A stretch of 64,000 nt of DNA from Blastocladiella emersonii ATCC 22665 (lineage: Eukaryota; Fungi; Blastocladiomycota). Location: positions 1,240,001-1,304,000 of the forward strand of contig JANHCV010000004.1 of NCBI GenBank assembly GCA_025594325.1. The letters run 5' to 3'. Below the pieces are notes generated by a model that was given only the letters and a program-made list of their open reading frames with translations, ran no database searches and was not told the origin of the DNA. Numbering within the stretch: position 1 is the stretch's first letter; the number at the start of each line of letters is the position of its first letter. The translations under genes and the position numbers were made by a program. Shown here piece by piece: positions 1 through 64,000 of the stretch.

Positions 1-2752
1 CGCGCGGACGGGAGCTACACGGCACGAGTCAGCACCAAACCAACCCGCCAAGTCCCGCACCAAAACATACCAAACCGGTACATGAGCGCGAGCGTCGCCA
101 TCGCCGTCCCCGCGACCGCCGACTTGAGCGCGTGGTGCCGGTCGACCACGAGCCCCGCCTCACCCGCGCTGCCGCCTCGCCACTCGCGGTCAGGCTTGAG
201 CGCCATATTGTCGTCGAGCATCGGCAGCATCACGAGGTCGCACAGCGCGTCGGCGAAGATGACCAGGATATCGTCGTGCCGCTCGAGCGCCGTGTCGAGC
301 AGGTCCGGGAACATGGCGAGCACCTGGACCGTGCGCAGCGCGCCGTCGACGCGGTCCCACGCGTTGGCCACCAGGATCGCGCTCGCGGTCTCGGCCAGCC
401 CGGCGTTGCTCGTCACGCCCGCGGCGATCAGCGCATCGTCGCCATCGGCGGGGGATACGGGTGACCCGGCGGGTGCCGCCGACATGGGCGGCGACGCGAG
501 GTCCGCGGCCTCGTCGCGCCGCGCGCGGTGGACGGACGAGACGGGTGAGCCGACTACGTCGTCGCTGCCCTCAACAAACGTCGCGTCGCCTCCGTCCTCC
601 TCATCCTCCGACACGGGGCTCGGGAACACCATCGCCGCGCCGCCGCCCTTGGTCGGCGACCCGGGCGACGCGAGGTCGCCCGAGCTCCCGCGGTTCGACC
701 GCGTGAGGAGAACCTGCATGAGCTTGTGCGCCTGCTCGATGACCACGCCGAGGACGTACGGCTGAACGATCTGGTCAGCGAACCACGCGAGGATCGTGGC
801 GTGGTCGACCTCGGTGACGCCGAACGCGTCGCGGTCCGCGGGCGCGAGCGGGTGGTCGACGGGGACGCGTGTGAGCATGCACGCGAGTTTCGCACACATG
901 ATTTCGGCGGCGGGTTTTTCGGACGCCAGGAGGACCGTCGCGATGGCGTCGTCGGCGCTGCGGTCCACTAACCCGGCGAGGAGCGGCGCGGGCGCGAGGA
1001 CCGCGAGGTTGAACATGGCGGCGAGCGCGCCGACGACCACGTCGTGTTCCGGGTGGTGGAGCAGGCGGACGACGGCGGCCAGCACGTCGCCGTTCGCCGG
1101 GACCGCGGGCGCCAGGAGCGCGGCGGGCGTGACGGCGGGCGACCCGCACAGGCAGTTGAGCACGTCGACGACGTACAGCGGGACGAGGGTGCGTGTGCTG
1201 GATCCGAGGTCGAGCAGGATGCGCAGGTTGCGGTGGTCGAGGATCGCGCGCGCGGCGCCGGGGACGGGGGCGAGGTCGTGCAGCAGCGTGAGCGCCCAGT
1301 ACTGGGCGTCCTCGTCGTTGGTCGCCCCGAGACACGCCATGACGCGCGGGACCGCGCCGAGGTCGGCGAGCCGCGGGTGGAAGTCGGGCTCGCGGATCCC
1401 GAGGAACTTGGCCACACGCAGCGCGATCTTGCCCGTGCCCACGTCCTCGGGCGCTATCAGCTGCACCACGCTGCGCAGCAGCGACGTGTTGGCGCGGACC
1501 GGCGCGCGGAACGCGTCCTTGACCGCGCACTCGTGCAGAAGGCCGAGCGCCCAGTACACAAGCTCGACGTCCTCCTGCTTGAGCGCCGACGCGATGAGAC
1601 CGACCAGGTTCACGTCTGCGAGCCCGAGGAGCGCGGTCTGCGCGTCGGCCGCGTCGAGCGCGCCCACGATGCGCACGAGCGAGTGGAAGCACAGCTTCTG
1701 CAGGGTCCAGTTGCCGTATACGACGCGCAGGCAGGCGCCGAACACGTTGACGAAGCCCGACTCGGCCATGATGCGCTGCAGGACCTCTACGCGTCGAGGG
1801 GTGGATTAGACGCGACGAAGAAGAGAGGGTGAGGGGGCATACCAGTCATGGCGAGGTTGTGCAGCATCAGGATGGACCAGTTGACGAGGTCGCGGTTGGC
1901 GCTGTGCGCGGCGCGCTTGAGGCTGTCGAGCAGGCCGTGCTTTTGGACCAGGCGTAGCTTGATGACATCTACGCTCGGGAGTGTAAGCGTGGCCTTCAGT
2001 CGCGTTCCAAGTAGCGTACCCTCGGTGCACACGAGCTCGAACAGCGTAATGACCGCCTGCTTGAGCGTGGCGGGGTGGGTCGACTCGGCGAGGATCCGGC
2101 AGCACAGCTCGGGCAGCTCCGCGGCCACAAACTTGGCGCGGCGGTCGTCGACCTTGGCGAGGTGCTGCAGCACGGTGATGGCGCGCAGGCGCTGGTCGAC
2201 GTCGGCCGACTGCCGCGCGGCGTCGAAGATGAAGCCGAGGTGCGGCTCCTGCGTCGCGCGGTCGAGGAGGATCCGGGTCGCACTAGGCCGCGCGATCGGG
2301 AGGGCGTGCGCGTCAGTTGGGTGGTCGGTCGGTCGCGGCAGGGGGAGGGGGAGGGCAAGTCGGAGGTGGCGTACCTCGCGCGGAGCAGGATCGACGTGGT
2401 CTTGGTCAGCTCGGCCAGCGATTCGAGCGGGATGACTAGAGTTGTGAGTGTGTGTTAGGTCCGAGTTGGGTGCCTCATGCACCAAGGGGAATGTAGTACG
2501 CTTCTCGAGCTGACGCGGGTTGCGGATGATCCCCGAGGCCGCGCCGACCGGGTCGAGGACGACGGTGTCCGGCTGCTGCTTCTTCTGCGCCGCGTCGTCG
2601 GCAGCTGTCCTTGGCCTACCGGGCGTGCGCTGTTGCAGCTGTCGCGCGTCGAGGCGGCGCGTCGAGTAGGCCATGAGGGCGCCCGTGACGGCGCACAGGA
2701 TCAGGAGCGGGATCGACGGGCCGGCGGCCTCCGACTCGAGGAGTTGATCCAT
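1..2752 (-). CDS. Armadillo/HEAT-repeat protein with an N-terminal hydrophobic anchor; multi-exon, 3' end runs off the left edge
   Basis: ORFs 1787..2752 and 15..1769 join through GTAC/GTATG..AG introns. Helical Leu/Ala-rich repeats (QYWALTLLHDLA, VYWALGLLHECA, VNWSILMLHNLA) and an N-terminal segment IPLLILCAVTGALMAY. A donor GTATGT near 68 shows the gene continues outside the window. Confidence 0.7.
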
Positions 2753-3371
2753 GTAGCTTGCGTGGTGTGTAGGTCGGCCTCTCCGCCGCCGGAGAGGCTT
2801 TGCTGCGTGCCGAGGAAGCGGAGACGAGGCGAGAGACGCGTCAGGCAGCGCGTGATGGGCGTGGCAGGCCGCGGCAGCGCCACACCGCGGACCGCAGACT
2901 CGCGACTCGCGCCAAGCCGTGGCGCGTGGGCCCGCCGATGGCCGACATCAACTGCGCTGTGCGAGCAACGGATCGAACGAATTTGCCAAGAACACCCCAT
3001 GCATTCTAGCCCGACGACCGACCAGACACTGGCGTCATAGAGCTCTTAAATTTACCGTCCAAGTGGGGGAGCCGCATCCACCGCATTACTGGCCCAGGCA
3101 GTCGGCCGCCGACCCCACAGTGGCGCTTGTGCTCCGCCGGACCACCACCACCCCGTCAATCCGTCGCTCGTTCTCTCTCTCCCCTCTGTCCTCCATCTTG
3201 TCCACCGTCCTGGCGTCACACATCCCGCTCCGCGACCTGAGGCACAAGTCGGTTGCCTCGTCCCCCTCCTCGACGACCACGACGCTGCAGGCCTACTCGC
3301 AGGTCGCCACCGCCGACCCGTGCACCACCGACGACACCACCTCTGATCTCTCGCATCGCACCGCCGCCGCC

Positions 3372-4576
3372 ATGCCGACCTTCATGCAATCTCTGCGGCC
3401 ACTCGCCATGCTGCGCGACGGCGTCGGCCTGCTCCCGCTCATCGCGCTGCTCCTGGCGCTGCTGTTCGGCCGCGTGCTACCCGTCTTTGAGCGGTACGGC
3501 TCACCCCAGATCCGCGAGACACGCGGCGAGATGCTGATTTTTGGGGGTGCCGTAGCGATTTCGACGTCAACGACACGTCCATCGGGCACAAGTACGCGAC
3601 GACCGAGCGCGTGTCGAGCACCATGCTGCTCGTCCTGTCGACCATCGTCCCGTCGGTCCTCTTGCTCGGATGGAGCGCGCGGTGCCGGTTCACTCTGCGC
3701 GATTCCATCTACGCGCTCAACGGTACTCTCTCCTTGCGGCGATGCCGTGGAACGCCCGAACTGAACTGCAATTCCGAACGTAGCGCTCCTCACCGCCGTG
3801 ACCGCCGCCATGCTCGTGACGGACGTGGTCAAGGTGCTCGTCGGCCGCCTGCGGCCCGACTTTCTCGACCGGTGCAAGCCCGTCCGCAACGCCGCGGGCG
3901 ACTGGGACTGCACGGGAGCCGACAGCCTGGTCCGCGGTGGACGCGTCAGTTTTCCGAGCGGTCACTCGTCGCGTATGTCTCGCGCCGCATCCTTGCTGTT
4001 GATGGTCGCGCTGACGTGCAACCGCGCGCGAACGTGTAGTGACGGCGGCCGGCTGGTCGTTCATGTACGTTTTCGTGCGCGGCACGCTCGCCCGGGCCAC
4101 GCGCCGCAACCCGTGGGCGCAGAGCGCGCTCGCGCTCTTGTTCTGGCCGTCGATTCTGACCGCCATCTCGGTACGCTTTCCCGGGCTCTTACACCCTCGA
4201 CGCCACCGCGCTCACCCTCCCTCTTCCGACCTCGTAGCGGCTGTGCGACTACCGCCACCACTGGCAGGACGTGACCGTAGGGTTCCTGCTCGGTCTCGCC
4301 GCCGCGTACTGGTGGTACACCGTCTATTTCCTCCCTCCCGCGTCGCCATCCTCGCGCCGGTTCCGCCGCGGTACCTCACGCCGCCCGTCCGCCCTTAACG
4401 CACAGGCCCGCGGGGCGCCGTTCATGGCGCTCGACGCGCGCGTGCCCGACTCGGACGGCGAGAGCGACGACGAGGACAAGCCGCTCGAGGGCGTCGTGAT
4501 TGGCGGCGGGCCGTCGTCGAGTGGTGCGGCGGCCACGTTCCGCGGGAACAGTGGGACGCCCGAGTCGTCGGGGTGA
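3372..4576 (+). CDS. PAP2-family lipid phosphate phosphatase (DPP1/LPP1-like), 5 exons
   Basis: All three PAP2 motifs are present after splicing: KVLVGRLRPDF, SFPSGHSS, SRLCDYRHHWQDV. Introns start at 3494, 3722, 3974 and about 4231. Confidence 0.92.
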
Positions 4577-5011
4577 GGCGACGAGACTTGTATTGCTTTA
4601 TGTATACACACGCCATCGGCGAACCATTCTGTGCAGCTCTCGACTGGAATCGGAGCGAGTGTGGCGGGTGGTCGCGGTGAGCGGTGCTGACTCGCAGCCT
4701 TGGCCATGGTCGCTTAGCAATCGCTCTCGCGTTTTTGCACTATCCACACAAATTGGGGATTCAGGCAAACGTTTCGTTTCATTTATGGTCGGAGAGCAGT
4801 GGTCGACCGAAAAACAATGAGGGACGGGACTGGCCACGGCGGGCTGACCGCGACCGCGACCATGGCCATGATCATGGCCATCGTCACTCACCAATCACCC
4901 CTGCGACAGGACCACCTCTGAATCCACACCCAAGAACCCGCGCACACGATGACAATCAGTGGGATAGAAAAAAGTGCTATGTATTCAGAGTCAGATGCAA
5001 TCGAGGTGCGC

Positions 5012-6211
5012 TCACTCGCGCTTGAGCTTGCGGGCCATGGCGATGGTGGCGCGGCCGGCCTTGTGGGCGTCGTAGGTGCGGCCGAGGCGCGACTGCGGGC
5101 CAATGTCGTCGCGCATGATGAAGTCGTAGATGACCTTGCACCAGGACGTGTGGTACGGGATCGTGTCGTAGATCTCGGGCATCCGGGCGCGCAGGAGCGG
5201 CAAACGCGACCAGGGTATGTTCATATGGTCATGATGCTCAGCGTGCATCCCGATGTTGAGCATGAATCCGTTGCCGGAGCCGTAGTACGAGTACGTCTCT
5301 TGACCGTCCTCGAACGTGTAGTGCTCCTGGATGAAGTGCGCGGCGAACGGGTGCAGGCCGTAGCCGAACCAGAGCGACAGGAACAGGTAGAAGAGGCCGC
5401 GCGGGCCGCAGAAGTGGAAGACGGCGAGGTCGGTCGAGATGGTCCAGGCCCAGTTGATGATCTCCCACTTCTGCGGGGTCTTGAGCATGGCGGCGCCGCG
5501 CGCCACGTACAGGACGGGGAAGCAGAAGACCCACAGCGCCTTGAGGAACTTGTTGCCGCGGATCAGCTTGAGCTCGATGTCGAGCGGCAGGTCCGGGTCC
5601 ATGCCGAAGACGCCCTGGTGGCTGTGGTGCATGAGGTGGTAGCGTCGAAATGAAGATGCAATAGGAAAGACGAGGCCGACGTTGGCGACGAGCCCGAGGA
5701 CGCGGTTGAGGAACGCGGACTTGAAGGCGAGGTTGTGCGAGCACTCGTGGATCAGGACGCCGAACAGGGCCGTGATGGACCCGCCGACGACGTAGGCGCA
5801 CAGCACGAACAGCGGCCACGACACGTCGCGGAAGTAGCCGTCCTTGGCGCCGAACGCGTACGCGAGCGCGACCTGCACGGCGACGGCGGCGACTGTGATG
5901 TACTTGGTCCGCCACTCGGGCCCGCACAGCGACTTGATGTCCGGGTGCTTGTCGAGGATGTGCAGGGCGCGCTTGCGGTGCGGCTCGTCGAGGTCGTCCT
6001 CGGCCACGCCGTCGTGCACGTAGGGGATCGACTTGGTCCACTCGCCGAGGTACGTCGGGTGGCGCACGTCGTACATGGGCGTGTCCGACACCTCGGCCAT
6101 GGCCACGCCCTCGTCGGTCGTGCCCGACTCGAACATGCGCAGCGTGCGGCCCAGCGAGTCGGGCTTGGGCGGCTGCGGCAGCCGGCCCGTTGTTGTTGGC
6201 GATGCGGTCAT
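5012..6211 (-). CDS. DES1: Sphingolipid delta-4 desaturase (DES1/DEGS family)
   Basis: N-terminal EPHRKRALHILDKHPDIKSL motif; His boxes HECSH, HLMHH, HAEHH; DPDLP and GLHPFAAHFIQEHY. The start at 6211 (MTASP) is a guess within the ORF that opens at 6451. Confidence 0.93.
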   Translation of the reverse strand: MTASPTTTGRLPQPPKPDSLGRTLRMFESGTTDEGVAMAEVSDTPMYDVRHPTYLGEWTKSIPYVHDGVAEDDLDEPHRKRALHILDKHPDIKSLCGPEWRTKYITVAAVAVQVALAYAFGAKDGYFRDVSWPLFVLCAYVVGGSITALFGVLIHECSHNLAFKSAFLNRVLGLVANVGLVFPIASSFRRYHLMHHSHQGVFGMDPDLPLDIELKLIRGNKFLKALWVFCFPVLYVARGAAMLKTPQKWEIINWAWTISTDLAVFHFCGPRGLFYLFLSLWFGYGLHPFAAHFIQEHYTFEDGQETYSYYGSGNGFMLNIGMHAEHHDHMNIPWSRLPLLRARMPEIYDTIPYHTSWCKVIYDFIMRDDIGPQSRLGRTYDAHKAGRATIAMARKLKRE

Positions 6212-7151
6212 GCTGGTGGTAGTCGAGTGGCTACGCAGGGCCGAGGGAGCAGCGTCAGCACGCGCTCGATCCTCACGCATGGAGGTGGTTGATGCATGTG
6301 AGTACCAGAGGCAAAGTCGAGTCGCGGATTCGAGAGCGAGGGCGGGGCGTGCGGGGGAGGCGACCTCTTTTGAAGGGCGCGCGCTCACTGCACAGGACAG
6401 AGTTGCGGCCGGTGGCGAACCTTGTTGGTCTCGGATTTCCGCGAAAGGCACGCGGGCGCGACGCGTCCCCGCTCGACGCGTTTTGAGTCACCGTGACACT
6501 ATAGTACCTGGTGACACGCTCTGATCTCACGCGTCGCGCCGCAGGTGACCTCACGCGGCGCACGGGAGACACGCGTGTCTCGCACCCCCCACGCTTCGCC
6601 GCTGTGACGAGCCGGGGCCTCGCGAGGCTCATCGAGTGCAGATGTGCGTCATGGACATCCAAGAGTCGCGTGCTGATCGTGCGGTGCAAAATGGGTTTCG
6701 GTCCCGCACTCCCGCCCGCCCTCGACGACGTAGCACCCCGATCTCACTGCTTCGCCGACACCCGGTGCGGTGAGGAGCAAGGGTGGCGCAGCACGTCGTG
6801 TCTCAAGCGTACTTGACCCTCCACCCATCGATGCAGATTTATCAGGCCGTCGACGATGTCTCCCGCGGCGCCCGATCGCGCCCGTCCGCGATCCTCCCCG
6901 CCGTGCTTGCCCCGCGGCCTCGGATGTCCCGCCTCCGCCGCCGCGCGTCAGCCTCCTTCCTCCTTCCTCTTTGCCCGCTCGAGTGTGTGAGCCGGTGTGT
7001 GTGTTCGAGCCGCGCGGCCGGTGAAGGCGAGCAAACGTGTGCGAGCGCGCGGCGGGTTCGGCACACTCGGCCGGATCCCCTTGCTTACCTCTCTCTCCCT
7101 CTCCCAACGCAAACATTATCATCATCAACCTGATACTTCACCACCACCACC

Positions 7152-8938
7152 ATGGCATCTGATGAACTGAAACCGCAACGCGTCGCCGTCATCGGGTCCG
7201 GTACGCGACCTCCACTCACGACCCGCACGCGCCGTCCCTGACCCCCCACCCGCGACCTCTAGGCCTCGCCGGGCTCACCATGGCGTACCTGCTGACGCAC
7301 CCGGAGCAGGCGGGCGGCCGGTTCGACGTGACGCTGTACGAGTCGGCGCCGACGTACGGCATGGACGCGCACGGCATGGACATCCCGTGCGGGTGCGAGG
7401 CGTGCAAGCCGCCGGCGAACCCGCGCGCCGACAGCGCGCACGGCAGCGACTCGGAGCTCGACGAGACGGCGCCACGTTCCCCGACCAAGACCATGCCCGC
7501 CGACCACGTCGCGACCGAGCGCCTCGACTCGCCCATGCGCCTCGTCATCGACAACTACTACACGACGCTGTGCTCGCTGTACGCGCACCTGGGCGTGTCG
7601 GTTGTCAACACGAACTTCTCGGCCACCTTCACCTCCGTCGACCCCAAAACGGGCGCCGTCGCCGCGACCCCGCACTACTCGGACCGCCTGCTCACGCTCC
7701 CGCTGCTCGCGCCGATCCGGGTCCCGGACATCCTGTTCCGCCCGTGGACGCAGCGCACGACGGTGCGGATCGGGCTCGACCGCGCGCGCCTGATGCGCGC
7801 CGCGCGCACGCTGCGCCGGTCGCGGCAGCTGCCGACCGTCCGCGGGACGTTCGGCGCGTACCTGGCCGCCGAGGGCTACTCGCGCGAGTACACGCACGGG
7901 CAGCTGCTGCCGCAGCTGTCGACGATGCTGAGCGCGCCGTTCGCGGGCGTGCTGGAGCTGCCCGCCGCGGTCGTCCTCGACTGGCTCGGCCGCCCCGACG
8001 CCAAGGGCACGTGGTGCGTCGTCGCCGACGGCGTCCAGTCCGTCTGCCGCAAGCTGCTCCAGTACCTCCCCGAGGGGAAGCGCCGGTTCGCGACCCGCGT
8101 TGACCGCATCGACCGCGACCCCGACTCGGGCGTGTTCCGCGTCGCGTCGTCGCCCGTCTCGGGGTCGAACCTCGCGGAGGTCGCCGAGGACGAGTTTGAC
8201 CTCGTGATCCTCGCCACGCCTACGTCCGTGTCCGCCTCGCTCGTGCGCACCGCGACGGGGCTCAGCGCGACGGGCGCCCGCGCCGCGTCCCTCCTGTCGG
8301 CGTTCGAGTACGGCACCGTCGACGTGGTCGTGCACGACGACGCCTCGGTCCTGCCCTCCCCCGCGCGCGCCGTGAACATGGCGTCGACGGTCGACGACAC
8401 CATGACGACGGCCGTCGCGAACCAGCTGCGCACGCTTCCGCCGCACGTCCCGACGATCCTGCAGACGACCAACCCGCTCTCGCCCATCGACCCAGCCCGC
8501 GTGATCGCGCGGTGGACGTTGCCGCGCGCGCGGCTCACGGTCGCGTCGCACGCCGCGCTCGACGGGCTGTACGGCGCGCAGGGCGCCGACGGCATGTACT
8601 TTGTCGGGGCGCCCATGTTCCCCGGGATCCCGCTGCTCGAGGGGTGCGTCGCGAGCGCGGTGGATGTGGCCGCGCGGCTCGGCGTGCACCGCCCCTGGAC
8701 GATGCAGGACGGCGAGTACCTCGGCCAGTATACTGGCGAGGGCGAGGAGGGCGGGTCGTTCACGGACGCGTTCCTCCGCGGGGACCTCCTGTACACGCCG
8801 CCTGGGTCGCGGTACGCGACGACGGCCGCGGCGAAGGAGTCGGGTAGCAGCGGGCGTGGCTGGCTCGCGGCCGCGGCCGTCGCCGTGGGCGCCGCGGGGT
8901 GGTGGGCGGTCAAGGCCGGGTACCTGACGTCGCGCTAG
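7152..8938 (+). CDS. FAD/NAD(P)-binding oxidoreductase (amine-oxidase fold, COG2907-like) with a C-terminal membrane anchor
   Basis: Exon 1 (7152-7201) and exon 2 (from 7263) give RVAVIGSG|LAGLTMAYLL, a GxGxxG dinucleotide-binding motif. Also DSPMR..YYTTLCSLYAHLGV, a C-terminal GIPLLEGCVASAVDVAARLGV and a hydrophobic tail. Confidence 0.8.
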
Positions 8939-9037
8939 CGTTATCCTTCACAATGATTTTTTTTTGATACACATGCTCGCAGTTCTGCTGATTATGATAA
9001 ACGTATTACTATCCATCTATGTAACAACAAAACCCGG

Positions 9038-12000
9038 CTACGTCGTCCAGAAATCGGGCGGCAGCTGCATCTGCGACCACAGCGCGTGGTCCGACTGCCC
9101 GAACGCGCTGCCCGCGCTGCCCGGCGCCGTTGCTGGCGGTTGTTGCGGTTGCTGCTGGTCGTGGTGCTCACTCGGCGTCCGCCCTGGGCGCGGTTCGCCC
9201 AAGAACGCCGCTGCGGCGGCCGCGTCCATGAACTGCGTCGGCGACGCGACCGGCGTCCCACTGGCCCCAACCGCGTGCTGGACCGGCGACGCGATCGCGT
9301 CCGCCAACGCCCCACCGCTGCTGCCGCCCGTGGGCCCCGCGACCGCGACCCCGCCGATCGCGATCCCCATGCCCGCGGCAACCGCCGCCGCGGTCCGCGC
9401 GAACGCGAGGCTCGGGTCGACGGTCGCCGCGAGGAGCGTCGGCACGCGTGTCGCGACGAGCGGCGGGGTGCGGCCTTCGCTCGCGGAGGTGGTTGAAGGT
9501 GAAGCCGCGCCCGAGTGCTGCTGACGGACCATCTGCAGCTGCGCGTGTGGCGCGGGCGGGGTGCCCTGGCCCGCGGCGCCGGGAGACGCGGGGTTGGCGG
9601 CCGCCGCGGCAGCGGTCGCGACGTGGATCAGGTCCGTGAACTGCTGGGCGGCAGCCGAGGCCGAGGCGGACGACGCCGACGGCTCGTTGCTGTTGGCGGG
9701 CGGCATGAAGTGTTGCTGCTGCTGCGGCGACGCGGCGGATGCGAACGGCGAGTCGCCCGTCGTCGGCTGCGACGCCGCGCCGCCACCGCCGAACACGGCG
9801 CGCAGGCCCGAGTGGTGCAGCTGCACGGGTTGCGGCGGGGGCGGCGGCTGCGGCGACTGGTACGCGGCGGGCACGACGAACTGCGGGTGCTGGTGGTGCT
9901 GCGACGACTGCGAGTTCTCGCGCACCGGGTGGAACCCGTACTGGACCTGCGGCGGCTGCTGGGACTGCGCGGGCTGCGGTGGTGGAGGCTGCATCGGGAA
10001 CGCGAACGGCGACTGCTGCGCCTGCTGCGTCCCGGGCGGCGGCGGCGGCGGCGACGCGAGGTGTAGCGTCATGGGGCCGGCCGGGGAGAAGAACCCGGGT
10101 CCGCCTCCCCGTCCGTCACCTTGTTTCTGCTGCTGCTGCGCCTGCTGCGACTGCTGGGGCTGAGGTGGCGGCTGGCCCGACGTGAGCGAGGCAAAGTTGC
10201 GCAGGATCTCCTGGTCAAAGTTGTACGGGAACCCCGCGACCATGGCGGCGGCGGCCGCACTCGCCGCGTCGGTCGAGCCCGCTGCTGCAGCTGCCGCGTA
10301 CCCGGCCGGCGGCGAGTTGAGCTGCTGCTGCCGCTGCTGCACGAGCTGGTCGAGGATGGTGCGGTTGAGCATGGCGTCCTGCGGCTGCGGCGGTTGCGGT
10401 TGCTGCTGGGCCAGATGGTGCTGGTGCGGCTGCTGCTGCATCGGCATGCCCATGCTCGACGTCGCCGGGACGCCAGCCATGGCGTGGACGTGCGGGTGGC
10501 TCAGGACCTGCGGCTGGACCATGGGCGTCGGCTGCTGCGAGCTCGACTGCGACTGCGACTGCGCCTGGTACTGCTGCGGCTGTGGCTGCATCGTCGGCGC
10601 TGCTGCCGCCGCCGCTGCCGTGGCCGCGGGGTGCGGGGGCATAGGCGGCGGCTCGCTGCGGACGCGCGCGAGTACAGCGCGGAGCAGGGGCACGGACGCG
10701 CGCGACGCGGGCCACTCGCGCTCGAGTTCCACCGCAAAGTCGACGGTGCGGGCGAGGAACTCGACGAGGTCCTCCATCGGGACGTGGACGAGGAGGGCGT
10801 TGCACCACGCGAGGTACAGGGCGGACGCCATGACGTTGACGCCGTGGACGACCGTGTACCCGAGCGAGTGCAAGCGGCCCTGGTCGCGGGCGACGGCCAA
10901 AATGAACAGCATGGCCTTGACGGTGGTCAGGCAGATGGACGTGACGTGCTGCAGCGCCGTGGGCCCACCCGCCGTGGGCGACGCGCCGGCGTGACCGGGT
11001 ACCAGGAACGGGCGGTACAGGACGAGCACCGAGTAGTAGTACATGAGGTTGAGGCTGAGCGCGAACGGCGACTCGGCGGACCGCGTCTGGAACGAGAACC
11101 GCAGGTGCTGCGGGAGCGCGGCGAGCCACGCCTCGAGCGCGGACGACAGCGTCGACAGGTGCGCGGGCGTCGGGAACCGGATGCTGTTGATGGCGTGGCT
11201 CAGGCGGCCCTGGATCTGCGCGAGCCGCACGAGGACGGCGTAGTCGCGGTCGCTCTGCGGCGCGTCCGGGTTCGCGTCGAGCATCGGTACCGCAAACTCG
11301 TCCTCGTGGATCGCGAGCGGCCGGCCCAGCGTGATCCCGAGCATGCGGTCGACCACGTAGCAGCACCACCACACGCGGTTCGCCCGGTGCGTCTGCTCGG
11401 GCTTGAACCGGTCCGCGATCGGCAGCCGGCCCAGGTCCACGTGCAGCCCGACGTCCTGCGCGATCCGGATCGCGGCGCCCGCCAGTGCGTACGACGACCC
11501 GGCCGCGTCGCCCGCGAGCGCCATGGCGAGCATGAGCAGCCCACAGCTGCGCGACAGCGACGGCGCGAACGTGAAGACGCGCGGGAGGAGCAGTTTCGCG
11601 CGGGCGACGTGGATGGCGGGCGGCGTGAACCAGGCGGGCCGCGGCAGGCCGCGGCGCACGTACCAGGTGGCGGCCATGGCGAACATGGCGTGGACCTCGA
11701 AGTGGAAGTTGCGCTCGGTGATGTTGTTGCGGTAGAAGTTGAGCTGCGGGGCCTCCATGATCGGGAACAGCGGCTGGATCTCGTCAAAGTAGAAGCGGAT
11801 CAGAAACTCCTGCTCCTCGGGCGACGGCAGGTCCGTGTACACGACCGCGTCGACGGCGGCTGGGTCCGCCGGCACCACCGACGACACGGGCACGACCTTG
11901 GGGTGGTCCGTGACGAGCGACCCGAACTTGAAGAAGTCGGGGAAGTCGTCGCGCAGCAGGTGGATGCCGTGCGACGGCCCGACGTTGCGCAGGTGCTGCA

Positions 12001-13200
12001 CGTCGCCGTCCTCGATGTTGGTGATGTGCAGCATCGTCGTCGCGACACGGTCCATTTCCGGGTCGGTCGGCAGCCGGAAGCAGTCGAGCTCGACGGGCGG
12101 GCCCGGGATCGACGGCACCGCCATGGGCGCGGACGCCGTGCGCGAGGCGGCGGCCGCGGTGTAGTGGCGGTTGCCTGCCGCCGCCGATGCGTGGTGGTGG
12201 GGCAGCGCTCCGTTGGCAGCGGTAGGCGGGACGGCTCCCGCGGCGGCGGCCGTGGGGCCAGCGCCCGCTGCCGCCGGTTTCGGCGTCGACACGGCCACGG
12301 TCACGGAGGCGGGGATGGCGCCCTCGACGCCCTCGAGCTCGAGCTCGTCGAGCGACGGCATCTTGCGCGGCGGGCCGCGGCGCTTGGGCGCCGTGTACAT
12401 GCAAGGGAAGCCCGACTCGGAGCAGTACCCGCACGACGGTTTCGCGCCATTGCATTTGATCTACGCGGTCAACTGCGTGAGTGGTGCGTCGTCGTAGACA
12501 CACGGAGAGAAGCGAGGCGGACCTTTTTCTTGCGGCAGATGACACAGGCCTGCGAGATGCGGGCCTTGCGCTGCTTAGCCTCGGTGGTGCCGCTGCCGCC
12601 GTTCCCATTGCCGCTGCCGCTACCGTCCTCGTTGTTGTTGGACCCGCCGCTGCCGGCGGCCTTGCGCGAGCGTTTGGCGGGGCGCTGGATGGGCGGCTCG
12701 TCCTCGTCGGCGTCAGGATCGGCGGCAGGGCGATCGGCGGCGGCGTGGTCGTTGTCGTTGTCGCGATGTGCCTCGTCCATCTCCGCGTCTGCATCAGCGG
12801 CGCCACCGGAGCCGCCACTGGCGGGCAGCTGAGCGTGCATGGCAGGCGCGGCGGGCGACGAGCGGGCCGACGAAGCGGACGAGGATCCCGACGAGGACGC
12901 GGACGGCGATCGGATGGCGTCGGTCATGGTGGCGGAGGCGGCGAGCTGGCGCGCCGCGACCGACGAGAAGTGCGGGTGGTGCAGCGGGTTTCGCGCAGCC
13001 GACGCGAACGGCGACGGAACGACGGGAAGGGGCGAGTGCGACAAGTGTTGCGCCGGGGACTCGTGGCGGTGGCCGTGGAGGGCCGACGGTGGATGGTCGA
13101 GGTGGAGGTGGGCGAGCGGCGGGAACGCGGCGGCGCCCTTGGCGGAGGTTGCTCGAAACGGCGGCGGTGCAGCTGCGGAGTCGGCGGCGGCCACGGTCAT
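9038..13200 (-). CDS. Zn(II)2Cys6 transcription factor with a fungal-specific TF (middle homology) domain and a Q/A-rich tail
   Basis: Removing intron 12461-12522 gives CVICRKKKIKCNGAKPSCGYCSESGFPC. Downstream are YFDEIQPLFPI, AIRIAQDVGLH and RVWWCCYVVDRMLGITLGRP. Confidence 0.95.
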
Positions 13201-14410
13201 CTCTAGCTCCTGCCTTCAGTGATAATCACTAATCAATCGAGTCAATGCAGGCAGGAGATCGGAGCGGGCAGGGCGGCAGGCGCGACCCCCGCGGGGCGAA
13301 CCCCGGGTCCACAGCCGGGCCCGCCCGAACCCTGAAACCCGCGACGCCATCCCACGTGCGCAAGTTTTACCGTAAACCGAGCGGTTTCGCGGCCGGCTGA
13401 CCGTGCTGACTCCTCTCTCTCCCTTGTCTTCAGCGATGGCCCATCATGTAATGAAAACCTGATGCAACGCCCGTTTCATGCCTCTATCATGCGGTGTCTG
13501 GACTTGGACGAGGCGCACCGCAACGCGCGACGTGGACGGCGGCCGACTACGCATGTGTGGCGAGGAGTGCTCGCCGAGGACTTCACATGCGGGCCGAGGG
13601 TGAGGAAGCAGCCGAAACAGTGCATCGATGCAGTCGATGCAGTCTTTGCTTGATTCCGCTTTGAGCCGCTCTTCGGTGCTCGTTTCCGTCGCCGGTCCCG
13701 AAGTGAGTGTCGTGCGCAGCCTCGACCTGCCGTTTGGACAGACCTTCTTCACTTACAATGTCGATATCTCAGTCACCGGAACTCGTTCTCACCAACCGAG
13801 TCTTCTAGACGATCGCTTTGTTGGCCGGCGGGTTTGCCAGGGTATCGCGCTGAACTTCCGCGCCTGCCCCGAACCTTCCTCTCTTAGATTCAACGATGTG
13901 GTTCCGCACCTCGAGACCTAAGTCTAGTACCGCGATTCTTGACGCTTGGCGCTCGCGCTTCTCCTTGCGCTCCCAGCGCTCTTGACCCGCTTCCCGCGCG
14001 GTGTTGATGTGTCGCGACGCCACAGATGCTTCCCGACCGAAGCCAGCATGCACAGTTCAAAGCCCACTCCCTCTCAAACAGTTCAGGGATCGAGAGGTGA
14101 AGTCGGTCACAACTGGTCTCGAGCAGACAGAACCTCGGCTCGTGCGAGCGAGCGAGCGTGATCGGGAACTTGAAATCGCGTCGCTCATCACCGCGTGAGT
14201 GGCTCAGCTCCCACCTCAGCGCTTCGCCGCGACGCTCACACAAATTCAAAAAGTACAGTCTGTAATTGATATTCCGCGTTGAACGCCGATTCCACATTCT
14301 TTCCGTGCGTGTGATGATGTATGCTAAAATGGAGATGGGAGGGGAGGGAGGGGGAGAAGAAAAAGAAGCCCTTTGGACGCGCAAACTCGCGCTATGTACA
14401 CCCACAACAC

Positions 14411-17039
14411 TCAGCCGGACCGCCGCAGCCCGCTCGACGACGTGACCGAGGCGGTGCGGGGTGGCGGGACGGGGAACGCGCCGCCCGCTACCCCCGCCCC
14501 GGGTGGCGGCGCGCTGATCGGGTCGTGGTCATTGGTGGGCGCGAGCGGGTCGACGTCGTGGTCGTTGAGCAGCCGGTCGAGCGTGTCGCGGCCGAGCATC
14601 CCCGACGACCGCTCGCCCGGCTGCCCGTTGCCCAGCAGCCGCTCCAGCGTGTCCGTCGACATGAGCGTCGTCGACGACCGGATCGACCGCGACCCGGTCC
14701 CGTACTGCGACCCCGTCACGGACCCGATGATGGACGGCGGGTGCGGCAAGGGCGGTCCGGTCGACTGCCCGTGCTGCAGCGTGCCCGCGGGACTCGCCGT
14801 CACCGACCCGCCGCCCGCCAGCAGTCGCTCGAGCGTGTCGGTGCTCATGAGCGCCGTACTGCCAGACGTCCGGTCGGTGCCGGCGCGCGACGGCGGGCGC
14901 ATCCCGTTGTTCCCGGGCGCCGCGGGGACGGGCACGGTCCACGGGGCGGGGCACGACGGGCCCGCCGGGTTGGCGGCGGCGGCGGCGCTGCCCTCGGCCG
15001 CAGCCGACGCGTTGCCCTGGTGCGACGCCATGAGCCGCTCGAGCGTGTCGCGGCCGATACTCGCCGCGTCGTGCACGTTGTTGAGCTCGAGGACGCGGTC
15101 GAGCGACATGGCGGTACCGTTCCCGTTGCCGCCGTTGCCGCGCGCCTCGTCGAGCATGCGCTCGAGCGTGGCGCGGCCCGCCTGCACCTCGGACAGCGCG
15201 ATGCCCGACGACGACGCGGCCGAGTCGTTGCTGCGCAGCGTCATGTGCACGTCGCCCGCCTCGTCGACGCCGCCGTCGGGCCGGTCGAGCGAGAACGAGT
15301 CGAGGTTGTGCAGCGCCTGGTACTCGTGCGCGGCCGCCGCCGCGTTGTACCCGTCGGCGCCGGCGGGGACCGAGCCCGTGGCTGCCGCGAGCTCGTCGAT
15401 GGGCTGGTACGGCTGGTACGCGTGCTGCTGTTCGGATCCGGGCACGTACTGCTGCTGGGGGTGCTGGTGGTGGTGGTACATGCCGTCGCCGGCCTGCATG
15501 GGCGGCATCGAGATGGGCCCGCCCGACTGCTGCTGCTGCTGCTGGCCCATGGCGAGCGCGTTGGGCGACGGGATCGACAACATGGCGAACGCGTCCGTGA
15601 CGCCGGGCGAGTGGCCGCCGGCCATCGGGTACGACGCGGGCGGGAGCGCCGAGGGCAGGCCGGGCGAGAGGAACCCGCCCTGGGCGCCCTGCGGCATGTA
15701 ACCCGCGCTCGCCTGCATGAGCGGCGACAGGCTGTACCCCTGCTGGCCGGGAATGTAGGGCGACGCGCCCGCGTACGGCGAGACCATGCCGGCCGGCATC
15801 CCCATGCCCATCCCGGCGGCAGCGGCGGCCTCGCCAGTCGCGTCGAGGTTGGGCGAGGCGGGCTGCTTGGCGGGGTCGATGCCCTGGGCGCGGTAGTACA
15901 CCTCGCAGTCGGGGTCCGAGCGCACGTGGCGCTGCAGGGCGTCGGGGCGCGCGAACCGGTGCTCGCACCGGAAGCACCGGAACGGCTTGTTGTTGTCGTG
16001 GATGGCCATCATGTGCCGCTTCAGGTCGTGCGCGCGGCTGAAGGCCTTGTCGCACTTTTCGCACGCGAACGGCTTCTCGCCGTTGTGCGTGCGCTACGCG
16101 AGGGTTGATGGCGGGCGAGCGTCAGTCGTGCATCGAAGAAGCGAGAGGACGAGGAGAACGTACGGCGTGCTGGCGCAGGTTGAAGGGCCGGTCAAACGCC
16201 TTGCCGCATCCGGGGTGGTCGCAAATGTACCGCTTCTCGAGCGGCTTCTGCTTGCGGACGGCGCCGGTGCCGCCGCCGCTGACGGAGCTGCGGCGGAGGT
16301 TAGCGCCGCCGGGCGCGGCCGCGGGGGCCAGTCCGGGCGACACGGCCTCGTAGCTGCCCGTCGCGGCGGCCGCGGCCATGGCGGCCATCATGTTGGGCGA
16401 CAGCGGCTCGGCGCTGCCGTAGCCGTGGTGGTAGTTGGGCGAGACGGGGCGCGCGTAGGGCGAGGTCTGGTGGGCGCGCGGGTGGCCCTGCGAGGACCCG
16501 CGGCGCGGCGGGCCCATGGGCACAGACGGGCCCATGGACGGCGACGTGACGAAGGTGGCCTGCTGCAGCGGCGAGATGGGCCCGTGGCCGTACATGGACG
16601 AGGACCGCGGCGGAAGCGGGGCGCCGGTGCCGGGTGCGCCGCCGAGGTACGAGCCCGAGCTCGCGTTCGAGTGCACCGACAGGTCCGAGCCGCCCGACGA
16701 CCCGGCGTACTCGTCAGGGAACGACAGCGGGACGAAGGGGACGGCGCCGGGCGACCCGACGGGCGACGACCCGACGACGACGTGCGTGTGGTGCGGCTGG
16801 CGGTACCCGAGGTAGTCGGGGTCAAACGCGGCGTGCGACGGCACCGTCGGCACGGCGCCCGGCCCGTGCGTGTGCGCGTGCATGGCCGCGGCAAACTGCT
16901 GCTGCTGCTGCTGCGCCAGCACCTGCTGCGCCTGCTGCAGGTCCATGCCCGCCGCCGTCAGGTCCGCCAGCCGCCGCTCCAGCGACGGGTGGTTGACGGT
17001 AATCTGCGGCGGCTGCAGAAGCGAGCCGCTCGACTGCAT
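14411..17039 (-). CDS. C2H2 zinc-finger transcription factor, Crz1/CrzA-like
   Basis: Removing intron 16094-16163 gives three fingers: CDHPGCGKAFDRPFNLRQHARTH, CEKCDKAFSRAHDLKRHMMAIH, CFRCEHRFARPDALQRHVRS. These resemble the Crz1 finger pattern. A PxIxIT-like PQITVN lies near the N-terminus. Confidence 0.85.
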
Positions 17040-17640
17040 CGTGGTGGCGGTGGTGGTGGGGTTGGTGCGCTCGGTGGTGGGGAGGGGGATGAGGCGACAG
17101 CGCTGTCGAGGTGCGCGAGGGTCGAGTTGGTGGTGGGGGCAGATGGCTGGCCCTCGGCGGCAGTCGGTCGGTCGGTCTAGCTCGCTACACGGCGGCGGCG
17201 GTGCACGGTGATGGAAGGCGGAGAGCGGAGCGGAGATGAAGTCGAAGGAGACGGGGGAGAGCGGGGACCGGGCGGTTAGCGCTTGCTCCGACCGTGGGCC
17301 GGCCGACAGCCGAGGGAGGGAGCGAGACCGACAGCCAGCCAAAAATGAGCGCCGTGACGTGACGTGCGTGCACTTGATGTACGACGCGGGGCTTGGCCGT
17401 CGGCGCCGACGCGCAAGTGGCGCACTGCGAGCAGCGACCGCAGAGGCGCGTCCCTCGTGAAGATGAGAGTACCAACCTGACGTGAGGAGACGGCGTGGAA
17501 CGCGGGTGCGGTGCCAGTGCAGCAAGTAAGCGCGACGGAGAGTCGGGTCCGATGGCCGGCGGGGGACGGATGCGGGCGAGCCGGGTCGGAGAGGGAGAGG
17601 AGAAGAGCGAGAACGCGGGACGGGCGGGGCCTCCCCTCCC

Positions 17641-17648
17641 TTTATATA
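17641..17648 (-). promoter_or_regulatory. TATA-box-like element upstream of the C2H2 gene
   Basis: TATATAAA on the minus strand in otherwise very GC-rich DNA, about 600 nt upstream of the proposed ATG at 17039. Confidence 0.4.
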
Positions 17649-18714
17649 TCTGTTTGTTCCCCCCGACATCAACTCATTCCCGCCGGCCTACGCCACCCTT
17701 ACCCGATCGACTCGGCCTCGGGTTCAGGCTCAAGGGGCGGGAGGCAGCGTAGAGTGCGCGTGGGAGGCACAGACAGGCAGGTTGCGCCTCAGGGCAGTTG
17801 GGCGCGCCCGGTGGCCAGCCCCCCTCGCCTTCGCTGCACCCTCTGTTCCGTTCCGACCTTCTCCATCTCTCGATCCCTGAAGCCCTCGTACATGCTGCAG
17901 CGCCCGCGGCTTGCGTGGAGTTCCCATGCCCGCTGCATTCTGCCCGCCTCGTGGCTCGCCCCGCGCTCGCGCGTCGATCCTCATCCTCGACATCAAAGGG
18001 CACTCGCGTGCGAGCCTCCGCGAGCTTGACCGTGAGTCGACTTCGACGAGAAGCAAGGGAGGACGCAGCGGCCTTCTATCCGTGGCCCGCAACGGCTCTC
18101 AGCAGCGGCCGCCGTTGCTATCGTCGTCGTGACGGACAAGGGCCGTGGCCGTGGCCGCGGCCACGGTTCGTTTGCTTGCAAATCGCTCACGCGGGAGACG
18201 CTCCGGCCGGCCGGTGCGCTGTGCTGCGGTCCGCTGCGGTTGATCCACTGGCGGGCGTGTTGCGCCTCTCCGCTGCGCGGCCGCGTAGAGTGGCGCAGCG
18301 CGTTGCCACGCCCTCGCTCGCGCCCGACCGCAAATCAGGGGTTCAATCAAGTCGCGAGTCCCCGGGGACGCTGATTTGGATCGATGGTGAGAGAAAGCAC
18401 ACAAGTCCCTCAAGCGACCAGCGAAAGAAATGCGTCGGCAGCTCGTCGTGAAGGAGGTCACGACCACCGAGCGGTGTCCAAAGTGGAGTTCATGGGCAGG
18501 AGGCAACCAGGACCAGTACCTTCGTGCCCCGGACGCGTTGCATGGGGTTATGCTGCTGTGCATGGTCGAGGAGATGAGAAGGGGGAGCAGACGCGGAGTG
18601 GGATCTGTGCCACGGTCAGCTGATGCAGCGCTTCGGCCAAAATGTAGGGTGAGTTTCCGATCCCTCCTCCCCCGAGATCAACGAAGCTAGATGCAGCGCC
18701 CATGCTAGAAACCA

Positions 18715-21700
18715 ATGGAACCTGATGCAATGAGTTATGCCTTAATGGATCCGGCGACGCCGCTTGTCCCGCCGACCGCGTCGTATATCTTGGACCGCGC
18801 CGTGCCGACCGCCGATCGCGACGCCTTGGCCCGCCGTGTTCGAGAGCGCAAGCTTCCCGGCAATGCCGCTTTCAACAGCTGGGTCCGAGGCCGCGACGCC
18901 GTTATGCGCCGGCTTGCGGCCGAGGCGGAGCTTGCTGTCCAACGTGGCGATTTGGAGGCCGCCGCGCGTCTTGCTACGGATCGCGCCAATGTTCAAGCTG
19001 AGATCGACGTGTGGACTGCCGTTCGTGAGGAGCTTTGCGTACGTTATTGGCCCTTTCTGTGCTCCATTCTCGCCAAACCTCACCGACCGATGAGTTACAC
19101 TATAGACATCCAATCGGCCTCGTGAGCCTGCTTCTGCTCCCATCTCGTTTGACCTCAAGGGTCCGGCTTTTACACCGCCTGCTGACGCCATCGTCGACAC
19201 GCCGGAGCTGCTCGGTCAGTGGGAAACCATGAAGCCGCGAAACTTGCCTAACCTGGGTCCCGTCCCCGCCGACGCCCTCGACCCGGAGGGCTTGCAGCCG
19301 CGCGATGTCACGCTCCCCGACGCCGACGCGTTGCGCTACTGCGCCGACCTGACCCTCGCCGTGCGCACCTTCTCGCCCGACGAGTTCTTCGCCGAACAGA
19401 TTTCGATGCTTCTCCCCATCGGCGACGGAAGCGACGAGTTCGAGGAGCTGGTATTCACCCACGACGAGGTCATGGTTGTCCTTGGCGATGCCTGTCGCTT
19501 CAACGACAAGCTTCTCGCTAACGCCGTCAAGCTGCTCGACATTTGCGCGGAGATTTCCCTGCGCGAACGAGTCGACTTTGACGTGTCGCCCGAGATCGTC
19601 GAGACTATGCTCGCGTGTCTCACCGACGACGACTACATCGACGGCCGCATCGCGGTCTCGTGCGAAGATTTTTCTCAACTCGACGGAGCTGTCAAGACCT
19701 ACTATGCCAAGTACGGTTCCGATGGCTGTCTGCCGCTCCCGACGGGCTACTCGCGCACTCTCCGCGACCTCGCTTACATCTTTCTGGCCAATATCCTCCG
19801 CAGCCTCTTCCAACACGTCAAGAACCAAATGTCGCATGTACTTATCGCCATTTACACGCGGTTTCTGGAAGCGGTCGCGGCTGAACCCGCCTACCAGCGG
19901 TCGAGTTTGCCGCTGGAGCCGTTGGCCTTGCAACGAGCAATCACGCATCTCCGCTACCTTACTGCCGATCATCCCCGGCTCTTCCCTCCTTCCCAGGGGC
20001 GCGCGTGGCTCCGGTGCCGCGGCTTATGGGATACGAATGACGCTCTGGGCGACAGCGACGCAGCGGTCGCGCCTTTGTGCAACGTCAGCAGCGCCATGAC
20101 GCTCGAGGAATCCATCATGGTCAACGCGCTCGACCTCGATCCTGATGACCAGCGTCTTTTTGAGCTCCGCCCGCTCATCACGTTGCTTGACCGTCTTCGC
20201 GATGCTTCCAAGTGGCTCGTTTCGGAGCGATGGGTCGAGCCGGACTTTACTGTGCCCACTTCGTTCGCCGACTTCTTCCCCAAGTCTACGCACCACGGCT
20301 TTACGGTAGCCGCCGTCTATGAGCTGCTTTCCGGGACCGCTGCTCCAGACGAAACCGCCCCTCCTCACCCGATCCCGCTCACCGATGCCACTCAACAAAA
20401 GTTCGACACGGGCATCGCTCCGCCGAAGGTTTACCAAAAGGTCGCCGCCCGACTCGCCCGTCGCGCGACCGCGGCCAAGGCGCAATGGGACGAAATCTTT
20501 CTTGATGCCGAGGGGATCGTGTCGCCTTCCGTTTTGTGGAAGTGGGACGGCAGTCATCTCCACAACCACTTTTACGGCTACTTTGCGACTGATGGGAGCA
20601 GTATCCATGCGCTTTTTGTCGAGGCCGGGATGCGGCCCCACGGCCCCGCTCGCGACGACGCCAAACTTGCTCGCGTCGTCAGCGATTGGGTCGGCGCGGC
20701 AGACTCGGACGGCTACGCGGGTCGTCTTGCCGCAATTGGCGGCCATCTTCCAGCCGTCTCGCAGCCGCGCTTCCGCGGCAAGGGCTTCCAGGACCCCGAC
20801 TCGCGCGACGTGCACGCCGGCCGTATCCTTCTGCCCGCCAACTGGAACGTCGTGGTGATGCTACCAGGCCACACCCAGCTCACGGCGCGCGTCGTGTCGG
20901 CCGGGCTCATCGCTGAGCTGCAGCGACTCGTGCGCGCGTATCGCAGCGACCTGCCCGCGCGCGTGCATCACACCTACGATATCAGCAACGACTTTGAAGT
21001 CTCGCTTAACCGGCTGAGCAAGGTTGCTCGGGACGCCGCAGCGCTTATCAACGCGCACGGCGTGCTTGCTGCGAAGCTCGGCGGCGCGCAGGCCGGGTTC
21101 GACTTTGTCATGGGCAAGGTCCGCGCGCATGTCGAGCAGGCGCGCGCCAAGGCGACGGCCGACTTCAAGGACCAGTTCATTGCGCGCGAACTCGAGCACA
21201 CGCTGATCAACGCGCTTGCGATTGCGGCGGGCTCGCCGGCCACGGTGAATATCGCTTTTCCCGCTGGATTTGCGCCGCTTCACGACGTCATTGCCTTGGC
21301 CGATGCAGCTCGGGCCGCGGGCACGCCTTTGAAACTGGAGCTCTCATACGACGATCGCCTTGACGACGCCGACGACAACGACGATCCGTTCGTCGAGCTG
21401 ACCCCCGCGGCTGCGGGCGCCCTCATTGCTCGCAAGGCGATCAGCTGCGTGGTCGTATCGAACATGCATTTTGCGCAGCGCAAGACGCATCGAGCTGCCG
21501 ACGACCTGCTCGCCAAGTTCACGGGCGACGCGGCCGCGGTCGCGGAGCTCGAGCGGTGGCTTCGTCTTCTCGCGCTGCAGCACGTGACGACGGGCGCGCA
21601 CAGCCTCGCGCAGCACCCGATCAACGCGTTCTATGACCCGACGACGCTCGTCAACAAGCCCGCCGCGCTCGCGCAGCTCACGGACGCGTGCCGCGGCGCT

Positions 21701-22033
21701 GTGGTCCTCATGGGCGATCGGGAGCAGTTTGCGGGCTCTCGCGTGCACGCGGTCGCCAAGGGCGTCACGGCGCACCTGCGCGCCGGCGGCGTGCACACGC
21801 ACCTCGTCAACGAGGAGTACGCGGCCAGGTGGTGCGCGGTCTGCGTTGCGCTCAACCCGACGGCCGCGCCCAAGGGCGAATGCGACCTCGTCGTGTTGCC
21901 TGATCGCGACACTGTGCGGTGCCCGAGGTGCCATCTCGACGTCGGCCGCGACGTGAACGTGGTGCTCAACCTCCTCATGTCCTCGCTGGACCAGTTTGTG
22001 ATCGTTCCCGCGCAGCCCGAGTTTGCGCTGTAG
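18715..22033 (+). CDS. Fanzor1/TnpB-family RNA-guided nuclease homolog, two exons (18715-19038, 19106-22033), about 1083 aa, RuvC-I apparently degenerate
   Basis: The 934-aa ORF contains HFYGYFATDGSSIHALF (WED), NVVVMLPGHTQLTARV (RuvC-I-like), AVVLMGD, LVNEEYAARWCAVC, RCPRC and GRDVNVVLNLL. Intron 19039-19105 (GTACGT..CTCAC..TAG) joins the 18715 ORF in frame through 41 stop-free codons to ATG 19229. Confidence 0.85.
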
Positions 22034-22104
22034 CGGGCCTTGCTCCGGTTTTCGTTTGCTCATACATGGACGTTTTGTTCTTCTCGAATTCGCTTTTTGC
22101 TCGA

Positions 22105-22190
22105 GCGTGCGTCCTACGCGAGGGACGAGCCGCGAGACGCGTTGCGCCACACCGCGCGCGCGGCTTCGCACAATCACTCAATATTGTTCA
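22105..22190 (+). ncRNA. Candidate omega-RNA (scaffold plus guide) of the Fanzor-like gene
   Basis: Hairpin CGTCC/GGACG (22110-22127) and stem AGCCGCG/CGCGGCT (22128-22165), followed by CGCAC (22167-22171), which can pair with GTGCG (22107-22111) or TGCG (22143-22146). An abrupt switch to AT-rich sequence follows. It starts about 70 nt after the stop codon. Confidence 0.5.
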
Positions 22191-22755
22191 CTTTTCATTG
22201 AAAGTCATGAACGTCGCCGAATTCGCTGAGCTTGGTAAGGATGGGCTCTGCTCGTCAATAGCGATCCAAGGCCACGAGGGGCTCGTATGTTGGACCTGCG
22301 GTACCAAATGCACGCCGCGGTGATGCTAGCGATGATCGTCCGCGTCCTCGTTTGTAAGCATGAATTGCCTTGGCACTTAACAATTTCCTTATAATGCTGA
22401 TGTTTTTTTAGAGCCCCCTAAGGTCCACGAGAGAAAGCTTTGGATACGGTTGATGAGGGGTTGGTTGAGGATTCGGCCGACGAGGATGAGCTTGACGCTC
22501 CACGCCAGATCAACCTGCGACGGACCACCACCACTGAACGCGGCTCAGTGCGACATGAGTGAGGGCAAGCTGCTTGGCAGTCGCGGCCACGGCCACGCGT
22601 TCTTCATACGCGGCCCGCAGGTCGGCGAGTTGCAGGTGGATATCCGCTCCGCACTCAAACAGAAGTTCCCAAGACTTGAGTTGGTCTCGCTGAAATCAGA
22701 CGTGGCGCCGCTGATTTGCGGCACGGGCACGCGGAACGCTGTCAATCTTGCTCGT

Positions 22756-22833
22756 GGCCGCCGTCAAGGCGATGGCCATGGCCACGACCACGACCATGGC
22801 CGCCGTCAAGGCGATGGCCATGGCCACGACCAT
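22756..22833 (+). repeat. Imperfect tandem duplication (42 + 36 nt) built from GGCCAT/GACCAC-type hexamers
   Basis: GGCCGCCGTCAAGGCGATGGCCATGGCCACGACCA occurs twice, adjacent. Confidence 0.9.
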
Positions 22834-23235
22834 GGTCGTAGCCAAGCACATGGTCGGTTGCAACCACGCACTCTGATGCTGTTCTCAGCTATAAAACAAC
22901 TTAACTGCTGAGGCAAAATTTAGGAACAACTGAAACACAATTCAACGACGACCTTTCGGTGGATTATCGCAGTAGATGGCGACAATGATCGATGACCATT
23001 GCCAACCGGTTTGAGGAGCTCGCTCAAGCGGACCAGGTTTTGAGGCACAGGGAAAAATCAGATTATGCTGACAGGATGATTCGCTCGAAAACAGGAAGGT
23101 AGAAACGATGGGGAGCAAAACGATCAAACACTAACGAGGGGGAAACGGATATCTTGAGGCCAGCCGTTCTTGACGAGTTGCCGTGTCGCGCGTCGCCGTG
23201 TTGCGGCCAGCCGTTTCTCGCGCTCGACAATCGAC

Positions 23236-25700
23236 TTAGTGCGAGTGCGGGTGCAGGGCCTCCTTGGAGTCCATGTCGCCCGACATGTCGATCTGGTGCG
23301 AGTCCTTCTCGTCGCCGGGAACGAGCGCGCGCTGGTGGCGGAGACGACTGTGGCGGTAGCCGTAGCCGCCGTACACGACGAGGCCGAGGGCCATCCAGAT
23401 CGCGAGACGCAGAATGGTCTCGACACCGGTCGTGACGATCAGAGCGCCGGCCGAGAGCGCGCCGAGGCCGGGGATGATGATGGGGCCGAGCGGGACGCGG
23501 AACGGGCGCTCAAGGTCGGGACGCGTGAAGCGCAGCACGGAGACAGAGATGCACACCAGCATGAAGGCTAGAAGGGTGCCGGCAGAGCTAATTTTATCGA
23601 TATCTGCATGTTAGTAGGTGGTCGAAGGTATGAGGTGAAGTGAAGGGACACGTACGTGAGCTGTGATAAAGTCAAGTCCATGTCCGAGGTCCAAGGTCTA
23701 GGTTAGTCAAAGCCACGCGTTGCGCCGCAGCAGTCGAGCACGTACATCACCGAGGAGGTTGCTTTGTATGGGAGGAGGTCAAGTAGGGACAAGAGTGTTA
23801 GTTCATGTCGAGGTACCATGCGATGATCACGAGTGTCGAGACGTACAGCTACAGGTCCCGATGAAGGTCACGATCAGTCCGCGTCAACGACGATGACGGT
23901 ACACGATGGTCACGTACAGGCAGGAAACCGGCAGCGACGACACAGAAGGTGCCCGAGACGATGGTCGAGACCATGGGCGTGCCGAACTTGGGGTGGATGC
24001 GGCCGAACACGGGCGGGAGGAGGCCATCAGCAGCGAGACTGGCGAAGACACGGGGCTGCGCGAGCAGACTGACGAGGATGACCGACGTGAGACCAGCAAC
24101 GCCGCCAATACTGGACAGAGAACGAGTGTAAGCGAAGGCGGCCTCAGGCGACGAGTCACGGTGGCCACGTACGAGACGGCGATCTTGAGCCACGTCATGC
24201 CGAGGTCCTTGACGGCGTCAGCGAGCGGGGCCGACGTGCCAAGCAGCGTGTAGGGCTTGATGCCCGTCAGGCAGAGCGAGACCAGGATGCTACGAGGGTT
24301 GCGAAGGTGAGATTTGGATCAAGGTCTGGACGAGAGCATGAGAGTGCCGTACTAGAGGATGGTGCAGAAGACGAGACTGCCGATGATACCGAGAGGCATG
24401 TCGCGAGCAGGGTTCTTGACCTCTGTGGGTACGAAAACATGTCAGTGGCCAGGTTCGAGTTGATGGTCATGGCCATGGCCAAGGTCACGGCAACGACGTA
24501 CCCTGGGCGCAGGTCGAGACGGCGTCGAAACCGATGTAGGCGAAGAAGACCGAGACACATGCGCGGAGCACACCGGCGAAGCCGTACTTGCCGTCCTCGG
24601 TGCGCTCGGGGATGAAGGGCGACCAGTTCTCTAAATACACACACGCGGCCGCGGTGGTGAGATGTCGGTAGCGCGCGCTGCCCACGTAGATGACGTACCA
24701 GGCTTGACGTAGGACACGGTGCTGAAGAGGAAGAGCATAATCACGATGACCTGAAGACGAGGGAATCGAAGGTCAGGGAGGGAGCGGACGAGGGCCGAGC
24801 GGGTTTGCGCACCTTGACGAAAACCATGGCGTGGTTGAACATGGCCGAGTGGCGGACGCCGAGGCACAAGATCGTGGTGCAGAGCACGACGATGGCGATG
24901 GCGGGCAGGTTGATGATGCCGGTCGTCTCGTCCGAGTAGAAGCCGCGCTTGTCCGAGTACTCGACCGGGCCAACGGTCCAGCGAGTGCCAATATCGGCGC
25001 CGAGCGAGTTGAGGAACGAGACCAGGTACGCGCTCCAGCCGACGGCGACCGTCTACACGCGGTGGCGGAGGTGCGAGGTCAGGATCGGTGGTCGGTGGTC
25101 GGTGGTCGGTGGTCGATGGCCGGTCGCGCTTGGTCGCGGCCACCTCCCACAACCTCCAGAAGACCAAACGTACCGCTGCTCCCATGAGGTACTCGAGCAT
25201 TAAATCCCACCCAATCACCCAACTGCGACCGGGAAAAAGCGTCGGTTAACTACGCCTGGTCGTTGCGGGAGTCGGGGAGCGAAGAAACGTACGCGAGAAG
25301 CTCGCCCGTGGTCGCGTAGGCGTACGTGTAGGCCGAACCGGCCACCGGCACCAGCGCAGCCATCTCCGAGTAGCAGAGACCGGCGAAAGCGCAGGCGAGA
25401 CCCGAGAGGATGAAGGAAAGAACGATGGCCGGGCCGGCGTGGAGCGCGGCGGCCTTGCCCGTGATCACGAAAATGCCGGCGCCGATGATTTCGCCGATGC
25501 CTACACGCATGGAGCGGCCGGCGGCGAGTCAGAATATGCGCAAGAGTCGTCGATGGCCAAGGGAGTGAGGGGAGCATACCGATCATGGTCACGTCCTTGG
25601 CCGTGAGCGTGCGCTTCAGCTGCGAGTTGAGGGCCTCGCGCTGGTAGTCGGTGACCGACTTGACCATGAAGAGGCTTCGTAGGAAGCTTTGCGGCGCCAT
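23236..25700 (-). CDS. APC-superfamily amino acid permease (cationic amino acid transporter-like), many exons
   Basis: LKRTLTAKDVTMIG|IGEIIGAGIFVITG, AGPAIVLSF, CYSEMAALVPVAGSAYTYAY, FFAYIGFDAVST, QPRVFASLAADGLLP, RPFRVPLGP. Confidence 0.93.
25085..25119 (+). repeat. (TCGGTGG)n heptamer microsatellite in a permease intron
   Basis: Four perfect units plus one variant. Confidence 0.85.
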
Positions 25701-26637
25701 GGTTGGTGCAGTGGGTTGTCGTTTACAGAGCAAAGTTCTGAGGGAAGAAGTGGCAAGGGTGCAGTGGGGGTATTCAAGAGCTGTTGATACAGGGCAGGAA
25801 TGTGCGATCCAAGAGAGGGTGAGCGAGGGTGCGGGGCGAGCGCTCCTTTTGAGGCCCACGCCGCGCACTGCGGAGCCCACACACTGCACGCATTCATGAG
25901 GGAGACGCCTGACCGACCAGTGTGCACGCACTCCTGCCGCATGACGGGAGCCACGAGGCCCTTTTTTTTCGAGACGCGGTTCCCACGGACACGTTTTGCA
26001 AAGTGGGCGTCTCGCACCTGCGACTGACCGTTTGCGCACTTTCTTTTTCGCGTCTACACGCGTCGACACGCATCGAGCCCGGCCGCGTCCCGACTGACTT
26101 GCCGAGAGACGTCTCGCTGTCCCCCAGCACACTTTCACGCCCGCGCGAACATGGTGGCCCCGGGAGACTCGCCCGCGCGACCGACGCCTTGTCCGTCTGC
26201 GCTAGACGCCGCCCTTCGGAATGTTGTCTCCTCGCGCACGTGGCAATGTGATACTTCGGCGAACCGACTTCGACGACTTGCACAAGTCGAGTGCTCTGCG
26301 AAGCCTTGGCCATGGCCACGTCGTCGCTACGGCTGAGCGCGTCCCGTTTCAGACAGCGGCCGTGGTGGCGCAGCAGCGCCCAGATTGCCGCGATCAGCAA
26401 GCGCTCAGCCGCCCGATGACGGAGATTGCCGGAGATAGGAGCCGATGTGATCCTTGTGGCAGGCTTCCCAACGGCATCCATTTCCGCCCACGTGGTGGCG
26501 TTGGTAAACGGCCAAGCCGCCGGCGCTTCCGTCTGCCTGTTCAAGACGGGCCGCGGCCGCCGGGAACCCCCCTCGCTCTCCCCCCAACTTGCCAGGGACC
26601 GTCTCGAACACGACCCGCGGCATTCCACCCACCCACC

Positions 26638-28254
26638 ATGGCCACCCGGACCCCCGACAACATGTACTCGCCGCCCAGCAGCCCTGCGGCCGAGGCCGAG
26701 CTGCGCACGCTCGACCTGCTGTCCAACGACGCGCTCGCCGCGGCCGCGGCGTCCTCGTCTTCGGCGACGCCGGCCCCGCCCATGATCACGGGCATCAGCA
26801 TCGACGCGGCCGCGGGCAGCACCTCGCCGTCGCAGGTGTCGCTGCTCCCCGAGCCCGAGCACCCGTGGCTGTCGTCGGGCCTGACGCACCGGCTCAGCTC
26901 GTCCAAGAAGTCGCCCGAGGAGCTGGCGCGGCTGCGCAAGGAGGGCGCGTCGGCCCGCGTCGCGCGCTTCTACGAGGACCAGAACGAGATGATCGACGAG
27001 TACCTCGCGCCCATCAACGCGGGCGAGGACAACGACGACGACGCCAAGGTCACGCTCGCTGTGCGCGCGAGTCTCGGTGTCAACGTGCTGCTCCTCATGT
27101 ACGAGCGCGCGTGGGGCTGGCTGCGCAGGGTCGTTCGCTCACCTCGTACCCTTCGTGTAGCTGCCAGATCGCTGCCGCCACGTCGTCGGGCTCCATGTCG
27201 CTCCTCGCCACGGCGACCGACTCGTTCATGGACCTGGTCTCGGGTGTATGTTGCCCACTTGACGACGCTCTCATATTCGTCGGCTGACCCGCTGTCCCCG
27301 TCGTCTCGGATCCAGGGTATCCTCCTCCTCGCCGACCGGGCCGCCAAGCGCCAGAACATCCTCGACTACCCGACCGGCAAGAAGCGGTTTGAGACGATCG
27401 GCGTCATCGTGTTCGCGTGTCTCATGGCCACGGTCGCCATCCAGATTGTGGTACGTGTCGCTTCGTGCACTCGTACTAGACGACAATGGACATGGTCTCA
27501 CCCACGACGTCTCGCGCTCAGATTGAGGCGATCCGCGGCCTGGCTGCTGGCCAGGAAGACGGCACCGTGGTAGACCTTAAGGAGATCCTGCTCATCTCGG
27601 CTGCGCTCGGTACGCCTTCTGCTTGTTCCCTGCCTCGCGACTTGAACTCACACTACCGCCAACCACGCTAGCCGCCAAGGTCTGTCTGTTCCTGTACTGC
27701 AACTCGCTGCGCCAGTACAACACGGCGGCGACGCTGGCCACGGACCACCGCAACGACCTGGTCCTCAACTCGTTCGGTCTCACCATGTCGCTGCTCGGCG
27801 TCAAGCTCCTGTGGTGGCTCGATCCCGTCGGCGGTATCGGCATCGGTCTCCTCATTCTCCGCTCGTGGGCCGAGACCGCATGGGGTACGCGCTCTCTCAC
27901 TCGTGCCGCATCCTGAACTTGCCTAACCGCCGCCCACAACCCAACCCAACAGAGAACATCCAGCTGATCATCGGCCGCTCGGCGCCGCCCGCGTTCCTCA
28001 ACAAGATCACGTACCTGGCCGCGACGCACCACCCGAGCGTGCTGCAGGTCGACACGTGCAAGGCGTACTGGCTCGGCAACAACATGTTCGTCGAGGTCGA
28101 CATTGTGCTCCCGCCCGACATGACGCTGCGCGAGTCGCACGACATTGGGGAGGCGCTCCAGATGAAGCTCGAGTCGCTGCCCAACGTCGAGCGCGCGTTT
28201 GTCCACGTCGACTACGAGTTTGACCACAGTCCCGAGCACCGGCCCAAGCAGTAG
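26638..28254 (+). CDS. Cation diffusion facilitator, Mn-CDF (MTP8-11-like) transporter
   Basis: FYEDQN, TDSFMD and DHRND (DxxxD metal sites typical of Mn-CDFs), YPTGKKRFE, WWLDPVGG, and a C-terminal dimerisation domain ending VERAFVHVDYE. Confidence 0.93.
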
Positions 28255-28600
28255 GGCCTGTGCAGTAGGGCCTGTGTTTGTGTTGGCTAAGTTTTGCATT
28301 GATCCCACCGCGCGGTGTGCGAGTCCCCCAAAAAGAGATACACGGCTTGATAACTGTTGTCACTGACCTTGTCCGAGCTTCGGCAAGCCAGCGCACAGGC
28401 GAGGGAAGCGCGAGCGGAGCAAGAGACCGGCCGGGACATGAAACGCGACGCGTCATGGTCACGTTGGGCCGTTCGACCCCGTCGCGTCGATCCTCCCACG
28501 CGCCTTCAGCAGACGCTCGCTCTTCCGCACCTCAACCATCGAGCCGCACACTCCATGAAACTTGTACACTAGTAGCGCACTCGCAACCAACCTTACCAAG

Positions 28601-30066
28601 ATGCGCAACGTGGCCGTCCTGCACAAGACGGGCAAGATCCTGTTCTCCCGGAACTGTATGCCCTCACCCCGCTCTGGTTCTAGCAGAGAACACTGAAGCT
28701 CGTGGCCTTGTAGACCAGGGCGATCCGCTGGAGCGCAAGTACGCCGCTCCTGCTTGTTGAACCCTCGCTGCCCGCGGACTGACCACGACGGCCTTGTAGC
28801 GTCATGATCGGCTTCGCGTCGTCGATCCCGAACCTGACGCGCACGCTGCTGCACGAGGACGTGCACCAGGTCATGGGTCTGCGCACACGCATCGTGCTCA
28901 AGCCGTCTGGCGACGTACGCTTCTTCCCTTCCCCCCACACCCAACCCAAACCCTTACGCCACGCGTTCTCGCGTGTAGTACCTGTTTCTCGCGCACGTCG
29001 ACAACTCGGTCCCGTCGATCGTCGCGGCCAACGTGCTGACGGAGCTGATCCGGGCGCTGCAGCTGCTGTACGGGCATCCGGAGACGTGGACGCACGACAA
29101 CGTCGATTTCGACGGGTGCCAGGACATGATCGAGATGATGTGCACGCGCGGCATGTTCGACCCGTGTGTCGCGCTGTGCGGGCTCCAAAAGGTACGTCCG
29201 TCGGCAACACGTAGGCGATGCCCATCCTGACCAAGTCCCCTCGCGCGACGTAGACGCCCATCAAACACGAGTCGCGGCTGCGCCTCGACAAGCTGCTCGT
29301 GTACCTCGAGTCGATCCAGGGCATCTGCAACAACGCGTCGATGCTGCTGGTCGGCGACACGGTGATCCTGTCGCGGTTCGAGCTGGAGCCGTCGCGCCAG
29401 CTGCTGTACCTGCACAAGGCGCGCCCGCTCGGCACGCAGGTCCTCGCCTTCACGCCCGTGTTCATGACGACCTCGTGGTTCGGCCTGCTGCGCATCCAGC
29501 TCGCCACCTACACGCTGCTAGTCCTGTGCCACCTCGACCGCGCACTGCCGCAGACGACGCCCGGCACGACGCCGGCCACGGCACCCGCGGGCGGGTCGGG
29601 CGAGGCCCCCGAGACGCTCGCGACGGCGGGCGCGACGGCGACGCCGCTCGCCGCACTGCTGGCGAAAGTGACCGAGTTCCAGAGCATGTTCCTGTACGCG
29701 CGGCTGGAGCTGCCGAGCGAGGAGAAGCCCGCGCTGCTGCGCCAGTTTGCCAAGCGCGAGACGCTCCTGTTCCTGCACCTGCACGTCAAGACGGGCACCG
29801 TCACGTTCCCGCAGCCGCGCCCGCTGCCCGAGGTGCAGACGCGCGAACTGTACTCGACGTTCTGGGCGCTGTTCGGCGAGGCCAAGGCCGCGTTCCATGT
29901 CCCCGGAACCCGCGAGGTGACGTTTGCGCGCGAGGCGTACCGGTTCCACGCGCGCGTCGACCCCGACCAGGAGCTGTACGTCCTGTTCGCCGCGGACGCG
30001 GTCGCGCTCGAGCAGATCCATGGGCATGTCCAGGAGATTCTCGTCAACATGCAGCGGCAGCACTAA
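28601..30066 (+). CDS. Tri-longin domain protein of the Fuz/Mon1/HPS1 family, most like Fuzzy
   Basis: N-terminal VAVLHKTGKILFSR, middle SMLLVGDTVILSR..TPVFM..LLRIQL..TLLVLC, C-terminal LLFLHLH..FWALF..ELYVLF. Spliced product of roughly 400 aa with GTACG/GTATG introns. Similarity judged from memory of the Fuzzy sequence. Confidence 0.55.
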
Positions 30067-30090
30067 GGTCACTCGGGGAGAGTAATATAT

Positions 30091-31610
30091 TCACGTCGTC
30101 GTTGATAGTCTTCTTGGTGGAGGAACCGACGACCGCTGGACCCAGTTCCACGTATCGCGGCACATATCCTCGACGGAGCGGTGCGGCGTCCAGCGTAGCT
30201 CGCGGCGCGCGAGTGTCGAGTCGGCCACGACGCACGCCACGTCGCCCGGCCGCGGCGTGTCGAGGACGAGCGGCACCGCGCGCCCGCTCACGCGCTCCAT
30301 GGCCCGCACCATCTCGAGGACCGTGGTGCCCTGCCCCGTGCCGAGGTTGTACACGGCGCACGAAGATGATGGGCCCTGGTGCTGCTGGTGCTGCGGCGCC
30401 GCGGGCCGTACTGGCGATGTCGGCGCCGAGCTCGGGGGAGGAGGGAACACGCGCAGCGCGCAGACATGCGCGGCCGCGAGATCCAAGACGTGGACGTAAT
30501 CCCGCACCGCAGTCCCGTCGCGCGTCGGGTAGTGGTTCCCGTACACGTTGAGCGACGGCAGATCGCCCCGCACCACATGCGCGAGGAACGGCATGAGGTT
30601 CGACGGCGCGCCGCGCGGGTTCTCCCCGAGCAACCCGGACGGATGCGCGCCGCACGGGTTGAAGTAGCGCAGGATCGTCACGGTCCACCCGGACTCGGCG
30701 GCCGCCACGTCGCGCAGGATCCGCTCGCAAAACTCCTTGCTCCGGCCGTACGGGTTCACGGCGTGCGTCCCGTCGCGCTCCTGGACCCCGCGAGCGCCCT
30801 GCGTCCGCTGCACGCCCGTGTCGAGCCGCGGCGAGTGGACGGCGCGCGGGAACGCGCGGCGCAGGCGGTGGTGGTGCGGGAGGAGCAGCGGGCGTGGGAT
30901 TGGGTCGTGGTCGAGCGGTGGCGGCGAGGGTGCGCGGATGAGCGGCGGGGTAGGCGGCGACGAGGCGAGTGCCGCGTCAATGTCGCTGCTGTCCATGCTG
31001 TCGTCGCCATCGCCCGGGTCACCGTCCCTGTCGCTTCCCGAAGCCGAGTCGCTCGAGTCGCCGTCGAGCGGGAGCGGCGACCCCGCGACCTCGAGCTCGC
31101 CGTAGACGGCGGCGGACGAGCTGAAGATGAGCCGGCGCACGGCGTGGCGGCGCATGACGGCGAGCAGCGTGAGCAGGCCCGTGACGTTGGTGTGGTAGTA
31201 GGGGAGCGGGGCGGCGACCGACTCGGCGACGACCTTGAGCGCGGCCATGTGGATGACGGCGTCGATGCGGTGGTCGCGGAACACGGCGTCGAGGGCGCGG
31301 TCGTCGAGGACCGAGGCGTGGTAGAAGGGGATCGGGGCGGCGCACCCGGCGAGCGCGGCGACGGCATCGAGCGGGTCGCGCGTCGCGTTCGATAGGTCGT
31401 CGAGGACTACGACGCGGTAGCCGGCTTGCAGGAGCTCGAGGCAGGTGTGCGACTGGTGGGGGAGGGGGTGCGTCAGTCGCGAGTGTGGCGGCGTGATGGG
31501 GTCGAGGGAAGGCGTACGCCAATGTAGCCGCATCCGCCCGTGACGAGGACGGTCGGCGGTCGTGGGGGCGCGCCATCGAGCGAGGCGGCGGTGATGGTGG
31601 CGGCGTCCAT
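30091..31610 (-). CDS. galE: UDP-glucose 4-epimerase
   Basis: VLVTGGCGYIG|SHTCLELL across intron 31453-31517; IHMAALKVVAES, FSSSAAVYG, NPYGRSK (YxxxK), LRYFNPCGAH, DGTAVRDYVHVLDLA. An in-frame ATG at 31652 is an alternative start. Confidence 0.95.
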
Positions 31611-32523
31611 GGCCTCCGGCAGCGTCGAATTCGGTCGGTTCTCCATCATCATCCAGCGTGCATGTGCAAGTTGTTGCGACGGCTAGTCCATGAGCTGCAT
31701 CCGTGTGTTGGGAGAGAAGCGATGCGCTGCGAGGCCCGGGGACGCGATCGGTCACAGCGCGTAGGCGCAGACGCGGAGCGGTTCTCTCCGCGATGAAACG
31801 TGCAATCTGCATCTGGCCCGCCCGGAACACGGGAAAAGCCAATCACACGCCGCGGGAGACACTTGTTCATTGCACGGCGCGTGGGCGCAGGTGACCCGCG
31901 GGGGACACTTTTTTTTCCCCTCCTTCGCGCGCCGCGCGGCGCGTCGTGCGTGCGCCTCGCCGCCTTCCCATCGCGCCCGCGGACTTGGGTGCCGCGAATC
32001 TGCTGTCTGCAAGGATGCGAGCTGGAGAGCGCGTGTGTTGATCTTGCAGGGCAGGAAAACGTTGTGAGTTTGGGAGGGAGCGTTCCGCCGCGCCCTGCGC
32101 GCGTCACTGCGCGCACTCTCGAGTCTACCTCCTCCCGACGTGTCGAGGATTCGCGACAGTCGGTTCGGAGCGCGAACTTGAGCGAGTGCTTGAGGCGGAG
32201 GCGCGAACTTGCAAGCGAGCGCTCCTGTTCGCCTCTCGCCCGCGGTCGCGGCCCCGCTTTCTCCTCCCCTCGCACCTCCCTCTCCTCTCCATCCAATCCC
32301 GCCCTCTCCAAGGCCGCCGATCCCCCGCAACGCACACTGCGCGCACTCGCCGCAACGCATCTCGACGCATTCCGCACCAGCCTCGGGAGACATTGGCTGT
32401 CCCCGCCCGCCTGCTGCCGTCGCCATCAACAAGGACGACAAGTCTGCCCTCCATTCCGCGCCCCGCCGACGCGCGCGTCTCTCCACCTCCCTCTTCTCTC
32501 CACCAGCACCACCGCGCACACGA

Positions 32524-35130
32524 ATGTCCTCTTCCCGCGCCTCGGCCGCCGGCCGCGGTCTCCCGCCACCTGATGGCGGCGACGCCGACGACCGCATGGA
32601 CGTGGACTCGTCGTCCTCGGCCGCTGCTGGCCGCGACGATATGATGGACCTGGACGGCGACGACGGTGACGACGACGACGAGCCGACCGACAGCAACGCG
32701 GCCGACGGCGAAGCCGACGAAGACGACGGCACGCCCGCGCCCGACACCACGGGCACTGGCTGGCGGCGCGCCGCGGCCGCCGCGCCCGCGCGCAGCGCGA
32801 GCCCGTCGAGCGGAGACGACGGCGACGGCGACGGCGAGGACTACAACTCGGGCGCCGGCGGGTTCGCGTCCGGCGACGACGACGATGTCGGGTCCGAGCG
32901 CCTGCTCCGCGCCGCGCCCGACGCCAACGCCGCTGCCGCTGCGGGCTCAACGACGACGGCGACAGCGGGTGCTGCCGCGGTGGAAGCCGGCGAGACCGCG
33001 TCCGACGCGGCGTTCTCGGTCGACTCGCTCGCGCTCGACGCTCCGGGTTCAGCCTCGGCCTCGACGTCCGCGCTCAAGGTCACGGTCGCGTCGACGTCGG
33101 CCAAGACCATCCCCGTCCCCGAGGACGACATGGCCGTTGACGAGGACGACGAGTCGGGGTCGGGCTCCGGCAGCAGCGGCGAGGAGGAAGAAGGAGAGGA
33201 GGACGACGACGAGGACACGCCCATCGCCGCCGCTGCCGCGACCGCGCGACCGGTCGCGCCGCCCGCCCCCGCGCCCAAACGCCCCTACGTCCCCATGACC
33301 GCCGCCGCGGCCGTCGCGTGGCGGAAACAGGCCGCCCGCAAGACCAAGTTCGCCGACACTGCCGCCGCAGTGGATGCAGCGTCCAAGGCGATGCTCGGGG
33401 CCTACGCTGCCCACGTCAACGGCGCGCGTCCGGCTCCCGCCGCGGCTGCTGCTTCGGTCCCTGCCGCCAGTGCCAGCGACGATGAAGAGCAGGAGGACGA
33501 GGAGGAAGAGGAAGAGGAGGAGGACGACGATGACGATGAAGACGAGGACGACGACGCGTCGCACCTCGACCTCGACCCCGCCACCGAGTCGATCCGCCGC
33601 GAGGCCATCACGCAGCTGCGCGAGATCGAGGAGAGCTTTGAGCAGCTCCGCCGCGCGTACGTCTTCTCCATGTGTCTCACCGACTCGACCCGCACTGACT
33701 CACCACCACCGCGTCCCGACCATGTAGCCTGTTCGAGGAGCGCATGAACCACTTCAAGCTCGAGGAGGCGCAGATCAAGAACGGCACGCACCCGGACTAC
33801 CTGGAGCGGCTGGCCGCCGTGAACCAGGGCGACGCGGGCCGCCGCGGCCGCGCCGAGGCGCGGAGGCGGCACGCCGTCGACAGCGCGCGCCGCGAGTTTG
33901 CCGCCATCAAGGCCCAGGGCGAGCGCGAGTTCATTGACCTGCGCGCGCGCCTCCGCCTCGACCGCGTCCGCACCGCCCAGCGCGCCATGTTCCAGCTCAA
34001 GGCCGAGCGGCGCAAGCTCGAGGGCCGCGGGTATAACCCAAAGTCGATCGCGCCGTTTGGTACGCGCTTCTCTCGCTCGCTCGACGTTGCGCGACGAACA
34101 CTGACCCTCGTCTCGTGCCCACGAACGTGTAGTCGACCGCGCGTCCCCGCTCAGCGGCGCCGGCCCGTCGCGCACGTACCTGGCCAAGCGCCGCCGCAAG
34201 ATGAAGCTGCTGGTCGAGGACATGCGCATGCTGCACGCCAAGTTTGGGTACCCGGTGCTGTGCGTCGACCCGCTCACCCCGCAGGAGGTGACCCAGGACC
34301 TGTACGCGATCCAGAGCGGCGCCGCCAAGCTCGCTGCCGCGGCCGCCGCCGCCGCGAGCAACGCGCATCACCACCACCACCACGCTCGGCACCATCATGT
34401 CCATCACGCGCAACAGCAACAGGTGCAGCAGCAGCAGCAGCAGCAGCAGGCGCAGCCCATGTCGCAGAGCCAGCCGCCGCACTACTACTACCAGCAGCAC
34501 CACCAGAAGCAGCTCCAGATCCAGCAGGCGCAGGTCCAGCAGCAGCAGCAGCAGGCGCAGCAGGCGCAGGTCCAGCAGCAGCAGCAGCAGGCGCAGCAGG
34601 CGCAGGCCCAGCGGCTCCAGCAGCAGCTCCAGCAGAAGCAGCAGGCACAGAAGCAAAAAGCGCAGGCCCCGAAACCGCCCAAGGTCGTGGTGCCCGCGCA
34701 GCAGCCCGCCATGCCCGCGCCACCCGCCGCCCCGCGCGCGACCGTGACCGGCCGCCCGGGCACCCTGACGCTGCGCGGCGCCGACCTCCCCGTCGGCACC
34801 CCCGCGACGCTGACCGAGGTCGCCACCCACACGCGGTACGCGGCCCGGCTCAGCGGCGTGTTCGCCGCCGAGGACGCGACCGTCTGGACCCGGCCCGACG
34901 GGTCGCGCACCCGCGTCAGCTTCGACGAGCTCAGGGCCGGCGCCGTCCTCGTGGATATCGAGCCCGGAGCGAACGCGCGGCCGCCACAACCGGCGGCGGT
35001 GGGGGCGGGAGCGGCGGGGCAGCCGCCCGTCGGCGTGTACGCGCCACCACCACCAGCAGGTGCTGCAGCCGCGGCGGCGGCGGCGGCGTATCCCGCGGCG
35101 GCGGCGAGCGCGGGCGTGCGGACACGTTAG
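32524..35130 (+). CDS. Sds3-like subunit of the Sin3/Rpd3L HDAC complex, with an acidic N-terminus and polyQ
   Basis: Coiled coil RREAITQLREIEESFEQLRRA|LFEERM..IKNGTHPDY (Sds3-like domain) and a C-terminal VWTRPDGSRTRVSFDELRAG resembling the Sds3/BRMS1 C-terminus. Confidence 0.8.
34420..34650 (+). repeat. CAG-rich polyQ tract including a 36-nt tandem duplication (34525-34596)
   Basis: CAGGCGCAGGTCCAGCAGCAGCAGCAGCAGGCGCAG occurs twice. Confidence 0.9.
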
Positions 35131-35853
35131 TCGTGGTTTGTGACGAGGTTTTGTTGCTCGCTGTTCATCTATCAATCCCAACTTGTTCCACTTGACCGAC
35201 CGACGGATCCCCGACGAGAGAGTCGCGACCACGGCGACTGGTCGCTCGCGACCATGGCCGCCACCTCGAATGACCGAAGCGAACGCTCAATCGCGACCAT
35301 AGCCACTGGTCGTGCACGACCACGACCAGCCCACTTGAGACGCAAGAGAGCACGAGATTTTGACCAACCAACCTCCCGGACAGCCGGGGGCACTTATGAT
35401 TATGAAAACAAGATCAGCAACGCACGCCAGCGGCGGACGGCGAGGAGGGAGGGAGGGAGGGGGAGAAAGGGACGAGCAGTCGAGGGGGAACGGAACAGGG
35501 CAGACAAGAGTGAGGACGGGGAGGAGAGTGCGGCGGGCACATGCGAGTCGAGTCGAGGGCAACAACAACAACAAGGAACAGGGGGATGATAACTAAGTAA
35601 CTAAGTCTCGAACGAGGGGAAGGGAAGGAAAGGAGAGAAGGTGGCGGAGAGGGAGCCCAATCCCTCACACGCGCTCGACACGACCACACGCGAACGACAC
35701 ACGGACCTCGGCGCATCCTCGTCGTACCCGTCCGTCCCCCGTCCGACAACCGACCCGCGCGATGACCAGAGAAAGGGAGGGGAGGGGAGGGGAGGGGGGA
35801 CTGATCGGCAGCGACGACGACAGCGACAGCGACACGCGACGCACGACGACGCT

Positions 35854-38307
<2,454 letters not shown>

Positions 38308-38828
38308 TCAAAGGTTTTTCCACGGTTCCGGGGCGTCCGTAGCGGCTACGAATCGAGTGGGCGAGGTCGAACGAAACACACAAAGGACGGCGTCGGAACG
38401 CTTTTTTTGTGATTTTTGGGGGATGAGGGGGAGGGGTCGGTCAGGCCGGCGCGGGGTCGGGCTGTGCGGGTGGTTGCTGGATCAGTCCGGAGAGAGAAAG
38501 CGTGCGTTGCGGGCGGGCGCGCGGGATGAGGTGGCAACGTGAGCGCGCGCGGGCCCGTTGCCATGGGCCCCTCGGGCTCCGCTTGCGCATCACGTGCCGG
38601 CGTGCTGCCTCGTCTTTTTCGCTTCCTGTGTTCTTTTGTCTTCTCGGTTGTTTCGTTCGCCTTGCTTTCAGGTTGCGCTCAAGCTCACGGTTTCCAGAGT
38701 CGAGTGGAGATGGGCATGCAGAACCGTGTGTTTGTATCGAAATCAGAGACTCGGGCAAAAGACACGGCCGCGCAACAGCAGGCTCGGTCGGGGAAGATCG
38801 GCACAAGAAGGGGGTCGGGAAAAGACGC

Positions 38829-39897
38829 TTAGTCGAACAGGTCGAAGTCGACGTCCTCCTCCTCCTCGGAGTCCTCGGCGGCGGCCGCGGGGGCAGCAGC
38901 CGAAGCGGCAGCGGGGGCGGCGGCAACGGCGACGGCGGCGTACGCCTCGGGGTTGGCGAGGCGGTCCTTGACGGCGTCGGCCAGGGGGAACGACAGCTCG
39001 GTGGCGAGAGCGATGGCGAGCACGTTCTTGTAGCCGTTGACGAGCGAGTGGGGGACCGAGGCGACCGTGGGCACGCCGATGGCGAGCGACACGGCGGCGA
39101 CCTCGCGGATACCGGCGAGGAGGTGGCCGATGAGGGTCTCGTCGTCGACGTCGAGGACCGAGGGGTGGAAGATGTTGCCCTCGTTGAACACCTGCACAAC
39201 GGAGAGACCGTAGGTGAAGGGCGAGATGTTCATCATGTTGAGGAGGGTGGCCTCCGAGGGACCGACCTTGGAGCCGGCCTTGATGAGGGGGAAGTCGGAG
39301 GTGATCTCGACGGTACCCTTGGTGATCTTGGTCGGGATGCCGAGGGCCTGGAAGAACGAGGTCTTGCCGGGCTCCATGCCGGTGTTGCCGGCGGGGACGG
39401 TCACGTCGAGGGGAGCGAGGGCGCCCGACTTGGCGGGGGCGCGGACGCGGTCCTCGACAATGCGGTCGCGGAGGGTCTTGAGGTCCTCGTTGGTGAAGAT
39501 GAAGCCAACGTTGCCCTTGATGTGGGGGAGGATCTTCTCGTAGGCGGGCTCCTCGGCGATCAGGACGCGGAGAGCGCTAAGAGCGGGAGGCGGGGGGAGC
39601 GAGGGTAAGCAATCGTGTTTTCGCCGAGGACGATGGCGCGTGCGCGCTCGAGCGAGCCGGGCGGGCGGCACGAGCGGCGCGAGCGAGCGAGCGTGTGAGA
39701 TATGCGTACCGGCGAACCATGGTGTTCTTGCCCATGAGGACCTCGGCCTCACCGCGGAGCTTGCGGCGGACGGAGTGCATCTGGTTCGAACCGACATTGT
39801 CGACGTTGACGATGAAGATCGACTTGTACTCCTTGAGGTTGGACTCGAGCTTGTTGACCCAGATGGCCTTCTTGGAACGGGCGTCTCCCTTAGACAT
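38829..39897 (-). CDS. RPP0: 60S acidic ribosomal protein P0 (uL10)
   Basis: [50 protein letters not shown] and an acidic tail [12 protein letters not shown]; one intron. Confidence 0.98.
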
Positions 39898-41805
39898 CTT
39901 GAAAGTGTGCTAGGGGTCTTCAACGGGGAAAGATTTAAAGACGGCAAGGAGAGCAGGAAGGGAGCGCGGGCCGATCGACCTAGTTGACCGCGGCGGGGGG
40001 CCAGGCGGCGGCGGGCGGCGGCGCGGCGGGTGGGCGAGCAGGGTGGGCCGGAGGTTGCGTGGCGGGCCACGCCGCATCACCTGACTGTCGCACTCGGCGT
40101 TGCTAGGCGCTCCCCGAGGCGAGGCGCCCCCGCCGGCGGCGCCACAAAACGTGATCGGCCGCACCGCGATCGGGCCGCGCCCTGGCGGTCGCCGATGGCG
40201 GCGTGGTCGGCCCCGGCGCCGGCCCCCTCTGCCCGCGCACCGGTCGCGTTGCACTACGTTGCACTCACCTAAGATGCGATGATGACAGCGGGCTGCGTCG
40301 AGCGTTCATCACGGCGGCCAAGGGCGCGATGCGCCGTGGCGGAGGTTGCGCACGCGTCGCTGCGCCTCGAGGATACGCTTCCCCACGCGACGCGCGGGAT
40401 CGGCTGCGCGAGCAGGCCGCCATCGCCCTGTGACTCGCGCGTACCGCAGTGAGCGGTGAGACGGACGCGCCGACTTGAGAGGCTGCTGAGGAACCCGGCC
40501 GACCGGCCCGCGCTCGCGCGACTCGTGTATGCTCGACAAGGACGAGGAGTCGCCGCTGCCTCCCAGCCGCCTGCCTCACGGACACGACATCAGCGCTTCG
40601 CTTGCAGCGTTCGCGGACCCCGTCTCGGTGCAACCGCTCCTCCTTGCCGCTCCGCACGCCATCCCTGCCTCCGCCCGCCCCCGTCGCCCCCGCCGCCGCA
40701 CCGCCTCACTCCGGGGCGGATCCTGCGTCTGATCCTTGCGCGCGGCGCTCTGCTACCGCCGTGTCTCCCCGCCCTCGCCCTCCCTCCCCTCCCCCGTCCA
40801 CGCTGTGGGCAGTCTCGCTTGCATCTCGGACTCTGCTCTGAAGCCTTGCTCTGCGCAGAAGCCTCTGAGCGTGGTACGTGTCTCTCTCCCATGCCGCCGC
40901 CCTCTCCTCCCTCGCCTCTCTCCCCTCCTCTCCCTCTGCTCGCCACTCGCCATCGCATCGCGATGAGGAACCCACGGTGATCGCGTACTCGGCGGCCGTC
41001 ATGGTGGCCACGCGCTCGTGATCCCGCCGCGCCCGCGCCCGCCCTCGCGTTCGCCAGCACCGCGCCGCTGCCCCGTGACGTGCGGTCCGCGCCCGTCCCG
41101 TGTTTAAAGAGCGGTGAGCGCGACGTCGAGTGCTGAGCGAGGGTGGCTTTCCTAGCGGTCGATCGCTCCGCAGCGTGGGCGCGGCCGATGTGTTGCGCGC
41201 CCCGCTGTCCTCTCTCGCTGGCGCGGCGCCGCATCGCCGCATAGTGCGGCGGGAGGGGAGCGGCGGCGATGGCCTCCCGCGCCGGCGCCGTGTCCTCGAT
41301 GGCACGCACGTTCCATCACTCTCGCTGCTGCTGGCGTGGCGGACAGGCCCGCGCTGCATCGGCCGGCCGCACGAGACGCTGATTCTTGGTCCTTCTATGA
41401 TCCTGTCGCCTGCACCCGCCCGCCCACCACCTCTCTCGCTCTTCATTCACTCGATCTCTCCCCGCCCCGCTGCCCTCTCGACGCTCTCAGCACATCTGTC
41501 CTGAACCGGAACCAGTACGTTTTTCTTCTCGTGAGCCGCGCCCGACTGCCGCTCGCCCGCCCGCCCCCCCATCCCTCGCTCCACTCCTCTCGTCCAGACA
41601 CAGGGCGGCCGCCATCGGCCATCGACGCGACCTCGGGCATGCGTAACGCTACGCGCAGGCCTCGGACCGCGACAGAGTGGCGCGCCCGCGGACGGCGGTG
41701 GGGGTCGCTCGGCGGTCAGGCGAGTGGGCGCGGCGCGGTGCGGAACGGGAGTCCGTCGCGTCGGCGTGCTGCGCAGAGCAGAGCAGAGCCCGGTCGGGTC
41801 CCACG

Positions 41806-41830
41806 CTTCGCTTCGCTTCGCTTCGCTTCG
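41806..41830 (+). repeat. (CTTCG)5 microsatellite
   Basis: Five perfect units upstream of the WC-2-like gene; a short (GCAGA)n run lies at about 41773-41788. Confidence 0.9.
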
Positions 41831-42258
41831 CTCCGCGTCTTGCGCCCCCTGCTGCTCGCCGTTTCGCCCCCTACTGCTGCCCTCGGTGGCTGTGCACGGC
41901 GCTGCTGCGCCGCCGGCCGACGCGGCGCAGCAGTGGGGCAAGCGTCAAACCGGGCATCGATCCGCGCCGCGGCCATCACACGCCGCCGCACCGGCCATCG
42001 GCCTCCCGCCCGCCCTGATCGCCCGATACCGACCACCCCTACGCCCGCCGCTGACTGAGGCGCCTGAGGCGCGCGTGCATGTGCGCGAGTCCCGGCCCCC
42101 GTCCCTGCCACCACCAACCGCCCGAGCCTCGCGCCGCTCTTCTCCCCCGCCGCCCACACGCGTCGATGCGCGCGCAGCTCGATCCGTGCACCCACCTGTA
42201 CTCACCTCCCTCCCCCGCCCTCGCTTCGATCGGCTACAGACCACAACAACAGTCTCCC

Positions 42259-44225
42259 ATGGAGTACCCGGCCTCGCGCCCGCACCTGATGCGGCTACCA
42301 CCGGCCTCGCTGCCCGGCGGCGGCGTGCCCGCCGGTGTCCCGCTGCCCCTCCCGCCCGCGCCCATGACGGCGCTGCCCGCGAGCATTCCGATGCCCGTGG
42401 TCCCACGGCCAGCGACCGCCCCCACCGTCGCTGCGCCGGCACCCGCGCCCGGTCCGCCGCCCGCTGCCCCGCCGGCACCGGCAGCGACCGCGCGGGCCGA
42501 CCCGTCGCTCGACTACCTGCCCAACCCGCTGTTCGCCACCTTCACCAAGAGTCGCGTGTGGTACGTTGCGTTCTCCGGGTGGTCCCTGCCCATTGCGACA
42601 AGCAGCCGAGTGCTGATGACCGGTCCCTGAACTGCGCCGTCTAGGGCCCAGAAACTGGTCGAGGAGCTGTCGGACCTGGTGTACGGTTGCCTCCTTGCCC
42701 CCGATCACCCCGCCCATCTGACGCCCGTCCGCCCTGCTCCCGCGCACGCATACGCACGCTTAGCATCATCCTCACGCCCCAGGGCAACATTGTCTTTGCC
42801 TCGGCCTCGAGCCGCAACGTCGGTACGGTCCTTCCCTCCCGTCGCTCCAGTCAACCTCCCACTCACCTCCCATCACAACGCAGTCGGCTTCGCCAGCGAC
42901 GAAATGGTGCAGCACCACGTATCCGAGTTCCTGCACCCGGACGACGCGCGCGCCATGGGCCTGGCGGTCGCCGCGGCGGCGCGCGCCGGCGACCCGTTCC
43001 AGCTCGTGCACCGGTACCGCCGCAAGAACGCCGACTACGTGATCCTCGAGATCCACGGCCGCCGCATGGACGCGTTCGTGCCGCGCACGGATCTCCCTGC
43101 CGCCGCAGCCCACGACCGCGCGCGCCGCGACCCGACCCTCATCGTCGCCGTCGGCCGCGAGTACCCCGGCAAGCTGTCGCCGTTCCTCGACTCGGTCCTC
43201 GACCTCAAGATCGAGCACGAGCGGCTCGTCGTCCGCAAGCGCGAAATGGAGGCTGCCATGGCTGTGCGCGCCGCCGGGCAGTCGGCGACCCGCCGCCGCC
43301 GCACGACGCAGAACGGGACGCGCGCGCCGACTAGCTCGCTCGCTAACAGCCTCGTTCTCGGCGGCGGGAACACGGCCATGGACGAAGACTCGCGCGACGC
43401 GCGGTCCGAGTCCAACTCGTCGGGCCTCGACGAGAACAGCAGCAACACGGGCAGCAGCGTGGCCGACTCGAGCAACGGCAACGGCACGCATAACGTGCTC
43501 GGCCGCCCTATGCCGTCGGTCCCCGCCATGCCCATCGGCCTGACGCCCTCGACCATGGGCATCTTCGGCCCGCCCGCGACGCAGCCGGCGGGGCCCAACG
43601 CGCCCGCGGGCACGCGCGCCGACGAGTCGGGCGACGGCCGGTGGTACAGCAGTTTCGCAGGCAACGGGCCGGTCCCTGCGGGCGGCGTGCCCGACACGGG
43701 GTCCGGGTCCGGCGACGCCAACGGTGGTGGTGCTGCACCCGCCGCGTCCGGCGAGACGACGGGTGCCGCGGCGGCAGCGGGCAACGGCGGCGGCGGCGAC
43801 CCCGACGCCAGCGCCGTGGACGCGATCCTGCAGCGCAAGCGCAAGCGGCGCACCGTCAAGCAGCCGCAGGAGCGCGTGTGCATCGACTGCGGCACCACGC
43901 AGTCGCCCGAGTGGCGCAAGGGTCCGACGGGCGCCAAGACGCTATGCAACGCGTGTGGGCTGCGCTATGTACGTTTCTCGCAGTGGTCGTGGTGTGTGGA
44001 GCGTTACTGACGAACTTCGCGCGTCCCGCGTCGGCCCGTTCTTTCGCAGGCCAAGAGTACGTTCTTCTCCTGCCTTCGTGCTCGGCGCAGAGCAGCTCGC
44101 TGACCGCTGCCCCTCGCCGTCCCGTAGAGGTCAAGACCGAGCAGCAGATGGCCAAGGACGCGGCGGCCGCGGCCATGGGCTCGGGCTCGGCCGCCGCCGG
44201 CGGACCAGCACCACCAGCACCCTGA
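42259..44225 (+). CDS. White collar-2-like PAS plus GATA zinc-finger transcription factor
   Basis: [94 protein letters not shown]|AK|KVK. Includes a 7-nt exon at 44050-44056. Confidence 0.88.
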
Positions 44226-44435
44226 TCTCCGCTCGCCGTTGGATACACCGACGATACGATAGTGTGCGCACCGCGGTTGTGTCCGTCCTGAGAGAGTGAA
44301 AACCAAAATGTACCCTATGCCCCCCTCCGAAAGCGCTGTCCTCGTCAGATCAGAGCCGCGAACCTGGCCGCGAACTCGCGCGTCCGCTCCACTCTCGCGA
44401 CCCCTCCACTCTCGCGACCACGCCCACTCATTGCA

Positions 44436-45742
44436 ATGGATCAGGTCGAAAAGACCCTCCGAAGTCTCGGCAAATGCATCACCGCTGACGCCGCGGGCGG
44501 CTGGGCGACGGCGGGGCCCAAGGTCCTCGACCGCGTGAACCGTCTCGCCGACCAGCTGCTGGACCTGACTGCGTCGGACACGGCCACGCAGCGCGCGATC
44601 CTGGACCTCGGCGGGCGCGACCTGCTCCTCAAAGTCCTGTCCGAGGCGAACGGCGGCGACGCGGCCGACGCCGACCTGCAGTCGAGCCTGGAGCGCGTGC
44701 GCGAGCGGTGCGTGTCGTCGCTGGCGAACCTGGCGCGGACGCCCGACGTCGCGGCGGCGCTCGTCGGCTACGCGCCGTGCGTCGACCTCGTCATCTTCAC
44801 GTTGCTCAACGAGGCCGACACGCGCGTCCTCCAGGCGGCGGTCCGGTTTCTCCAGACGGCGTTCACGATCCTCGCCGCGGACCCGGGCGCGTTGATCGAC
44901 TTGATCTCGGCGGTCCTCGACAGTAACGCGATTGAGCACTTGTTCTTCATCATCAACAACACGCTCGCGCCTGCGCTGTTCAATGATGCGGTTGCGCTCG
45001 TTACGACGGTGCTGTGGATGTTCCACCGCCGCCTCGCGCTCGACGCGGGGGAGGGGGCGGATCCCGACTTCCCGTTCGTCCCGCGGACCGAGGTCGAGGG
45101 CGTCGTCGCGTACCTCGTCGCGGTGCTGCAGCGCGGGGTCCTCGGTCAAGACGGCGCGGTGACGGCGGCGCCCGGCGCTGAGGTCTCGTGGCAGGTCGCC
45201 GCGACCGTCGCCAAGTGCCTCGGGACCATGGCGCTGATCGGGCCCGCGTGGCAGTTGCTGCTTGGTACGCTTGTCGTCGCTGGCGTGGCGCGACACGGGC
45301 TAACGAGGGAGGGAGTGTAGATCCGCACGCGCCCGCGCTGTACCGCACGTTCGCCGCGCTGTGGCCCAGCATCTCGCGCGACCCGGACCTCGAGCCGCTC
45401 GCGGGGTACTGGCTGCGCATCGTGAGCCAGCTGAACCCCGCCGGGTGGTCTGTCGTGGTCAAGGCGATCGCCGACGCGGGTACGGTTGGCGTTCACCTTC
45501 ACCTCACCGAGCTTTGAGAGCTGACACGCTCTGCCTGTGTAGACGCACCAAGCGCGGACAAGCTCGCCGAGACGGCGGTCCTGCACTCTCTCCCGGCGCT
45601 GGTCCGCGCCGCGGCCCCGTGGGTGACGCGCGCGACGGTGCGGCGGTTGCAGGCCGAGTACCCGGACGCGCTGCAGGCGCTCGAGGCCGCGGCGCCCAAG
45701 GTGCACGGCGAGCTCATGGCGCGAGCCGGCGTTGTTGCCTAA
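44436..45742 (+). CDS. Uncharacterised alpha-helical (ARM-like) protein, 3 exons
   Basis: ORF 44436..45320 continues in frame through two GTACG..TAG introns (acceptors at 45320 and 45542) to TAA at 45740-45742; host-like codon usage. Confidence 0.7.
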
Positions 45743-45768
45743 ACTACGTTGGATATATTGCCTAAAAC

Positions 45769-47172
45769 TTACTCCTGCTCGAGCTGCACGAGACACACTT
45801 CGGGGACGTACACGACGCCGCCGTCGCCCGCGACCGCCAGCCCCTCGGCGCGGCAGTTCTGCCCACACACGAACACGAGCGCGGTACCAAACTCCATGCC
45901 CTGCATCCACAGCGACGGGTGTCGGCCCGCGGCCTCGAGCTCGGCCTGGTTGGGCGGCGGCGCCTGCGCCTCGACGTTGAGCAGGCTGAGCACCGTCGGC
46001 ATCACCTGGCACTCGTACACGCGTTTCGCGCCGCAGTACGGGCACGGTGGGACACGGCCGTGCGCGGCGGACGGCGCACCACGCGGCATCCCGTGCGCGA
46101 CCGTGTGTTCCGAGTACGCGAGCGGGCTGCCGCCGAAATGGTACCGGACCGCCTGCCGCGGATTGTCCTCGACGCGGTCCACGAACCGCGCCAGCGTCTT
46201 GGTGTACCCCTTGATCCGCGTCGCCTCGTACCCCTCGGCAGACACGTCCCACCCTGGAACCGCGTCGTGGGATGAGCCGGCGGCGGCGTCGAGCTCGGCG
46301 TCCAGCGCGCCGTCGCCCAGCTGGTAGTGCGCGTACGCGGCGGCCTTGGCGTGCTTCGACTGCACCCACTCCTCCTCGACCGACAGGTACATGGCGGGGA
46401 ACGACGGCGCGGCGGTGGCGGGGTGGAGCGACAGGTCGGCGAGGGATGACGCTAGGGTCTCGTCGGTCGCGGCGGGCGCGGCGTCGGCGGCGACAGCGGG
46501 TTTCGGTCTCTTCTGCTTCTTCTTCTTGCCCTCGACCGGCGGCGCGGCGGCGGCAGCGGATTTGACCGGCTTGGTGGGCGCAAACTGGAAGTGCGCGTCG
46601 GCCGCTGCGGCCGTGCCCCACCCGTCGTCGTCACCAGCGGCGGCGGCACCAGCGGGCTCGTCGCCCCACCCGCCGCCCGCGGCCGCATCGCCGCCGTCGT
46701 CCTCGGCGCCGAACGCAGCGCCCCACGCGTCGTCGCCCTGATCGAGGGAGAACTCGACCGTCTGCCGGGGCGCCGCTGCCGGTTCCTGCACCTCCTCGTC
46801 CTCGCTGACATACACCTCCTCGTCCATCCCCGCGCCAGCCGCACCCGTATCAAGTCCGCGGAACACGGCGAAGCTCCCCTCGCGCAGCATACACCGGCGG
46901 CGGTTACACGCGAGGACGTAGACGACGCGGGCGTCGATGGCGTCGACGGGCGCGTGGAGCTGGGCGACGAGGAACAGCGGGCGGTCGCACGCGGCGCACA
47001 ACGGGTGCGGGAACGGCGCGGCTGCGGACAGCGGGGTCGCGGGCCCGCCGATCCGGCTCACGCGGAAGTCGGCCAGGTCCGCGGACGACGTGATCGCGCC
47101 GTCCGGGAGGGCGATGAAGTCGCCGGTCGCGGCCCAGTCGTCGTCGGCGGCGGCGCCGGCGTCGTGATACAT
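45769..47172 (-). CDS. TSR4: PDCD2-like uS5 chaperone (Tsr4/PDCD2L)
   Basis: SRIGG..CAACDRPLFLVAQLHAP..VYVLACNRRRC, and a PDCD2_C domain (NPRQAVRY, CPYCGAKRVYECQVMP, MEFGTALVFVC). Confidence 0.88.
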   Translation of the reverse strand: MYHDAGAAADDDWAATGDFIALPDGAITSSADLADFRVSRIGGPATPLSAAAPFPHPLCAACDRPLFLVAQLHAPVDAIDARVVYVLACNRRRCMLREGSFAVFRGLDTGAAGAGMDEEVYVSEDEEVQEPAAAPRQTVEFSLDQGDDAWGAAFGAEDDGGDAAAGGGWGDEPAGAAAAGDDDGWGTAAAADAHFQFAPTKPVKSAAAAAPPVEGKKKKQKRPKPAVAADAAPAATDETLASSLADLSLHPATAAPSFPAMYLSVEEEWVQSKHAKAAAYAHYQLGDGALDAELDAAAGSSHDAVPGWDVSAEGYEATRIKGYTKTLARFVDRVEDNPRQAVRYHFGGSPLAYSEHTVAHGMPRGAPSAAHGRVPPCPYCGAKRVYECQVMPTVLSLLNVEAQAPPPNQAELEAAGRHPSLWMQGMEFGTALVFVCGQNCRAEGLAVAGDGGVVYVPEVCLVQLEQE

Positions 47173-47379
47173 GGTGATTCGTGTGATGGTGATGAGGAGG
47201 GAGCGGTGATCCGAAAGGTTGGCCGTTGTGTTGGTGGCCGACTCACGGGCCGCGCGCCACTCGCGTGATCCGTCGCTGGCGGCCCCCTGGGCGCAACGCG
47301 GGACGCGTCTCCCATCCTGCAAGCAGCGACGACAACATCAAAGTGTATTCTCTGTCGATCTCCATGGAGCGGACACCGC

Positions 47380-48140
47380 TCAGACGACCTTGGACAGGGC
47401 GCCTAGGTGGCCCTCGAGCGCGCCGAGCCACTCGCTGAGCTGGGTCGAGACGCGGGCCGTGTCGGTGCCGAGCTTGGCGTAAAAGTCCTTGCGGTACGGG
47501 CACGCCTTCATGGCGACCGTGAAGATGGGCCGCACGACGAAGCTGTGGTACTGCTTGAGCGTCTCCTCGTACGACTTGGTGAACGACACGGTCAGCTCCT
47601 CGTCCGCGTTGGTCACGGACCGCCGCAGCGCCTTGGCGCAGAAGTCGAGGCCGCTACACACATACGGGGATAGTCAGCGCGCGTGTTTCGAGGAGACGAC
47701 GACGGGGGCGCGCGTACCGCGTGAGCCACAGCAGGCCCTCGGTCGCCGTGTTCTTGCCGTCGGCCTTCTCGCTCGACACGAGCTTCTGCAGCGTGCTGTT
47801 CTTGCCGTTGTCCGTGTTGTAGCGGTCGCGGATCTTCTACACTCTCGCAGTGGCGTGAGACAAACCGCGTCGTCGTCATCGCACGGCACGCGAACGGCAC
47901 GCACCTTGACGTTGCCCGACATGTCCGACTGCACGGGCTTGAACGCCGACGAGCCGAGCAGGTCTACACCCCCTCATGCACCGTCAGTGCACACACGTTG
48001 CACGAAGCAGCACGCCGCAACGGACCGAGCATCTTGATCAGGTCCTCGGTCGCGGTCAGGAACTCGGCCGTGTTGATGCCGTCGTCGGTGACGGTGACCT
48101 GCGTGTAGTTCTTGTTGAGGGTATCAAAGTACGTCGTCAT
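47380..48140 (-). CDS. Glycolipid transfer protein (HET-C2/GLTP), 4 exons
   Basis: Spliced product: INTAEFLTATEDL, DLLGSSAFKPVQSDMSGNV, TATEGLLWLTRGLDF, YEETLKQYHSFVVRPIF, ACPYRKDFYAKL. Confidence 0.93.
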
Positions 48141-48420
48141 GGTTGCGGTGGGTGGCAAGGGGAGCACGAGAGCGAGGACGCGCGGTTGGGGGTGGCCCTT
48201 TTTGTAGGGCGGCGGGAGCGACGCGTTTCGCGGTGCAGGTGCAGGACGGACGATGCGACGCGATGCTCACCGAGCGACCCGTTCCGAGCATCCTCACGTC
48301 TCAGGAAGGGGCGAAAATAGACGGATGGATGGAATGGTGTTCGATTATTCTGTACAAGGTTGCTCTCGAGATCCCGGACCGTCGATCCGGGCAGCAACGA
48401 CGCGTCACGGCCAGACCCCG

Positions 48421-48971
48421 CTACGGGTTGGGTCCCAGCGGCGACCTACACGGCCGAGGAGAGCGTTCATGTCAGCCATCACCATTGCCATCGGGAGAAG
48501 AGAGCTTCGCGTACTCGTTGCTCCCGCCAAACCACGCGAGCAGGCGGATCGCCATGAACTGGACCTGGCGGTCCGCGACGAACCGCCGCTTGTCGACGGC
48601 GCACCACAGGTTGTCGCGGAGCCACTCGCGCGTGTAGACCACGTTGGGCTGCCTGACTTTGGTGAGAATGACCTTGTGCCGGCCCTCGGGCGCCGTACTT
48701 GTCCCGAACCCGCCGAGCCACTCGCGCAGCGCGCTTGCCCAGTACAGGTCGGGCATGCCCGCAGGCGCGCCGTCGCTACGTGGGTGCATGCGTGAGTTTG
48801 TCGAGGATAGGGTGGGCTTGGCGAGAAGGCGGACATGGTGAGCCGGCGGAGCAGCGGCCTCCCGCCCGTGCCGCACGTCAGCAGCACGCCGTCAACGCGC
48901 TCGCCCTCGTCCGCGAACCGCGCACGCGGGATCAGGCCGTGGTTTACTTGGGATTTCGTTGCACCAAGCAT
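48421..48971 (-). CDS. Hypothetical protein of about 140 aa, 3 exons
   Basis: Exons 48971-48835, 48775-48515 and 48445-48421 join in phase (introns 48776-48834 and 48446-48514) and end NESPLGPNP*. No family recognised; the start is uncertain. Confidence 0.55.
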
Positions 48972-49575
48972 CGTCCTTTCCACGTCCACGCGGGGTTGGT
49001 GGGAAGAGCGAGGGAGGAGAGAGAGCGAGGGCAGCAAAGCGGCGGTGTGCGCGAACACGGCAACGGGCGGACTCCCACGCGCGCAAGTCTGTCCATGGCC
49101 ACGCAGCTCGCCGCCGCGTTGTGATCTCCCTGTGCTTCGGCTACCTTCGAGAGAGCACCGAATACAAGTACAGCGCTGGATCACTCGATGATCGAGAGAT
49201 AGCTTCGAGGGCAAGTTGTTCCCTGGTCCGTGGTTCGGGCCTTGGGTCCGACGACACGGCACGAGGAGGAGAGAGCCTGTCCCGGAGCAGCTGTAGAGCC
49301 CCGCCGTAACATGATGAAGCGGGATCTGCATCCCCGCGTTGCCGTCAAACGTTCTGCCGGCCGCTCCACAAGCGTCAAGACGACGCGACGCGCCGCGCCC
49401 GCTCAGCAACGCGAGACAGCCGCGCGAGACACGCACGTGACCAAACACTTTTCACTTCACTTCTCCCCCTCGGCGCGGCCGATCCGTGCCTCAGCGTTGC
49501 CTTTCAGTCCCCGTGCTGCGACCCCACCTCATTGCTACGAATCGACACTCGCTGCAATCGGCTCCACGCATCACC

Positions 49576-50041
49576 ATGAACGCTCTCCGTGTGGCCGCTG
49601 CCGCCCGCGGCTTCTCGACCTCGGCCTCGGCCCTCGCGCAGGCCGCCACCACCACGGCCGCCAAGGCCACCCGCACCGTGCCGCCACCACGGGGTGTGTT
49701 TTTGCGTTCTTGGTTTTATGTTGATGGTGGACTGGGACTGACCCGCGGGATCCTCTCAGGCAAGGTCACGGACGTCAAGTCGTTCCTGTATTACATTGGC
49801 CGCAACTCGGACGCCGTCGAGCCCAAGATCAAGGTCCGTTCAACTTCCTTGAATTGCTCTCTGATCCCCATCACTCACCCGCCCTCCTTAGTCGTGGGAC
49901 GCCCTGTTCACGTCCACGTCCGAGGAGTTCAAGGCCATGGGCCTCAACCCGCGCCAGCGCAAGTACGTGCTGCTGTGGGCCGAGCGGTTCCGCCAGGGCC
50001 GCGACCTGCACGTCATCAAGAACAGCGGCAAGCGCAAGTAA
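49576..50041 (+). CDS. FYV4: Mitochondrial small-subunit ribosomal protein mS41 (IGR domain)
   Basis: Mitochondrial-presequence-like N-terminus; DVKSFLYYIGR, SWDALFTSTSEEFKAMGLNPRQRKYVLLWAERFRQG; two introns. Confidence 0.85.
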
Positions 50042-50137
50042 ACCGCCCGCTCTCCCTTCTCGCTTTGTAGTCTCATCACCATTTGTCCAATGCAAAACTT
50101 GTCCTCTAGTATCAAACAGCCCACCACAAATCGCGCC

Positions 50138-51547
50138 TTACGCCGCAATCGCCTGCAGCGCCTCGAGCAGCGCGGCAACGAACCGGTGCACGTCCGCGAA
50201 CGTGTTGTACAGGGGCGCGGGCGCGACGCGGATCACGTTAGGCTCGCGCTCGTCGACCACGACGCCGCGCTTCTCGAGCTCGCGCATCAGCGGCGCGACC
50301 GACTGGATGCCCGCGAACAGCAGCGACAGCTGCGCGCCGCGCTGGTTCGGGTCGGCGGGCGTGATGATGCGCAGGCCGTGCGCGGCGGGGTGCGGGATCA
50401 CATCGGCCGTGAGGCGGTGGTGCAGGTACGCGGTGAGGCGGAGCGACTTGGCGCGCAGCTCGGGCATCGACGTCCGCGCAAACACCTGCAGCGACCCGAG
50501 CAGCGACACGGTGGCGACGACCGACGGGTTCGACAGCTGGAACCCGGCGGCGCCCGGCATCGCGTCGAACTCGGCCGGCATGTGGAACCGCGACGCCTTG
50601 TTGTGGCCCCACCACCCGGCGAACCGCTTGAGGTGCGGGTCGCGCGCGTGCTTGTCGTGGACGAACGCGCCCGCGATGCACCCGGGCCCGGCGTTCAGGT
50701 ACTTGTACGAGCACCACGCGGCGAAGTCCACGCCCCACTCGTGCAGGTGCAGCGGCACGTTGCCCGCGGCGTGCGCGAGGTCCCACCCGACGACGGCGCC
50801 CGCGGCGTGCCCCGCCGCCGTGATGGCCGGGATGTCGAACAGCTGGCCCGTGTAGTACTGGATCCCCGAGAACATGACGAGCGCAATCTCGCTGCCCCGC
50901 TCGCGGATCACGGCCAGAATGTCCTCGTGCCGCAGCGTCGCCTCCCCCTCGCGCGGCGCCAGCGCGATCACCGCGTCGTCGGCCGTGTACCCGTGGAACT
51001 GGACCTGCGACGCCACCGCGTACGTGTCGGACGGGAACGCCCTGGCCTCGATCAGGATCTTGTACCGCGTCGCCGTCGGCCGGTAGAAGGCGACCATGAG
51101 CAGGTGCAGGTTGTTGGTCAGCGACCCCATGACGGCCACCTCGTCGGGTTGCGCGCCGACAACGGCCGCCGACGTCGGCGTCACCGTCTCGTCAATGGCG
51201 ACCCACGGGCGCGCGTGCGGGTGGTCGAAGTGGCCCATGACCCCGCGGTTCGCCCACACGTCCAGCTCCTCGTTGAGCAGCGCCCGCGTGCGCTTGGGCT
51301 GCAGACCGAGGCTGTTGCCGCACAGGTACACGACCGGCGACGAGGCGTCGGAGGAGGCGGCAGCCGGGTACGCCGGGATCAGGAACTCGTTGCGCAGCTC
51401 GCGCAGCGGGTCCTCGGCGTCCATGCGCGCGGCAAACTCGGCCGAGTGCAGCGCGGCGCCGACGCGCGCGGCGTCGGCCTCGAGGCCCTTCTGGAGCGAC
51501 TCGGCGGTCACGGCGGCGGTGCTGTCGGACATGTTGTGCAGTTGCAT
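50138..51547 (-). CDS. BNA5: Kynureninase
   Basis: YLCGNSLGLQP, VMGSLTNNLHLL, FPSDTYA, GWDLAHAAGN, DFAAWCSYKYLNAGPG (PLP lysine), RFAGWWG, RGAQLS; intronless. MSDS at about 51532 is an alternative start. Confidence 0.97.
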   Translation of the reverse strand: MQLHNMSDSTAAVTAESLQKGLEADAARVGAALHSAEFAARMDAEDPLRELRNEFLIPAYPAAASSDASSPVVYLCGNSLGLQPKRTRALLNEELDVWANRGVMGHFDHPHARPWVAIDETVTPTSAAVVGAQPDEVAVMGSLTNNLHLLMVAFYRPTATRYKILIEARAFPSDTYAVASQVQFHGYTADDAVIALAPREGEATLRHEDILAVIRERGSEIALVMFSGIQYYTGQLFDIPAITAAGHAAGAVVGWDLAHAAGNVPLHLHEWGVDFAAWCSYKYLNAGPGCIAGAFVHDKHARDPHLKRFAGWWGHNKASRFHMPAEFDAMPGAAGFQLSNPSVVATVSLLGSLQVFARTSMPELRAKSLRLTAYLHHRLTADVIPHPAAHGLRIITPADPNQRGAQLSLLFAGIQSVAPLMRELEKRGVVVDEREPNVIRVAPAPLYNTFADVHRFVAALLEALQAIAA

Positions 51548-52042
51548 GGAATGGTGGCGCTATTCAAGAAGCGAGGGAGGGGAGAGTGAGAGGGCGAAGG
51601 TCGGAGCCCCCCGTTTTTGACCGGCGCGACAACGACGCATCACGCGGCGCGAAACCCGTCCCCAACACGCACGTGGGCCCGTAATGAATCGCGCGCGGGA
51701 GACTTTTCTGGCGCAAGAGGGTGCGAGACACGGCCGGCCGATCCAACCACGCGTCCTTGCGAGGCCAGCTGAAAATTAACCGGCCGCTGCTGTACAGAAC
51801 GTTTCCATCGGAAGCGCACGCGGTTTCATCCAGTGGCCGCGCGGCGCTGATTGCTGACAGGTCGCCGAGGCTGGCATCACTCGCGCCGCAGGCGTTGCCA
51901 GCCAACCAGCGGAAGCAGCGCGGTTCCGTCCTGCTCCGCCCGCCTGCTCCCGCAAACCTATAAGAACCGCGCCTCCCTTCCCGCTCGGCCGATCCTCTCC
52001 CAACGCACACTTAGCACCCTGCAACGTATCAACCAGCACACC

Positions 52043-52724
52043 ATGTCCTCGACGTCCGACCTTCCGCCCACGGCCGCCGCCCTCATCGCGCCCAACTACG
52101 TCCCCACGCACCCGGACCGCTTCATCGTCAAGTTCGGCGACAACCTGAGCTCGCAGCTGGTCACCACGCGCGCCTACAAGAAGGGGGAAGTGATCGCCAA
52201 GGTCGAGGGCGCTACCTACGCTGCCAAGCGCTACACCACGGTCCAAGTGGGCCGGGAGTCTCATGTTGAGCTCAACAACGATAGTGTTTACATGAATCAC
52301 GACTGCAGGTACAGTAAACTTCGTCAAGCGCGCAAGTTTTGCTCGGAGCGGGCGAAGTTGACTTGTAGCCGCCTCTTTAGCCCTTCCTGCGTCTTCGACA
52401 CGGACGCCATGACGATCCACGCAACTCGTGGTACGTTTTCCCGGCCTTGGGAGCCATAGTTTGCAGTGGATCTGCTCAAACTTGCCGGTGAGGCGCCCAT
52501 CTGACCCTCGCGCGCCTCTAGATCTCGCCGAGGGCGACGCCATGACCTTCTTCTACCCTGCGTCCGAGTGGGACATGGACCAGCCCTTCGACTGCTGGTG
52601 CGGCGCCGACAAGTGCGTCAAGAAGGTCCAGGGCGCCAAGTACCTGACGCCCGAGCAGCGCGAGGGCCGCCACTTCATGTCGCACATCCGCGAGCTGCTG
52701 GCCGAGGAGGAGAGCAAGAAGTAG
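52043..52724 (+). CDS. Small SET/post-SET domain protein
   Basis: YMNHDC|SPSC, DLAEGDAMTFFYPASEW, FDCWCGADKC; two introns. Confidence 0.85.
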
Positions 52725-53001
52725 AGAACCGTTTTCATATAGTTTAGCATAGTTGAAAGTTGAAGCATAACATGGCATATAGTTGAGCCAAGCTCTTGAG
52801 GGCGGACAAGAGGCCGCCGGTGGGCCGCCGGCGTTCCTGCACGGCCTGCGGCGCTGTGTGGCGCGACGCGATCTGCACGTTGCCCGGGTTCTGCCGCCCG
52901 CCATACCCGACACGCTCTCCGCCTCACGCGCCGATCCTCTCTCGACTTTCTGCACCCGGCTCAGTACCTCATGTATCTGTACCCGTAGCAACTTGCCGCA
53001 A

Positions 53002-53584
53002 ATGGGTCACAGCCACCGGCCATGCGTCTTCTGCGCCGTCAACCACGACGACTTTCGGATCGAGTACATGGTGAGGGCTTCGTAGCGAGTCAACTGCCCC
53101 ACCCGCAACGACTGACCGACCGCTCGCCCATCGGCCAGGACGACGAGATCGCCATCTTCCATGACCGCTCGCCGTCGGCCGTCTTCCACCTGCAGGCCGT
53201 GCCACGCGCCCACATCAAGAACATCAACGCGCTCGACGCCTCGCACTTGCCCTTGCGTACGCTCTCCCGCTCGCTCTCAACCCTCTCCCCATCACACACT
53301 CACCCTCCTTCTCCGTCCTAGTCCGCAACCTTGAATCCCACGCGCGCGCCGTGCTCGCACAGCCGTCGTTCCAGGCCGAGTTCAAGCCCAACTCGAAAAT
53401 CTACCTCGGGTTCCACATCCCGCCGCTCAACTCGGTGCACCACCTGCACATGCACGTCCTCGTCACGCCCTTCAAGTTCACGCGCAAGTTCAAGTACACG
53501 ACCGACGTGTGGCTTATGCCGCTCGCCAAGCTGGTTGCGCGGCTCGAGGCCGGCCAGGCCGCGACGGACGCGGGCGCTGAATAG
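53002..53584 (+). CDS. HIT-family nucleotide hydrolase (HINT3-like)
   Basis: CVFC, FHDRSPSAVFHLQAVPRAHI, GFHIPPLNSVHHLHMH (histidine triad); two introns. Confidence 0.9.
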
Positions 53585-53625
53585 ATTGTGACAACAACGC
53601 AACCGCTTGAACATTCAAAACCAGC

Positions 53626-56100
53626 TTACTTCTTGCCGCGCCCACGCCCGCGCCCGCGCGTGCTCGGCGTCGTCGCCGTGAACGAGGCCGGCAGCACGCG
53701 CTGCGACCCGCTCGACTCGCCGTCGCCCGACGGCGTGGACGCGGGGGCAAAGTTGAGCGTCGTCTGGCGCGTGGTCTTGGGCGCCGCTGCCGCGGCCGCG
53801 GCGGCCGTCGCGCGCGTGGTCCTTGCCGCCGGGGTGCGCGTGCTCGTGCGCGTCTTCTTCGCGGGCGGCGCCTCCTCCTCGTCATCGTCGTCGTCCGCGT
53901 CGCTCGGCGACATCTCAGCCTCTTCCTCCTCGTCCGAGTCGGTGGCGGCCTTGCGTTTCCGCTTCGCCGCGGCCGTCGACGCGCGCGACGTGGTGGCCGT
54001 GGTGGTCTTGGCGCGTCCGCGTCCGCGGCCACGGCCGGCGGTTGTTGCGGTACTTGCCGCCTTGCCGCGGGCCGTGGTCTTGGGCGCGGGCATGGCTTCG
54101 CCGTCCGCATCGTCGTCGGCGCCCGAGGCAGTCGCCTTGCGCTGCGAGAGGTACTTGGCGGACGACTCGGCGTTGTGCGACTGCGATTTCTGCGACTTCT
54201 CCATGACGATGTGCTGCACCAGCAGGTCGTCGGTCGGCGCGTCCACCTTGCCCGCCGAGTCGCGCGTCTCCCGGAGCGTCGTCTCGATGAACCTACGCGG
54301 CGCGCGCGGCGAGGTCAGCTTCCACCGAATCCCCCGATAAACGCGGCGAAACGTACTCCTTGATCGCGTCGTTATCCTGCTTCTCGACAAACGCGCGGAG
54401 CGCGTCGGCGAGCGGCGCCTCGGGGAGCACGAGCAGCTCCTCCTCGACCTTGAGGCACTCGGTGACGAGGTCCTCGACGCGCACCGTGTCGAGCTTGTCG
54501 GGGAGCCCGAGCAGCGCCTCGTCGATCCCGTCGAGCTGGAGCTGCTGCGTGGCGCGGCGGGACGCCGCCGTCTCGGGCGCGTCAAAGATGGCCGAGGCCG
54601 CCGCGGCGGCCGCCGCCGCCGCGCTGCCCGTCTTGCGCTTGCGGTAGAACATGACCACGTCCTTCGGGTTGGCGATTTGCCCGACAAACTGCTGGCCGAA
54701 CTGCTGCGGGTTGAACGTCGAGAAGCCAGAGTACTCGATGCGCAGGCGGACGAGCGGGAGCGGGGGTTCGGGTGCAGCGGCAGCCGCGGGAGCGCCGGCA
54801 CCGCTGCCGGCCTGCGTCTCGTTCTCGGTGTGCCACTGCTCGACCCACTCGGCCTTGACGTTGGCGATCAGCTCGTGGATGCGCGCCGTGATGAGCTTCT
54901 GCGCGGCCTTCATGTCGTTGGCGCGCAGCGACGGCTGCTCCGACAGGACCAGCTCCGAGAAGACGAACGGGCGCACGGTGCGCAGCCGGATCGACTCGAG
55001 CTCGAAGTTGGTCTTATACAGCCGGAGTACGGCGACGTGTCTGTCGCGACGCGAGTGGGGGTTAGTCATCGTCGGACATTGCCAGAACCGAGGATGTGAA
55101 CGTACTTTGGCTTCGCCTCGCCCTCGCTGAGCGACGTAGCGACCGAACTTCCGGGCTGGGTGATATAAAACTCCTGCTGCGCGTTGAGCACGGGCTCGAT
55201 GTTGCAGTCGTGCTCGTGGCCCCACAGGACGAGGTTGATGCACGGGTCGAGGAACGACTCGGGGATGTAGTTGGTCTTGTCGTGCTTGACGCGGTTCTGG
55301 TGGATCACGAACAGGTTGAACCAGTCGTCGGTGCCCTCGATGGGTCGCAGCATCTTGACCTTCTTCTTGAGGAACGTGCGGTGCAGCCGCTCGTCGCGCA
55401 CGTTGCCCAGCCCGTACAGCGCCAGCGACGTGATCCCCTTGCGCAGCAGCACGGGTGTGATCAGGATGTCGTCCACCTCGCGCTGACGCCCAAAGTAGTT
55501 GACCAGCCCGCTCACGCTGAGCAGGTCGAGCGCCGCGAGGCCGTCCTACATGTCGCATGCGGGTTGTGAGCGCGCGACCACCGGACAGACGGCGCGTTCG
55601 AGTGTGACGTACGCCAGACGGATCGTCGTGGTTGCCGTGGATCGAGAACAGAGGCATCGACACGTTGTAGTTGGGGTCCATGTAGTTGACCGTCGCGAAC
55701 CTACACATCCGCACCAACGCGTCAGCTCCACCCGACCCCTCACCCTCTCACACCAAACCACGCACCGGTTCGGAAAATTGACCGACTGGTCGCTCAAAAA
55801 CTCGAGCGCGCAGGGCCGGTCACCCATGCAGTGCGCGCGGAGCAGCTCCATGGTCGAGTACAGCGTCTTGCGCGACGGCTTGTTGTCGTGGAACAGGTCC
55901 CCGCCAAGCAACACCATATCGACGGCGCGGTCCTGCGCGATCTTGAGGATCTCCTCGAACGTCGCAATCGAGTCGTTGCCGCGGATCGGGTCCTTCTCCG
56001 CGTACCCGAGGTGGTTGTCGGTCGCGATCAGGATCGACAGCACGTCCTCGCGCGGCGCGTTGCACGGCGCGTCCGGGTCCGCGAGCTCGTCGTGATGCAT
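53626..56100 (-). CDS. MRE11: Double-strand break repair nuclease Mre11
   Basis: [64 protein letters not shown]; C-terminal GRG repeats. Confidence 0.98.
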
Positions 56101-56446
56101 CGGCGCGGCGGGCGGGATGGCGGGTAGGTTGCAGCGGGTGCGGATAAGGTGCAAGGTCTCGGGGTGCAGTTTACATGGACGCGGAGCGGGCGGGGGAGCG
56201 AGAGGTCGTTTCGCGCGCGCAGGTCGAGCTGAGCGAGCGCGTCACGTCGCGGAGCAGGGCTGACTCACAGGTAAGGGCGACCTCGACGACAATCAGAGAA
56301 AGAGACTAGGAAAACATTTAAATTAGGCAAAAGCGAACAAAATATAACAAGCTAGCACATCGTGCGGGAGGGGGGACGAGCTGGGAGGCCGAGGTTGTAC
56401 AAGGGTTGGGCGTGCGCGAGGCGAGCAGGGCGAGTCGGGAGCGACC

Positions 56447-58079
56447 TTACTCCTTCTTGGACTTCTTGCTCTTCTTGCTCTCCTTCTTGGCGTCCTTGGA
56501 CTTGGACGACTTCTTGCTCTCCTTGGCCTTCTTCTTGGGCTCCTCCACGTCCACGTCCATGGCGTCGTCGTCGACCGTTGCCGCGGCGGCAGCGGGGGCA
56601 CCGGGGGCGGGCGCGGCGGCGGCGATCTTGGCGGCCTCCTCGGCGGCGGCGGACATGACGTCGGCGTTCTTGCGGGGGACCTCGCCCGACTCGTAGAACT
56701 TGAGGCGCTCCTCGACCTGGAGCTTCATGGCCTCGCCAAAGTTGCCCGTGGCCGCCTCGGTGAAGCAGTCGATGCGCGACGCGATCGAGCACTTGTTGGC
56801 GAGGAACCGCGAGATGCGGCCCTTGTTCTTCTGCGCCGCCTTGCCGATGAAGGACGAGTGGTAGATGAGACCGTACTTGGGCGTGTTGCCCTTGGTCTTG
56901 AGCGCGCGGAACAGCGCCTTCTCGGCACCGAGGATCTGCACCGTCGACGCCGGGTACTTGGACAGGTTGGTCAGGGAACCGGCGTGCGAGATGAGGCGGG
57001 CACCGACAATCTCGCCAATGAGGGCCGCGAGGTTGGGCGCGACAATGTTCATCTTGGACGTCAGGTACGCGTGCAGGTTGCGGCGGTAGTCCATGAGCGA
57101 GATGACGCGGTCGGCGAACGACTCGATGTTGAGCAGGTCGACGTCCGAGATGTCGGTACCCATGGAGGCGCGCGCGGCCTGGAGCACGTGCTCGGCCTTG
57201 TCCTGGTCGCCGATGATGTCGGCCATGTCGGTGACGGTGGCCTCGGACAGGTTGGCCTTGTTGCCAATGAGCTTGACGAGGCGCGCGTACTTCTCGTTGT
57301 CGTTGACGATCTTGACGAGCTCGGGGAAGTGCCACGAGTACCACTCGCGCACGCGCATGGCGAAGGTGTTGATGTCCTTGTCGAGCTGGTCGAGGATGCC
57401 GATCGCCTGGATGATCATGTTGTCGGAGCGGTGCACGTTGAACTTGAGCTTGGCGCGCGAGTACGAGTGGCCGAGACCGAGCGAGGCGCGGTCGAGGTCG
57501 CCCTCCTTGAGGGGCTTGAGCACCTTGGCCGCGTGGTAGCGGATGGCGCGGCCCAGCTCGTGCACGAGCTCCGTCGACACGCAGTCGACGCCGAGCTCGG
57601 CCTTGATGGCACCGGCCAGGTTCTTCTCGGTCACGCCGAGCGTCGCCTTCTTCTTGGGCAGGTTGAGCTCAAGGAAGGCCTTGAGCGAGTCGCTGACGAC
57701 ACCTAATCGGAGCGAAGCGGGGAGGGTAGAGTGAGCGGGGGTGGACTCGAGGCGGGGTTGGGCCGGGCCGACGAGTGCGCTGGCCAAGCGGCCACGGTGA
57801 ACCTCAGGGATTCGCCATGGCCGCACGGAGAGCACTCATTGCCCGCCCAAGGACAAAGGGGGATGGATACTCACCCTCGGACACGTCGTTGGCGTTCTCA
57901 AGGGCATCGGCAGCCGACTTGAAGGGGGCAAACGACTTGAGCTTGAGGATCTTGCCGAACTTGGCCAGGTCCAGGAGCGAGGCCTGGAACTGGGCCGACT
58001 CCTGGCTGATCTCGTCCGACTCGATGCGCTCGAACAGCGCGTAGCCCGACGACGTCTCGTAGAGAATGTGCGACACCAT
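56447..58079 (-). CDS. NOP56: Box C/D snoRNP protein Nop56
   Basis: [77 protein letters not shown], and a K/E-rich tail; one intron. Confidence 0.96.
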
Positions 58080-58392
58080 GGCGGCGGGGGTTTTGGGGTT
58101 GGAACGGGGCGAAGGCTGCGAGGTCACGATCGAGTGCGTTGCGTTGCAGTGCAGGCGGTCCGTGCTTCGTCGTCGGCGTCGTCACCGAGCAAAACTGGGC
58201 GTCAGGGCAGGCGATGGACCAAGGCGGGGCGCGGGCACGGCGGCGGCAGAGGGCGAGCGAGCGGCCGCCGACTGAGGCTGACTGTGTATTCTGGTCACGG
58301 GGCCCGTCGCTGGGCCGTCACATGACGCTCGAGCCTGCATGCGGCCGCCTGATGCATGCGTCGCAGACCGACCCGCGCGCTCAAAAGCAACC

Positions 58393-59449
58393 ATGGCATC
58401 TAAAGAATACCTCAGCAAGTACCTGGACTCGGGCAAGAAGAAGAAGAAGAAGAAGAAGGCCAGCAAGCAACCCGCCGCCACTGGCCTCATCATCGACGAC
58501 GACGCCGACCTGCCCGCGCCGTCGCTCGCGTGGGAGCAGCACGCGCCGCAAGTCGTCGTCCGCAAGGTCGATTCCGTGCAGCATCTCCCTCCATCGTCCT
58601 CTGTGCCCAACGAGGGACCCGCCTCGCCTGCGAGATCGCCCGCGCGGAAACGCGCACGACACGACTCGGACTCGGAGCTGGACGCTGATTCACGCCCTTC
58701 CAGGCGACGCGCGCGGCACGATTCCGACTCGGAGGAGGATGCAGCGCCGCGTCGCCGGCGGCGGCACGACAGCGACAGCGAGGACGAGGGCCCTGCTCCC
58801 GCGCCGCGGTCCCCACGGGAACGACCCGATGGTGGTGACGGTGCGGCGGGGCGCGAGAGCGCGACCGTGTACCGCGACCAGTTTGGGCGCAAGGTGGCGC
58901 TCGACGAGCTCAAGCAGACGGCGATGAGCAAGGAGGAGGAGAAGGAGATGCGCAAGCGCGAGAACCAGGCGTGGGCGCTCGGCACGGCGCAGCGGCGTAT
59001 GGCCGAGGAGCGGCGCGCGGAGGAGCTCAGACCGATGACGCGGTACGGTTTTCTTCTTTGGGGGAATGCTGATCGGGCTGCTGACTCGAGCGTGGATGTA
59101 GGACGGCTGACGACAAAGAGCTCAACGACATGCTCAAGGAGCGCGAGCGGTGGGGCGATCCGGGCGCCATGCTCGCGCCCAAGCAAGACGCCAAGGCCAA
59201 GAAGAAGAACAAGGACCGTCCAACGTACTCTGGGTCATGGGCGCCCAACCGGTTCGATATCCCGCCCGGGTTCCGCTGGGACGGACTGGGTACGCTACTC
59301 GTCGCGCTGCCGCCATCCCATGCGAAGCAACTGACAGCCCGTTCCCCGTAGATCGGTCCAATGGCTTCGAGCGCAAGCTGTACATCAAGCGCAACGAGCG
59401 CGCGGCGGCCGACCAGGCGAGCTACAAGTGGCGGTCCGAGGACATGTAG
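58393..59449 (+). CDS. BUD13: Pre-mRNA splicing factor Bud13 (RES complex)
   Basis: EYLSKYL, ATVYRDQFGRK, WALGTAQ, ERWGDP, PNRFDIPPGFRWDG|DRSNGFE; two introns. Confidence 0.93.
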
Positions 59450-59501
59450 CAGCTGCATGCACTCCAATCTATTTCCCGATGTTCATGTACACTCTCCCTA
59501 C

Positions 59502-60116
59502 TCAGTGCCGCGGCGCGACGACGTGCGCGACGAGCCGCATGATGCGGTGCAGGACGCGGGCCAGTATGCGTCGCCACGCGGCCATGGCGGCGGCGCCGCG
59601 CGCCGTGTTGCGCCAGGCGGCGGACCGGATCGTGGCCCACAGCACGCCGGCGGCCAGGTACCGCCGGATCCGCCACAGGTACACGAACTTGGCGACATCG
59701 ACGATCTGCAACCACACGGCGCGCCAGCCCGCGCGCAGGGCCACGCCGCGCCAGTGCCGCCACGACGTATGCTGCTTGACGAGGGCGCGGATCCGGGACT
59801 TGGATCGTGTCCGCGCGCTCGCCGTGGACGCGGCGTCGCCGTCGTCGTCGACGGGGTCGCCGGCTTGTGAGGAAGCCGCGCTCGTCGTGGACCGCGCAAA
59901 CGAGACGCCGGCGAGGTCGGGCGAGAGCGGGATGTTGAGGACGAGGCCGAGATGCGTCACCTTGGCGTCGAGCGCGCGCAGGGCCGTGCGGATGGCCTCG
60001 AGCTCGGCCTTGAGGTCCAGGGACGGCGCGGCCGTGGCCGTCGTTGCGGGAGCGGCGGGCGCTTTCACGAGAGCATCATCGGTGGACCCGCTCCTTGCTG
60101 GCGACACTTGATTCAT
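59502..60116 (-). CDS. Hypothetical protein with a coiled coil and a Trp/Arg-rich hydrophobic C-terminus
   Basis: Open frame between BUD13 and the RRM gene; LKAELEAIRTALRALDAKV heptads and host-like codon usage; no family recognised. Confidence 0.6.
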   Translation of the reverse strand: MNQVSPARSGSTDDALVKAPAAPATTATAAPSLDLKAELEAIRTALRALDAKVTHLGLVLNIPLSPDLAGVSFARSTTSAASSQAGDPVDDDGDAASTASARTRSKSRIRALVKQHTSWRHWRGVALRAGWRAVWLQIVDVAKFVYLWRIRRYLAAGVLWATIRSAAWRNTARGAAAMAAWRRILARVLHRIMRLVAHVVAPRH

Positions 60117-60328
60117 GGCGTTTTCATTGGCGAAAGAGAGAGAGAGCGAGTCGCCTGCGAGGGCCGGAAGCTTCAAAGCGTTCGGGACTCTGCCGCGGAC
60201 GCGTGAAAGCGGCCTGACCGACCAGCCTGCTCAACCTCGCCTCCTTCCCGATCCCGCTCCCGCTCTCCCGCCCGTCACTCGCACACGAATCAAGACGAGA
60301 GCCTACTCTCGCCAACTGCCTGCATCCC

Positions 60329-60908
60329 ATGGAACCGAACCCAGCCGACCCGCCACGCTCGCCGTCGCCCGCGGCGACCGCGCCTGCCGCGGCACGTCCG
60401 GTCCCTGTCGCCGCCGCGACCCCGCCGGCTGCCCCGCCGAGCGATGCCAACACCGCCATGGCGTCGCAGCTGGCCGCCCTCATGGCGAGCAACCCGCAGC
60501 TCGCCGTCCCGCTGCTACAGGCCCTGCTCGCGAACCAGGCCGCGCCCTCTGCCGCGGCGCCCAACCCGCTCGCGGGCCTTCTTGCGACCGCGCTCGCGCA
60601 GCAGGCGGCTCCCGCCGCTGCCGCCGCTCCGACTCCAGCACTCACGCCCGCACCCACGGCGGCAACCACGCCTGCGCCCCCCGCACCGACTGCCCCGATG
60701 GCGCAGCTGCCGGTCCCCGCGTCGCCTCGGCCCGCACAGCAGCAGCCCGCGTCGCCGGCGCGCATGCCGCGCCCGCTGCTGTCGCCCGTGGCACCGCCCG
60801 CAGCTGCCGCGCCTCGAGCGCTCACCCAGTCGTCGCCCGTGCGCAAATCCTCACCCGTCTCGGTCCCCGACTCGCGCGACGACAGCCCCATGGCCGAGGA
60901 CCTGCCGA

Positions 60909-60939
<31 letters not shown>

Positions 60940-62695
60940 ATCCGTGCCTGCTTCGAAGCCGTCCAAGGACGACTACCACCTCGCCAATCTGCTGCAGACC
61001 CTCAGCGCCATACAGCAGAACGCCGCCGCGTCGTCGAGTCCGCCCGCGGCGCGGGCCGCGACGACCTCGCCCGACAGCCGGCTCGCGCGGTGCGGATCGT
61101 CGTCGGCGCCCGGATCGCAGCGCGACGCCGTGCCGCTCCCGCTCGCTGCACCCTCGCCCGCGCTTCCTGCCGCCGCTGCAGCTGTCCCCGCCAAGTCGTC
61201 GACCGTCCACCGCGGTCGCGACGCGAAACCCGCCCGCTCGGCTGCTGATCCGTACCCCTCGGCGAAACCCAAGCCAGCGCCCGCCACCGCCTCAAAAGCA
61301 GCGGCGTTGTCCTCGCCGCTGCCCGTATCCGCCCCGGCGCCCTCGGCCCCCATCGACGCTCCGGAACCGGTGCCCGTCCCCGCGACGACACCGTCGGGGA
61401 TCCGCGTCACGGTCTCGCACCAGGCCAAGCACATCTACGTCTCGGACCTGCCCGGCGACATTGACGAGTTTGTCCTCCGCCGCACCTTCCGCAAGTTCGG
61501 CAAGATCGACGACGTGCGCCTGCCACGCGACAAGCTCACGAGCAACATCATGGGGTTCGTCTACATCAAGTTCAACGCCCACGAGTCGGCCCTCCGCGCA
61601 TGTGACGAGTCGGGTAAGCTCCTGCTGAATGGGCAAGCTGTCACGGTACGCTGGGGCGAGGGACTGGTTTGGGACTGGACGAGCGCTGACTCTGAGGGCG
61701 CTGTAGATCGCCATGTCGCGCGAGGACGTGTCCGAGAAGGCCGTCCGCACGCTCTTCCTCGCCAACATGTGGGAGGTGCCCGAGTCGGACGTCCTGAGCC
61801 TGTTCGGCGCGTACGGCACCATCGCCAGCTGCGACATTCTCGAGGACCGCGGGTTCGTCGCTTCCCTCTTCCTCACCCGGCCCACATCACTCACCCCGCC
61901 TCCGCATCTAGCATGGTCTACATCCACTACCAGAACGTATCGGACGCGGTGCGCGCGCACACCGAGCTCCAGGGCCTGATGCTCAACGACCGCTACGTGC
62001 GCATCGAGTTCTCGCAGAGCGCCGAGCCGCGCACCAACACCTCTTCCTCGTCGTCGGCCAAGAACCCGCGCGTCCAGACCTACTACGCGCGCGGCGGCTC
62101 GCGCGGCGCCCGCGGCGGCGCCGAGGTTGTTACCATTGAGAACACCGAGTCCGGCACCCACGTCCAGTACGGGCCCAAGAGCCGCGCCGCCGCCGGGAAC
62201 ATCCCGCTCGCGCCCGCGCCGCAGCAGGCGCCCGCCGCGGCGAGGGGTCACTCGGTCCCTCCCCGGCCCGTCGCGGTCGCGGCACCGGCCCCGGCGTACC
62301 CGGCGTACCCGGGCTACGGCGGCCCGCCGCCGGGCATGCCGTACGGCGCCCCGGCCTACTACCCGCCACCACCGCTGCCGCACCCCGGGTACGGGTACCC
62401 GACGGGCATGGAGTACGCCGCCGACCAGGGGTACGGCTACGGGTACGGCTACGGCCCGTACGGCGGGTACCCGCAGTACCCGGTGCCGCTGCAGCATCAG
62501 CCCGAGCGGAGACGCGGTGCGCGCGGTGGGCGAGGCCGCGGCCGCAAGCCGGCGGCGCAGGACGAGGAGTTTGAGGATGAGGACGATGAGGTGGTCGCCG
62601 AGACCGCGACGGGCGTCCACCACCGCGGGAACCGGCCGCTCGAGCACCCCGCGGCGTACTACGACGGGTACGACGACGGGTACGGCGGCATGTGA
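60329..62695 (+). CDS. RNA-binding protein with two RRMs, a Pro/Ala-rich N-terminus and a Tyr/Gly-rich C-terminus
   Basis: IYVSDL (RNP2) and MGFVYIKF (RNP1); second RRM TLFLANM and GMVYIHY after introns at about 61615-61706 and 61850-61910. Confidence 0.85.
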
Positions 62696-62981
62696 GGTAC
62701 GTGTGGTGTCGATGGGCGCCGCTGTGGGCTCGCTGACGCCGTGTTCGTGTAGCACAGCAGCGACTCGCTTACGGGTGAGCACTCGACGGACGGACTCGGT
62801 CTGTGACTTGCCCTTGCTCTCTACATACTGCGCGCGATGGACCCCTCGCCATCGACGCTGTACCTCGCTCGACCTCATCCCTTCACGCAGCGCAAACTGC
62901 GCGTGGACTCTGCCGCTCTCCCCTTCTCTCCCCTCTACCTCCAGTTCTATATACTCTGCCACTTGGATTGCGTGCATCTAT

Positions 62982-64000
62982 TCATGGGATCCGAGACTTG
63001 ACGAGCGTGTACCGGTCGATCGTGGACAGCTTGTCGACCTTGGGCGCGTCGCCGCCGCCGCCCGTCTCCTTGCCTGCGGCGGACTTGCTGCTGCTGCCGT
63101 GGTCGCGCTTCTTGGCCCCGAGCTCGGGGATCGGCTGTACGACCTCGCCGGCCGCGATCCACTCCTGCTGCTGCGCGAGGCACTGGTCGAGCAGCGTCAT
63201 GCCGATGACGAGCTTGAACGAGAGGAGGCTACACAAATCGAGGTGAGCATCACATACGTCGCGGACGAGTGAGATCGCGGGGAACGCACAGCAAGTACGC
63301 AACGACCGCCGCGAGCGCGAGTACACCAAACTGGTCGACGACCGCGAGCCCCGCGACCGTGGCCCTCTCGCCACGGTCCACGACCCACGCGGGGACCTCG
63401 CGAACCACGGCCTGCGTCGCCGCCGCGCCCCACTCGGTCTCGACGAGCACGCGGCGGACGGCCGCGACACACGTCCCGGGGCTCAGGCGCAGCGCGGGCG
63501 GCGGGTCGGACCACGCAAAGTTCCACGTCACGCCCGCGGCCTCGGCAATGTCGAGCCACATGCGCACCGCGACCACGGCCAGCGGAAGCGCGCCGAACCC
63601 GATGCGACGCGATACGTACGGGACCATGTCCTGCGACAGTGCGTATGATGACGACACAGCGGCGCGGGCAGGAGAGGCAGCGGCTGGTTGCGGTTGCGCA
63701 GGCGGGATGGACTCGGCCGACCCGCGCGTCGAGGACGAAGTCGAAGCGAGCGTGTCGACGCTGAGCCACGCGTGCTTCGCCAACGCCGACGCGGGGACAG
63801 CCGCGGGCGCCGAGTTTGGGATCGGCCGGTTGAGCGCGGCCGCTGCCGCCGCCGGGAAATCGAGCGTGAGCGGCGGAACCGGCGGCGGCGGTGTCTCCGT
63901 GTGCCCGTCGCGATGGTGTTCGACGACCGTGTCGAGCGTCGACGACGCGCGGCGCGACCGCAGCGCGGGCATCCCGAGCGTAGGCGTCGTGGACGCGGCG
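62982..64000 (-). CDS. TAPT1/Emp65-family membrane protein, 3' part only
   Basis: VSRRIGFGALPLAVVAVR, LLSFKLVIGMTL and terminal LSTIDRYTLVKSRIP, matching the TAPT1/EMP65 C-terminus; the 5' end lies beyond the right edge. Confidence 0.8.

Follow-up and report, generated by a model that had tools for sequence, protein, structure and literature searches.

Within the window, by which we mean the whole 64,000-nucleotide stretch of Blastocladiella emersonii ATCC 22665 DNA that was analysed, a main open reading frame of 934 codons plus a stop runs on the + strand from 19229 to 22033 and encodes a Fanzor-like protein. The gene had been described as unannotated, but it is already in GenBank as the hypothetical protein H9P43_004178 (881 aa), and only its function is without annotation. 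Codon periodicity along the frame is coding-like (GC1/2/3 = 0.69/0.45/0.79), and there are 0 differences between the frame and independently assembled DNA contigs from three public runs, which come from one sample and may be the source of the present assembly. GenBank takes out an in-frame stretch of 159 nt (19838–19996, + strand, aa 204–256) as an intron, and the same stretch is a gap in the alignment to P0001, the annotated product of H9P43_004178 itself. This stretch is probably coding: its translation aligns with each of the two repeats in another B. emersonii protein, H9P43_008122 (P0003). Upstream on the + strand lies a putative coding exon of 108 codons (18715–19038) with an open frame from an ATG, which is in frame with the main ORF once 19039–19105 is removed. 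That 67-nt segment, also read on the + strand, is a putative GT..AG intron (GTACGT...CTATAG) with 49% GC versus 61–64% in its flanks. Codon periodicity in the upstream exon is weak (GC1/2/3 0.74/0.53/0.66), and no counterpart of the exon was found at the paralogue locus; searches for public sequencing runs listed none of RNA. A spliced model of 1083 aa, which would join this exon across the putative intron to the sequence from 19106 onward, is possible.

The original prediction had named a series of motifs as those of Fanzor1, and a scripted search recovered each of them in its predicted place: LRDLAYIF... at 19760, FFP at 20273, QWDEIF at 20483, FYGYFATDGSSIHALF at 20570 with the T of TDG at 20588, MLPG at 20858, VVLMGD at 21701, NEEYAARWCAVC at 21809, CPRC at 21920, and RDVN at 21947 with its D at 21950. 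All of the features that follow are on the + strand. The protein begins with an N-terminal helical domain (19496–20263, ORF aa 90–345) that matches two repeats in P0003 by BLASTP (E 2e-13 and 5e-9), and the P0003 locus carries this homologous domain twice without a RuvC part. A resemblance of the domain to the TnpB N-terminal families Aq_aa04 and MJ0013 (protein-language-model score 0.90, ~100 shared features) was judged too weak to keep. Next comes a WED-type conserved block, KAQWDEIF ... NHFYGYFATDGSSIHALF (20477–20617), with the family consensus K..WD and N.F.G...TDGY..R, followed by a RuvC-I beta-hairpin (20825–20899, aa 533–557) with strands at 540–546 and 551–557 and a pLDDT of ~80. The helical insertion and bridge region (20951–21628, aa 575–800) occupies extra alignment columns that are common only to H9P43_004178 and the family member P0002. 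The RuvC-II strand, AVVLMGDRE (21698–21724, aa 824–832), lies at the canonical Glu position and, in the HMMER alignment, opposite the ...EIIGT segment of ISDra2 TnpB just before that enzyme's RuvC-II Glu. The TNB domain (PF07282, 21809–21931) holds Glu862 in NEEY, Ala-Ala at 865–866 in place of Ser-Ser, and a C4 zinc ribbon formed by C869, C872, C898 and C901. Finally, RuvC-III is the RDVN motif (21947–21958), whose R907, D908 and N910 are invariant in the family; in TnpB and TranC chains, the RDrNAAlNI of the family profile is matched by RD.NAA.NI.

The arrangement of the RuvC-II glutamate is that of Fanzors. The family consensus of the RuvC-II strand, AVVLIG or, extended, AVVLIG(H/R)x, lacks a conserved Glu, and the invariant Glu is instead the one in VNExYSSKxCxxC, which is E862 in H9P43_004178, 33 residues past G829. 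Three of the zinc-ribbon cysteines are likewise invariant and C872 is nearly so. Thus the canonical RuvC-II Glu has been lost and an alternative downstream Glu is found before the zinc finger, as described for Fanzors (PMC10530073), and on this point the original prediction was right.

To our knowledge, no RNA-guided DNA endonucleases of eukaryotes other than Fanzors are known. B. emersonii holds a private, very divergent Fanzor-like family with at least 14 annotated paralogues, H9P43_004223 among them, unseen by ordinary searches; a paralogue count had been proposed as a check. An exhaustive phmmer search returned 13 matches, one of which is P0001, and all ten that were looked up by name are from B. 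emersonii; two further B. emersonii paralogues came from a word-index search, which gives 14. The exhaustive phmmer search revealed no orthologue outside B. emersonii, and everything that the word-index search retrieved was either the gene itself or a paralogue in B. emersonii. The nearest paralogue is 43% identical and lies ~97 kb away. PF07282 (Cas12f1-like TNB) is found in 13 of the 14 paralogues, with 12 shown above the Pfam threshold, and the match of H9P43_004178 itself (20.3–23 bits, E 6e-4 to 9e-5) is below the gathering cut-off of 26.3. The proposed profile search connects the protein to TnpB and Fanzor through its relatives, since the TNB-bearing homologous paralogues, with Pfam scores of 28.6–44.2 bits, match H9P43_004178 with E values from 1e-105 to 2.5e-5, the best of these being to a paralogue with an above-threshold TNB domain, and since the top 17 PDB matches of the family profile are all TnpB, TranC, Cas12f or Fanzor chains. 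The order of the motifs is conserved across the family alignment, and the protein-language-model neighbours of H9P43_004178 are eukaryotic and giant-virus PF07282 clusters. A single-sequence PDB search with H9P43_004178 gave nothing relevant, NCBIfam and PHROGs searches gave no match, and once the zinc ribbon was left out, the family sub-profile failed to match SpuFz1. H9P43_004178 has good support as a member of the TnpB/Fanzor superfamily.

The structural comparison that the original prediction had called for bears this out, as the RuvC core and zinc ribbon of the AlphaFold model align to SpuFz/PpFz and Cas12 chains. The RuvC core has a pLDDT of ~80, and most of the model is below 50, including the WED block, the helical N-terminal domain and the mostly helical insertion and bridge region, all of them low-confidence; neither AlphaFold model is good beyond that core, and only sequence motifs underlie the WED, REC and N-terminal assignments. 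VIA-align gave Z scores of 9–10.6 over 145–167 residues located within aa 525–925 to Fanzor1, CasPhi, Cas12b and TnpB, so that the core and its alignment together display the split RuvC fold. The top 13 Foldseek matches are all Cas12, Fanzor or TnpB, at an E of only ~0.02. Fanzor1 is the likely clade of H9P43_004178, an assignment in which structure does not separate Fanzor1 from the Cas12 types, as a fungal Fz1 is closest in one of two models and CasPhi in the second.

Among characterized proteins, fungal Fanzor1 (SpuFz1 of Spizellomyces punctatus, 8GKH; PpFz of Parasitella parasitica, 9CF0) is likewise a eukaryotic gene of a fungal host. The RuvC core and zinc ribbon align to SpuFz and PpFz with Z 9.0–10.2 and 17–19% identity, the highest identity among the top-ranked matches, and both share the alternative RuvC-II Glu just ahead of the first CxxC and the RDxN form of RuvC-III (PMC10530073). 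H9P43_004178 is much longer (934–1083 aa versus ~640); it carries ~380 aa of extra sequence at the N terminus and ~200 aa of helical insertion, and its sequence is too dissimilar for HMMER to detect the relationship directly. Fanzor2 (ApmFz2 of Acanthamoeba polyphaga mimivirus, 9B0L) and IS607-type TnpB share the superfamily fold and the rearranged glutamate, but the Z scores to Fanzor2 are lower (6.6–6.8) and the profile match is to the zinc ribbon only, with an E of 0.02. ISDra2 TnpB (8H1J, 8EXA) shares the RuvC and TNB core (Z 8.0–8.8; family profile E ~1e-4 on ...C..C....RD.NAALNI), but TnpB is a prokaryotic protein of ~400 aa borne on IS200/605 and has the canonical RuvC-II Glu, whereas the B. 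emersonii family has the alternative one. Early-diverging fungi, the blastoclad Allomyces among them, have been known to carry Fanzors since 2013 (PMC3627910), so a Fanzor gene in Blastocladiella is expected rather than surprising; our literature search found no paper naming Fanzor or TnpB together with Blastocladiella.

The gene lies between those of a C2H2 factor and an amino-acid permease, and the locus shows no convincing mark of a transposon location (terminal repeats, a transposase, multiple near-identical copies). No transposase was found among the neighbour genes, no IS607-type serine recombinase was found nearby, and 30-nt inverted repeats like those of Spu-1 were not found at the locus. 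There are no near-identical copies, in contrast to SpuFz1 with its dozens of copies that are ~82% identical (PMC10432273).

What sets H9P43_004178 apart within its own family is the catalytic site. The RuvC-I Asp is present, as xxDPG or a variant, in 10 of the 10 paralogues that cover the region, and H9P43_004178 alone has a Leu there (Leu545 in VVVMLPG; codon CTA at 20861–20863, + strand), a codon that differs from the GAC of P0002 at all three nucleotides. The original prediction of a RuvC-I-like strand followed by xPG thus holds for the strand and the xPG, but the position of the catalytic Asp within it is occupied by Leu. In SpuFz1 the catalytic residues are D383, E541 and D606 (PMC10432273), and in H9P43_004178 the Asp-Glu-Asp triad is incomplete, with Leu545 in the first position and Glu862 and Asp908 present. 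The Fanzor/TnpB signature of Bao and Jurka, D-X(125,275)-[TS]-[TS]-X-X-[C4 zinc finger]-X(5,50)-RD (PMC3627910), is carried by most paralogues that cover the motif. In H9P43_004178 the C4 finger and the RD (five residues past the last Cys) are present, but the D is missing, Ala-Ala stands for [TS][TS], and the distance from the RuvC-I position to the Ala-Ala pair is 320 residues. Several family-conserved residues have been lost, with the changes D545L, S866A, A911V and G835A, and neither SS nor NAA, both conserved motifs, is intact. With both the RuvC-I Asp and [TS][TS] missing, an active nuclease is improbable, and H9P43_004178 is probably without nuclease activity, judging from these substitutions. 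In Fanzor, RuvC-I Asp to Ala abolished cleavage without destabilising the RNP in the case tested (PMC10530073). Hence, of the Fanzor/TnpB nuclease originally proposed, the superfamily homology is borne out by sequence, PDB profile, structure and protein-language-model neighbours, while the RuvC-I Asp and [TS][TS] of the nuclease are not there.

The catalytic Asp is gone, yet the frame is long and open. We consider it reasonably probable that H9P43_004178 belongs, as a divergent copy, to a B. emersonii-specific expansion of TnpB homologues of Fanzor type (most likely Fanzor1), and that it has lost DNA cutting and has probably been kept by selection. The split RuvC fold is still there, as are a WED-like block, the C4 zinc ribbon, the RDxN of RuvC-III and the alternative glutamate of RuvC-II; Leu stands for the RuvC-I Asp, and the protein has the long N-terminal extension and the long helical insertion. 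Neutral drift would not have left the frame open for nearly so long, and selection therefore probably kept the protein after the loss of the Asp: in simulation, 8% of ORFs were still open after 0.05 neutral substitutions per site and <1% after 0.1.

The same simulation weighs against a young relic, that is, a Fanzor copy that was inactivated fairly recently and is decaying without function, its frame still open through short time and the rarity of stops in GC-rich DNA. We place this explanation on the unlikely side. It would account for the lost family residues, for the sub-threshold Pfam score and for a GC3 of 0.79 that is below that of the paralogues (0.88–0.90) and of most neighbours. It would also account for part of the substitution pattern: relative to P0002 (dS ~0.84), dN/dS is ~0.93 in the insertion and ~0.9 in the RuvC C-terminal part, compared with 0.36 for a control paralogue pair, values that fit relaxed constraint or decay, but it is 0.41 in the WED block. 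Strong GC3 bias and the high divergence limit the reliability of all of these pairwise estimates, with YN00 failing on most segments. Against decay, a change from D to L takes at least two nucleotide changes and three are seen here, which is unlikely in so short a neutral phase, the rate excess of H9P43_004178 over P0002 is not significant (10 versus 6 losses, p 0.45), and the 934-codon frame is intact.

If a nuclease-dead protein has been retained, a possible role for it is to bind RNA and/or DNA, on the model of the TldR proteins, bacterial nuclease-dead RNA-guided transcription factors derived from TnpB (bioRxiv 10.1101/2023.11.30.569447). TldR likewise has a TnpB-family scaffold that has lost a RuvC catalytic residue and a locus among host genes without a transposase, but the host of H9P43_004178 is eukaryotic and its RuvC-II and RuvC-III residues and zinc ribbon are kept. 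The comparison with TldR is meant to illustrate what the protein may do and makes no claim of membership. In our literature search, the only nuclease-dead, host-adopted cases were bacterial, namely TldR and related homologues of TnpB and Cas12f. Should H9P43_004178 prove to be expressed and to bind RNA or DNA, a eukaryotic host would here have adopted a nuclease-dead Fanzor in nature.

A more specific proposal, and in our judgment a distinctly unlikely one, is that H9P43_004178 is a eukaryotic counterpart of TldR that lost the Asp, gained the N-terminal domain and the insertion, and was kept as an RNA-guided or sequence-specific DNA-binder, perhaps a regulator, with a downstream element marking the end of a guide-RNA scaffold. 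That element is a conserved non-coding stretch of 27 nt, CCGCGAGACGCGTTGCGCCACACC (also written CCGCGAGAC...GCGTTGCGCCACAC), at 22127–22153 on the + strand, 94–120 nt past the stop. It occurs twice downstream of the stop of the closest paralogue, ~20 nt of it are the only stretch common to other contigs of the genome, and it was not found in the flanks of four other paralogues. A search for an omega-RNA at the 3′ end gave no Rfam match, and the minimum free energy of folding was no better than that of shuffles (z 0.93 and −0.33).

Highly improbable, in our view, is an active RNA-guided nuclease with a rewired site, in which two acidic residues beside the canonical RuvC-II position, Asp830 and Glu832, would join Glu862 and Asp908 in making up for the missing RuvC-I Asp. 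Fanzors have a precedent for rearrangement of the catalytic site (PMC10530073), and the RuvC-II strand that faces the TnpB segment described above ends G-D-R-E here and G-S-E in the closest paralogue, with no acidic residue there in most paralogues. However, such a site is hard to reconcile with the abolished cleavage of the Asp-to-Ala Fanzor, and our literature search gave no example of a RuvC-I Asp replaced from another strand. That H9P43_004178 is unrelated to TnpB and Fanzor, its motifs being a chance constellation in a lineage-specific zinc-ribbon protein, is hardly credible and effectively refuted: its own sub-gathering Pfam match, its empty single-sequence PDB search and the weak Foldseek E are outweighed by E values of 1e-105 to 1e-9 to paralogues with significant TNB domains, the family-wide motif order, the placement of all of the top 17 PDB profile matches in the superfamily, and the VIA-align Z scores, which cover ~150 residues from RuvC-I through RuvC-III.

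Two inverted sequence pairs around the gene were considered as candidate ends and set aside. One, an inverted near-copy of the downstream motif at 18288–18304, is marginal: it ranks in the top 1% of controls from the window, and the region upstream of P0002 lacks a counterpart. The other, a perfect inverted pair of 16 nt at 18144–18159 and 22582–22597, is a low-complexity word of (GGCCRY)n type with 9 near-matches in the window.

The open reading frame at 19229-22033 of the window comprises 934 codons and is identical to the Blastocladiella emersonii ATCC 22665 gene H9P43_004178 in GenBank except for one in-frame stretch of 53 residues that is annotated as an intron. The gene is therefore annotated, though as a 'hypothetical protein' only, and in this respect the original prediction of an unannotated gene was mistaken; every motif named in that prediction was located where it had been placed. 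The frame has codon periodicity of the coding type (GC1/2/3 = 0.69/0.45/0.79), and DNA contigs of three public runs, all from one sample that may be the source of the assembly, contain the gene stretch with zero differences. The annotated intron (19838-19996, forward strand, aa 204-256) is probably coding and the GenBank call wrong, because its 53 residues align as protein to both domain repeats of another B. emersonii protein, P0003 (H9P43_008122). A putative 1083-aa gene model, in which an exon at 18715-19038 is joined across a GT..AG intron (19039-19105) to 19106 onward on the forward strand, has weak support; in the upstream exon, GC3 is not the top codon position, the extension has no counterpart at the paralogue locus, and searches for RNA runs listed none. 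On contig JANHCV010000004.1, the gene is flanked by two zinc-finger transcription-factor genes on one side and by an amino-acid permease gene and a cation-efflux gene on the other. The GC content of the window is high (56-76% per kb), with a dip at 19001-24000, spanning the gene and the next intergenic region, to 56-64% versus 68-73% in most flanking kilobases.

Searched as a single protein, the product matches Pfam PF07282 (Cas12f1-like TNB zinc ribbon) below threshold (E 6e-4 to 9e-5) and nothing in PDB, NCBIfam, or PHROGs. When 1.84 billion representative proteins were searched exhaustively with phmmer, 13 matches were returned, one being the gene's own annotated product; all 10 looked up by name are from B. 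emersonii, and the closest relative, P0002 (H9P43_004223; 43% identity, E 1e-105), is encoded on the same contig at a distance of about 97 kb. Two further B. emersonii paralogues came from a word-index search. PF07282 is present in 13 of the 14 paralogues, with twelve shown to exceed the Pfam gathering score, and the blocks of the family alignment always come in the same order (K..WD, N.F.G...TDGY..R, a strand that ends in DPG, AVVLIG, VNExYSSKxCxxC, CPRC, RDxNAAxNI). As the original prediction would have it, the first 17 PDB matches of the family profile are exclusively TnpB, TranC, Cas12f, Cas12m, and Fanzor chains (E 1e-5 to 0.07). Overall quality is poor in the two AlphaFold models (mean pLDDT 48 and 53), and both are confident at aa 530-570 and 770-930 (pLDDT about 80). 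This confident core was compared with solved structures by VIA-align, and it aligns to the fungal Fanzor1 proteins PpFz and SpuFz, again as foreseen, with Z of 9.0-10.2, to CasPhi and Cas12b with 8.9-10.6, to ISDra2 TnpB with 8.0-8.8, and to mimivirus Fanzor2 with 6.6-6.8. The nearest protein-language-model clusters bear PF07282 and come from giant viruses, Mucoromycota, and green algae. From the PF07282 matches of the paralogues, the profile matches, the structure alignments, and the language-model neighbors, we conclude that membership of the TnpB/Fanzor superfamily is secure; the putative clade is most likely Fanzor1. Early-diverging fungi, Allomyces included, have known Fanzor1 genes (PMC3627910), and our literature search found no paper linking Fanzor or TnpB with Blastocladiella; H9P43_004178 is a new, atypical Fanzor-type gene among an already known kind.

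The canonical RuvC-II glutamate has been lost in Fanzors, which rely on another glutamate farther downstream, and mutating either this residue or the RuvC-I aspartate abolishes cleavage (PMC10530073); the catalytic residues of SpuFz1 are D383, E541, and D606 (PMC10432273). In the family alignment, the alternative glutamate (E862 here) and the RuvC-III aspartate (D908 here) are invariant in B. emersonii. The RuvC-I aspartate is found in 10/10 paralogues covering the region, and the subject gene alone has a leucine, Leu545. The motif reads VVVMLPG versus IIGDPG in P0002, and the codon is CTA versus GAC, with all three nucleotides different. The conserved SS has also become AA, and NAA has become NVV. 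Because of the leucine and the SS change, the gene fails two of the four elements of the Bao-Jurka signature, D-X(125,275)-[TS][TS]-X-X-C4-X(5,50)-RD (PMC3627910). Judged from these residues, the protein is unlikely to be an active nuclease. A rewired and still active site could draw on Asp830 and Glu832, near the position that, in the HMMER alignment, lies opposite the segment immediately preceding the canonical RuvC-II glutamate of TnpB, and we consider this improbable.

Pairwise NG86 comparison with P0002 gave dN/dS of 0.68 overall (dS 0.84), 0.41 in the WED block, 0.93 in the insertion, and 0.92 in the RuvC C-terminal part; the control pair, paralogues P0004 and P0015, gave 0.36. A relative-rate count against P0002 found no significant excess of losses (10 vs 6, p 0.45). 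When GC-biased substitution was simulated on 934-codon ORFs, the fraction remaining open was 8% at 0.05 neutral substitutions per site and <1% at 0.1; thus, selection must have acted on the frame for most of the period since this gene and P0002 diverged. The three-nucleotide codon change is unlikely to fall within a short terminal neutral phase, and our inference, made with moderate confidence, is that the protein outlasted the loss of the aspartate. By analogy with bacterial TldR (10.1101/2023.11.30.569447), H9P43_004178 might be a host-retained, nuclease-dead Fanzor, a reading we regard as doubtful. The P0002 frame itself (5409-7685 of its locus, L001) is open for 758 codons and from 5700 onward aligns to the window's protein without a change of frame; the GenBank model has 622 aa across 2685 nt, with introns that may not be real.

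The N-terminal domain (aa 90-345) has a homologue in P0003, where the domain is present twice. This 649-aa protein (L006 5001-7077) consists of two tandem copies, both ending in a WL..ERWV.P..T.P motif, and the RuvC part is absent from its locus. In the family alignment, only the subject gene and P0002 have the long helical stretch that separates RuvC-I from the bridge region. In another paralogue, P0014 (H9P43_001163, 866 aa), an Abhydrolase_3 alpha/beta-hydrolase domain (E 1e-28) precedes the Fanzor-like part in one annotated protein; either the gene is a fusion, or two gene models were merged.

Downstream of the gene, a 27-30-nt element, CCGCGAGAC(ATCGAC)GCGTTGCGCCACAC, lies at 22127-22153, +94 to +120 after the stop, and two copies 166 nt apart lie 3' of the P0002 stop (L001 7783-7812 and 7949-7979). 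The similarity of the subject and P0002 elements stops sharply after CCACAC; further contigs of the genome match it over just about 20 nt, and within the window its looser copies are over-represented. We hypothesize an omega-RNA at this 3' end; an Rfam search gave no match, and no thermodynamic folding signal was found. No transposase was found among the neighbors and no convincing terminal repeats around the gene. The gene lies between the two halves of a perfect 16-nt inverted pair, CGTGGCCGTGGCCGCG (18144-18159 and 22582-22597), which is probably due to chance, since the sequence is low-complexity with 9 near-matches in the window. The genes of P0004 (L002 4068-5898) and P0015 (L003 4855-7057) form a younger pair with 88% DNA identity, and their similarity extends about 110 nt (109 nt) beyond the shared stop and then breaks off abruptly, suggesting that the duplicated unit carries a non-coding tail at its 3' end, as expected if the Fanzor-like element includes a 3' non-coding part. 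A 70-nt direct repeat, 89% identical, lies on either side of the P0015 gene (about L003 3354-3423 and 7123-7191), and just 3' of that gene is a partial second Fanzor-like copy (L003 7313-7943), which matches part of the P0004 gene at 69% identity and looks like a relic.

Follow-up and report, generated by a model that had tools for sequence, protein, structure and literature searches.

Bacterial TnpB proteins have repeatedly given rise to nuclease-dead RNA-guided regulators (TldR, Cas12c/m/k), and Wiegand et al., in their work on TldR, explicitly anticipated nuclease-dead cases among the Fanzors. No natural nuclease-dead Fanzor was found in the literature searched. Does a gene of Blastocladiella emersonii ATCC 22665, a water-mould-like fungus, encode one, and has such a protein been retained or is it decaying? 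The gene, annotated as H9P43_004178 (product P0001), lies within a 64,000-nucleotide stretch of contig JANHCV010000004.1 (the window, from whose first letter all positions are counted). An earlier note on this DNA had proposed a Fanzor with a broken or rewired catalytic site. We assessed the proposal by paralogue alignment, profile and structure searches, AF2 modelling and tests of selection.

A Fanzor family in one fungal genome

H9P43_004178 is an uninterrupted frame of 934 codons, with no stop among them in the ORF list, and is single-copy in the contigs of three sequencing runs (Table 1). The GC periodicity typical of coding sequence is kept (0.69/0.45/0.79). Antisense frames at this locus attain 260–290 codons by chance. 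The public annotation treats one in-frame segment as an intron; judged from the alignment of residues 204–256 with both halves of the paralogue P0003, this segment is probably coding.

Table 1. Features of the H9P43_004178 locus, in window positions
Feature	Positions	Strand	Basis
Weak candidate for a degenerate, inverted 3' motif (3 mismatches), ~0.9 kb before the ORF	18288..18304	-	~1.3 chance matches per window
Fanzor-family ORF with N-terminal accessory domain	19229..22033	+	ORF list, annotation, Pfam TNB, profile and fold matches
N-terminal accessory domain, ~residues 95–370, predicted helical	19511..20338	+	phmmer stretch 90–246, tblastn to L003, alignment A5
In-frame GT..AG segment, 159 nt, intron in public annotation, probably coding	19838..19996	+	P0001 lacks residues 204–256; both P0003 halves align there
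Q-D-P-D-S-R-D-V-H-A-G with D522 (20792–20794), conserved linker before RuvC-I	20789..20821	+	Alignment, P0002
RuvC-I strand N-V-V-V-M-L-P-G, Leu545 = CTA 20861–20863	20846..20869	+	Alignments, AF2 strand, range arithmetic
RuvC-I/RuvC-II insertion, long and largely helical, shared only with P0002, weakly constrained	20900..21690	+	A1 columns ~470–735
Strand A-V-V-L-M-G-D-R-E, Gly829 at canonical RuvC-II Glu place, then D830 and E832	21698..21724	+	A1, AF2 strand 446–452, literature
Shifted RuvC-II Glu862 in E-Y-A-A-R-W-C869	21812..21835	+	Alignment, codon listing
Zinc ribbon (TNB), C869, C872, C898 and C901 all kept	21833..21931	+	PF07282, invariant alignment columns, codons
RuvC-III R-D-V-N-V-V, Asp908 kept	21947..21964	+	Alignment, codons, range arithmetic
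17-nt non-coding motif, 103 nt past the stop	22136..22152	+	Exact matches to two P0002 copies

The detectable relatives comprise only 12 paralogues, all in the B. emersonii genome. No orthologue in another organism was found in the protein collections searched, and a word-indexed search that used the family alignment as query recovered nothing beyond H9P43_004178 itself and P0002. All 12 family members match the Pfam TNB domain (PF07282); in the window copy the match covers residues 851–914 at E = 3e-4, under the gathering score. A single-sequence search against solved structures gave no meaningful match. Searched against the same kind of target, a profile of the 12 paralogues matched TranC (2.5e-7), ISDra2 TnpB (5.7e-5) and SpuFz1 (0.008). 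The AF2 core model, whose overall confidence is low (pLDDT 53), superposes on the RuvC domains of PpFz, SpuFz, Cas12 and TnpB with Z scores of 9–10.7, and the language-model neighbours of the protein are giant-virus TNB/DUF8286 proteins. Common to the family are DPG at RuvC-I, RDxNAA at RuvC-III and, for RuvC-II, a Gly in the canonical position together with a Glu displaced to six residues ahead of the zinc ribbon. Taken with its eukaryotic genome, three-part TnpB-type RuvC domain and C-terminal zinc ribbon, these profile, Pfam and fold matches bear out the membership in the Fanzor/TnpB family that the earlier note had proposed. H9P43_004178 is a single-copy divergent Fanzor, the eukaryotic TnpB type, and probably Fanzor1-like.

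Its closest paralogue, P0002 (H9P43_004223), is encoded on the same contig at a distance of ~100 kb and is 40–43% identical across residues 314–934, whereas outgroup paralogues reach only 20–25%. Both genes have the helical insertion, a Q-D-P-x-S-R-D segment and the 17-nt motif past the stop. P0002 differs in keeping D-P-G and S-S, in lacking most of the N-terminal domain and in carrying two copies of the 3' motif. The insertion shows dN/dS of ~0.9–1.0 and low pLDDT. The N-terminal domain recurs twice in tandem in P0003 (H9P43_008122), which has no nuclease core; an AF2 model of this domain was unusable (pLDDT 38) and its language-model neighbours were weak.

RuvC-I and the other catalytic motifs

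Where Fanzors carry D-P-G with the catalytic Asp, the window copy has L-P-G. All eight paralogues that cover the region have Asp in this column, as D-P-G or D-x-G, 16–17 residues downstream of a common H-x-G-x-I motif (alignments A1 and A4). The strand, which reads on as N-V-V-V-M-L-P-G-H, corresponds to residues 162–168 of the AF2 core model (pLDDT 74–79). Model residues 158..547 align on TnpB 182..378, and 147..547 on SpuFz1 362..623. The structure-model check suggested in the earlier note thereby places model residue 167 (Leu545) on ISDra2 TnpB D191 and on SpuFz1 382–383 (D383) by range arithmetic; model residue 530 (D908) falls on SpuFz1 D606 and TnpB 361 in the same way. The residue equivalence is based on this arithmetic and the paralogue alignment: a 51-column RuvC-I sub-profile searched against the PDB gave only chance matches to ketol-acid reductoisomerase, so the equivalence is not demonstrable from sequence alone.

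Counted from the ORF start at 19229, CTA is codon 545 and the sole CTA among the 108 Leu codons of the ORF. It differs at all three positions from both GAT and GAC, and the earlier view that a sequencing error is unlikely therefore stands. An assembly or sequencing error, or a mutation specific to the culture of the sequenced strain, could in principle account for the codon, given that the whole sequence evidence comes from one sample. This is most improbable: the independently assembled Logan contigs of three runs of that sample agree with the window at every base of 19000–22400 and contain no variant letters, no base of the codon matches an Asp codon, and the neighbouring motif changes point in the same direction. 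Because the contigs of all three runs are identical here, the Leu codon is not an error of the deposited assembly.

TldR-like proteins have one or more residues of the RuvC triad missing, and Leu545 in the Asp column amounts to such a loss. A Leu side chain is incapable of binding metal, so this protein is most likely unable to cut DNA through the standard two-metal RuvC chemistry. Changing the RuvC-I Asp to Ala abolishes Fanzor cleavage (PMC10530073).

D522 had been put forward as an Asp supplied to a shifted active site. We tried this candidate and rejected it. The Q-D-P-x-S-R-D segment occurs equally in P0002, with 14- and 16-nt exact matches between the two genes; it lies upstream of the H-x-G-x-I motif, and D522 itself (model residue 144) is situated at the beginning of, or ahead of, the core superposed on solved RuvC domains. 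Because P0002 has the D522 motif yet keeps its own Asp in D-P-G, D522 is no substitute.

The remaining motifs are altered beside residues that are themselves preserved. The Glu that the earlier note had placed before a changed T-S pair is present as E862, but it is the shifted Fanzor Glu and not the canonical RuvC-II Glu, whose place is taken by Gly829. Six residues separate E862 from C869. A C-terminally shifted Glu, the canonical position being taken by Gly or Pro, is typical of Fanzors (PMC10530073; PMC13565253), in which the Glu is relocated by ~36–45 residues relative to the canonical site. Directly after Glu862 the window copy has A-A, against [ST]-S in 11/11 paralogues, and at RuvC-III it has V-V, against A-[ASC] in the R-D-x-N-A-[ASC] of the paralogues; the changes from T-S to A-A and from RDxNAA to RDVNVV had thus been read correctly in the sequence. 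Also confirmed as intact are E862, the RuvC-III Asp (D908, invariant in the family at a place where Fanzors have Asp or Asn in R-D-x-N), the four Cys residues and the stop-free frame. Fanzor triads tolerate some change, GtFz1 being active with Asn at the third position, a point that speaks against reading the window copy as unable to cleave.

The strand of Gly829 raises a further alternative, in which DNA would still be cut through another carboxylate, D830 or E832 being the best candidates and D522, D524 and D527 less likely ones. D830 and E832 are unique to the window copy among the 12 paralogues (A1); in these, the first place is taken by H, R, S, G or C and the second mostly by aromatic residues. 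In the RNase H fold, the strand of the canonical RuvC-II Glu adjoins the RuvC-I strand, which would bring the Gly829/D830 strand next to Leu545; the AF2 strand ends at residue 452, which is D830. The plasticity of the RuvC site across the superfamily, as in the moved Fanzor Glu and the Asn of GtFz1, speaks for the same reading. However, the first RuvC Asp bridges both metals, and we know of no precedent for its relocation. The losses in [ST]-S and A-A also resemble relaxation of the pocket rather than tuning, and the D522 segment accompanies a canonical Asp in P0002. We consider a rewired site improbable.

Retention and decay

Which of two histories followed the probable loss of cleavage is addressed by the pattern of change across the protein. 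Within the three catalytic motifs, the window copy has lost 6/15 conserved columns, against 11% in the pooled paralogues (p = 0.004), in a test made post hoc on motifs that had already been singled out. Outside them the loss is 12/48, against 31% in the paralogues (p = 0.85). Unique changes number 19 in the window copy and 12 in P0002 (p = 0.28), no significant rate excess. Pairwise dN/dS to P0002 by NG86 is 0.6–0.7 (0.69 overall, 0.84 in the C-terminal catalytic part), values that codon bias inflates; restricted to conserved blocks, YN00 yields 0.16. The open frame, the motif-specific loss and the lack of a rate excess lend indirect support to the earlier suggestion that selection acts on the protein, whereas the high NG86 dN/dS to P0002 goes against it.

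We put at about even chances that this Fanzor lost canonical cleavage some time ago and was retained as a protein. On this reading, Leu545 took the place of the RuvC-I Asp and the neighbours of the other two catalytic residues changed too (S-S to A-A, A-A to V-V); canonical catalysis would have disappeared some time ago and the protein itself would have stayed under selection, because the zinc ribbon, shifted Glu, RuvC-III Asp, WED-like motifs and frame are preserved to the same degree as in triad-intact paralogues. The most likely activity, we infer, would be RNA-guided DNA binding without cleavage, with the guide RNA encoded on the 3' side. Such a protein might serve as a regulator, or might compete with active paralogues, P0002 for example.

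The same gene could instead be a decaying relic, whose carrier element was immobilised, whose Asp fell to ordinary mutational decay and whose frame is open since little time has passed. Transposon genes often persist as dead copies, and high G+C makes stop codons rare. The chance antisense frames of 260–290 codons fit this reading. GC3 in H9P43_004178 (0.79) is below that of P0002 (0.86), P0009 (0.90) and host genes (0.84–0.96), and the gene is situated in a lower-GC island. Pairwise dN/dS of 0.6–0.8 fits decay as well, as would the putative terminal inverted 3' motif in its degenerate form. Under neutral drift, the frame would stay free of stops with a probability of no more than 0.15 after 0.05 substitutions per site and no more than 0.03 after 0.1, with indels uncounted, and the open frame is compatible with up to ~0.02–0.05 neutral substitutions per site. 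A neutral period that short, however, fails to account for three substitutions in codon 545 and four more in the two neighbouring motif pairs, against ~0.75 expected in these 15 nt at 0.05 per site; over a long one the frame would have broken, and indels add to this. The non-catalytic conserved columns are eroded no more than in intact paralogues, and a rate excess over P0002 is absent. A relic is possible, if doubtful.

The 3' motif and known systems

In Fanzors, the omega RNA is transcribed from the 3' end of the gene and has a guide of 14–20 nt as its last part. The two P0002 copies of the 17-nt motif lie 111 and 277 nt past the P0002 stop, and similarity between the genes ceases directly after the motif, which is conserved with P0002 at the level of the best-kept coding stretches. 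The motif (~17–20 nt) recurs as short matches ending at 22152/22153 on other B. emersonii contigs; a search with the 86 nt around it did not return these other motif-bearing contigs, and a motif scan of a prokaryotic contig collection gave no hits, which carries no weight for a fungal gene. From its sequence and position, the motif may mark where an omega-RNA scaffold, or the carrier element, ends. No shared 3' motifs were found at four other paralogue loci, and the 20 nt that follow the motif (22153–22172) match nowhere else within the 64-kb window. As a structured RNA the 3' flank gave no signal (MFE z = +1.37; RNAalifold covariation 0.01 over three sequences; no Rfam family). Around the gene, nothing convincing as terminal inverted repeats was seen beyond the three-mismatch motif copy, and no transposase lies between the flanking host genes, a C2H2-factor gene and an amino-acid permease gene.

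The locus is a concrete candidate for a natural dead Fanzor, with a defined L545 substitution, the intact-triad P0002 as a built-in control and a short conserved 3' element that marks the expected guide start. Expression and DNA binding would make the protein a case of transposon-derived RNA-guided gene regulation in a eukaryote; failing these, it would be an instructive example of a Fanzor catalytic pocket decaying first.

Among known systems, Fanzor1 proteins (SpuFz1, PpFz1, GtFz1) are close in many respects. Like them, H9P43_004178 has a eukaryotic (fungal) host, a RuvC core matching SpuFz/PpFz at Z 9.8–10.3, an x-P-G motif at RuvC-I, a Gly in the canonical RuvC-II position, a four-Cys ribbon that the Glu precedes by six residues, and R-D-x-N at RuvC-III. 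Its large size and N-terminal extension, a RuvC insertion reminiscent of the PpFz1 FRI insertion and a conserved non-coding element ~100 nt past the stop add to the likeness. It differs in having Leu at the place of SpuFz1 D383, with A-A and V-V replacing conserved pairs, and its similarity to solved Fanzors is marginal (family profile E = 0.008). It is also single-copy, lacks a transposase and clear terminal repeats, and has only a putative omega RNA.

TldR proteins, TnpB-like nuclease-dead repressors of bacteria and phages, resemble H9P43_004178 in belonging to the TnpB family with a broken RuvC triad in an otherwise preserved frame, and in a non-mobile-looking context, here among housekeeping genes. 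In contrast, the window gene is eukaryotic, has lost only one triad residue, shows no C-terminal truncation and is at most a putative repressor. A full eukaryotic counterpart of TldR would have lost its RuvC-I Asp and been kept by the fungal host or the transposon family as a programmable RNA-guided DNA binder; attached at its N-terminus would be a helical domain that is found, in a tandem pair, in a separate protein as well, and it would have the end of its guide-RNA scaffold in common with an intact paralogue that it may regulate or compete with. Taken as a whole, we regard this as rather unlikely.

Cas12c, Cas12m and Cas12k show RNA-guided binding without double-strand cleavage (PMC13565253). 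They differ in being prokaryotic and guided by CRISPR arrays, with functions shown by experiment, and have in common with H9P43_004178 the RuvC and zinc-ribbon scaffold, Cas12m being among its fold matches.

Gene, product and family

The Fanzor-family gene H9P43_004178, on contig JANHCV010000004.1 of the blastocladiomycete fungus Blastocladiella emersonii ATCC 22665, is flanked by a C2H2 zinc-finger gene and an amino-acid permease gene, in a stretch with a G+C content somewhat below that of its surroundings and with no transposase among the neighbouring genes. Contigs from three runs of the same sample were identical to the window at every base from 19000 to 22400, with one contig only per run across the gene, indicating that the sequence is sound and the gene single-copy. 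At the protein level, the residues of the annotated intron can be aligned to each half of the paralogue P0003 (H9P43_008122); going by this alignment, the segment is probably coding and the likely product the full 934 aa rather than the annotated 881 aa.

Features in and around H9P43_004178 (window coordinates)
Feature	Position	Strand	Remarks
Separate ORF	18715-19125		136 codons, other frame, just upstream of the Fanzor ORF
Fanzor frame before first ATG	19106-19228		already open; first ATG at 19229
H9P43_004178	19229-22033	+	934-codon ORF without interruption
Annotated in-frame intron	19838-19996	+	159 nt, GT..AG, 53 residues
17-nt motif	22136-22152	+	103 nt past the stop of H9P43_004178
Unannotated ORF	22450-22911		153 codons, between the Fanzor and permease genes
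42-nt tandem repeats	22755-22838		in the 153-codon ORF; encode a His/Gly/Asp-rich stretch; weak, sub-threshold microRNA-precursor matches on the minus strand

P0003 (locus L003, 5001-7077) comprises two tandem copies of a helical N-terminal domain with acidic low-complexity linkers and lacks the nuclease core. The N-terminal domain of the window protein (residues ~95-370) is homologous to each half (25-29%); an AF2 model of it gave no usable fold.

Searched singly, the window protein yielded a sub-threshold Cas12f1-like TNB zinc ribbon in Pfam (residues 851-914, E = 6e-4) and no match among solved structures. Thirteen proteins came out of an exhaustive phmmer search across 1.8 billion representatives; the genome of origin was looked up for nine (P0007, P0010 and P0013 were left out), and all nine belonged to the same B. 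emersonii genome. The closest relative, P0002 (H9P43_004223), lies ~100 kb off on the same contig, has just the last part of the N-terminal domain and is 40-43% identical over residues 314-934; the remaining members align at 20-30% identity. The TNB domain was detected in 12/12 aligned members (best E = 8.7e-12), and the family profile matched the solved structures of LaTranC (2.5e-7), ISDra2 TnpB (5.7e-5) and Spizellomyces Fanzor1 (0.008). The core (residues 379-934), modelled with AF2, came out poorly overall (pLDDT 53), but its RuvC strands and zinc ribbon scored 70-85. SpuFz ranked top in Foldseek, and VIA-align superposed the core on PpFz, SpuFz, CasPhi, Cas12 and TnpB (Z 9-10.7).

The published Fanzor hallmarks are D-P-G at RuvC-I and an inert residue at the canonical RuvC-II place with a displaced Glu. 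The family has D-P-G, an inert Gly (strand A-V-V-L-I-G) at the RuvC-II place and a Glu six residues before the zinc finger. E862, which the earlier note called the RuvC-II Glu, is therefore the shifted Fanzor Glu and not in the canonical position.

Two paralogue loci merit mention. At L002, P0002 is annotated as a 622-aa spliced product from 6001, and a continuous 737-codon open frame spans 6472-8685; the annotated 5' end is probably incorrect. L005, alone among the fetched paralogue loci, has a transposase-like neighbour, a gene (301-1527) with a weak match to Plavaka (CACTA/EnSpm-like transposase) 2.5 kb upstream of P0005.

Leu545 in place of the RuvC-I Asp

The paralogue RuvC-I Asp ends a hydrophobic strand, 16-17 residues past a shared H-x-G-x-I motif. 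Asp occupies this column in 8/8 paralogues covering the region (family alignments A1 and A4), and the window protein has Leu545, as the earlier note had read it; the flanking alignment is unambiguous (V-V-V-M-L-P-G versus A-I-I-G-D-P-G in P0002). The core model folds residues 540-546 into a strand; a second strand and a long helix come next. Structure alignment paired model residues 158..547 with ISDra2 TnpB 182..378 and 147..547 with SpuFz1 362..623. Arithmetic on these ranges, which presumes ungapped ends and uses alignment ranges rather than coordinates, places Leu545 (model residue 167) on TnpB 191 and SpuFz1 382-383, and Asp908 (model 530) on TnpB 361 and SpuFz1 606. We take the ISDra2 TnpB triad to be D191/E278/D361. 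That of SpuFz1 is D383/E541/D606 (PMC11423790).

Codon 545 (CTA) is three substitutions from either Asp codon, and the agreement of the three runs makes a sequencing error unlikely; the earlier note had already judged a single sequencing error unlikely and had read the altered pairs at the other two catalytic motifs. The proposed alternative of D522 as a shifted catalytic Asp is not supported, its segment (Q-D-P-D-S-R-D) being shared with P0002, which has its own D-P-G. D522 also aligns upstream of the H-x-G-x-I motif. In the model it is residue 144, which lies at the beginning of the superposed core or ahead of it.

That the protein still cuts through a rewired active site seems improbable, leucine being incapable of binding metal, even though the family active site is plastic (the Glu is displaced, and GtFz1 functions with Asn as third triad residue) and D830 and E832, unique to the window copy, directly follow Gly829, at the end of the Glu strand of canonical TnpB. 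The RuvC-I Asp-to-Ala substitution abolishes the activity of a Fanzor (ApmFNuc D324A, PMC10530073).

Decay or retention

No orthologues of H9P43_004178 were found in the protein collections searched. In a post hoc test on columns conserved in ≥70% of other members, the window copy deviated at 6/15 catalytic-motif columns versus 11% pooled in paralogues (p = 0.004; D to L, Y-S-S-K to Y-A-A-R, A-A to V-V and N-I to N-L), and at 12/48 columns outside the motifs versus 31% (p = 0.85). Because deviation is raised inside the motifs and not outside, erosion is confined to the catalytic pocket. With the family consensus as outgroup, a relative-rate count gave 19 unique changes versus 12 in P0002 (p = 0.28). 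Codon 545 is the sole CTA among the 108 Leu codons of the ORF. The two neighbouring motif pairs needed four further substitutions beyond its three, and so much change within 15 nucleotides implies that constraint on these residues had long been relaxed.

Even with a GC-rich mutation target, simulated neutral drift (substitutions only) left the whole ORF stop-free with probability ≤0.15 at 0.05 substitutions/site and ≤0.03 at 0.1; frameshifting indels would lower these values further. The coding G+C periodicity is kept (0.69/0.45/0.79). Against retention stand a GC3 below that of P0002, P0009 and host genes, and a high pairwise dN/dS versus P0002 (NG86, 0.69 overall; WED/RuvC-I 0.40, shared insertion ~1, C-terminal part 0.84), with dS deflated by strong codon bias (four-fold-site estimate ~0.88; YN00 on conserved blocks, 0.16). 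The earlier suggestion of selection on the protein is thus favoured by the motif-confined erosion, the lack of a significant rate excess and the open frame, and opposed by dN/dS and GC3. On balance, the protein probably outlived its catalytic Asp under selection; the combined best explanation, a Fanzor that lost canonical cleavage and was kept as a protein, we hold to be about evenly poised.

The 3' motif and known systems

The 17-nt motif (core G-A-C-G-C-G-T-T-G-C-G-C-C-A-C-A-C) has two exact copies 111 and 277 nt past the P0002 stop (L002 8796-8812 and 8962-8979) and was not shared by the four other fetched paralogue loci. Upstream of it is a shorter conserved stretch; directly after it the window and P0002 sequences diverge. 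Its length equals that of the longest exact matches between the two coding regions (synonymous divergence ~0.9/site). A ~20-nt version (22131-22153) recurs on several other B. emersonii contigs, with matches ending at 22152/22153; on one of these contigs two copies lie in inverted orientation ~560 nt apart and resemble the termini of a small non-autonomous transposon. These features are consistent with the terminus of an omega-RNA scaffold or of the carrier element, beyond which a guide would start. The 3' flank gave no thermodynamic or covariation signal and no Rfam match, and no clear left-end partner was detected around the gene.

The window protein descends from, and by prediction works like, Fanzor nucleases, but lacks the RuvC-I Asp, one of their defining features. 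Bacterial TldR and the non-cleaving effectors Cas12c, Cas12m and Cas12k are its closest analogues in function. Equivalents among Fanzors were anticipated by the TldR authors, and our literature search for a natural nuclease-dead Fanzor found no described case; the window protein is a good candidate for one, rather than a demonstrated case.
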